Source: a virus (lineage: Duplodnaviria; Heunggongvirae; Uroviricota; Caudoviricetes). From it: a stretch of 38,421 nt of DNA. The stretch lies in IMG/VR virus record IMGVR_UViG_2703718837_000008, positions 1 through 38,421 of that record. The stretch is one strand, 5' to 3'. The notes below the pieces were generated by a model. The model saw only the letters and a program-made list of their open reading frames with translations. It did no database searches and was not told the DNA's origin. Shown here in pieces: positions 1-38,421 of this stretch. Both the position numbers and the translations under genes were made by a program. The stretch's first letter is position 1; every line of letters starts with the position of its first letter.

Positions 1-543
1 ATGTCAAAAAATCAGAACGCAAAAATTATTTTTGTTGAAGGTGAAACAGAGTATGCCTTGTTTCAAAAGATGAAGCAAAAAGGTTTGATTAAATTCAAAA
101 AAATTGTCAAGAAGAATTTTTGGGTTGACGATATAAAGAAATATGCAGTTAACATACCTAAAAATTGTGATTTAATAGTTGTTTTTGATAGTGATGTTAT
201 TGATAGGGTTGATAGATTTATTCAGAATGTTAATTACTTAGCAAGCAGAAAACATTCGATTTTTTTATTGCAACAGACCAGAAATTTCGAAGAGGAAATC
301 GCGTATTGCTGCTCTGTAACTTTAAATAAATTGATCGCTTCGTTTTGTAAATGCAAGACATCTGGAGTTGCAGATTTTAAGCGAGATTTTATATCTTCAT
401 CTAATCCTTTTGATAAGCTAGTAGCTTTAGGAATTAACCGGGATAAGTGGTTCAAAAGGGAGTTACATCATTCATTGTTAAGTTTATCAAAGTATAAATC
501 AGATTTTTCAACATATTTTAATGCGGATGTTATTAATTTATGA
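1..543 (+). CDS. Toprim-like (RloB/DUF4276-type) protein, probable defence-associated; complete ORF at window edge
   Basis: 180-aa ORF. N-terminal KIIFVEGETEYALF plus downstream CDLIVVFDSDV acidic motifs resemble the E-G-x-T-E / DxD Toprim signature of RloB- and DUF4276-type proteins that normally pair with an AAA ATPase. Very AT-rich. Lies outside the prophage, beyond the int end. Upstream partner, if any, is outside the window. Confidence 0.4.
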   Translation: MSKNQNAKIIFVEGETEYALFQKMKQKGLIKFKKIVKKNFWVDDIKKYAVNIPKNCDLIVVFDSDVIDRVDRFIQNVNYLASRKHSIFLLQQTRNFEEEIAYCCSVTLNKLIASFCKCKTSGVADFKRDFISSSNPFDKLVALGINRDKWFKRELHHSLLSLSKYKSDFSTYFNADVINL

Positions 544-723
544 TATCTGTGTACTAATGTTATTCGTTACTATGGGAGAATTTCATTGTGCTGATAAGAA
601 ATACAAAGCATAGTAAATCTCCTATTCTCCCGCATAAGTTAAACGACAGTGCAAGTTTAAATTCGAATCATACTATCAGTATACATTCAAGATGGCAATT
701 ATGTTTTTATGGCAAATATCTTA

Positions 724-1842
724 TTAAATAACCAATTTAACCCATTCCTGACCACGAGTATCGTTATAGCGATCGGTGGTTGCCTGGACTTTATGTCCCA
801 GTAATGTTTTTGTATCGATACCCTGCGCACGGTACAGCCGTTCTGACAGGGAGCGTTGTTCATGAAATGTTGGTGGTGTTTTTCCTGCTGGTGGAATTAT
901 TCCAGCCAGGTCCCGTGCTTTGGCAAAGTAATCGCTCAGGTTGTCTTTACTCATTGGTTTTGGTTGTTTCTGGTGCCGACTATGAATCAGGTATGGACTC
1001 AATATTCTGTCCCTGCATCCATTAATCACTTCTTTTAGCGATATCCCAATGGCATCACAGCGTAGCGTAAGCGGTAACGCAAGACGCATTCCAGTTTTTC
1101 CCTGGGTAATATGCAGGTGATCGTTCCACACATCTGAAAAACGCATGTGGCAAATGTCATCACGGCGCTGACCAGTAACAATCGCAAGAAGCATTGCGTT
1201 ACGGATAAAGTGTTTTTCAGGCGTTGCGTTGTAAATTTTTTGCCAGTCTTCCAGAGTGAGCCTGGCTCTGGTTACTTTAGGGATCGGTTTACGGGTAGCC
1301 TCCGGAGGATTCCATCCGGGAGGGACTTCCCCTGCATGCTGTGCTTCTTTATAAATATCAACCCATAATCCGCGATTTACTCTCGCTGTGCTGACCATGT
1401 CTTTATCCAGCCACTCGTCCAGTATTAATGCAAAGTCTCTTACTTCCAGTTCTTTCAATGGGTGGTTTCCCAGACGGGAAACCAGGAATGCAGCCATTCG
1501 CGCTTTTTCTTTGTGGGTTGTAGCTGCAATATCTCCATTTTTCAGTCGCGCGTCCTGTATTTTCAGATATCGATCAACCCATGCCTTTAATCTGATACCC
1601 CGACGTTTTATTGCTGACGGGCTTTCATCAATTTTGCGCATGAAATATTCGGCTTCTGCTGCAGCTATTCGCTGATTGGCTGTGGAAGCGATTCTTTCAG
1701 CTTTGCCTTTGTCTGTTCCGAGTCCGTGAAATTTTCCAGTCACAGGGTTTTTATACTGGTAGTAAACTCTGCCAGTTCTGCGATCAAACTTTTCGTAAAG
1801 ACCGGTTACGTCAGTGCTGTTTTTTCGTGGCCTCGGTGACAT
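724..1842 (-). CDS. int: Tyrosine site-specific integrase (lambda Int family)
   Basis: 372 aa. N-terminal arm-binding region and C-terminal catalytic region align by eye to lambda Int (TGQRxxD...HELRSL...LGH...Y...RG.EW). AAGGAG RBS upstream of the ATG at 1842. Overlaps xis as in lambda. Confidence 0.9.
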   Translation of the reverse strand: MSPRPRKNSTDVTGLYEKFDRRTGRVYYQYKNPVTGKFHGLGTDKGKAERIASTANQRIAAAEAEYFMRKIDESPSAIKRRGIRLKAWVDRYLKIQDARLKNGDIAATTHKEKARMAAFLVSRLGNHPLKELEVRDFALILDEWLDKDMVSTARVNRGLWVDIYKEAQHAGEVPPGWNPPEATRKPIPKVTRARLTLEDWQKIYNATPEKHFIRNAMLLAIVTGQRRDDICHMRFSDVWNDHLHITQGKTGMRLALPLTLRCDAIGISLKEVINGCRDRILSPYLIHSRHQKQPKPMSKDNLSDYFAKARDLAGIIPPAGKTPPTFHEQRSLSERLYRAQGIDTKTLLGHKVQATTDRYNDTRGQEWVKLVI

Positions 1843-2080
1843 GAGTTAAAATCTCCTTCAGTGCATCATCATCGCCAGTATGAATTTCCGGCGCAATTCC
1901 CGTTTCACCAGGTCCAACAAATACTGCCCGGCGATCTATCAGCCAACGCCCACGAATTTTTTGTGGTCTTGGAACGATGTATCCTAGTTTTCCGTATTTC
2001 ACCAGGGTAGTGTTTGTTATTGGGAGACTGAACCGTTTTGGCTTCCACTCATCGAGCGTTATCAGGTACTGTTCGCTCAT
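1811..2080 (-). CDS. xis: Excisionase (Xis)
   Basis: Small basic protein (start taken at internal Met MSEQYLITLDEW...) resembling lambda Xis (YLTLQEW...). Immediately upstream of int with a 32-nt overlap. Start codon choice (2080 vs 2089) is uncertain. Confidence 0.75.
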   Translation of the reverse strand: MSEQYLITLDEWKPKRFSLPITNTTLVKYGKLGYIVPRPQKIRGRWLIDRRAVFVGPGETGIAPEIHTGDDDALKEILTHVTEATKKQH

Positions 2081-2141
2081 GGCTATCACTCCGGAACGCG
2101 CCAGTTGCAGAATACCAACGACAACTGGCGACGGTTGAACA

Positions 2142-4613
2142 TTAAAAATCAGCCTGACTCGGGATCAGTTTTTGCCAGATAGCTGAAACGTATTTTGCCT
2201 GGTAACGAGCGTCATCAAGTGCATTATGGCGCTCACCTTCGAATGGGATAGCAGTTCTGGCATCGAAGTCTATGGCTTTCCCCAGCTCAACGATTGTGCG
2301 TACATCGCGATCGTTGTAGTAACGCCACGGGCAGGGGATCCCCTGCCGTTCGTATGAACGGCGCAAAATCGTGTTGTCGAAGTTGGCTCCATTTCCCCAG
2401 ACCTGAACAAAAAACTCACCGGAGTTTTCGTCGATAAATTCCCGCAATTGCAGTAGTGCATCATCTAACGGGATTTCATCGGTCATAATGGCAGACTGCG
2501 CTTCACGTGATTGCTTTAGCCACCATTTAATGACGTCACGATCAATGACTCCGCCAGCAGTATCCAGATCGATGGTCTTGCTAAATTCCGGTCCCATATC
2601 TCCGGTTTGTGGATCGAAAAATATTGCGCCTATTGAGATAATCGGGGCATCGGGATTTTTTCCCATGGTTTCAAGGTCGATCATCAGATGAATCCCCGCT
2701 CTGCTGGTGGATGTTAGATTATGACGACCGTTCGCCTTAATTAAGGGATCTGACGCCTCGCCAGTTTCGCTATCGCTGGCATGATGCTGATTGCCGCCAG
2801 TGTTCTCCTTGTGCTGATGTGCAGTACCTTCCATTTCCTCCGGATCATTTTCCTGAACTTCAGGCTGATTCTCTTCATCGAATATTTCCTGGTATGTTGC
2901 GTCACCCATCACCGCACCACAATCAGGGCAACTACCGCCGCCGCTCTGACCGCAGGCGGTGCAGGCTTTTTCCGGCTCCTGTTGCGCTACTGGTTCAACC
3001 TGTTTCGTTTCTGGCTCGTTTTGTTGCGCATTTGGGCTGTTTTGTTCCGTTTTCTGGTCGTTCTGTTCCGATTCTTGCTGGTTCTGGTTTACAGAATCGC
3101 GGGTTTCAATCCCCTTCACCCATTTCGGATCATTCGGGTCGCTAATCCCTGCAACAAATTCTCCGCGAGAGGCAGCAAGCAACTTATCGGCGTCAGGCTG
3201 GCTGATATTGGCTGCCTGCATAATTTTGTTTACTTCGTCAGCGGTAACTTTTACCGGCTCTGGTTGTGCGATCGTGTCAGATGCACCAGTATTTTGTTGT
3301 GAACCTGAGTATGTGCCGTTTTTGCGGGCAAAATATTCTTCTTTCGTGATTTCAGTAGCCCCTGCAGCCAGCGCCTTATTCAGACCAGAAAGTTTGTTTG
3401 CACGACCATATTTTTCGCCATCCTTATCGGTGAAAAGGAAGTAGAACGGCCCCTCACGCTCTACAGATGGTTCAGTTTCCAGCGTGCTTTCATTTTTTTG
3501 AGTATCAGATACTTCAGTTTCCACTGCATCAGTTTGTGCTGCTGACGGCTGGAGAATATCAGCAGTGTTCTGGTCTGTTTCTTCATCCTCAAATACGCCC
3601 TTTGTCGCCAGGTATTCAGTGATGTATTTGTTCAGTGCTACGGGATCTTTGTGAATGTCGATCGGACGCTCACGGACAAGGCCAAAAATAGTCTGGCGGT
3701 CGTAGCGAAGGGCATCAGGCTGTTTGCGCATTGATGCCGAGATACGCTTCCAGTCTTCGCGGTCGTTGTCGATAACTTCATTTTTTGCCCAGCGATGGAT
3801 GCTGCCGTCAATGTTTCCGGTATCCACATCACCAGGCCAGAGAGCGTAGGCCAGTTCGTCATCCAGTGTTTTCCATGTCTGCTTGTATTCGCGATGAATG
3901 GCAGCAATGACCTGGCTGATTTTTCCTGTTGAATTTTCAGCGTGCTGTTGATTGGCTCTGGCGCGGGCGAGATCAACAACAGACGTGTATTTTCCGGTTT
4001 CCTTGCGTTCACCTTCGCGACGTTTTTTCCAGATGCGCATCTCTGCCTGAATTTCGGGCCATTTGGCACCAGGCTTACATTTATGCTTAACCCACCCGAT
4101 GGCATGCAGCTTAAGCTCCGGATACATGGCGTTAACTTCTGGCATTTTCATCAACGCTTCAACGATATGTCCGTCGAATGTTGCCATGTCTTCCTGCAAC
4201 AGTTCCTGCGCGCTAATCACCATATCAACGGTGATGTTTTCACATGTGTCGAACTTAACCATGACAGCGTTCTGTACTTCAGGGGCCAGCTTGTCAAAAG
4301 TGACGTTCATCGGATCTGATTCAGTCTCAACCGGGACAAAGGAAGCAGACTCCTCATCCCAGCGGTTTTCCTGCATATATTCAGCATCCCAGGAATCGAG
4401 GGCAGGGCGGGGTATACCGGGTTTATCCTCGCAGACAAGAAATTTATAAGCGCAGTCCTGAGCAGCCGGATATTGCTCCAGGAATTGCCAGGTAAATTTG
4501 GCACGGGCGCGGCGTTCGTCACCGGCTTCAATGGCAGTGGCTACAGCAACTGCACCTTCTTCCTTTATTGCCTGTTCGTCCGGAATGGCGGCGCAAATAA
4601 AGACTTTACTCAT
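2142..4613 (-). CDS. Exodeoxyribonuclease VIII-like protein with C-terminal DEDDh (DnaQ-like) 3'-5' exonuclease domain
   Basis: 823 aa. Central acidic/Gln-rich linker and a segment (KLLAASRGEFVAGISDPNDPKWVKG) that I recall from RecE-like prophage proteins. The C-terminal ~180 aa carries DnaQ-like motifs (MIDLETMG ... H.A..DA). No recT-like partner seen. Confidence 0.6.
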   Translation of the reverse strand: MSKVFICAAIPDEQAIKEEGAVAVATAIEAGDERRARAKFTWQFLEQYPAAQDCAYKFLVCEDKPGIPRPALDSWDAEYMQENRWDEESASFVPVETESDPMNVTFDKLAPEVQNAVMVKFDTCENITVDMVISAQELLQEDMATFDGHIVEALMKMPEVNAMYPELKLHAIGWVKHKCKPGAKWPEIQAEMRIWKKRREGERKETGKYTSVVDLARARANQQHAENSTGKISQVIAAIHREYKQTWKTLDDELAYALWPGDVDTGNIDGSIHRWAKNEVIDNDREDWKRISASMRKQPDALRYDRQTIFGLVRERPIDIHKDPVALNKYITEYLATKGVFEDEETDQNTADILQPSAAQTDAVETEVSDTQKNESTLETEPSVEREGPFYFLFTDKDGEKYGRANKLSGLNKALAAGATEITKEEYFARKNGTYSGSQQNTGASDTIAQPEPVKVTADEVNKIMQAANISQPDADKLLAASRGEFVAGISDPNDPKWVKGIETRDSVNQNQQESEQNDQKTEQNSPNAQQNEPETKQVEPVAQQEPEKACTACGQSGGGSCPDCGAVMGDATYQEIFDEENQPEVQENDPEEMEGTAHQHKENTGGNQHHASDSETGEASDPLIKANGRHNLTSTSRAGIHLMIDLETMGKNPDAPIISIGAIFFDPQTGDMGPEFSKTIDLDTAGGVIDRDVIKWWLKQSREAQSAIMTDEIPLDDALLQLREFIDENSGEFFVQVWGNGANFDNTILRRSYERQGIPCPWRYYNDRDVRTIVELGKAIDFDARTAIPFEGERHNALDDARYQAKYVSAIWQKLIPSQADF

Positions 4614-4692
4614 TTTGTTTTACCTCATTACAGATTTAAGGGTGAACAAATCCCTGCCATTGCTGGCATATAAAAATGAAACTGGATATTAA

Positions 4693-4896
4693 TTACGGCG
4701 CTGTTTTTAATCCTGCCGGGATTTCGTTATTATCCTGGTGAATAACTTTATCGACCGGATAACAGTTACCGGGAATTTTCTGTTCCGCTGCGGCAGCCGT
4801 GCATTCTTTCATTGAACCGTAAATGTCAATAACCAAGTCAACAGGCTCGCCCGTATTAAGAAAAACTGTCAGAGTGAGAGCAATTGCTGTATTCAT
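4693..4896 (-). CDS. Small membrane protein, YdfD-like by position (downstream of dicB)
   Basis: 67 aa from ATG at 4896, which overlaps the dicB stop (ATGA). Hydrophobic N-terminus (MNTAIALTLTVFL). Occupies the same position as ydfD in the K-12 Qin prophage. Confidence 0.45.
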   Translation of the reverse strand: MNTAIALTLTVFLNTGEPVDLVIDIYGSMKECTAAAAEQKIPGNCYPVDKVIHQDNNEIPAGLKTAP

Positions 4897-5081
4897 TGCC
4901 AGCATCCTTTTTGCATCGGGCGTAAACGTGCCAGTATTGAAAGAATGCATATTTTATTTAATAGCTCTCGTTCGTGTTTTCTCTTATTAATGGCATCTTC
5001 AGTAAATGCAGGGTTACTGATTTTGACACCAATTTCAAAACAACCTTCAGACGTATTAACGTTTGGTAATAACGTTTCCAT
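4893..5081 (-). CDS. dicB: Cell division inhibitor DicB
   Basis: 62-aa product METLLPNVNTSEGCFEIGVKISNPAFTEDAINKRKHERELLNKICILSILARLRPMQKGCWQ is near-identical to my recollection of K-12 DicB (62 aa). The ORF track extends it upstream, but the conserved length and the DicF spacing support the internal start at 5081. Confidence 0.85.
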   Translation of the reverse strand: METLLPNVNTSEGCFEIGVKISNPAFTEDAINKRKHERELLNKICILSILARLRPMQKGCWQ

Positions 5082-5250
5082 TATCGCGTCCTCAACAATG
5101 AATTTTGTGATGCGGTGCCTGGTGCCTCCAGGTGACGTTAACCAGTTAACAATTAACGCCGGATACAGAGAATCCACCCGTAACACTGTTTTTAGCTTTA
5201 ACTGTTCCGCGTGCGCTGAGCCGCATTCACCGCATCACAAAATTCACTTT

Positions 5251-5308
5251 AAAAAGGGCGGCAGAGCAGTCGCGGAGTAAAACTGATACCGCCAAACGCC
5301 ACCAGAAA
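5251..5308 (-). ncRNA. dicF: DicF small RNA (ftsZ-targeting sRNA)
   Basis: Minus-strand sequence TTTCTGGTGGCGTTTGGCGGTATCAGTTTTACTCCGCGACTGCTCTGCCGCCCTTTTT matches the K-12 DicF sequence as I recall it (1-2 substitutions), ending in a T-run. Lies ~170 nt upstream of dicB, as in Qin. Ends are approximate. Confidence 0.75.
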
Positions 5309-5577
5309 ATTGATAACAGAGGGCGTTGCAGCGGGGTTGTCACTTAAGCGTATGGTCAACCTGACAACCCGGTGTCCTCAACGGGGAAGGAATAACCCCG
5401 CCATACTTACCGCCGCGCCATTTCGCGGAGTGCCACAACCGGAAGCGCACGGTCGACGAAAATTTAACGACAGGCTATCTATAAACCAGCTACCTCGCCG
5501 TACGCTTTCGCGTTGTGTGCCTGCTTTTAACCACGTCAGGCGAGGTGGTTCCTGTTATTCCCCAACAACAAGAAATT

Positions 5578-5585
5578 TGTATAAT
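5578..5585 (+). promoter_or_regulatory. Extended -10 promoter (TGtTATAAT) for the downstream + strand ORF
   Basis: TG at 5578-5579 followed by TATAAT at 5580-5585. Flanked by two 17-nt direct repeats TCCCCAACAAC(A/G)AGAA at 5559-5575 and 5593-5609. GAGAAGA RBS at 5604-5610 precedes a GTG start at 5620. Confidence 0.4.
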
Positions 5586-5619
5586 CCGGATATCCCCAAC
5601 AACGAGAAGAGTACTCAAC

Positions 5620-6075
5620 GTGATAGCAGAACTGTCAGCGGCTATGGCTGCGATAAAGGAGACAGCTGGTCTCGCTAAGGTTATTAATGACGCAAAAACG
5701 GATGCAGAAGTTAAAGCCGCAACTATTGAACTTCAGAACAAACTAATCACGCTTCAGGCGGAATGCTTCTCTCTTTGCGATGCGATCCGCTTTCGTGATG
5801 AAGAGATAATGCATCTCAAAGCAAAAATTGCAGAGACAGAAGATTTTCAGCGACAGGCGGAAGGTTACAAGCTTAACAAGCTTGATTCTGGAACCCTTGT
5901 ATATTCCAAGAAGCAATTTATAGGCGATACTGAGATAACTGTGCATCTTTGCCCACAATGTTTTGGAAAAAAGGCAATATCTGTACTTCAGCCAATGGAA
6001 ATAATGCGCTTTGATGCTCATTTTCGTACTTTTTGCCCCGCTTGCAATAATAAGTTCTGGATGAACTCAAGATAA
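5620..6075 (+). CDS. Hypothetical protein: N-terminal coiled-coil plus C-terminal C4 zinc ribbon
   Basis: ~152 aa from GTG 5620 (ATG at 5644 is an alternative). Heptad-like N-terminus (AAIKETAGLAKVINDAKTDAEVKAATIELQNKLITLQAE...). C-terminus has CPQC...(22 aa)...CPAC. Convergent to the dicB operon and sits in an insertion relative to the K-12 ydfC-dicF junction. Confidence 0.5.
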   Translation: MIAELSAAMAAIKETAGLAKVINDAKTDAEVKAATIELQNKLITLQAECFSLCDAIRFRDEEIMHLKAKIAETEDFQRQAEGYKLNKLDSGTLVYSKKQFIGDTEITVHLCPQCFGKKAISVLQPMEIMRFDAHFRTFCPACNNKFWMNSR

Positions 6076-6210
6076 TTAACCGTTTAAATAAGTTGGGACT
6101 ATCCAGATTTTTAAAGAACGTACCGGATGCTCACCCGTGTCCGGCGCACGCACTCCACCTCACCCGTGGAGAACTCCTTAATTACCAACCTTAGCTTCGT
6201 TGGTTAGCTA

Positions 6211-6429
6211 TTAACGCGGGTATGTAATCATTCTGGCAATGCTTAATGTCGCTGCTTTTTCCAGCCTGGTGATATCCTGCTCCAGAGCGGACAGATTTTC
6301 AGCCTGCTTAGCCCTGGCTTCATTGGCCCATTTCAGATCCTGCGCTGCATTAATTTTCTGGCGCATCCACTCATAAAGTTCATCATCGGTATAGTCTGGC
6401 GCGATGATGACGGGTTCTCGTTTCTGCAT
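6211..6429 (-). CDS. ydfC: YdfC-like small protein
   Basis: 72 aa, same length and position as Qin ydfC (dicA-ydfA-ydfB-ydfC-dicF-dicB order). Assignment is mainly by synteny. Confidence 0.5.
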   Translation of the reverse strand: MQKREPVIIAPDYTDDELYEWMRQKINAAQDLKWANEARAKQAENLSALEQDITRLEKAATLSIARMITYPR

Positions 6430-6458
6430 ACTGATTCCTCGCGGTGCTGTTTCGCTTA

Positions 6459-6587
6459 TCAGCCGTTAGATTTTGCCGAACTGGAAAGCGCCTGTTTAAA
6501 TTCGCTGAAGCTGAGAGTTTCTTCGCCTTCGGCAAGGCCTTCGAAGTATTCTTCGTAAGCCTTTTTCATGATTGTGTCGAAATCCAT
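6459..6587 (-). CDS. ydfB: YdfB-like small protein (42 aa)
   Basis: Not in the ORF track (below its length cutoff). Reverse-strand ORF MDFDTIMKKAYEEYFEGLAEGEETLSFSEFKQALSSSAKSNG with a GGTGAG RBS; its ATG lies 1 nt after the ydfA stop. Matches the 42-aa ydfB size of Qin. Confidence 0.5.
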   Translation of the reverse strand: MDFDTIMKKAYEEYFEGLAEGEETLSFSEFKQALSSSAKSNG

Positions 6588-6588
6588 A

Positions 6589-6744
6589 TCACTCACCTGA
6601 GTTTCTTTCCAGCCAGCGACGGGCACCATTTTCGGTTTTAAACGTTTTGCTTTTGGTATACGTCATCGCGGTGAACGTGCCGTCCTGGTTGGGAAACACG
6701 CCGTACACCAGAGATTCGTTGTTGCCAAGATCGATAGTATCCAT
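6589..6744 (-). CDS. ydfA: YdfA-like small protein (51 aa)
   Basis: Internal Met start MDTIDLGNNESLVYGVFPNQDGTFTAMTYTKSKTFKTENGARRWLERNSGE with GAGG RBS. 51 aa as in Qin ydfA. First gene downstream of the repressor-controlled promoter. Confidence 0.55.
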   Translation of the reverse strand: MDTIDLGNNESLVYGVFPNQDGTFTAMTYTKSKTFKTENGARRWLERNSGE

Positions 6745-6926
6745 GTTGACCTCATTTCCCCTTAACGCCGGGGTAGCGGAACAAAAACCTGCTGCATAGT
6801 TATTAAAGTTGAACCCTGCCGTCATGTTCTTACGCCTCGGGCTGGCTACTTACCCCCTGACCACTGCCTGGTAACTCGAAGTATTGCCCTGCGTTCTGTG
6901 GGACGGGGTGGGTTGGCATGAAAGAA

Positions 6927-6967
6927 ATGATACCCATGGGTATTCAAAAAGTAAATACCCATGGGTA
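6927..6967 (-). promoter_or_regulatory. Predicted promoter of the ydfABC-dicF-dicB operon with two identical 12-bp palindromic operators
   Basis: Perfect palindrome TACCCATGGGTA at 6931-6942 and again at 6956-6967 (25 bp centre to centre). On the minus strand a TTTACT(-35)-17-TATCAT(-10) promoter (plus coordinates 6950-6955 and 6927-6932) overlaps them. Confidence 0.5.
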
Positions 6968-7009
6968 AATTTTTGAAGTATCTTGACTGGTGACTGGTTG
7001 TTTGGTGAG

Positions 7010-7429
7010 TTATGATGCGTTTTGTGCTTTCTTTTTACGGATTTCTTCGTAGATCATATTGTAATACTGTTTTTTCTCTTCAAGAGTTTTTAATAAGTTA
7101 TCCGCTTCACTTTCAGGCAGTTCGTCTAAGAGATCTAAAAAAATACGTTGTCGTGGCGTTAGAACCCTTGTTTCATAATTGGAGGCTGTGTTCGTTGATG
7201 ATGAAACGATACCATCCATCCATCCCCGGGGTAACCCAAAGGACTCTTCTATAATCTCCACCATATCATCAGCGATCCGTTTTTTTCCTTTTTTCCCCTC
7301 TGGGTACAACATTCTTGATACATAAGAAGGCTCGCGACCGATCTTTCTGGCCACGTTAACCGCTTTACCATCGCATTTCTCATCACGAATTTTGATGAGT
7401 TGTTGTCGTCTAAATTCATATTTGTCCAT
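7010..7429 (-). CDS. DicA/CI-like HTH (XRE family) repressor
   Basis: 139 aa from the internal Met at 7429 (MDKYEFRRQQLIKIRDEK...). HTH segment VNVARKIGREPSYVSRML. C-terminus (LTPRQRIFLDLLDELPESEADNLL...) resembles DicA as I recall it. Divergent from a Cro-like gene. The longer ORF-track start at 7471 would run into the operator region. Confidence 0.7.
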   Translation of the reverse strand: MDKYEFRRQQLIKIRDEKCDGKAVNVARKIGREPSYVSRMLYPEGKKGKKRIADDMVEIIEESFGLPRGWMDGIVSSSTNTASNYETRVLTPRQRIFLDLLDELPESEADNLLKTLEEKKQYYNMIYEEIRKKKAQNAS

Positions 7430-7449
7430 AGGTAAATAATAGATGCGAT

Positions 7450-7504
7450 TACCGCAAGGTAAACAACCCAAGGGTATTGACTTTTGTTTACCTGTGGGTA
7501 TTCT
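7450..7504. promoter_or_regulatory. Divergent immunity-switch control region: three TACC-N4-GGTA operators and a rightward promoter
   Basis: TACCGCAAGGTA (7450-7461), AACCCAAGGGTA (7465-7476), TACCTGTGGGTA (7489-7500). TTGACT (7477-7482)-16-TATTCT (7499-7504) reads toward the Cro-like gene, with the third operator overlapping the -10. Confidence 0.55.
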
Positions 7505-7530
7505 TTTGCTGTGTTTACTAAGGAGTAGCT

Positions 7531-7812
7531 ATGGAAGAATTAAGAATATTTCTCAATTCTCTTTCGTCAGATGAACAGCGTATGTTTGCATGTGAGTGTG
7601 GTACTAGCATCGGTTATCTAAGAAAGGCATTGAGTAAAGGTCAAATGTTAGGGGCATCGTTATGTGTCCTTATTGAGCGAGCCAGTAATGGTGAAGTTAC
7701 ACGTCAGCAACTAAGGCCTTTTGATTGGATGAAGATTTGGCCCGAGCTGGAAGATACCAAAACGTTAACACAACCACTTACTAGGAGCTTGATTCATGAA
7801 AATCAAGCATGA
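7531..7812 (+). CDS. Cro/YdaS-like HTH regulator
   Basis: 93 aa. AGGAG RBS. Motif IERASNGEVTRQQLRPFDWMKIWPEL is typical of YdaS/Cro-like prophage regulators. Divergent from the repressor. Confidence 0.65.
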   Translation: MEELRIFLNSLSSDEQRMFACECGTSIGYLRKALSKGQMLGASLCVLIERASNGEVTRQQLRPFDWMKIWPELEDTKTLTQPLTRSLIHENQA

Positions 7813-8221
7813 ACACATCCGCATGGCGATGAATGCCTGGGCGCGTCCTGATGGCGAAAAAGTTCCAGCAGCTGGAATAACCCAGGCTTATTTTGAGTTG
7901 GGTATGACGTTTCCTGAACTGTATGACGACAGCCATCCGGAAGCCCTGGCTCGCAATACCCAGAAAATTTTCCGCTGGATAGAGAAAGACACCCCTGATG
8001 CAGTTGAAAAAATTCAGGCGTTGTTACCAGCGATCGAAAAGGCAATGCCACCTTTGCTGGTGGCCAGAATGCGCAGCCACAGTTCAGCTTATTTTCGGGA
8101 GCTGGTGGAGACGCGGGAGCGATTGGTGAGAGACGCTGATGATTTTGTCGCAGTGGCAATCGCCGGTTTCAATCAGATGAACCGTGGTGGCCCGGCAGGA
8201 AATGCTGTGGCAGTACATTGA
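7796..8221 (+). CDS. YdaT-like (CII-like) protein
   Basis: 141 aa starting MKIKHEHI, which I recall as the YdaT N-terminus of Rac-type prophages. Immediately follows the YdaS-like gene with a short overlap. Confidence 0.5.
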   Translation: MKIKHEHIRMAMNAWARPDGEKVPAAGITQAYFELGMTFPELYDDSHPEALARNTQKIFRWIEKDTPDAVEKIQALLPAIEKAMPPLLVARMRSHSSAYFRELVETRERLVRDADDFVAVAIAGFNQMNRGGPAGNAVAVH

Positions 8222-8292
8222 CTGACAATAGCCATATCGAATCGCTTCCGGCAACTCGTGAGTAAAAAGATTCGGTATCAGAAGAGGTGAGT

Positions 8293-9363
8293 ATGGCTAA
8301 CGCCTGGCTCAGATTATGGCATGACATGCCAAATGACCCTAAGTGGCGAACAATTGCCAGGGTGTCAGGGCAGCCAATTGCAACAGTGATGGCAGTGTAT
8401 ATCCACCTCCTGGTGAGCGCGTCACGAAATGTCACGCGAGGTCACATTGATGTCACGACAGAAGATTTGGCAAGTGCGCTCGACGTGACAGAAGAGGTAA
8501 TTGATTCAATTTTGCAGACGATGCAGGGGCGGGTACTTGATGGTGATTTAATCACTGGATGGGAAAAACGCCAGGTGCTTAAAGAGGACAACGGCAATAT
8601 TTCGCAAACCGCAAAATCTCCTGCAGAGCGCAAGAGGGCGCAGCGAGAGAGGGAAAGAAAGCGGGAACAAAATGGCGATTGTCACGGCGCGTCACGAAAT
8701 GTCACGCACATGTCACGACGAGTCACGACAGATAAAGATACAGATAAAGATACAGATCAAGAAGATCAAAATACTATGGTCCATGGCGTAAAAAACGCCA
8801 CGAACCAGGCAGGGGATGTTCAGGCCGTCAATCCTGGTCAGCCAGCAGGCACGACACCGGAAGCCGATTCAGCGTATGCGCTGAAAGCCGATTCGGGCGC
8901 TGTGCAGCTGGTGATGACCGCAAGGCCGGAGCAATCACACCAACTGCAGCAGCCTGAAGCCGATTCCGCCATTCAGTGGGAAGCCGATCGGGTAGTCCCG
9001 GAAAACACCGGGCAGTCTGTGGGACGAGTGGATTATCCGGATGTGTTCGAACAGGTCTGGCGGGAGTACCCGTTGCGTGCCGGGGCAAACCCGAAGAAAT
9101 CCGCTTTCAGTGCCTGGAAGGCCAGATTACGCGAGGGGGTGCCACCAGAGGCAATGCTGGATGGCGTGAGGCGTTACGCAAGATATCTGGCGGCTACCGG
9201 GAAAACGGGAACGGAATTTGTTCAGCGAGCGACGACGTTTTTTGGACCGGACCGGAATTTTGAAAACCCCTGGTTGCTCCCGGTAAGCGGTACGAACAAC
9301 CAGCGTTGCGTGAATCACATTTCTGAACCAGATACCGAAATTCCACCGGGCTTCAGGGGGTAA
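8293..9363 (+). CDS. Phage replisome organiser / replication initiation protein (iteron-binding)
   Basis: N-terminus MANAWLRLWHDMPNDPKW resembles the N-terminal phage replisome-organiser domain. C-terminal region (DYPDVFEQVWREYP...) resembles the conserved phage C-terminal replication domain. Contains clustered GTCACG iterons in its own coding sequence. GAAGAGG RBS. Confidence 0.65.
   Translation: MANAWLRLWHDMPNDPKWRTIARVSGQPIATVMAVYIHLLVSASRNVTRGHIDVTTEDLASALDVTEEVIDSILQTMQGRVLDGDLITGWEKRQVLKEDNGNISQTAKSPAERKRAQRERERKREQNGDCHGASRNVTHMSRRVTTDKDTDKDTDQEDQNTMVHGVKNATNQAGDVQAVNPGQPAGTTPEADSAYALKADSGAVQLVMTARPEQSHQLQQPEADSAIQWEADRVVPENTGQSVGRVDYPDVFEQVWREYPLRAGANPKKSAFSAWKARLREGVPPEAMLDGVRRYARYLAATGKTGTEFVQRATTFFGPDRNFENPWLLPVSGTNNQRCVNHISEPDTEIPPGFRG
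8421..8457. repeat. Iteron cluster 1: four GTCAC(G/A) repeats at 10-11 bp spacing
   Basis: GTCACG at 8421, 8431 and 8452; GTCACA at 8441. The 19-mer GCGTCACGAAATGTCACGC is shared with cluster 2. Confidence 0.6.
8681..8760. repeat. Iteron cluster 2 (five GTCACG repeats) plus AT-rich GATAAAGATACA direct repeats: probable origin of replication
   Basis: GTCACG at 8681, 8691, 8701, 8712 and 8722 (helical-turn phasing), followed by GATAAAGATACAGATAAAGATACAGATCAA. Lambda-O-like arrangement of the ori inside the initiator gene. Confidence 0.6.
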
Positions 9364-9732
9364 GTGTTGATTTCTGGTCATGAGGTAATTTTCAGGAGGA
9401 CTTGTGGCAAAAGTTTTACACAAGAAGAGCGAGAAAAAATTAAAGGGCAGGTTGTTGAACTCGTACGCCAGAGTGGGCGTGAGACGTTACGGCAACTGGA
9501 AGTCAAGACAGGTGCGACAAGATATCTGATGAGCGTTCTCGCAAGAGAGCTGGTTGTCAGCGGCGATGTATACAACTCTGGTTACGGGTTATTCCCGTCT
9601 GAACAGGCTCGTAAAGACTGGCAAAACGCCCGCAAAAAATTATCGAGGGCAAAGCTGAAGAAACCGGTTGTGGTTGATCCGGACCTTATCTGGTCATTAC
9701 CTGACGGAGAAATCCGTCGCCTTAGTCTTTGA
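9364..9732 (+). CDS. Hypothetical protein (possibly replication-associated)
   Basis: 122-aa ORF from GTG 9364, directly after the replication gene stop. No recognised motif. An alternative short frame with a strong AGGAGG RBS (GTG ~9404) exists, so the reading frame is uncertain. Confidence 0.35.
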   Translation: MLISGHEVIFRRTCGKSFTQEEREKIKGQVVELVRQSGRETLRQLEVKTGATRYLMSVLARELVVSGDVYNSGYGLFPSEQARKDWQNARKKLSRAKLKKPVVVDPDLIWSLPDGEIRRLSL

Positions 9733-9767
9733 TAATAGGTTTATAATGTTGAAAAAGAGTCTAATAG

Positions 9768-9798
9768 TTGACATTGTATGAAATATGATTGTTATATA
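9768..9798 (+). promoter_or_regulatory. Predicted sigma70 promoter for the NACHT gene
   Basis: TTGACA (9768-9773) with TTATAT/TATATA -10 candidates at 9792-9798, in an AT-rich intergenic region ~40 nt upstream of the ATG at 9834. Confidence 0.4.
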
Positions 9799-9833
9799 AA
9801 ATGATTTTTTTGGAGACTGTTTAAGGTAAACAA

Positions 9834-12092
9834 ATGAAACCAGAATACTTAAGAAAAATAGAATCATTGCAACGTGAGGTTGATGATTTCCATCCAGTGC
9901 TAAGAGCGCTTCTACCACGTTTGCCGACTGTTACACATGTTGAATATAAGCAAGGACCATCAGAAAAAGGTGCTGATTTTGTCATAATTAAACGAGATGA
10001 GGCATTAGACGAGGAAATATATATTGGTGTTATTTGTAAAGTTGGAAAGATAATTCAGTCAAATAGTGAGGTTGAACGACAAATAGAAGAGTGTCAATTA
10101 TATCCACGCTTTATTTCTTCTGGCTCTAAGAACATACATTTGAATGAAATTTGGGTTATTACTAATTCATCGATCTCAAATAATGCTCAAGAAAAAATTT
10201 ACTTGAAATTCAAATCTACAAATATAAAATTTATAGAGGGTGAAAAAATATGTTCTTTAATCAGTAAATATTACCCAGAGTTTTGGGATTTCGAATCCAT
10301 TAATTATGAACAATACTTAACAGATACATTGCAAACCATAAGTGATACACCTGAAAGTTCTTTTTTTGGTAGTGTTGGCATAAATAACCTTATTGATAGA
10401 TATGTAAGCAAGGAGGATCATAAAAAACGCAGACACAGGCCGTTAAAACTGTATAGTGTTGTGAGAGCCGAGAGATTTATTTTTTTAGAGGGAACCGTTG
10501 GCTCTGGGAAAAGTACTTTGCTGAAACAGTTAATTAGAAAAATAAAAGAAGAATATTCTTACGAAAAAGACTACATCCTTCCAGTATTTTGTCAATACAA
10601 GGATGTTCTAGAAAAAAAACTTAATGTTGAAAATATAATACAAAGTGTGTTAAGTAAGTACAAAATACAACATGATGGGAATATTTTATTAATTGTTGAT
10701 TCGGTTGATGAAGTAAAGGAATCACTTGAGGAAAGGCAAAACAACTTCAGGGACATTGTAGAGAAAGTATCCAGGAATGATAAAGTTCGATTACTAGTTG
10801 CTTCAAGAATTATGGATTCTCTTCAGGACTATGAAGTTATCGATCAGATGTTTGCAAGATACTCGATAATACCACTTAGCACAGGTCAAATAATCGACTT
10901 TGTAGATAAAATCTGCAATGACATTAAAATAACAAATAAACTTAAAAATGGTATAGAAAAAACACCACTATTTAAGTTCATTCCCAGGACTCCAGTGAGC
11001 GCTATTCTTCTGGCAAGAATACTCTCTGATGAGATTAAAGAATTACCATCTACAATGACAGAACTATACTCAAAATACAGTGAGATAGTATTGGGACGAT
11101 GGGATACATCTAAGGGATTATTATCGCAAACAGAATATGATGTAATAAGTAATATATTAGTAGAAATTGCGATGTTTATGATGGATAACTCTCTAAACTG
11201 CATATCAATTTCAGAAGTGCAGGACATGTTTTTAAATTATTTGGCCAAAAGAAACTTGAATGTTGATGAGGACAAACTTTTCAAAAGACTAATTTATCGC
11301 AGTGAAGTAACAACAGTTAATGTTAGAAGTAATACGTTCTCATTTCTACACAGATCATTCATGGAGTATTTTTACGCTGAAGGACTTAGGAAGCGTGGCC
11401 TAATAGACATAAATGATAATATTTATGATATTTATTGGGCAAATAGTTATTTCTTCTATTTTGGTTTGTTACGAGACAATGAATATCTTATTGATAAAAT
11501 TAATGAACTTAAACCTAGTAACGATAAAACAAGATTTTTAAGGTTGTTTTATAACGGTTCTTTTTATTTGGCTTCATATCTAACTCCGTATAAAAAAATA
11601 ACGAGGGGAGTCCTTTTATCATATATAGATGCAGGTAAATTATATGTTGATATTCTCAAGGGAAATACCGACATCCCGCTGAAGGAATTTTCACCAGTAG
11701 CTCTTCTTTGTATTTTCACAAAGTGTTTAAGTAACAATTACGCATATGATTTTTTCAAATCTGCCTTGGAAGACTTGTCAGTTCAAATTGAACAATATGA
11801 GGAAATTGGTGAACATATTGATTATGCACGTTTCTTCATAGCATCAACACTGAATGAGCTCGGGGATAAATCCGCATTTGATAGCTTAGTGGAAAAAAAT
11901 AAATTAGGTGTTTTGATTAATTTAGGGATAACTCACGTTACAGACGACTCAGGACTACTTAGCACTACGGTTGATAAGTACCTGAAAAAATTCAATAAAA
12001 AAGTACGAAGTAACCATGATATGTCTAATTATATATCTAAGTTATATGAGGAATCTACAGGTTCCTTACGTACAAACCTGCAAATTCAATAA
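9834..12092 (+). CDS. NACHT-type STAND NTPase with N-terminal PD-(D/E)xK-like nuclease domain (bacterial NLR-like antiphage candidate)
   Basis: 752 aa. Walker A FLEGTVGSGKST (aa ~217-228). Walker B with NACHT signature ILLIVDSVDE (aa ~285-293). NACHT winged-helix motif SFLHRSFMEYFYAEG (aa ~502-516). N-terminal GADFVIIK...EIYIGVICK resembles an Mrr-like D...E.K nuclease core. Strongly AT-rich relative to the flanking phage genes, with its own promoter and a 13-bp stem hairpin after the stop. Confidence 0.7.
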   Translation: MKPEYLRKIESLQREVDDFHPVLRALLPRLPTVTHVEYKQGPSEKGADFVIIKRDEALDEEIYIGVICKVGKIIQSNSEVERQIEECQLYPRFISSGSKNIHLNEIWVITNSSISNNAQEKIYLKFKSTNIKFIEGEKICSLISKYYPEFWDFESINYEQYLTDTLQTISDTPESSFFGSVGINNLIDRYVSKEDHKKRRHRPLKLYSVVRAERFIFLEGTVGSGKSTLLKQLIRKIKEEYSYEKDYILPVFCQYKDVLEKKLNVENIIQSVLSKYKIQHDGNILLIVDSVDEVKESLEERQNNFRDIVEKVSRNDKVRLLVASRIMDSLQDYEVIDQMFARYSIIPLSTGQIIDFVDKICNDIKITNKLKNGIEKTPLFKFIPRTPVSAILLARILSDEIKELPSTMTELYSKYSEIVLGRWDTSKGLLSQTEYDVISNILVEIAMFMMDNSLNCISISEVQDMFLNYLAKRNLNVDEDKLFKRLIYRSEVTTVNVRSNTFSFLHRSFMEYFYAEGLRKRGLIDINDNIYDIYWANSYFFYFGLLRDNEYLIDKINELKPSNDKTRFLRLFYNGSFYLASYLTPYKKITRGVLLSYIDAGKLYVDILKGNTDIPLKEFSPVALLCIFTKCLSNNYAYDFFKSALEDLSVQIEQYEEIGEHIDYARFFIASTLNELGDKSAFDSLVEKNKLGVLINLGITHVTDDSGLLSTTVDKYLKKFNKKVRSNHDMSNYISKLYEESTGSLRTNLQIQ

Positions 12093-12103
12093 TAAATAGA
12101 TTG

Positions 12104-12138
12104 TCACATTGAAGGTAACGTATCGACCTTCAATGTGA
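12104..12138 (+). terminator. Perfect 13-bp inverted repeat hairpin after the NACHT gene
   Basis: TCACATTGAAGGT-(9 nt)-ACCTTCAATGTGA. No strong T-run follows, so it may be a terminator or a protein-binding palindrome. Confidence 0.4.
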
Positions 12139-12460
12139 TGATTATCCTCTTGATAATATAGCTTAAGCTACTTTCGACTTTCTGAGACACAGAGATTGCA
12201 GAATGTATCAATCATAGTGAAGCTATCGTAAATGTTCGCACGTCGCTCAAATCAGATAGTCATATTTGAGTGAACTGCTTACTCAAAATGCTGGTTGGGG
12301 CCTGACTTAATACATCTGAAGAAGTGTTGGTTATGTTTGGCTGTTGTGTTCCATTGCCAAAGAAAAAATAGATAAACTATACCCAATAGTTGTATTGAAT
12401 CACTGACGAGACAGCCTCATATTTATCAGAACTGGTGTACGTCCAATACAGGAGGTTGTC

Positions 12461-12550
12461 GTGCTGGTTCTCAAATGTGCGCTGGCTATTGCAGCTGTAA
12501 TGGCAATTTATTGTCTTGCTGTTGTTCTTATGGATCGCCTTTCTGATTGA
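12461..12550 (+). CDS. Candidate 29-aa hydrophobic peptide (possible small membrane toxin)
   Basis: Perfect AGGAGG RBS 6 nt upstream of GTG. Product VLVLKCALAIAAVMAIYCLAVVLMDRLSD is a single predicted transmembrane helix. Not in the ORF track (below cutoff). Confidence 0.3.
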   Translation: MLVLKCALAIAAVMAIYCLAVVLMDRLSD

Positions 12551-12704
12551 TTTTATATTGGCGAGGTGACGTGAGTTAAGTAGAATTGCTGCGGGTGCTT
12601 GAGGCTATCTGCCTCAGGCATGAACACCAAAGGCAGATAGAGAAAAGCCCCAGTTAACATTACGCGTCCTGCAAGACGCTTAACATTAATCTGAGGCTCA
12701 ATCT

Positions 12705-12917
12705 ATGAACGGCAAATCTAGGTTAGCCTCTTACGTGCCGAAAGGCAAGGAGAAGCAGGCTATGAAGCAGCAAAAGGCGATGTTAATCGCCCTGATCGTC
12801 ATCTGTTTAACCGTCATAGTGACGGCACTGGTAACGAGGAAAGACCTCTGCGAGGTACGAATCCGAACCGGCCAGACGGAGGTCGCTGTCTTCACAGCTT
12901 ACGAACCTGAGGAGTAA
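12705..12917 (+). CDS. mok-like overlapping reading frame (translational coupling frame for hok)
   Basis: 70-aa ORF in the same frame that contains the entire hok ORF, as in hok/mok loci. Confidence 0.4.
   Translation: MNGKSRLASYVPKGKEKQAMKQQKAMLIALIVICLTVIVTALVTRKDLCEVRIRTGQTEVAVFTAYEPEE
12762..12917 (+). CDS. hok: Hok/Gef family type I toxin
   Basis: 51-aa product MKQQKAMLIALIVICLTVIVTALVTRKDLCEVRIRTGQTEVAVFTAYEPEE matches the HokD/RelF sequence as I recall it. Followed by fbi-like 3' complementarity and a terminator. Confidence 0.85.
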   Translation: MKQQKAMLIALIVICLTVIVTALVTRKDLCEVRIRTGQTEVAVFTAYEPEE

Positions 12918-12987
12918 GAGACCAGGCGAGGGAGAAATCCCTCGCCACCTCTGATGAGTCAGGCATCCTCAACGCACCCGCACTTAA

Positions 12988-13012
12988 CCCGCTTCGGCGG
13001 GTTTTGTTTTTT
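12988..13012 (+). terminator. Rho-independent terminator at the 3' end of the hok mRNA
   Basis: CCCGC-TTCG-GCGGG hairpin followed by TTTTGTTTTTT. Confidence 0.7.
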
Positions 13013-13084
13013 CCTGGCATTCTGGTTTACAATTCGCACGTCAGCCTGAACACCTGACACCTGCTGCGCCAGCAGAGAAAACAG

Positions 13085-13357
13085 ATGGCGCACAAAACCA
13101 AATTTCACAATTCTGATACCGACCTTGCCATCAGGCATGGGCGGCGTTCACTCGCATTTAAAACCGACTGGTACCAACACCCACCATGTACTGAAGAACA
13201 GGCCGAATGGCTAATTCATAACTACCGCAGACGCGGATACGAGATTAAGAAAGCCCTCAGCCTCGATTATCGTCACTGGATAATCTATGTCAGGCTCCCT
13301 TATTCCGAACGCCCACCGCGCCCATCCCGCACATACCAGCAACGGATCTGGAGGTAA
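13085..13357 (+). CDS. Hypothetical protein, Rem-like by position
   Basis: 90 aa. Sits between hok and the DUF968 gene, the same position as rem in the Qin order hokD-rem-ydfU-quuQ. No motif recognised. Confidence 0.4.
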   Translation: MAHKTKFHNSDTDLAIRHGRRSLAFKTDWYQHPPCTEEQAEWLIHNYRRRGYEIKKALSLDYRHWIIYVRLPYSERPPRPSRTYQQRIWR

Positions 13358-13358
13358 C

Positions 13359-14414
13359 GTGCGGATATTACTTCGACCTGTTCTGGTACCGGAACTCGGG
13401 CTGGTGGTCCTTAGGCCGGGCCGTGAATCCATGCAAGTATTTCATAACCCTCGAGTGCTGGTGGAGCCTGAACCGAAAAGCATGCGTAATCTGCCGTCCG
13501 GGGTCGTTCCTGCCGTTCGCCAGCCGTTGGTGGAAGACAAAACATTGCTGCCGTTTTTCAGTAACGCACGGGTGATTCGTGCTGCTGGTGGTGCTGGTGC
13601 ATTGTCTGACTGGCTGTTGCGCCATATTAAATCCTGCCAGTGGCCACACGGCGATTATCATCACAGCGAAACTGTCATTCACCGTTATGGTACCGGCGCA
13701 ATGGTGTTGTGCTGGCACTGCGACAACCAGCTGCGTGACCAGACATCCGAATCACTCGAGCAACTTGCTCATCAAAACCTGTCAGCATGGATGATTGACG
13801 TCATCGGTCACGCAATAAGCGGTACGCAGGAGCGTGAATTATCTTTGGCTGAATTATCCTGGTGGGCGGTCCGCAATCAGGTGGCGGACGCGCTACCGGA
13901 AGCGGTATTACGTCGTTCGCTGGGGTTGCGTGCGGAAAAAATCCGCTCAATGTACCGTGAAAGCGACATCGTACCGGGAGAGCAGACCGCCACCAGCATA
14001 CTGAAGCAGCGCACAAAAAATCTTGCGCCGCTGCCTCACGCCCACCAGCAAAACCCGCCACAGGAAAAGACGGTGGTCAGCATTGCCGTTGATCCGGAGT
14101 CACCGGCTCAGTATCTCCAGCGCCAGAAACCACAACGGGAAGAGATGCCTGTATACACGCGTTGGGTAAAAACGCAGAAATGCATGACGTGCGGTAATCA
14201 GGCAGATGATCCGCATCACATCATTGGTCATGGACTGGGAGGGATGGGAACAAAGGCTGATGATTTGTTTGTTATTCCGCTGTGCCGTAAATGTCATAAC
14301 GAACTGCACGCCGGGGTAAAAGATTTTGAAGAAAAACACGGCAGCCAGCTGTTGTTGCTGATTCGTTTTTTAATGCACGCGAGAAATTCGGGTGTCCTGA
14401 AGTGGAAAGCATGA
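13359..14414 (+). CDS. DUF968 / YdfU-like protein with C-terminal HNH-type zinc-finger nuclease motif
   Basis: 351 aa from GTG 13359 (GGAGG RBS; the ORF track extends further upstream). C-terminal CMTCG...HHIIGHGLGGMGTKADDLFVIPLCRKCHNELH is an HNH-like motif. Confidence 0.6.
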   Translation: MRILLRPVLVPELGLVVLRPGRESMQVFHNPRVLVEPEPKSMRNLPSGVVPAVRQPLVEDKTLLPFFSNARVIRAAGGAGALSDWLLRHIKSCQWPHGDYHHSETVIHRYGTGAMVLCWHCDNQLRDQTSESLEQLAHQNLSAWMIDVIGHAISGTQERELSLAELSWWAVRNQVADALPEAVLRRSLGLRAEKIRSMYRESDIVPGEQTATSILKQRTKNLAPLPHAHQQNPPQEKTVVSIAVDPESPAQYLQRQKPQREEMPVYTRWVKTQKCMTCGNQADDPHHIIGHGLGGMGTKADDLFVIPLCRKCHNELHAGVKDFEEKHGSQLLLLIRFLMHARNSGVLKWKA

Positions 14415-14780
14415 ATGACTGAACGCATAGAATTTGTTTTGCCTTACCCGCCGACGGTGAATACTTACTGGCGGCGTCGTGGCAGCACATATTTTGTATC
14501 AAAAGTCGGTGAGCGTTATCGCCGTGATGTGGCGCTAATTGTTCGCCAGCAGCGGCTGAAATTAAATCTGTCCGGAAGGCTGGCGATAAAGATTATTGCA
14601 GAGCCACCGGATAAACGCCGCCGCGACCTGGACAATATCCTGAAGGCACCACTGGATGCGCTGACGCATGCCGGACTACTCATAGACGACGAGCAGTTTG
14701 ATGAAATCAATATAGTGCGCGGTCAGCTCGTTCCTGGTGGGCGGCTGGGGATAAAAATCACAGAACTGGAGTGCGCATGA
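14415..14780 (+). CDS. rusA: Holliday junction resolvase RusA
   Basis: 121 aa. Motifs YPPTVNTYWRRRG and PDKRRRDLDNILKAPLDAL resemble the RusA catalytic core (DRRRRDLDN in K-12 RusA). Confidence 0.85.
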   Translation: MTERIEFVLPYPPTVNTYWRRRGSTYFVSKVGERYRRDVALIVRQQRLKLNLSGRLAIKIIAEPPDKRRRDLDNILKAPLDALTHAGLLIDDEQFDEINIVRGQLVPGGRLGIKITELECA

Positions 14781-15466
14781 ATAACCAGTATTTACAGTTT
14801 GTGCGTGAGCAGCTCATTATCGCCACCGCTGATTTGAGTGGGGCAACAAAAGGTCAGCTTGAAGCCTGGCAAGAGAATGCCATATTCGATACAGGGCGTT
14901 ACAGGCGAAAAAAAATCCGGTACCGCGATGAAGTGACTGGAAAAATGATAACACGGGATAATCCACCGATCCCGGGGAAGCAATCGCTGGCGAAGGGGAC
15001 GTCAATTCCTCTGGTTAGTCCGGTTGAGTTTTCGACATCATCGTGGCGGCGGGCTGTTCTGTCTCTTGAAGAACATCATAAAGCCTGGTTGTTGTGGAGT
15101 TACAGCGGGAGTATTTGTTGGGAATATCAGATCGCGATAACACACTGGGCGTGGAATGAATTTAATACTCAATCCGGTACCAGAAAAATTGCAGGGAAAA
15201 CGCAGGAACGCCTGAAAAAATTAATCTGGCTAGCGGCGCAGGCAGTAAAAGCAGAACTTTTTGGTGGGGAAGGTTATGAATACCAGGAGCTGGCATTACT
15301 GGCAGGAGTGACAACTAAAAACTGGTCCAAAACATTTACTCGTCACTGGGTTGCAATGAAACACATTTTTCACCGACTGGATAGTGAGGCTTTATTGTTT
15401 GTAATGAGAATACGTTCAAAACAAAAGACGGCATTTTCAAAGCAAAGTGTTGCAAAAGTAGATTGA
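14777..15466 (+). CDS. Putative late-gene antiterminator (Q-like, QuuQ-type)
   Basis: ~229 aa from ATG 14777 (ATGA overlap with the rusA stop; GGAG RBS). Assigned mainly by position: last gene before the late promoter/terminator pair, tRNAs and lysis cassette. Confidence 0.45.
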   Translation: MNNQYLQFVREQLIIATADLSGATKGQLEAWQENAIFDTGRYRRKKIRYRDEVTGKMITRDNPPIPGKQSLAKGTSIPLVSPVEFSTSSWRRAVLSLEEHHKAWLLWSYSGSICWEYQIAITHWAWNEFNTQSGTRKIAGKTQERLKKLIWLAAQAVKAELFGGEGYEYQELALLAGVTTKNWSKTFTRHWVAMKHIFHRLDSEALLFVMRIRSKQKTAFSKQSVAKVD

Positions 15467-15478
15467 AAGGCATATATT
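15450..15478 (+). promoter_or_regulatory. Predicted late promoter (pR'-like)
   Basis: TTGCAA (15450-15455)-17-TATATT (15473-15478), overlapping the 3' end of the Q-like gene, ~60 nt upstream of a strong terminator. Confidence 0.4.
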
Positions 15479-15533
15479 TCATGCAAATCTGATATTTTGC
15501 CGATTTTGTACGTGATGGCAAAAGCAAACAAAA

Positions 15534-15557
15534 CCCGCCCACAAGCGGGTTTTTTTT
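15534..15557 (+). terminator. Rho-independent terminator (tR'-like)
   Basis: CCCGC-CCACAA-GCGGG hairpin followed by eight Ts. Confidence 0.7.
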
Positions 15558-15639
15558 GTGCCACTTATCTCGGATAGACATGGTGAATGCGCTGGTGGAG
15601 GAGATAATGGTGATTTTTAACCAGGTGATTTTTGAATGC

Positions 15640-15668
15640 TTGCAACATTGATTCCGTAACGTTATTAT
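15640..15668 (+). promoter_or_regulatory. Predicted sigma70 promoter for the tRNA array
   Basis: TTGCAA (15640-15645)-17-TATTAT (15663-15668), ~10 nt upstream of the first tRNA. Confidence 0.45.
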
Positions 15669-15677
15669 CCTGCGCTC

Positions 15678-15753
15678 GGCCCTTTAGCTCAGTGGTGAGA
15701 GCGAGCGACTCATAATCGCCAGGTCGCTGGTTCAAATCCAGCAAGGGCCACCA
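15678..15753 (+). tRNA. tRNA with CAU anticodon, probably tRNA-Ile2 (lysidine type; Met not excluded)
   Basis: 76 nt, manually folded. Acceptor GGCCCTT/AAGGGCC, D-stem GCTC/GAGC, anticodon loop CTCATAA, T-loop TTCAAAT, 3' CCA encoded. Resembles E. coli ileX as I recall it. Confidence 0.8.
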
Positions 15754-15754
15754 A

Positions 15755-15831
15755 CCGCCACTAGCTCATCAGGAAAGAGCGTCAACCCTTTAAGTTGAGT
15801 GTGCGAGGTTCGAGTCCCCGGTGGCGGTCCA
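15755..15831 (+). tRNA. Atypical tRNA-like gene, anticodon UUU by loop position (Lys-like) with C33
   Basis: 77 nt, manually folded. Acceptor CCGCCAC/GTGGCGG, D-stem GCTC/GAGC, perfect anticodon stem TCAAC/GTTGA, loop CCTTTAA, T-loop TTCGAGT with one T-stem mismatch, CCA encoded. C at position 33 and C1 are unusual. Confidence 0.5.
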
Positions 15832-15833
15832 GT

Positions 15834-15909
<76 letters not shown>

Positions 15910-15912
15910 TAT

Positions 15913-15987
<75 letters not shown>

Positions 15988-16347
15988 ACAGTAGACGAAA
16001 TCTGGTTGTATTAGGCACTGACATATTGATATGTGGGGCGTTTTCCTGATTTCTTACCGCGTCCTGTTCTGTAATATGAGATGCAGATTACAGTCCAGTG
16101 CCATTTTTTTTACAATAATGGTATGGTGCATTGTCGGTGGAGATTTTGTATTTCCTGGCAGGGGCTAATGATGCACCATCCCAGTGTTGTAAATAACATC
16201 ATAGAGGCGTTCCTCAGCGCGAGGGTGGTTTAAAGAGTCGGTTTAGCGGGAAACCACAGTATCTGCTGTCTGGGCAGGTATTTCGGGAGGCCCCCGACGC
16301 CTCGATTTTCATTACAATAAAAATGATTTATCTCATGCATTGACTAA

Positions 16348-16372
16348 CCGCCGTATCTGGCGGTTTTTTTTA
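16348..16372 (+). terminator. Rho-independent terminator in the tRNA-to-lysis intergenic region
   Basis: CCGCC-GTATCT-GGCGG hairpin followed by nine Ts. Confidence 0.6.
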
Positions 16373-16518
16373 TTCACAAACCCGGTTTTTATGGCTCGCC
16401 ACGGTGGGCTTTTTATATCAGCATTGTCCCCTGAAATTATAGCTTATTAGATTGCTGCGTCTGAAAAACTATATTATTTACATAAACTATACCATCCGTG
16501 CTCCACGGAGGTAAGGCT

Positions 16519-16734
16519 ATGAAATCCATGGACAAAATCTCAACTGGCATTGCCTACGGCACCTCCGCAGGCAGTGCTGGCTACTGGTTTTTACAGTGGC
16601 TCGATCAGGTCAGTCCGTCACAGTGGGCTGCAATTGGTGTGCTGGGAAGTCTAGTTCTGGGCTTTTTGACTTATTTGACGAATGTGTACTTCAAAATCAG
16701 AGAAGACAGACGAAAGGCTGCGAGAGGTGAATAA
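16519..16734 (+). CDS. Class II holin / pinholin (phage 21 S-like) with dual-start motif
   Basis: 71 aa starting [23 protein letters not shown]..., matching S21 (antiholin from Met1, holin from Met4) as I recall it. GGAGG RBS. Two predicted TM segments. Confidence 0.85.
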
Positions 16735-17231
16735 TGCCTCTATCATTACGAAAAGCCGTTGCTGCTGCTATTGGTGGCGGAGCAATTGCTATAGCATCAG
16801 CGTTAATCACTGGCCCAAGTGGTAACGATGGTCTGGAAGGTGTCAGCTACATACCATACAAAGATATTGTTGGTGTATGGACTGTATGTCACGGACACAC
16901 CGGAAAAGACATCATGCTCGGTAAAACGTATACCGAAGCAGAATGCAAAGCCCTCCTGAATAAAGACCTTGCCACGGTCGCCAGACAAATTAACCCGTAC
17001 ATCAAAGTCGATATACCGGAAACAACGCGCGGCGCTCTTTACTCATTCGTTTACAACGTGGGGGCTGGCAATTTCAGAACATCGACGCTTCTTCGCAAAA
17101 TCAACCAGGGCGATATCAAAGGCGCATGTGATCAGCTACGTCGCTGGACATATGCTGGCGGTAAGCAATGGAAAGGGCTGATGACTCGCCGTGAGATTGA
17201 GCGTGAAGTCTGTATATGGGGGCAGCAATGA
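16734..17231 (+). CDS. SAR endolysin (lysozyme with N-terminal signal-anchor-release domain)
   Basis: 165 aa. Gly/Ala-rich weakly hydrophobic N-terminus ([20 protein letters not shown]) followed by a lysozyme-like catalytic region. TAATG overlap with the holin stop. Confidence 0.8.
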
Positions 17232-17695
17232 GCAGGTTAAACGCGATTATCTCCGCTCTGATTATCTGCATCATCGTTTGCCTGTCATGGGCTGTTAATC
17301 ATTACCGTGATAACGCCATCGCCTACAAAGAACAGCGTGATAAAAAAGTCAGTGAGCTGAAGCAGGCGACCGCCACCATCGCTGACATGCAGCAGCGTCA
17401 GCGTGATGTTGCTGCGCTCGATGCAAAGTACTCGAGAGAATTAGCCAATGCGAAAGCTGAAAATGAAACTCTGCGCGCTGATGTTGCCGCTGGTCGTAAG
17501 CGCCTGCGGGTCAATGCCAGTTGCTCCGCAGTCGTGCGTGAAGCCACCGGACCCACCAGCGTGGATAATGCAACCAGCCCCCGACTGGCAGACACCGCTG
17601 AACGGGATTATTTCACCCTCAGAGAACGGTTGATGACGATGCAGAAGCAACTGGAAGGGGCGCAGGAATATATCCGCACCCAGTGCATTAAGTAG
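17228..17695 (+). CDS. Spanin inner-membrane subunit (Rz-like)
   Basis: 155 aa from ATG 17228 (ATGA overlap with the endolysin stop). N-terminal TM helix, then coiled-coil periplasmic domain. Confidence 0.75.
17463..17633 (+). CDS. Spanin outer-membrane lipoprotein subunit (Rz1-like), embedded in the +1 frame of Rz
   Basis: 56 aa [17 protein letters not shown]... with lipobox VSAC and a proline-rich mature region. Wholly inside Rz. Confidence 0.7.
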
Positions 17696-17737
17696 CCTTT
17701 TTATCGTGGTAAACATTTCGCAGGGTATGAGGTATTT

Positions 17738-18088
17738 ATGCCATCACGAATCCCACGCGCCTGCCGTAAGCGTGGATGTGCAGGTACAACCACAGACAGT
17801 TCTGGTTACTGCGATAAACATCGTGGCGAAGGATGGGTACAGCATCAACGCGGACTGAGCCGCCACCAGCGTGGCTATGGCTCGAAATGGGATGCCATAC
17901 GTGCGCGCATACTGAAGCGTGATAATCATCTGTGTCAGAACTGCCTGCGCAATGGGAGAGCCGTTGAAGCCAGAACTGTGGACCACATCATTCCGAAAGC
18001 TCATGGTGGCACGGATGCAGACAGTAACCTGCAGAGTCTGTGCTGGCCCTGTCATAAAGCAAAAACAGCGCGCGAACGCATCAATTGA
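17738..18088 (+). CDS. HNH endonuclease (terminase-associated)
   Basis: 116 aa. Cys-rich N-terminus and HNH core (DHIIPKAHGGTDADSNLQSLCWPCH). Immediately upstream of the terminase small subunit. Confidence 0.8.
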   Translation: MPSRIPRACRKRGCAGTTTDSSGYCDKHRGEGWVQHQRGLSRHQRGYGSKWDAIRARILKRDNHLCQNCLRNGRAVEARTVDHIIPKAHGGTDADSNLQSLCWPCHKAKTARERIN

Positions 18089-18235
18089 TAACCGCTCCCA
18101 TCTGCAGGGGAGGGGCGGGTCAAATCTCTGCAGCCCTGGCTGCTCAGTACCGCCGCCTGACCTTTCCTCGCATCGCCGCAGGTTCGAAAACTTTTTTTTG
18201 GAATGTGATTAAATGATTGATAGGTAAAACCGATT

Positions 18236-18718
18236 ATGTCTGGACCCCCGAAAAACCCGCCACGCCTGCATTTGATACGAGGCAACCCCTCAAAGCGCCC
18301 CGTTAAAGACCTCAAAAAAACCGCTAAAAAGGATGAAAAAGGTCTCCCTAAAATTCCGCAACATTTAGGGGCACAGGGGAAGTACTGGTTCAGGCGAATG
18401 GCGGAAGAGTTGAATGCGGAAGGGATCATTTCTCAGCTCGATGCACGTGCGCTCGAGTTACTGGTGGAAGCCTACACCGAATACCGGCATCACTGCGAAA
18501 TACTCGATGTTGAGGGTTATACCTACCGCACGGAAACGCAGAATGGCGATGTGCTGATCAAGGCACACCCGGCTGCTGCGATGAAGGCTGATGCCTGGAA
18601 GCGGATCCGGGCGATGCTTGCAGAGTTTGGTATGTCACCGGCAAGCCGGGCGAAAGTAAATACCGCCGGACCGGATGATGTTGATCCGCTGGCAGAGCTT
18701 TTAAAAGCGAGAGACTGA
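18236..18718 (+). CDS. Terminase small subunit (P27-like family)
   Basis: 160 aa. Position and basic N-terminus consistent with P27-family TerS. Stop overlaps the TerL start. Confidence 0.7.
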   Translation: MSGPPKNPPRLHLIRGNPSKRPVKDLKKTAKKDEKGLPKIPQHLGAQGKYWFRRMAEELNAEGIISQLDARALELLVEAYTEYRHHCEILDVEGYTYRTETQNGDVLIKAHPAAAMKADAWKRIRAMLAEFGMSPASRAKVNTAGPDDVDPLAELLKARD

Positions 18719-20475
18719 TGGCAAAAGTGGCTGACGGGATCCGCTACGCCGAACGCGTTGTTGCAGGAGAAATTGTTGCTGGCGAATTTGTCCGTCTGGC
18801 CTGCCAGCGTTTTCTTGATGACCTGAAGTACGGCGAAGAGCGGGGGATTTATTTCAGTGAACCCCGTGCACAGCACATCCTGAATTTCTACAAATTTGTA
18901 CCCCATGTGAAAGGGGCGCTGGCAGGTCAGCCCATTGAGTTGATGGACTGGCATGTATTTATCCTCATTAATATTTTTGGTTTTGTTATTCCGCTGGTCA
19001 ATGAAGAGACCGGGGAAGTTGTCATGCGCAGCGATGGCAGCGGACGTCCGGTGATGGTGCGCCGGTTCCGGACGGCGTACAACGAAGTCGCCCGTAAAAA
19101 CGCAAAATCAACTCTGTCATCGGGTATCGGCCTGTATATGACGGGGGCAGATGGTGAAGGCGGAGCTGAGGTGTATTCAGCCGCAACCACGCGTGACCAG
19201 GCAAGAATCGTGTTTGAAGACGCCAAAAATATGGTCAGAAAAGCCCGGTCGACACTCGGGCGGTTGTTTGATTTCAACAAGCTGGCGATTTACCAGGAGC
19301 AGAGCGCATCAAAATTTGAACCGCTTTCTTCGGATGCAAACAACCTGGATGGTCTGAACATCCACTGCGCCATTATTGATGAGCTGCATGCACATAAAAC
19401 CCGTGACGTGTGGGACGTTCTGGAAACGGCAACCGGTGCCCGTCTGCAGTCCCTTTTATTTGGTATCACCACGGCAGGGTTTAACAAGGAAGGGATTTGT
19501 TACGAGCAGCGTGATTACGCCATCAAGGTATTGCGTGGCTATAACAGCGACGTGGAGGGCGCGGTAAAAGACGACTCCTACTTTGCGATTATTTACACCC
19601 TCGATGAGGGAGATGATCCGTTTGATGAAACGGTCTGGCAGAAAGCGAATCCCGGCCTGGGCATCTGTAAACGCTGGGATGATCTGCGTCGCCTGGCGAA
19701 AAAAGCGAAAGAACAGGTCTCTGCGCGGGTGAATTTTTTTACCAAACACATGAATGTGTGGGTAACAGCAGAGTCTGCCTGGATGGACATGATTAAGTGG
19801 GAGAAGTGCGAATACATTGCCCCACGACATGAGCTGAAAACGTATCCCATGTGGGTCGGCGTTGACCTTGCTCATAAGATTGATATCTGTGCGGCGGCAA
19901 AACTCTGGCGAACGGATAACGGGCATGTTCATGCCGATTTTAAATTCTGGCTTCCGGAAGGACGGCTGGAACGATGCTCGCGGCAGCAGGCAGAACTTTA
20001 CCGGAAGTGGGCGGAGATGGATAAGCTGATTCTGACGGATGGTGATGTTATCGATCATGCTCAGATAAAAAGTGACTTACTGGAATGGATTGGTGGTGAA
20101 AACCTCAGGGAACTGGGATTTGACCCGTGGAGCGCGATGCAGTTCAGCCTGGCACTGGCTGAAGAAGGGATACCGCTGGTGGAGGTTCCGCAGACGGTTC
20201 GCAATCTGTCAGAGGCCATGAAGGAAACGGAATCACTGGTCTATGCCGGGCGTTTCCATCACAGCAATCATCCGGTCATGAACTGGATGATGTCTAACGT
20301 TACGGTAAAACCGGACAAAAACGACAATATCTTCCCGAATAAATCCACGCTGGAAGCCAAAATCGACGGCCCTGTTGCGATGTTTACAGCAATGAGCCGG
20401 ATGCTGGTCAATGGTGGTGAACCGGAGCCGGATCTGTCTGAACATCTGGTCAGCGTGGGCATCCGCTCGCTTTAA
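18718..20475 (+). CDS. Terminase large subunit
   Basis: 585 aa. ATPase region followed by nuclease region; typical size and position between TerS and portal. Confidence 0.85.
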
Positions 20476-20486
20476 CCGAGGTCATT

Positions 20487-20669
20487 ATGTTTCTGATAAT
20501 TCTCGCGCCACTGGTGGGCGTGCTGGGTGCGCTTTTGCTGGCGTATGGTGCCTGGCTGATTTATCCCCCGGCGGGTTTTGTTGTTGCCGGGGTGCTGTGC
20601 CTGTTCTGGTCGTGGCTGGTGGCGCGATATCTCGATCGTACACAGCTGTCTGTCGGCGGAGGTAAATAG
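20487..20669 (+). CDS. Small hydrophobic membrane protein (hypothetical)
   Basis: 60 aa with two hydrophobic stretches, between terminase and portal. Confidence 0.35.
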
Positions 20670-21910
20670 TGTTCTTTTCGGGATTATTTCAACGAAAAAG
20701 TGACGCGCCGGTGACCACGCCAGCAGAGCTGGCGGATGCCATCGGGTTGTCCTACGACACCTATACCGGAAAGCAGATCAGCAGTCAGCGAGCCATGCGA
20801 CTGACGGCGGTTTTTTCCTGCGTCAGGGTGCTGGCAGAGTCGGTCGGGATGTTGCCCTGCAATCTGTATCACCTGAACGGCAGCCTGAAGCAGAGAGCCA
20901 CCGGCGAACGTCTGCATAAACTGATCTCCACGCATCCCAATGGCTATATGACGCCGCAGGAGTTCTGGGAGCTGGTGGTCACCTGTCTGTGCCTGAGGGG
21001 AAATTTTTACGCCTACAAAGTGAAAGCATTTGGCGAAGTGGCTGAACTGCTGCCCGTCGACCCCGGTTGTGTGGTACCGAAGCTTAACAGTAGCTGGGAA
21101 CCGGTTTACCAGGTCACATTCCCGGACGGCTCCACGGATGTACTGAGCCAGGAAGATATCTGGCATGTGCGCACGCTGACGCTGGACGGTCTGGTGGGAC
21201 TGAATCCCATCGCCTATGCCCGCGAGGCAATATCGCTGGCAGCAGCGACCGAAGAGCACGGGGCCAGACTGTTCAGCAATGGTGCGGTGACGTCCGGTGT
21301 GTTGCGTACAGAACAGACGCTGTCGGATCAGGCTTATGAGCGCCTGAAGAAAGATTTTGAGGAGCGTCACACCGGGCTTGGCAATGCTCACCGCCCGATG
21401 ATCCTTGAGATGGGGCTGGACTGGAAGTCGATGGCGCTGAACGCCGAGGACAGCCAGTTCCTGGAAACCCGCAAGTTTCAGCTTGAAGAAATCTGTCGTC
21501 TGTTCCGGGTGCCGTTGCACATGGTGCAGAACACCGATCGCGCCACCTTCAACAATATCGAAGAGCTGGGGCTGGGATTTATCAACTATTCACTGGTGCC
21601 GTATCTGACCCGCATCGAACAGCGGATCAACACCGGACTGGTACGAAAAAGTAAGCAGGGCGTTTATTACGCCAAATTTAACGCCGGGGCGTTACTGCGC
21701 GGGGATATGAAGTCCCGTTTTGAAGCCTACGCCACCGGGATCAACTGGGGAATTTACTCTCCCAATGACTGCCGCGACCTGGAAGATATGAATCCGCGTC
21801 CCGGTGGGGATGTCTATCTCACACCGATGAACATGACCACGAAACCATCCGATGGCAGTAAAGCCGGTAAGCAGAAGGATAACGCCAATGCAGACGAAAC
21901 AACGTCTTGA
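20669..21910 (+). CDS. Portal protein (HK97 family)
   Basis: 413 aa. GTG start preceded by GGAGG. Position after terminase. Confidence 0.8.
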   Translation: MFFSGLFQRKSDAPVTTPAELADAIGLSYDTYTGKQISSQRAMRLTAVFSCVRVLAESVGMLPCNLYHLNGSLKQRATGERLHKLISTHPNGYMTPQEFWELVVTCLCLRGNFYAYKVKAFGEVAELLPVDPGCVVPKLNSSWEPVYQVTFPDGSTDVLSQEDIWHVRTLTLDGLVGLNPIAYAREAISLAAATEEHGARLFSNGAVTSGVLRTEQTLSDQAYERLKKDFEERHTGLGNAHRPMILEMGLDWKSMALNAEDSQFLETRKFQLEEICRLFRVPLHMVQNTDRATFNNIEELGLGFINYSLVPYLTRIEQRINTGLVRKSKQGVYYAKFNAGALLRGDMKSRFEAYATGINWGIYSPNDCRDLEDMNPRPGGDVYLTPMNMTTKPSDGSKAGKQKDNANADETTS

Positions 21911-22538
21911 TGTACCGCTGAGTCTGAAATCTGTCAGTGACTCCGGTGAGTTTGAAGGGTATGGCTCCGTCTTTGGTGTAAAGGACAGCCACGATGATGT
22001 GGTGATGTCCGGGGCATTTGCTGCTTCCCTGCGGGCGTGGAGTGACAGAAAAGCGTTACCTGCGCTGCTCTGGCAGCACCGCATGGATGAACCCATCGGT
22101 GTTTACACCGAAATAAAGGAAGACGATGTCGGGCTTTACGTCAGGGGACGGTTGCTTATTGATGATGATCCCCTCGCAAAACGCGCACATGCACACATGA
22201 AGGCCGGTTCGTTAACCGGCCTTTCTATTGGGTACGTCCTGAAAGACTGGGAATACGACCGGAGCAAAGAAGCCTTTCTGCTGAAAGAAATCGACCTCTG
22301 GGAAGTCAGCCTGGTGACGTTCCCGTCTAACGACGAGGCGCGGATCAGCGACGTCAAGAACGCACTGGCCCGCGGGGAAATCCCCGAACAGAAAAAAATC
22401 GAAAGAGTCCTGCGTGATGTCGGACTCTCCCGTACCCAGGCCAAAGCATTCATGGCCGGGGGCTATGGCGCACTGTCCCTGCGCGACGCTGAGGATGTGG
22501 GCTCTGCACTGAATGCACTGAAAAATCTGAACTTCTAA
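21888..22538 (+). CDS. Prohead maturation protease (HK97 gp4-like)
   Basis: ~216 aa from internal Met MQTKQRLDVP... (the ORF-track start at 21852 is also possible). Region GYGSVFGVKDSHDDVVMSGAFAASL resembles the S78-type prohead protease family. Confidence 0.75.
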   Translation: MQTKQRLDVPLSLKSVSDSGEFEGYGSVFGVKDSHDDVVMSGAFAASLRAWSDRKALPALLWQHRMDEPIGVYTEIKEDDVGLYVRGRLLIDDDPLAKRAHAHMKAGSLTGLSIGYVLKDWEYDRSKEAFLLKEIDLWEVSLVTFPSNDEARISDVKNALARGEIPEQKKIERVLRDVGLSRTQAKAFMAGGYGALSLRDAEDVGSALNALKNLNF

Positions 22539-22552
22539 TCAGGAGAAATACG

Positions 22553-23758
22553 ATGGCGGTTGATATTAAAGATGTGGAACAGGTCGCGCAGGAGCTGCAG
22601 CAGAAGTTTGACGACTTCAAAGCAAAGAACGACAAGCGCGTGGATGCGATTGAGCAGGAAAAAGGCAAACTTGCCGGGCAGGTGGAAACCCTGAACGGGA
22701 AACTCAGCGAGCTGGAAAACCTCAAAAGCGATCTTGAAAAAGAGCTGCTTGAGCTGAAACGTCCGGCAGGTGGTGCGCAAAATAAACTGGCCACCGAGCA
22801 TAAAGAAGCGTTTGTGGGCTTCCTGCGTAAAGGCCGTGAAGATGGTCTGCGCGATCTGGAGCGCAAGGCATTACAGGTGGGCACCGATGAAGACGGCGGC
22901 TATGCCGTGCCGGAAGCACTGGATCGCAACATTCTCACCCTGCTGAAAGATGAAGTGGTGATGCGCCAGGAAGCCACGGTGATCAGCGTTGGTGGTTCCG
23001 ACTACAAAAAACTGGTGAATCTGGGCGGCACGGCTTCCGGATGGGTTGGCGAGACTGACGCGCGCTCCCAGACTGCCACCTCAAAACTGGGGCTGATTGA
23101 ACCTTTCATGGGGGAAATCTACGGTAACCCGCAGGCCACCCAGAAAATGCTGGATGATGCCTTTTTCAACGTGGAAGCATGGATCAACAGCGAGCTGGCA
23201 ACCGAATTTGCCGAACAGGAAGAAATTGCCTTTACCACCGGCGATGGTACCAAGAAGCCGAAAGGGTTCCTGGCGTATGAGTCCACGGATGAAACAGACA
23301 AGGTCCGGGCGTTCGGCAAACTTCAGCATATTGTATCCGGCGAAGCGACGGCGGTGACCGCAGATGCCATTATCAAACTGATTTACACGCTGCGTAAGGC
23401 ACACCGCACTGGCGCGAAGTTCATGATGAACAACAACAGTCTGTTTGCCATCCGTCTGCTGAAAGACAGTGAGGGTAACTATCTGTGGCGTCCGGGGCTG
23501 GAGCTGGGGCAGCCGTCCTCTCTGGCGGGTTACGCTATCGCTGAAAACGAACAGATGCCGGATATTGCCGCTGATGCGAAAGCCATTGCATTTGGTAACT
23601 TCAAACGGGGTTACACCATCGTTGACCGTATCGGTACCCGCATTCTGCGTGACCCGTACACCAATAAACCGTTTGTCGGTTTTTATACCACCAAGCGCAC
23701 CGGCGGCATGCTGGTCGATTCGCAGGCCATCAAACTGCTGAAGATTGCAGCGGCGTAA
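22553..23758 (+). CDS. Major capsid protein (HK97 fold) with N-terminal coiled-coil delta domain
   Basis: 401 aa. GGAGA RBS. Coiled-coil N-terminal ~100 aa followed by the capsid domain. Strong hairpin after the stop. Confidence 0.85.
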   Translation: MAVDIKDVEQVAQELQQKFDDFKAKNDKRVDAIEQEKGKLAGQVETLNGKLSELENLKSDLEKELLELKRPAGGAQNKLATEHKEAFVGFLRKGREDGLRDLERKALQVGTDEDGGYAVPEALDRNILTLLKDEVVMRQEATVISVGGSDYKKLVNLGGTASGWVGETDARSQTATSKLGLIEPFMGEIYGNPQATQKMLDDAFFNVEAWINSELATEFAEQEEIAFTTGDGTKKPKGFLAYESTDETDKVRAFGKLQHIVSGEATAVTADAIIKLIYTLRKAHRTGAKFMMNNNSLFAIRLLKDSEGNYLWRPGLELGQPSSLAGYAIAENEQMPDIAADAKAIAFGNFKRGYTIVDRIGTRILRDPYTNKPFVGFYTTKRTGGMLVDSQAIKLLKIAAA

Positions 23759-23763
23759 TCATT

Positions 23764-23789
23764 CAGGGGGCGCAGAAGTGCGCCCCCTG
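23764..23789 (+). terminator. Strong hairpin after the major capsid gene
   Basis: CAGGGGGCGC-AGAAGT-GCGCCCCCTG, a 10-bp GC-rich stem with a weak T-tract. Confidence 0.5.
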
Positions 23790-23809
23790 TTCTGACAGGT
23801 GAAAGAATC

Positions 23810-23998
23810 ATGATCCTGAAACAAGATCTGAAATGGTCACCGGACGGTATGCGTGTTGAGATTATTCGGGCCGGTGAGTATGAAGATAAAGAATTACCCG
23901 AACGGGTACGCGAAATTGCCACTGCAGCTGGGATTGTCTCTGATAAGAGAACACCTGTTGCGCGGGGGGCTGATAAGTCTAAAAAACAGCATTCATAG
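23810..23998 (+). CDS. Hypothetical small head-region protein
   Basis: 62-aa ORF between capsid and head-tail connector genes. Confidence 0.35.
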   Translation: MILKQDLKWSPDGMRVEIIRAGEYEDKELPERVREIATAAGIVSDKRTPVARGADKSKKQHS

Positions 23999-24009
23999 AG
24001 GTTGCCCAA

Positions 24010-24315
24010 ATGATGCCCACTCTGGAAGAGCTTCGTGTTCAGTGCAGGATTGATGATGACAATGAACAGGAGAATGCTCTTCTTATGATGTATCTGGCTG
24101 CTGCCAGGGAAGAGGCTGAAAAGTTTTTAAACCGGACGCTTTACGATGAAACTGTTTCTGAGCAGGATACGACCGGGCTTGTAATAACACCGCTGATAAA
24201 GCTGCGTCTTATGCAACTGGTTGGCTACTGGTACGAGAACAGGGAAATGCAGGATGCAATGCCTGATTTTTTCTATACCGGACTGCGGATGTATCGGTTT
24301 CATCCCGGAACATAG
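24010..24315 (+). CDS. Head-tail connector protein (gp6-like)
   Basis: 101 aa; size, position and N-terminal MPTLEELRVQCRID pattern typical of gp6-like connector proteins. Confidence 0.6.
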   Translation: MMPTLEELRVQCRIDDDNEQENALLMMYLAAAREEAEKFLNRTLYDETVSEQDTTGLVITPLIKLRLMQLVGYWYENREMQDAMPDFFYTGLRMYRFHPGT

Positions 24316-24323
24316 GGGGATTC

Positions 24324-24662
24324 ATGCAGGCAGGAAGATTACGTGATCGTGTGGTTATTCTGAATGCCACCACCGTTCGGTCTCCGTCAGGGCACCCTGT
24401 GGAAACAATGACGGAGGGGGCAACCATATGGGCAGAAGTTAAGGGGATCAGTGGCAGGGAGAGAATATCCGGAGGCGCAGAAACTGCTCAGGCTACAGTG
24501 AGGGTCTGGATGAGATTCCGGCGAGATGTAACAGCAACTTCATGTCTGAAAGTGCTGACTGGTGCATTCAAAGGCGCGATTCTGAGTATAGACGGTCCGC
24601 CGATACCGGATGCTCGTGCCACACGGCTTGAGATACTCTGTTCTCAGAAGGGGAATGTGTGA
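24324..24662 (+). CDS. Head closure / head-tail adaptor protein
   Basis: 112 aa; gene order in an HK97-like head module. Confidence 0.55.
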   Translation: MQAGRLRDRVVILNATTVRSPSGHPVETMTEGATIWAEVKGISGRERISGGAETAQATVRVWMRFRRDVTATSCLKVLTGAFKGAILSIDGPPIPDARATRLEILCSQKGNV

Positions 24663-25108
24663 TGGATTTCAGTCTTGATTTTTCAGGTCTGGCGGATATT
24701 GCACGGGATCTGGAGACGCTCAGCAGGGCAGAAAACAATAAGGTGCTGCGCGATGCCACCCGTGCCGGTGCTGAAGTTATGCGGGATGCAGTTGTTGAAC
24801 GTGCGCCGGAGCGAACCGGGAAACTGAAGAAAAATGTGGTTGTTCTCACTCAGCGTTCAAAGCGTCGGGGGGAAATTATCTCGGGTGTCCACATTCGTGG
24901 ACGGAACCTGCGAACCGGAAACAGTGATAACAGCATGAAAGCCAGTGATCCCCGAAATGCGTTTTACTGGCGCTTTGTGGAGCTGGGAACGATAAACATG
25001 CCCGCGCATCCGTTCATTCGCCCGGCTTTCGATACGACAGAGGAACTGGCAGCACAGATTGCCATACAGCGAATGAATCAGGCTATTGATGAGGTCTTAA
25101 GTAAATGA
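24659..25108 (+). CDS. HK97 gp10-family tail component
   Basis: 149 aa; start overlaps the upstream stop; position. Confidence 0.55.
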   Translation: MMDFSLDFSGLADIARDLETLSRAENNKVLRDATRAGAEVMRDAVVERAPERTGKLKKNVVVLTQRSKRRGEIISGVHIRGRNLRTGNSDNSMKASDPRNAFYWRFVELGTINMPAHPFIRPAFDTTEELAAQIAIQRMNQAIDEVLSK

Positions 25109-25449
25109 GAGAGACCACACTGTATTCCCTGCTGTCTCAACTGGCCGGAGGACAGGTTTATCCTTATGTGGTCCCGCTGACGGAGGGAAAGCCTGCGGTA
25201 TCTCCGCCATGGCTGGTATTTTCTGTGGTGTCTGACACTGCGTCTGATGTGCTTGATGGTCAGGCTGAATCCAGAATTACCGTGCAGATCGATGTCTGGG
25301 CAACAGTACCTGATGACGCAGATGATATCCGTGAGCAGGCGCTTGATGCGGTAAGGCAACTTGCACCCTCCGTTATTTCTAAAACTCAGGGTTATGATCC
25401 TGATTCCCGTCTGAGCAGAGCCACGCTTGAATTTCAGGTAATAGCCTGA
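25105..25449 (+). CDS. Tail terminator/completion protein (hypothetical)
   Basis: 114 aa; position immediately before the major tail gene. Confidence 0.5.
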   Translation: MRETTLYSLLSQLAGGQVYPYVVPLTEGKPAVSPPWLVFSVVSDTASDVLDGQAESRITVQIDVWATVPDDADDIREQALDAVRQLAPSVISKTQGYDPDSRLSRATLEFQVIA

Positions 25450-25469
25450 GGTCGTTAATGATTTTACCC

Positions 25470-25496
25470 ACCCGCCGCTGGCGGGTTTTTTATTTT
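25470..25496 (+). terminator. Rho-independent terminator/attenuator upstream of the major tail gene
   Basis: ACCCGCC-GCT-GGCGGGT hairpin followed by TTTTTATTTT. Confidence 0.6.
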
Positions 25497-25508
25497 CAGG
25501 AGACGAGT

Positions 25509-26213
25509 ATGTCCTCTAATTTTGAGCGTTCGCAACTGACGAAAATTATGATTTCGTCTGCACCGGTAACAGCAGAAACCCTGGATTCTGCCAGCTATCT
25601 TGGCCTGAGCTGTACAATCAAAGAGGTGCAGTTTACCGCAGGACAAAAGCAGGATATTGATGTCACCACGCTGTGTTCTGTTGAGCAGGAAAATATTAAC
25701 GGCCTTGGTGCCGCGTCAGAGATTTCCATGTCAGGCAACTTTTACCTCAATGCTGCCCAGAACGCGTTGCGCAGTGCCTATGACAATGACACCACGTATG
25801 GCTTTAAAGTTATTTTTCCGTCAGGCAACGGATTTACCTTTATGGCAGAGGTGCGTCAGCATACCTGGTCTGCAGGAACTAATGGTGTTGTGGCTGCAAC
25901 GTTTTCCCTGCGCCTGAAAGGTAAACCTGTGCTGACGACAGAGCCGCTGAAAGTGAAGGTCGATTTAAACAGCACGCTGCAGGTTTCTGCCGGAGCGAAA
26001 CTCGAAATGGTGGTTGAGGCTGCCGGTGGTGTGCCGCCTTATTCTTATGTCTGGAAGAAAGGTAGTTCTCCTGTTTCCGGACAGACGGCGGCAACATTCA
26101 GTAAGGCATCAGCAGCATCAGGTGATGCCGGTGCGTATACCTGTGAGATTTCTGATTCAGCAAGCCCTGTTAACAAGGTGACCTCCACTTCCTGCACTGT
26201 TACCGTCAGTTAA
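25509..26213 (+). CDS. Major tail protein with C-terminal Ig-like domain
   Basis: 234 aa from ATG 25509 with AGGAGA RBS; the ORF-track start at 25458 would overlap the terminator. Ser/Thr/Val-rich beta-type C-terminal region. Confidence 0.7.
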   Translation: MSSNFERSQLTKIMISSAPVTAETLDSASYLGLSCTIKEVQFTAGQKQDIDVTTLCSVEQENINGLGAASEISMSGNFYLNAAQNALRSAYDNDTTYGFKVIFPSGNGFTFMAEVRQHTWSAGTNGVVAATFSLRLKGKPVLTTEPLKVKVDLNSTLQVSAGAKLEMVVEAAGGVPPYSYVWKKGSSPVSGQTAATFSKASAASGDAGAYTCEISDSASPVNKVTSTSCTVTVS

Positions 26214-26599
26214 TGAGGATAGATGTGATGACTAAAAATATCCGTAATCTGGCACTGGGAACGATGTCGGGGTTTCGCCATAAAACTGTTGATGTGCCTG
26301 AATGGGAAGGGGCAACGGTTGTATTACGGGAACCTTCTGCAGAAGCCTGGTTGCGCTGGCAGGAGATCGTTAAAGCAAAAGATGATGAGACACCGTTATC
26401 CGTTGCTGAGCGCGCCCGCCGAAATCTGGAGGCAGATGTTGAACTGTTCATTGATGTTCTGTGTGATACCGGACTGCAACCTGTATTTTCAGAGGATGAT
26501 CGTGAACAGGTGATTGCCGTGTATGGCCCGGTGCATGCGCGGCTTCTTCGGCAGTCTCTGGAACTGATCAGTGATGCCGGCGAGGTTAAAAAAAAGTAG
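26213..26599 (+). CDS. Tail assembly chaperone (lambda gpG-like)
   Basis: 128 aa ending ...GEVKKK at slippery heptamer A_AAA_AAG (26590-26596). Confidence 0.75.
   Translation: MRIDVMTKNIRNLALGTMSGFRHKTVDVPEWEGATVVLREPSAEAWLRWQEIVKAKDDETPLSVAERARRNLEADVELFIDVLCDTGLQPVFSEDDREQVIAVYGPVHARLLRQSLELISDAGEVKKK
26590..26596 (+). other. Programmed -1 ribosomal frameshift site (A_AAA_AAG) giving the G-T fusion chaperone
   Basis: The heptamer sits 1 codon before the G stop. The -1 frame continues into ORF 26611-26901 (T-like extension), which has no RBS of its own. Confidence 0.7.
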
Positions 26600-26610
26600 C
26601 GCTTCCGGGG

Positions 26611-26901
26611 ATGCGTTTTCTGATGATGCTGGCGCTCAGGATGGGGCGCACATTGTCAGAGTTACGCCGGGAAATGTCCGCATCAGAAATCATGATGTGG
26701 GCAGAATTTGACAGGTTCAGCCCGCTGGGGGACGAACGGGCTGATATCCGGGCTGCCCAGATTGTTTCAGCTGTTTACGGTGCGCAGGGGGTCAAAGTGC
26801 CACTGAATGATGCGCTTCTTCAGTGGGAGAAGGAGCAGACAGAAGGCGTATCAGATCCATTTGCCGGACTGGAAAACGCGCTTTTAATAGTGTCTCAGTG
26901 A
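26611..26901 (+). CDS. Tail assembly chaperone frameshift extension (gpT-like), made as a G-T fusion
   Basis: 96-aa ORF in the -1 frame relative to G, continuous with the slippery site. Confidence 0.65.
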   Translation: MRFLMMLALRMGRTLSELRREMSASEIMMWAEFDRFSPLGDERADIRAAQIVSAVYGAQGVKVPLNDALLQWEKEQTEGVSDPFAGLENALLIVSQ

Positions 26902-26910
26902 GTCAACATA

Positions 26911-26932
26911 ACCGCTTCGGCGGTTTTTTTTC
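26911..26932 (+). terminator. Hairpin plus T-run between chaperone and tape measure genes
   Basis: ACCGC-TTCG-GCGGT followed by eight Ts. Confidence 0.5.
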
Positions 26933-26941
26933 GTCCGGAGA

Positions 26942-29900
26942 ATGAGTGTGGCGACATTACGTGAACTGATTATTAAAATCTCGGCAAATTCCCGGTCATT
27001 CCAGTCAGAGATCTCCCGGGCTTCGCGTATGGGGCAGGATTACTACCGTACCATGCAGAACGGAGGCCGGCAGTCCGCTGCTGCATCCCGTGAAATGCGG
27101 CGTGCACTGGCAGAAGTGACGGATCAGATAAATACAGCTAAATCTTCGGCACTGAATATGGCGGGGGCATTTGCCGGAGCTTTTGCTACCGGTCATCTTA
27201 TTTCTCTCGCCGATGAGTGGAATTCAGTAAATGCCCGTCTGAAGCAGGCTTCACAGTCCAGTGATGATTTTCAGGTATCACAACGTGAATTAATGGCAAT
27301 CAGCCAGAGAACGGGAACGGCGTTTTCTGATAACGCCAGCCTTTTTGCCCGCTCTGCAGCTTCCATGCGGGAGTATGGCTACAGTTCTGAGGAGGTACTG
27401 AAAGTCACCGAGGCGATCTCCACGGGCCTGAAATTATCCGGTGCCAGTACAGCAGAAGCCAGTTCGGTGATCACGCAGTTCAGTCAGGCACTGGCGCAGG
27501 GAGTGCTGCGCGGTGAAGAATTTAACTCTGTGAATGAGAACGGCGATCGTGTTATTCGTGCGCTGGCTGCGGGAATGGGTGTTGCCCGTAAGGATCTGAA
27601 GGCCATGGCGGATAACGGAAAACTGACCGCCGATAAGGTTGTTCCTGCACTGATTAGTCAGCTTGGGGCGTTGCGTGATGAATATGCGGCAATGCCTGAT
27701 ACGGTTTCATCCTCTGCAACCAAAGTTGAAAACGCCTTTATGGCCTGGGTTGGTGGTGCGAACGAGGCAAGCGGAGTGACAAAGACGCTCTCTGGTGTGC
27801 TGAATGGTATTGCAGGCAATATTGACACTGTGGCAACCGCTGCCGGTGCTCTGGTTGCCGTCGGGGTAGCCCGATATTTTGGCAATATGGCGTCTTCTGC
27901 TGGATCTGCAACTGCCGGATTAATTACTGCAGCCAGAAACGAAGTGGCTCTTGCGGAAGCGCAACTTCGGGGGACACAGATAGCAACCGCCAGGGCGCGT
28001 GCGGCGGTTTATCGTGCGCAACAGGCGGTTGTTGCTGCTCGCGGTACCGAAAGGCAGGCAGCCGCAGAAGCGAAACTGGCTGCTGCCCAGGCATCACTTA
28101 CCCGTAATATTGCGGCCAGAACAGCAGCACAGACAACGCTGAATACTGTCACGTCAGCGGGGAGTCGTCTGTTAAGTGGAGCACTGGGACTGGTTGGGGG
28201 TGTGCCGGGGCTTGTCATGCTGGGGGCCGCGGCCTGGTACACGATGTATCAGAATCAGGAGCAGGCCAGAGAATCTGCACGCCAGTATGCCGCAACAATC
28301 GACGAAATTCGCCAGAAAACGTCGGCAATGTCGCTTCCTGAAGCGTCAGATAATGAGGAAAAGACGCGGCAGGCACTGGAGGAACAAAATCGCCTGATTG
28401 GTGAGCAGGAAGGAAAAATTCGCGGACTGAAAAATCAAATTGCTGATTATCAACGTTGGCTTGATGAAAGTTCGCAGAGTGGTTCGGGTGCTGAAATCAT
28501 CCTTAAAGGGCTTGCCGAAGCAACAAATCAACTGGCAGTTGAACAGTCCCGTCTCACACAAATGCAGGGCAAAGCGCAATCCATTCAGGATGTGCTTGCC
28601 GGGCTGGAGGAGCGGCGGGTTGCGTTGATCCGTCAACAGGCAGCGGAACAAAACAAAGCGTATCAGTCCCTGTTGATCATGAATGGGCAGCATACCGAGT
28701 TTAATCGCCTTCTCGGGCTTGGTAATGAGTTACTTCAGCAGCGTCAGGGGCTGGTGAATGTACCATTACGGCTGCCACAGGCAACCCTGGATGATAAACA
28801 GCAGAATGCGCTGAATAACAGCGAGCGCGAACTGGCTCTGTCCCGCCTGAAGGGGGAAGCCCGTGAGCGTGCCCGCCTGGGTTATGCTGCGGATGATCTC
28901 GGCTTTGTGGGAGAGGCATATCAGACAGCAAGACTGAATTATATAAATAACTCACTGGATGCATGGCGAAATAATCAGGCAAATAAACCCAAAGCGCATA
29001 AAAAGACCGAGGCGGAAAAAACAGAAGATATTTATAAACGGCTGATTAAACAGCAGAAAGAGCAGATAGCACTGGCAGGGCAGAATACTGAACTGGCTAA
29101 GATGAAATATCAGGTCAGTCAGGGCGAATTATCAACCCTGTCAGAAGCGCAGAAAAAAACGCTTTTGCAGAATGCAGCACTCATCGACCAGAAAAAGATT
29201 CGTGAGCAGCTTGCTGCGTATGAGAGCAGTCTGGCGGACAGTAATGCCAGTGCCCGGGCATCTGACGACGCGCAGTTGCTGGGATATGGTGAAGGCTCAC
29301 GGATGCGTGAACGACTCCAGGAAATGTGGAGTATCCGGCAGACGTTTGAGCAGAAAAATAACGAGCTGCTGAGACAGTATCAGGCCGGAGAAATTGAAGA
29401 AGCCCTGTGGAAACAGGAGAAAGAACTGAATAAAAAATATCTGGAAGAGCGTCTCAGCGATCAGCAGGATTATTATGCAAAGGCTGATGCTTTACGCAGT
29501 AACTGGAATGCCGGACTCCAGGAGGGGCTGACGAACTGGGCAGACAGTGCCACTGATTATGCTTCGCAGGCGGCAGATGCTGTCGTTTCCACGATGGACG
29601 GGCTGGTATCAAATATTTCCGATGCACTGGCCGGGAATGTTGTTGACTGGAGGAACTGGGGGAGTTCAGTTCTCCAGGAAGTTTCAAAAATTCTGATGAA
29701 TGCGGCCATTGTTAACGGACTGAAATCACTCTCCGGCGCCGGAGGGTGGCTTGGTACGGTAGGCGGATGGATTTCGGGGGCAGTAGCAAACGCAAAAGGT
29801 GGTGTTTACACATCGGCAAATCTGAGTGCTTACAGTAACACTATTGTGGATACGCCGACGTATTTTGCTTTTGCGAAAGGTGCCGGACTGATGGGCGAGG

Positions 29901-30148
29901 CCGGGCCTGAAGCTATCATGCCACTGACGCGGGCAGCGGACGGCTCTCTTGGGGTCAGAGCCATTGGCAATGTGAATGGTGGCGGCGGATTTGTCTATTC
30001 TCCCGTGTATCACATCAGTATTCAGAATAAAGGGAGCAATGGCGAGATAGATACGCAGTCAGCCAGGGGGCTGGTGGATCTGATCGACAGCAGGGTTGTG
30101 TCAATTATGCAGTCATCACGTCGGGACGGAGGATTATACAGTGCCTGA
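26942..30148 (+). CDS. Tail tape measure protein (lambda gpH-like)
   Basis: 1068 aa, Ala/Gln-rich helical protein in the canonical position. Start could be ATG 26942 or GTG 26948. Confidence 0.9.
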   Translation: MSVATLRELIIKISANSRSFQSEISRASRMGQDYYRTMQNGGRQSAAASREMRRALAEVTDQINTAKSSALNMAGAFAGAFATGHLISLADEWNSVNARLKQASQSSDDFQVSQRELMAISQRTGTAFSDNASLFARSAASMREYGYSSEEVLKVTEAISTGLKLSGASTAEASSVITQFSQALAQGVLRGEEFNSVNENGDRVIRALAAGMGVARKDLKAMADNGKLTADKVVPALISQLGALRDEYAAMPDTVSSSATKVENAFMAWVGGANEASGVTKTLSGVLNGIAGNIDTVATAAGALVAVGVARYFGNMASSAGSATAGLITAARNEVALAEAQLRGTQIATARARAAVYRAQQAVVAARGTERQAAAEAKLAAAQASLTRNIAARTAAQTTLNTVTSAGSRLLSGALGLVGGVPGLVMLGAAAWYTMYQNQEQARESARQYAATIDEIRQKTSAMSLPEASDNEEKTRQALEEQNRLIGEQEGKIRGLKNQIADYQRWLDESSQSGSGAEIILKGLAEATNQLAVEQSRLTQMQGKAQSIQDVLAGLEERRVALIRQQAAEQNKAYQSLLIMNGQHTEFNRLLGLGNELLQQRQGLVNVPLRLPQATLDDKQQNALNNSERELALSRLKGEARERARLGYAADDLGFVGEAYQTARLNYINNSLDAWRNNQANKPKAHKKTEAEKTEDIYKRLIKQQKEQIALAGQNTELAKMKYQVSQGELSTLSEAQKKTLLQNAALIDQKKIREQLAAYESSLADSNASARASDDAQLLGYGEGSRMRERLQEMWSIRQTFEQKNNELLRQYQAGEIEEALWKQEKELNKKYLEERLSDQQDYYAKADALRSNWNAGLQEGLTNWADSATDYASQAADAVVSTMDGLVSNISDALAGNVVDWRNWGSSVLQEVSKILMNAAIVNGLKSLSGAGGWLGTVGGWISGAVANAKGGVYTSANLSAYSNTIVDTPTYFAFAKGAGLMGEAGPEAIMPLTRAADGSLGVRAIGNVNGGGGFVYSPVYHISIQNKGSNGEIDTQSARGLVDLIDSRVVSIMQSSRRDGGLYSA

Positions 30149-30482
30149 GCCTGAAGTTTTTAACTGGATCCCCCGCGAGGGGATGGAGACGACACGAAAG
30201 CCATCTGTTATTACGGTAAAGTTCGGTGACGGATATGAACAGCGACGGGCTGGTGGTCTGAATGCGGATCTGAAAACGTTTAAACCGGTGTTTCGTGTCA
30301 CAGATGAATATTCCCGTGCTGCGCTGGACAGTTTTTTATCCCGTCATGCCGGGATACGTGCTTTTTTGTGGCGTCCGCCAAAACACAACAGAACCGTCCG
30401 GGTTGTCTGCAGGGAGTGGAGTATTTCGGATAATGCCATGTATACCGATTTTAACTGTACCTTTGAAGAGGTCACTCACTGA
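30141..30482 (+). CDS. Minor tail protein (lambda gpM-like)
   Basis: ~113 aa from GTG 30141 (GGAGG RBS; ATG 30183 is an alternative). Contains KFGDGYEQR, resembling lambda M. Confidence 0.7.
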   Translation: MPEPEVFNWIPREGMETTRKPSVITVKFGDGYEQRRAGGLNADLKTFKPVFRVTDEYSRAALDSFLSRHAGIRAFLWRPPKHNRTVRVVCREWSISDNAMYTDFNCTFEEVTH

Positions 30483-31180
30483 TGCAGGATATACAGCAGG
30501 AAACACTGAATGAGTGTACAAAAGCGGAGCAATCCGCGCTGGTCGTGCTCTGGGAAGTCGATCTGACAGAAGTCGGCGGAGAGCGTTATTTTTTCTGTAA
30601 TGAGCAGAACGAAAAAGGTGAGCCGGTCACCTGGCAGGGGCGACAGTATCAGGCGTACCCCATTCAGGGGAGCGGATTTGAGATGAACGGTAAAGGAGCC
30701 AGCGCCAGGCCAACTCTGAAAGTCTCTAATCTGCACGGCATGGTCACCGGGATGGTGGAAGATCTGCAGAGTCTGGTCGGCGGAACGGTGGTCAGGCGTA
30801 AGGTTTACGCCCGTTTTCTGGATGCGGTGAATTTCGTCAACGGAAACAGTGATGCCGATCCGGAGCAGGAGGTGATCAGCCGCTGGCGCGTCGAGCAGTG
30901 CAGCGAACTGAGCGCGGTGAGTGCCTCCTTTGTGTTGTCCACGCCGACGGAAACGGATGGTGCTGTTTTTCCGGGGCGCATCATGCTGGCCAACACCTGC
31001 ACCTGGACCTATCGCGGTGATGAGTGCGGTTATAGCGGTCCGGCGGTCGCGGATGAATATGACCAGCCAACGTCCGATATCACGAAGGATAAATGCAGCA
31101 AATGCCTGAGTGGCTGTAAGTTCCGCAATAACGTCGGCAACTTTGGCGGCTTCCTTTCCATTAACAAACTTTCGCAGTAA
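30482..31180 (+). CDS. Minor tail protein (lambda gpL-like)
   Basis: 232 aa; ATGA overlap with M; Cys cluster near the C-terminus as in lambda L. Confidence 0.8.
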   Translation: MQDIQQETLNECTKAEQSALVVLWEVDLTEVGGERYFFCNEQNEKGEPVTWQGRQYQAYPIQGSGFEMNGKGASARPTLKVSNLHGMVTGMVEDLQSLVGGTVVRRKVYARFLDAVNFVNGNSDADPEQEVISRWRVEQCSELSAVSASFVLSTPTETDGAVFPGRIMLANTCTWTYRGDECGYSGPAVADEYDQPTSDITKDKCSKCLSGCKFRNNVGNFGGFLSINKLSQ

Positions 31181-31184
31181 TCCC

Positions 31185-31928
31185 ATGACAGAGACAGAAT
31201 CAGCGATTCTGGCGCACGCCAGGCGATGCGCGCCAGCGGAGTCGTGCGGCTTCGTGGTGAGAACGCCGGAGGGGGAAAGATATTTTCCCTGCGTGAATAT
31301 CTCCGGTGAGCCGGAGGCGTATTTCCGGATGTCGCCGGAGGACTGGCTGCGGGCAGAGATGCAGGGTGAGATTGTGGCGCTGGTCCACAGCCACCCCGGT
31401 GGTCTGCCCTGGCTGAGTGAGGCTGACCGGCGGCTGCAGGTGCAGAGTTATTTGCCGTGGTGGCTGGTCTGCCGGGGTGAGATTCATAAATTCCGCTGTG
31501 TGCCGCATCTCACCGGGCGGCGCTTTGAGCACGGGGTGACGGACTGTTACACGCTGTTCCGGGATGCTTATCATCTGGCGGGGATTGAGATGCCGGATTT
31601 TCATCGCGGGGATGACTGGTGGCGTCACGGTCAGAATCTCTATCTGGATAATCTGGAGGCGACGGGGCTGTATCAGGTGCCGTTGTCAGCGGCACAGCCG
31701 GGCGATGTGCTGCTGTGCTGTTTTGGTTCATCGGTGCCGAATCATGCCGCCATTTACTGTGGTGACGGCGAGCTGCTGCACCATATTCCTGAACAACTGA
31801 GCAAACGAGAGAGGTACACCGACAAATGGCAGCGACGCACACACTCCCTCTGGCGTCACCGGGCATGGCACGCATCTGCCTTTACGGGGATTTACAACGA
31901 TTTGGCCGCCGCATCGACCTTCGTGTGA
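31185..31928 (+). CDS. Tail assembly protein (lambda gpK-like; JAB/MPN plus NlpC/P60 domains)
   Basis: 247 aa from MTETESAILAHARRCAPAESCGFVV..., near-identical to lambda K as I recall it. Confidence 0.85.
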   Translation: MTETESAILAHARRCAPAESCGFVVRTPEGERYFPCVNISGEPEAYFRMSPEDWLRAEMQGEIVALVHSHPGGLPWLSEADRRLQVQSYLPWWLVCRGEIHKFRCVPHLTGRRFEHGVTDCYTLFRDAYHLAGIEMPDFHRGDDWWRHGQNLYLDNLEATGLYQVPLSAAQPGDVLLCCFGSSVPNHAAIYCGDGELLHHIPEQLSKRERYTDKWQRRTHSLWRHRAWHASAFTGIYNDLAAASTFV

Positions 31929-32473
31929 AAACGGGGGCCGAAGCCATCCGGGCGCTGGCCATGCAGATCCCGGCGTTTCGTCAGAAACTGAGCGACGGCT
32001 GGTATCAGGTGCGTATTGCCGGGCGTGATGCCGGCGAAACTGAATTATCAGCCCGTCTTAATGAACCGCTGGCAAATGGTGCAGTGATCCACATCGTGCC
32101 GCGTCTGGCGGGAGCCAAAAGTGGCGGTGTTTTTCAGGCGGTGCTGGGTGCGGCGCTGATTGCGGTGGCGTGGTGGAACCCCGCAGGCTGGCTGGGTGCC
32201 GCGGCTTTATCGGGCATGTATGCGGCAGGAGCCAGTATGATCCTGGGCGGTGTGGCACAGATGCTGGCACCGAAAGCCAGTACCGCAACAACGACCAGCA
32301 CGGATAACGGTAAGCAGAACACGTATTTCTCATCACTGGAGAACATGGTTGCCCAGGGCAATGTTCTGCCTGTTCTGTACGGTGAAATGCGTGTGGGGTC
32401 ACGGGTAATTTCGCAGGAAATCAGCACGGCAGACGAAGGGGATGGTGGTGAAATCGTGGTGATTGGTCGCTGA
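31826..32473 (+). CDS. Tail assembly protein (lambda gpI-like)
   Basis: 215 aa from MAATHTLPLASPGMARICLYGDLQRF..., matching lambda I as I recall it. Overlaps the K 3' end. Confidence 0.8.
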   Translation: MAATHTLPLASPGMARICLYGDLQRFGRRIDLRVKTGAEAIRALAMQIPAFRQKLSDGWYQVRIAGRDAGETELSARLNEPLANGAVIHIVPRLAGAKSGGVFQAVLGAALIAVAWWNPAGWLGAAALSGMYAAGASMILGGVAQMLAPKASTATTTSTDNGKQNTYFSSLENMVAQGNVLPVLYGEMRVGSRVISQEISTADEGDGGEIVVIGR

Positions 32474-32494
32474 TGCAGAATGTTTTATGTGAGA

Positions 32495-32519
32495 CCGCCT
32501 CCGGGCGGTTTTGTCGTTT
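32495..32519 (+). terminator. Hairpin plus T-rich tract upstream of J
   Basis: CCGCC-TCCG-GGCGG followed by TTTTGTCGTTT. Confidence 0.45.
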
Positions 32520-32533
32520 ATGGAGCATGACGA

Positions 32534-35500
32534 ATGGGTAAAGGCAGCAGTAAGGGGCATACCCCGCGCGAAGCGAAGGACAACCTGAAATCCACGCAGT
32601 TACTGAGTGTGATCGATGCCATCAGTGAAGGGCCGGTTGAAGGTCCGGTGGATGGCTTAAAAAGCGTGCTGCTGAACAGTACGCCGGTGCTGGACAGTGA
32701 GGGGAATACCAATATCTCCGGTGTCACGGTGGTGTTCCGGGCAGGTGAGCAGGAGCAGACACCGCCGGAGGGCTTTGAATCCTCCGGTTCCGAGACGGTG
32801 CTGGGTACGGAAGTGAAATACGACACGCCGATCACCCGCACCATCACGTCGGCAAACATCGACCGACTGCGCTTTACCTTCGGCGTGCAGGCACTGGTGG
32901 AAACCACCTCAAAGGGGGACCGGAATCCGTCGGAAGTTCGCCTGCTGGTTCAGATACAGCGTAATGGTGGCTGGGTGACGGAAAAAGACATCACCATTAA
33001 GGGCAAAACCACCTCGCAGTATCTGGCCTCGGTGGTGGTGGATAACCTGCCGCCGCGCCCGTTTAATATCCGGATGCGCAGGATGACGCCGGACAGCACC
33101 ACAGACCAGCTGCAGAACAAAACGCTCTGGTCGTCATACACCGAAATCATCGATGTGAAACAGTGCTACCCGAACACGGCACTGGTCGGCGTGCAGGTGG
33201 ACTCGGAGCAGTTCGGCAGCCAGCAGGTGAGCCGTAATTATCATCTTCGCGGGCGCATTCTGCAGGTGCCGTCGAACTATAACCCGCAGACGCGGCAATA
33301 CAGCGGTATCTGGGACGGAACGTTTAAACCGGCATACAGCAACAACATGGCCTGGTGTCTGTGGGATATGCTGACCCATCCGCGCTACGGCATGGGGAAA
33401 CGTCTTGGTGCGGCGGATGTGGATAAATGGGCGCTGTATGTCATCGGCCAGAATTGCGACCAGTCGGTGCCGGACGGCTTTGGCGGCACGGAGCCGCGCA
33501 TCACCTGTAATGCGTACCTGACCACACAGCGCAAGGCGTGGGATGTGCTCAGTGATTTCTGCTCGGCGATGCGCTGTATGCCGGTATGGAACGGGCAGAC
33601 GCTGACGTTCGTGCAGGACCGACAGTCGGATAAGGTGTGGACCTATAACCGCAGTAATGTGGTGATGCCGGATGATGGCGCGCCGTTCCGCTACAGCTTC
33701 AGCGCCCTGAAGGACCGCCATAATGCCGTTGAGGTGACCTGGATTGACCCGAACAACGGCTGGGAGACGGCGACAGAGCTTGTTGAAGATACGCAGGCCA
33801 TTGCCCGTTACGGTCGTAACGTCACGAAGATGGATGCCTTTGGTTGTACCAGTCGGGGGCAGGCACACCGAGCCGGGCTGTGGTTGATTAAAACGGAGCT
33901 GCTGGAAACGCAGACCGTGGATTTCAGTGTGGGCGCAGAAGGGCTTCGCCATGTGCCGGGCGATGTCATTGAAATCTGTGATGATGACTATGCCGGTATC
34001 AGCACCGGTGGTCGCGTGCTGGCGGTGAACAGCCAGACCCGGACGCTGACGCTCGACCGTGAAATCACGCTGCCATCCTCCGGTACCACGCTGATAAGCC
34101 TGGTTGACGGAAGTGGTAATCCGGTCAGCGTGGAGGTTCAGTCCGTCACCGACGGACTTAAGGTGAAAGTGAACCGGGTTCCTGACGGCGTTGCAGAATA
34201 CAGTGTGTGGGGGCTGAAGTTGCCGACGCTGCGTCAGCGCCTGTTCCGCTGCGTGAGTATCCGTGAGAACGATGACGGCACGTATGCCATCACTGCCGTG
34301 CAGCATGTACCAGAAAAAGAGGCCATCGTGGATAACGGGGCGCACTTTGACGGCGACCAGAGCGGCACGGTGAATGGTGTCACGCCGCCAGCGGTGCAGC
34401 ACCTGACCGCCGAAGTCACCGCAGACAGCGGGGAATATCAGGTGCTGGCGCGCTGGGACACGCCGAAGGTGGTGAAGGGCGTGAGCTTCCTGCTCCGTCT
34501 GACCGTAACAGCGGATGACGGCAGTGAGCGGCTGGTCAGCACGGCCCGGACGACGGAAACCACATACCGCTTCAGGCAACTGGCGCTGGGAAACTACAGG
34601 CTGACAGTCCGGGCGGCAAATGCCTGGGGGCAGCAGGGCGATCCGGCATCGGTATCGTTCCGGATTGCCGCACCGGCAGCACCGTCGCGGATTGAGCTGA
34701 CACCGGGCTATTTTCAGATAACCGCCACGCCGCATCTTGCGGTTTATGATCCGACGGTACAGTTTGAGTTCTGGTTCTCGGAAAAGCGGATTACCGATAT
34801 CAGGCAGGTTGAAACCAGCGCGCGTTATCTTGGCACGGGGATGTACTGGATAGCCGCCAGTATCAATATCAAACCGGGCCATGATTATTACTTTTATATC
34901 CGCAGTGTGAACACCGTTGGCAAATCGACATTCGTGGAGGCTGTCGGTCAGGCGAGCGATGATGCGGAAGGTTACCTGGATTTTTTCAAAGGCCAGATAA
35001 CCGAATCCCATCTCGGCAAGGAGCTGCTGGAAAAAGTCGAGCTGACGGAGGATAACGCCAGCAAACTGGAGGAGTTTTCGAAAGAGTGGCAGGACGCTAA
35101 CGATAAGTGGAATGCCATGTGGGGCGTCAAAATTGAGCAGACCAAAGACGGCAAACATTATGTCGCGGGTATTGGCCTCAGCATGGAGGACACGGAAGAA
35201 GGCAAGCTGAGCCAGTTTCTGGTTGCCGCTAACCGTATCGCGTTTATTGACCCGGCAAACGGGAATGAAACGCCGATGTTTGTGGCGCAGGGCAATCAGA
35301 TATTTATGAACGACGTGTTCCTGAAGCGCCTGACGGCCCCGACCATTACCAGTGGTGGAAATCCACCGGCATTTACCCTGACATCAGACGGAAAGCTGAC
35401 CGCTAAAAATGCAGATATCAGTGGCAGTGTGAATGCGAACTCCGGGACGCTCAACAACGTTACGATAAATGAGAACTGTCAGATTAAAGGGAAACTGTCA

Positions 35501-35932
35501 GCCAACCAGATTGAAGGCGATATTGTCAAAACAGTGGGTAAGGCTTTCCCCCGGGATCCCAGAGCACCGGAGCGATGGCCATCAGGGACCATTACCGTCA
35601 GGATTTATGACGATCAGCCTTTTGACCGGCAAATTGTAATTCCTGCTGTTGCGTTCTGCGGGGCGAAGCACCGGCAGGCATCCACAAACAGTGAATACTA
35701 TTCATCCTGTCGCCTTATTGTAAAAAAGAATGGCACTGTAATTTATGATAACTCGACCACCGATGTTACAGCCATTTACACAGGTATCATGGATATGCCA
35801 GCCGGTTATGGAGGGATAACTCTGGAGTTTTCCGTTTCAGCTTCAAATGGAAAATATTATCCCACAGCAAGCATCAGCGATTTGCTGGTTGTGGTGATGA
35901 AGAAATCCACCGCAGGTATCACGATTAGCTGA
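32534..35932 (+). CDS. Host specificity protein J (central tail fibre / tail tip)
   Basis: 1132 aa; canonical size and position; fibronectin-like repeats in the C-terminal half. Confidence 0.9.
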
Positions 35933-35951
35933 ATTTCATAACCCCTGTACG

Positions 35952-35975
35952 GGCGCCAGAAATGGCGCCTTTTTT
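35952..35975 (+). terminator. Rho-independent terminator after J
   Basis: GGCGCC-AGAAAT-GGCGCC followed by TTTTTT. Confidence 0.7.
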
Positions 35976-35999
35976 ATTGCAGAAAAGCGAGAGGTAATT

Positions 36000-36599
36000 A
36001 TGCGTAAAGTTTGTGTCGCCATTTTGTCCGCAGCCATCTGTCTGGTCGTATCCGGTGCGCCGGCATGGGCATCTGAGCATCAGTCCACGCTGAGCGCGGG
36101 GTACCTTCAGTCACATACTGATATGCCCGGTAGTGATGACCTGAAAGGCATTAACGTGAAATACCGTTATGAGTTTACGGACACGCTGGGGCTGATTACG
36201 TCATTCAGTTATGCCGACGCCGAAGATAAACAAAAAATGCATTACAGCGATACCCGCTGGCATGAAGATTCCGTGCGTAACCGCTGGTTCAGCGTAATGG
36301 CGGGGCCGTCTGTACGCGTGAATGAATGGTTCAGCGCGTATGCGATGGCAGGAGTGGCTTACAGCCGTGTGTCGACCTTCTCCGGGGATTATCTTCGCGT
36401 AACTGACAACCAGGGGAAAACGCACGATGTGCTGACCGGAAGTGATACCGGTCGCCACAGCAGCACGTCCCTGGCGTGGGGAACTGGCGTGCAGTTTAAC
36501 CCGACCGAATCCGTGGCCATTGATATTGCTTATGAAGGCTCCGGCAGTGGTGACTGGCGCACTGACGGTTTCATCGTGGGTGTCGGTTATAAATTCTGA
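36000..36599 (+). CDS. lom: Lom-like outer membrane protein (Ail/Lom family)
   Basis: 199 aa with signal peptide (AAICLVVSGAPAWA) and beta-barrel features ending ...VGVGYKF. Located between J and stf as in lambda. Confidence 0.85.
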   Translation: MRKVCVAILSAAICLVVSGAPAWASEHQSTLSAGYLQSHTDMPGSDDLKGINVKYRYEFTDTLGLITSFSYADAEDKQKMHYSDTRWHEDSVRNRWFSVMAGPSVRVNEWFSAYAMAGVAYSRVSTFSGDYLRVTDNQGKTHDVLTGSDTGRHSSTSLAWGTGVQFNPTESVAIDIAYEGSGSGDWRTDGFIVGVGYKF

Positions 36600-36625
36600 T
36601 TAGCCAGGTAACACAGTGTTATGAC

Positions 36626-36653
36626 AGCCCGCCGGTTCAGGCGGGCTTTTTTG
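36626..36653 (+). terminator. Rho-independent terminator after lom
   Basis: AGCCCGCC-GGTTCA-GGCGGGCT followed by TTTTTT. Confidence 0.7.
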
Positions 36654-36663
36654 TGGGGTGAAT

Positions 36664-38421
36664 ATGGCAGTAAAGATTTCAGGTGTACTGAAAGACGGCA
36701 CAGGAAAACCGGTACAGAACTGCACAATCCAGCTGAAAGCAAAACGTAACAGCACCACGGTGGTGGTGAACACGCTGGCCTCAGAAAATCCGGATGAAGC
36801 CGGGCGTTACAGCATGGACGTTGAGTACGGTCAGTACAGCGTTATTCTGTTGGTGGAGGGATTCCCGCCATCACATGCCGGGACCATCACCGTGTATGAA
36901 GATTCTCAACCCGGTACGCTGAATGATTTTCTCGGTGCCATGACGGAGGATGATGCCCGTCCGGAGGCTCTGCGCCGTTTTGAACTGATGGTGGAAGAGG
37001 TGGCGCGTAACGCGTCCGCGGTGGCACAGAACACGGCAGCCGCGAAGAAGTCAGCCAGCGATGCCAGCACATCTGCCCGTGAGGCGGCAACCCATGCGAC
37101 TGATGCTGCAGATTCAGCACGCGCAGCCAGCACGTCAGCCGGGCAGGCCGCATCGTCGGCTCAGGAGGCTTCTTCCGGCGCAGAAACGGCATCAGCAAAG
37201 GCCACTGAAGCGGAAAAAAGCGCTGCCGCTGCAGAGTCTTCAAAAAGCGCGGCTGCCACCAGTGCCGGTGCCGCGAAAACATCAGAAACGAATGCCGCAG
37301 CCAGTGCCACCGCCGCCGGAAAATCGGCAGAAAGTGCTGCTTCGTCTGCTTCAACAGCCACAACGAAGGCCGGCGAAGTCGCTGAACAGGCCAGCGCAGC
37401 AGCGAAGTCTGCTTCAGCTGCGAAGACATCCGAGACGAATGCGAAAGCGTCGGAAACCAGTGCTGAATCCTCAAAAACGGCAGCCGCATCGTCCGCCAGT
37501 TCGGCGGCGTCATCGGCATCCTCTGCGTCTGATTCAAAAGATGAGGCGACTAAACAGGCGTCAGCAGCGAAAGGCAGCGCCACGACGGCATCCACGAAGG
37601 CGACAGAGGCAGCTGGCAGTGCGACGGCGGCTGCACAGAGCAAAGGTGCGGCAGAATCCGCGGCAACACGCGCCGAGACAGCAGCAAAACGGGCAGAGGA
37701 TATTGCATCTGCCGTGGCGCTTGAGGATGCGAGCACGACGAAAAAGGGGATAGTGCAGCTAAGTAGTGAGACTGACAGTGACAGTGAACAATACGCTGCA
37801 ACACCAAAAGCAATAAAAGCTGTTATGGACAGGCTTAAAAGTTCCGGCAGTGGTATTTCCCTTGCAGGCAGCCGGAAGGTGTACGCCGGCGGAACGGCTT
37901 TGTTTCAAATCACGGATTATTCTGACTGGGCTGTCTGGTCTGAGCAGGTCAGTGCCGGACAGGTCATGCGTATCGGGGCCGATGTGGCTGTTGTGGTGCC
38001 GGAGGATACCCCTGCGGGCAGTCATATCACCCTGACACTCACCCGCGACGGCAGACAGGCGACCTTTGAGCTGGATGTCGCAGCACCGGCGATTGACGCC
38101 CCGGTCTGGTCATCCCCGACAACGGGCAGCACCGACATCAGCCTGACACCGACGCTACATACTGAAGGGTTTACCTGCCATCCTGACGGTCATGACTGGC
38201 ATCAGCAGAGTGACTGGCAGGTGGCAACGGATGAGGCGTTTACCGATGTCGTATGGTCCTCGATGGCGGACGGTGAACATCTGACACAAATAACACTGCC
38301 GGCGGACACGCTGTCGGTGAACACCCGTTACTTTGCCCGCGTGCGTTTTCGCGGCGCAAGCCTGGAAAGCGGGTGGTCGGAAAACCTGGTTTTTACGACG
38401 GTCAGTGAAATGATTAACACC
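36664..38421 (+). CDS. stf: Side tail fibre protein (lambda Stf-like), 3'-truncated at window edge
   Basis: Open frame from ATG 36664 to the window end with no stop. N-terminus MAVKISGVLKDGTGKPVQNCTIQLKAKRNSTTVVVNT... matches lambda Stf as I recall it, followed by a long Ala/Ser-rich region. Absent from the ORF track because it has no stop in the window. Confidence 0.85.
   Translation, partial: MAVKISGVLKDGTGKPVQNCTIQLKAKRNSTTVVVNTLASENPDEAGRYSMDVEYGQYSVILLVEGFPPSHAGTITVYEDSQPGTLNDFLGAMTEDDARPEALRRFELMVEEVARNASAVAQNTAAAKKSASDASTSAREAATHATDAADSARAASTSAGQAASSAQEASSGAETASAKATEAEKSAAAAESSKSAAATSAGAAKTSETNAAASATAAGKSAESAASSASTATTKAGEVAEQASAAAKSASAAKTSETNAKASETSAESSKTAAASSASSAASSASSASDSKDEATKQASAAKGSATTASTKATEAAGSATAAAQSKGAAESAATRAETAAKRAEDIASAVALEDASTTKKGIVQLSSETDSDSEQYAATPKAIKAVMDRLKSSGSGISLAGSRKVYAGGTALFQITDYSDWAVWSEQVSAGQVMRIGADVAVVVPEDTPAGSHITLTLTRDGRQATFELDVAAPAIDAPVWSSPTTGSTDISLTPTLHTEGFTCHPDGHDWHQQSDWQVATDEAFTDVVWSSMADGEHLTQITLPADTLSVNTRYFARVRFRGASLESGWSENLVFTTVSEMINT

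Follow-up and report, generated by a model that had tools for sequence, protein, structure and literature searches.

Two adjacent units are found in the window (the whole stretch of 38,421 nucleotides that was analysed, IMG/VR record IMGVR_UViG_2703718837_000008), both situated in the early-right part of a lambdoid prophage and flanked by a variable cargo slot, occupied here by a NACHT NTPase gene, and by DUF968-RusA-Q genes. The first unit (12558-13013) is a type I toxin-antitoxin locus of the hokD type, with hok, mok and sok all complete. The second (about 12395-12550) looks like a separate small gene, which would code for a single-pass hydrophobic peptide of 29 amino acids and would neither belong to the toxin module nor act as a leader for it. 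The features of both units, now with exact coordinates for each regulatory element of the locus, are collected in Table 1.

Table 1. Coordinates of the features of the two units in the window.
Feature	Positions	Strand	Details
Candidate sigma-70 promoter of the 29-aa ORF	12395-12423	+	Putative; -35 TTGAAT 12395-12400; 17-nt spacer; -10 CATATT 12418-12423
Shine-Dalgarno AGGAGG of the 29-aa ORF	12450-12455	+	5 nt before the GTG
Gene for 29-aa hydrophobic single-helix peptide (MLVLKCALAIAAVMAIYCLAVVLMDRLSD)	12461-12550	+	GTG start
hok promoter	12558-12586	+	Promoter scan; -35 TTGGCG 12558-12563; 17-nt spacer; -10 TAGAAT 12581-12586
hok mRNA, full length	12593-13013	+	About 420 nt; 5' end placed by homology, within about 2 nt
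tac (translational activator element), 5' arm of the fold-back	12593-12604	+	Predicted pairing with 12967-12979
Predicted Sok-like antisense RNA	12642-12713	-	About 70 nt; start placed 7 nt after the -10; ends approximate
ucb, anti-Shine-Dalgarno of mok (AAGCCCCA)	12645-12652	+	Predicted fold
mok Shine-Dalgarno GAGG	12693-12696	+	Counterpart of the GAGG mok Shine-Dalgarno motif described for R1
Hypervariable segment, mok codons 1-6, target of the Sok 5' tail	12701-12724	+	Locus comparison
mok	12705-12917	+	70-codon frame; in-frame N-terminal extension of hok; ATG 12705
sok promoter	12720-12748	-	-35 TTGCCT 12748-12743; 17-nt spacer; -10 TAACCT 12725-12720
dcb (AGCCTC)	12725-12730	+	Predicted fold
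hok toxin gene	12762-12917	+	51 aa; Shine-Dalgarno GGAGA 12749-12753
fbi (fold-back inhibitory element), 3' arm of the fold-back	12967-12979	+	Predicted fold
Intrinsic terminator	12986-13013	+	Stem 12986-13003 (AACCCGC-TTCG-GCGGGTT), then TTGTTTTTTC; T-rich tail to 13013

The hok locus, its mRNA and its antisense gene

The toxin gene of the first unit encodes a member of the Hok/Gef family, as had been proposed in a previous sequence-only reading of this DNA; the protein matches Pfam PF01848 (HOK_GEF) with E=1.2e-23 (82.9 bits, the cut-off being 22) and PHROG 251 with E=2.8e-33, and is identical to HokD of E. coli K-12 at 51 of 51 residues. PGAP names the relatives of the window gene hokD, and the protein is nearly invariant, being unchanged in 46 of 63 related loci. 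The mok-like frame, also recognised in that reading, is in frame with hok and has the same length as a 213-nt CDS annotated in phage HannyBb as 'MokW-like host killing protein'.

The -10 and start region of the hok promoter align with those of Sp5 hokW and of R1-type hok. The Rfam hok/sok models, which had been suggested as a check, give a match on the hok strand (RF01794, 111.7 bits, the gathering score being 59), in which model position 1 aligns to 12593 and the full model length is covered, in the same orientation as in Sp5-type and R1-type control loci, which have been studied by experiment. Taking this 'sok' match for the antisense RNA itself was rejected, because in the window as in both controls it falls on the hok strand; the match marks the hok leader, of which Sok is a partial complement.

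The full-length hok mRNA has a minimum free energy (MFE) of -173.6 kcal/mol (z=-8.3 against shuffled sequences) and is predicted to be closed by a long-range pairing of GGGUGCUUGAGG (tac) with CCUCAA-C-GCACCC (fbi), which has 12 pairs and one bulge and is present in both the MFE and the centroid structures. The end zones of the transcript contain 12 perfect 6-mer complements versus 1.6 in shuffled sequences, and six of these 12 belong to the closure between 12590-12604 and 12967-12982. The sequence-only reading had also proposed a fold-back, formed by GAGGTG and CACCTC; both motifs exist (12563-12568 and 12946-12951), but they never pair with each other in the minimum-energy folds, whether full-length, truncated or 5'-extended, even when the 5' end is forced to 12563. 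CACCTC pairs locally with 12918-12925, and GAGGTG was discarded as a tac arm since it sits in the spacer between the hok -35 and -10, and is thus outside the hok mRNA, upstream of its start. The tac and fbi arms, both placed about 30 nt too far upstream in that reading, are therefore corrected here. The strong terminator that it had located at 12988-13012 is present as a stem-loop (7 pairs, 5 of them G-C) followed by a T-rich tail, with limits that differ by a few nucleotides (Table 1).

In the predicted full-length fold ucb pairs with the mok Shine-Dalgarno zone (12692-12698) and dcb with that of hok. When the mRNA is truncated in silico at its 3' end (12593-12966), tac pairs with ucb (12645-12651), the mok Shine-Dalgarno moves to dcb and the hok Shine-Dalgarno becomes unpaired, the same tac/ucb switch as in the refolding model of R1 (PMC9841398). 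The sequence elements of the hok locus and this predicted refolding are demonstrated here.

A Sok-like RNA had been expected opposite 12640-12720, with a promoter that could not be placed. A sok gene is indeed predicted there, from about 12713 to about 12642, and its promoter can now be located on the minus strand and is identical to the sokW promoter mutated by Takada et al. (2021, PMC8621323). The 30-nt oligonucleotide YO-597 of that study matches the minus strand of the window exactly (30 of 30, 12721-12750), and the substitutions of primer YO-421, compared with the wild-type Sp5-type sequence, hit this very -10 (TAACCT to GAGCCG); they belong to a construct called promoter-less, which represses sokW transcription (Takada et al. 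2021, PMC8621323). This -10 is a poor match to the consensus and was not found by a generic promoter scan, and both hexamers are kept across 55 related loci. The predicted Sok, which corresponds by homology to the complement of the region where sokW RNA was probed with oligonucleotide YO-592, would fold with -33.3 kcal/mol into a long terminator-like stem-loop, followed by GGGGCUUUUCU and preceded by a short 5' tail complementary to the mok start. The segment of mok targeted by this tail is hypervariable, with a diversity of 0.31 and 0.13 in two 12-nt bins versus 0.01-0.06 in the rest of the leader and the hok coding sequence (46 unique loci).

By analogy with its homologues, the locus would work as follows. 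The hok mRNA would initiate at about 12593 and be closed by the pairing of tac, at its 5' end, with fbi, at its 3' end, while ucb would mask the mok ribosome-binding site. Slow 3' trimming would then take off fbi, allowing tac to move to ucb and making mok, and then hok, translatable, unless the short unstable antisense RNA transcribed from the minus-strand promoter binds the mok start and blocks translation. Loss of the antisense RNA would free Hok, for instance upon prophage induction, as for hokW-sokW. Homologues likewise suggest the transcription and processing of the mRNA, the toxicity of Hok in this host and the biological role of the locus: HokW has been shown to be a toxin and sokW its antitoxin (Takada et al. 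2021, PMC8621323), and HokD is a known toxic control in 10.1101/2025.08.07.668861.

It seems unlikely that the locus is structurally intact and yet a biologically silent passenger that plays no part in prophage induction or maintenance. An intact hok sequence is no proof of activity, because chromosomal hok loci have been reported without post-segregational killing; hokA, hokB and hokC of the chromosome were reported to be incapable of killing and not to respond to rifampicin, as summarised in 10.1101/2025.08.07.668861, and in strain M8, the closest full-length relative of the window locus, the ATG of hok is replaced by ATA. On the other hand, all regulatory elements are intact here and kept across dozens of phage loci, with a nearly invariant Hok, hok is enriched in prophages, and the close homologue hokW-sokW is active, contributing to lysis and to an approximately two-fold phage release (PMC8621323). 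As the locus has all the elements of hok/mok/sok and a matched sok promoter, it is a complete hokD-type locus whose biology is already known, and nothing in it is new except that it is the intact form of what E. coli K-12 keeps only as a stump (hokD/relF).

A 29-codon reading frame upstream of hok

The AGGAGG-driven reading frame for a single-helix peptide described by the sequence-only reading is present upstream of hok. Its product is hydrophobic over about 19 residues (L2 to M24), interrupted by K5 only, and has a DRLSD tail. Relatives were gathered by BLAST, by tblastn and with a degenerate DNA pattern, and deposits by exact-sequence look-up. The pattern, which is the source of most loci, presupposes the C-terminal half of the ORF, and weight was therefore given to the N-terminal half and to the loci found by BLAST.

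The length, start and stop of the ORF are invariant in 135 of 137 loci, and it is intact in all 11 loci found by BLAST. Of the distinct changes in codons 2-15, 16 are synonymous and 8 non-synonymous (p=1.2e-4, counted against the consensus, with no tree and no transition/transversion correction); they are distributed as 8, 1 and 15 over the three codon positions, and the synonymous bias is strongest in the frame of the ORF among the six. All replacements are conservative (A/T/V, V/I/L, M/V/I, D/E) and the start codon varies only from GTG to ATG. The Shine-Dalgarno sequence (CAGGAGGT) is kept in 116 of 136 loci, most variants being still purine-rich. The candidate promoter, which matches the consensus at 8 of 12 bases and was for this reason missed by the promoter scan, is also recurrent (CATATT in 133 of 136 related loci and TTGAnn in 115). 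Several unrelated upstream flanks converge just 5' of the -10-like box or of the Shine-Dalgarno, and in one lineage (L072/L105) the promoter-like box, the Shine-Dalgarno and the reading frame are lost together. From these comparisons the ORF looks like a real conserved gene, under purifying selection with or without an adjacent hok, and it probably has its own weak promoter.

It is improbable that the ORF is untranslated and its frame incidental, the stretch being conserved as DNA or RNA, for instance as upstream promoter sequence of hok or by recent common descent. The relatives are close (mostly 90-98% identical), PGAP usually leaves the ORF uncalled, an open frame as short as this one is cheap to keep, and the antisense frame that shares its third positions is also somewhat biased. 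Against this stand the distribution of changes over the codon positions, the synonymous excess that is strongest in the ORF frame, the conservative nature of each replacement and the restricted change of start codon, the retention of the Shine-Dalgarno even beside unrelated upstream sequence, and the integrity of the most diverged copies (78-80% DNA identity).

Among 5426 complete E. coli genomes, 2510 have the segment with the ORF (1769 of them at a coverage of at least 80%), and carriers include BL21(DE3), ATCC 25922 and S. flexneri M90T, as well as viable lambdoid phages. Relatives are restricted to Escherichia and Shigella and are mostly more than 90% identical; one gut metagenome bin also carries a relative, likely as contamination. 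A 79%-identical copy with an ATG start is found on the Shigella plasmid pINV, upstream of icsP and beside a decayed hok leader. Annotation usually skips the ORF, which PGAP has called once (WP_000960667.1), and the peptide has been deposited as 'hypothetical/membrane protein'. It has no match in Pfam, PHROGs, NCBIfam or PADLOC, and a literature search with fragments of the peptide and with the accession found no publication containing the sequence. YnfS, a 29-aa small protein of the Qin prophage of K-12, was considered as a relative and discarded, the two sequences being unrelated.

Possible roles of the peptide

Enterobacteria have several families of type I toxins that are small and hydrophobic, and of inner-membrane proteins of similarly small size, such as TisB, Ldr, Ibs and ShoB, or KdpF and MgtS. 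The 29-aa peptide resembles these families in its length of about 30 residues, its single predicted membrane helix, its short charged tail and the strength of its ribosome-binding site, although it has no detectable sequence relationship to the curated ones. Our best guess is that it is a prophage-expressed small inner-membrane protein rather than a leader of hok.

That the peptide is a second membrane toxin of type I, paired with an antisense or divergent RNA antitoxin of its own, so that two toxin systems would be stacked, has only a small chance of being right. Type I toxins (TisB, Ldr and Fst-type toxins among them) typically have the size, the single hydrophobic helix and the charged C-terminal tail seen here, the ORF adjoins another toxin locus, and transcription from a promoter-like site on the minus strand (12579-12550) would run antisense to the 3' end of the ORF. 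This site, however, is one of 2 found versus 1.9 expected, its -10 (TAAAAT) is TGAAAT or TGTAAT in most relatives, in which the key A2 is lost, and the minus strand has no G+C-rich terminator. The region 12432-12592 folds no better than expected (z=-1.0; 33 of 200 shuffled sequences fold at least as well), and the peptide or its region has no match in Pfam, PHROGs, NCBIfam, PADLOC or Rfam. The strong AGGAGG, largely unpaired in the MFE structure as read from its dot-bracket notation and thus apparently unmasked, would also be unusual for a toxin gene that is kept silent. The search for an antisense partner of the ORF yielded no conserved candidate, with Rfam matches at chance level only. A terminator-like site within the ORF itself (12485-12504, 3 G-C pairs) was attributed to chance, 2 such sites being found versus 1 expected.

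The leader peptide, which the sequence-only reading had put forward as the other option, is very improbable, also in the form of an upstream ORF that tunes hok transcription or translation (for example in read-through from a prophage early operon): the stop codon lies 7 nt from the hok -35 with no terminator parting the two, so that read-through transcripts would be bicistronic, and the hok start motif follows the ORF in most loci (103), but the ORF is intact, with 9 synonymous to 4 non-synonymous changes, in a lineage of 20 loci from which hok is deleted, and purifying selection there disfavours such a role. Furthermore, the ORF is kept on pINV despite the decay of the hok leader, many hok loci (Sp5 hokW, K-12 hokD) lack it, the homology around hok beginning at 12573 for most phages but not before 12748 for K-12, the amino acid sequence of leaders is not usually conserved as it is here, and between 12550 and 12593 there is no terminator, attenuator-like or significant structure.

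The two units are thus very probably independent neighbours, a complete hokD-type hok/mok/sok locus and a separate gene for the 29-aa peptide. A bolder proposal, which we regard as rather unlikely, is that the peptide is a new prophage-borne membrane effector and, separately, that the hypervariable target of the Sok 5' tail marks 'immunity groups'. Such an effector might act as a toxin alongside Hok, in lysis timing or exclusion, or as a membrane modulator of Hok, and, if it exists, selection would have maintained it in between a third and a half of E. coli genomes and next to icsP on pINV; the immunity groups (12701-12724), if they exist, would prevent cross-talk among the several hok/sok copies of a cell. 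Overall, the region is an ordinary locus with one modest lead, the 29-aa ORF, a very widespread peptide gene that offers a testable lead for small-protein biology.

Comparison with known hok/sok systems

The hokW-sokW system of Sakai prophage 5 and Stx2 phages (Takada et al. 2021, PMC8621323) lies, like the window locus, within a lambdoid prophage. A phage sequence of the hokW-sokW type is about 93.5% identical to the window at the DNA level over 12573-12989, and the Sp5 locus has an identical sok promoter block, the same leader and tac/fbi arms, the same layout of mok and hok, and a similar RF01794 score (113.5 for the Sp5 type against 111.7). The two Hok proteins differ at 4 of 51 residues. 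The window toxin has a C-terminus of the HokD type, and mok codons 2-6, the target of the Sok 5' tail, are replaced (ATGAACGGCAAATCT in the window, ATGCTGAACACATGT in Sp5). Upstream of 12573 the two sequences are unrelated, and therefore the hok -35 differs between them; Sp5 also lacks the 29-aa ORF. The canonical terminator directly follows fbi in the window, where Sp5 diverges.

In the Qin prophage of E. coli K-12, hokD (relF) is 98.1% identical in DNA over 12748-13011, fbi and terminator included, and has neighbours of the same kind as the window (DUF968/YdfU and Q downstream). This homology starts only at position 12748 of the window, hokD following relBE in K-12, and as a consequence K-12 has no hok promoter, tac, ucb, mok start or sok -10. 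The window locus is the complete form, presumably the ancestral one.

The reference system, hok/sok of plasmid R1 (Gerdes laboratory; reviewed in PMC9841398), has the same order of elements, but is plasmid-borne whereas the window locus is prophage-borne. HokW, closely related to the Hok of the window, is 44% identical to R1 Hok (Takada et al. 2021, PMC8621323). The blocks common to R1 and the window include GCTTGAGGCT-TCTGCCTC, GGCAGA-AGA, AGCCCC, TAGCCTCTTAC and GCAAGGAGAAG-AGGC-ATGAA, both loci belong to the same Rfam family and share the predicted tac/fbi closure and tac/ucb switch, and the -35 and -10 of sok are at homologous positions. The antisense-target stem-loop is 19 nt longer in the window than in R1, and the change in the arms of the fold-back is compensated, tac and fbi pairing as GGCGCUU/AAGCGCC in R1 and as GGGUGC/GCACCC in the window.

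The hok/mok/sok locus

This hok/mok/sok locus belongs to a textbook type that has been named and annotated before in close relatives, and a three-way alignment with direct coordinate checks found every sequence element of the R1-type circuit intact (table below). Its toxin is the 51-aa Hok peptide described by the sequence-only reading (Pfam HOK_GEF, E=1.2e-23), which also matches PHROG 251 ('MokW-like host killing'); the mok-like frame of 70 codons encloses the hok ORF in frame, and the terminator proposed after hok was recovered by the scan (stem 12986-13003, followed by TTGTTTTTTC). The Rfam search returned RF01794 ('sok') over the full model length at 12593-12767 on the plus strand, with 111.7 bits (gathering score 59). 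This model also falls on the hok strand in two controls, one a plasmid locus of the R1 type and the other a Stx2-phage locus containing all primer sites of Takada et al. (2021), so it marks the hok leader, and its match was rejected as the antisense RNA.

Features of the hok locus and of the surrounding prophage (window positions)
Feature	Position	Strand	Basis or remark
Integrase	724-1842	-	
Exonuclease-like gene	2142-4613	-	
DicF small RNA	5256-5307	-	73.5 bits; immunity-side region
YdaT	7796-8221		
DUF977	9364-9732		
NACHT NTPase	9834-12092		
29-aa ORF unit and hok/sok unit	about 12395-13013		
hok -35, TTGGCG	12558-12563	+	alignment, coordinate check
hok -10, TAGAAT	12581-12586	+	promoter scan, alignment
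hok mRNA start	about 12593	+	alignment
tac	12593-12604	+	alignment, fold
ucb	12645-12652	+	alignment, fold
mok SD, GAGG	12693-12696	+	
mok ATG	12705	+	
Predicted sok promoter: -35 TTGCCT, 17-nt spacer, -10 TAACCT	12748-12743, 12725-12720	-	sokW homology, coordinate check
dcb	12725-12730	+	alignment, fold
hok SD	12749-12753	+	
hok ATG / stop	12762 / 12917	+	
fbi	12967-12979	+	alignment, fold
Terminator	12986-13013	+	scan
90-aa ORF, PHROG 1212 (unknown function)	13085-13357		after hok
DUF968 (DUF968/HNH-like)	13287-14414		
RusA	14415-14780		
Q antiterminator	14771-15466		
Four tRNAs	15678-15984	+	just downstream of Q
Lysozyme	16734-17231		
Large terminase	18718-20475		

In both the MFE and the centroid structures of 12593-13005, the 5' fold-back arm tac (GGGUGCUUGAGG) pairs with the 3' arm fbi (CCUCAA-C-GCACCC), in a fold much more stable than those of shuffles (z=-8.3) in which ucb, the anti-SD of mok, covers the SD of that frame. 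Without the 3' end (12593-12966), tac is predicted to pair with ucb, the mok SD shifts to dcb (the partner of the hok SD zone) and the hok SD becomes unpaired; as modelled, these two structures are the same switch from full-length to truncated form that has been described for R1 hok mRNA (PMC9841398). A different fold-back had been proposed, between GAGGTG (12563) and CACCTC (12946). Both hexamers are present, but they do not pair with each other in any fold, even when the transcript is forced to start at 12563: GAGGTG lies in the hok promoter spacer and hence upstream of the transcript, and CACCTC pairs locally with 12918-12925. Perfect 6-mer complements between the two end zones number 12 (1.6 in shuffles), half of which (6) belong to the closure of 12590-12604 with 12967-12982. 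The hok 3' UTR (12926-13007, comprising the hairpin, fbi and the terminator) also gives a sub-threshold Rfam match (27.8 bits; gathering score 50) to isrK, an Hfq-binding RNA of the Salmonella prophage Gifsy-1; a hok 3' end could be the source of isrK, or the match could be due to chance.

The Sok-type promoter, which the sequence-only reading had been unable to place, can be put at 12748-12720 on the minus strand through its homology to sokW, because oligonucleotide YO-597 of Takada et al. matches this strand at 30 of 30 positions (12721-12750) and the mutagenic primer YO-421 differs from the wild type by substitutions on the hexamer homologous to 12725-12720. The promoter hexamers are kept in 55 related loci; a generic promoter scan did not report them, since TAACCT is a weak match to the consensus. 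The Sok-like RNA would start near 12713 and end at about 12642, and would contain a long stem-loop with GGGGCUUUUCU after it. In a set of 46 unique hokD-type loci, diversity peaks at 0.31 and 0.13 in the two bins of 12701-12724, compared with 0.01-0.06 elsewhere in the leader and in the hok CDS. The variable segment, which corresponds to mok codons 1-6 and is the predicted target of the Sok 5' tail, occurs in at least six versions (one without the mok ATG), and its variability looks as if antisense specificity had diversified between co-resident copies.

The 29-aa ORF upstream of hok

The 29-aa ORF (12461-12550), which had been seen from the sequence together with its AGGAGG, has a GTG start preceded at 5-nt spacing by this motif (12450-12455), and it proved to be conserved, with the same start, stop and length in 11 of 11 loci found by DNA similarity. 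A degenerate pattern brought in more than 120 further IMG/VR loci as well as four in species-representative genomes, and three more alleles were added from BLAST (137 loci in the set; 24 nucleotide alleles, 2 frameshifted). As the pattern presupposes the C-terminal half, substitutions were counted in the N-terminal 14 codons, where 16 distinct changes are synonymous and 8 non-synonymous (expected synonymous fraction 0.29; p=1.2e-4, to be read, like the second p-value below, as coming from a test without a tree or a transition/transversion model). Changes by codon position are 8/1/15 and the replacements are all conservative. This frame gives the strongest signal of the six, followed by the antisense frame sharing third positions, which has a stop codon inside over the full ORF span.

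Unrelated upstream flanks converge just 5' of a -10-like box, CATATT (12418-12423), which 133 of 136 loci retain; in BL21(DE3) the convergence lies just before the SD of the ORF. In the sole frameshifted lineage (L072 and L105, two IMG/VR loci), the region homologous to 12418-12500 carries a 2-nt deletion in the ORF together with the changes AGGAGG to AGAAAG and CATATT to TGTATT; promoter-like box, ribosome-binding site and frame have thus decayed together. Where hok has been lost by deletion, leaving just a remnant of the leader (20 loci with a common right flank), changes in the ORF are 9 synonymous and 4 non-synonymous (p=0.002). Shigella pINV and the plasmids of EIEC have a copy of 79% identity that begins with ATG and lies about 290 bp 5' of icsP; a decayed hok promoter and leader come after it, so that the region upstream of icsP is in part what remains of a phage hok locus. 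In S. flexneri M90T pWR100 (L011; ORF copy region 2400-2700, icsP start 2881), the decayed promoter is still recognisable (TTGGCG...TAGAAT) and stands, with the first ~50 nt of the leader, after an intact ORF.

Of 5426 complete E. coli genomes, 2510 have the segment with the ORF (1769 at ≥80% coverage), as do four isolated lambdoid phages; the relatives are closely similar and come only from Escherichia and Shigella. There is one PGAP annotation (WP_000960667.1), and databases label the peptide 'hypothetical', 'uncharacterised' or 'membrane protein'. At the level of sequence, it is well supported that the ORF is a real gene, separate from hok, widespread and uncharacterised.

The best guess for its product is a small inner-membrane protein. 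The peptide had no family match in Pfam, PHROGs, NCBIfam or PADLOC, and literature searches by peptide fragments and accession gave no matching paper. That it could be a second type I toxin, as also suggested earlier, found no positive support: the sole promoter-like site on the minus strand is at chance level and poorly conserved, the scan found no terminator for a putative antisense RNA, the region has no RNA-family match in Rfam, and the mRNA structure is not unusual compared with shuffles. A leader peptide for hok, the other role put forward, is unlikely because the ORF persists where hok is gone, it is missing from many hok loci, and no attenuator was found between the two. Expression of the putative inner-membrane protein would come from a weak promoter of its own and from early-right read-through on induction, and the ORF is a modest lead. 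Another 29-aa small protein, YnfS, is encoded near Q in K-12 Qin (L139, 1123-1212); it was rejected as a relative, the sequences being unrelated.

Prophage setting

As a whole, the window is a prophage of the lambdoid (Rac/Qin-like) type. Which gene lies left of 12319 varies among relatives (NACHT, DUF4145, QueH, TPR, DUF4209 and others), so that there is a cargo hotspot with the 29-aa ORF and hok as its constant right border, and the NACHT NTPase is likely an anti-phage cargo gene in this hotspot. Its product is a 752-aa NACHT and NCH1 STAND NTPase with a weak N-terminal match to an Mrr-like nuclease (Pfam), and PADLOC gave no good match for this gene. A perfect 12-bp inverted repeat (12105-12137, CACATTGAAGGT...ACCTTCAATGTG, 9-nt loop) lies 13 nt after the NACHT stop codon, with no T-run after it. 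The 90-aa ORF overlaps the longest frame of the DUF968/HNH-like gene by 71 nt, and its place is taken in relatives by rem or other small genes.

Comparison with R1, hokW-sokW and K-12 hokD

The PGAP name for relatives of this hok is hokD. Of 5426 complete E. coli genomes, 4781 match some part of 12100-13080, at a median of 2 places per genome and up to 11, and phage sequences typically become homologous to the hok module at 12573, within the promoter spacer. The closest full-length relative, in E. coli M8 (L001), has the NACHT cargo in common; its hok start codon (~4663) is ATA, not ATG, and PGAP annotates hokD there despite this. The codon of Hok Tyr47 is TAC followed by G (12900-12903), a TACG context that is presumably tied to the tRNA-Arg target of TadA. 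[quoted passage not shown]

The mechanism is drawn from R1 and hokW-sokW, the window itself providing the intact elements and the predicted alternative structures. Full-length hok mRNA would be inert and activated by 3' trimming, and Sok would bind the mok start region, the duplex being degraded; upon loss of Sok, Mok and then Hok would be made, and the inner membrane damaged. [quoted passage not shown] 2021, PMC8621323). Since the prophage position is the same as in Sp5, it is plausible that the locus plays the same role on induction. It differs by compensated changes from the R1 type in the tac/fbi arms and from Sp5 in the hairpin after the hok stop. K-12 HokD is identical to the window Hok at 51 of 51 residues, whereas homology of the K-12 gene (in Qin, following relBE) begins only at 12748, and therefore the K-12 copy is without promoter, leader, mok start and sok -10; compared with it, the window holds the complete form of the hokD-type locus.
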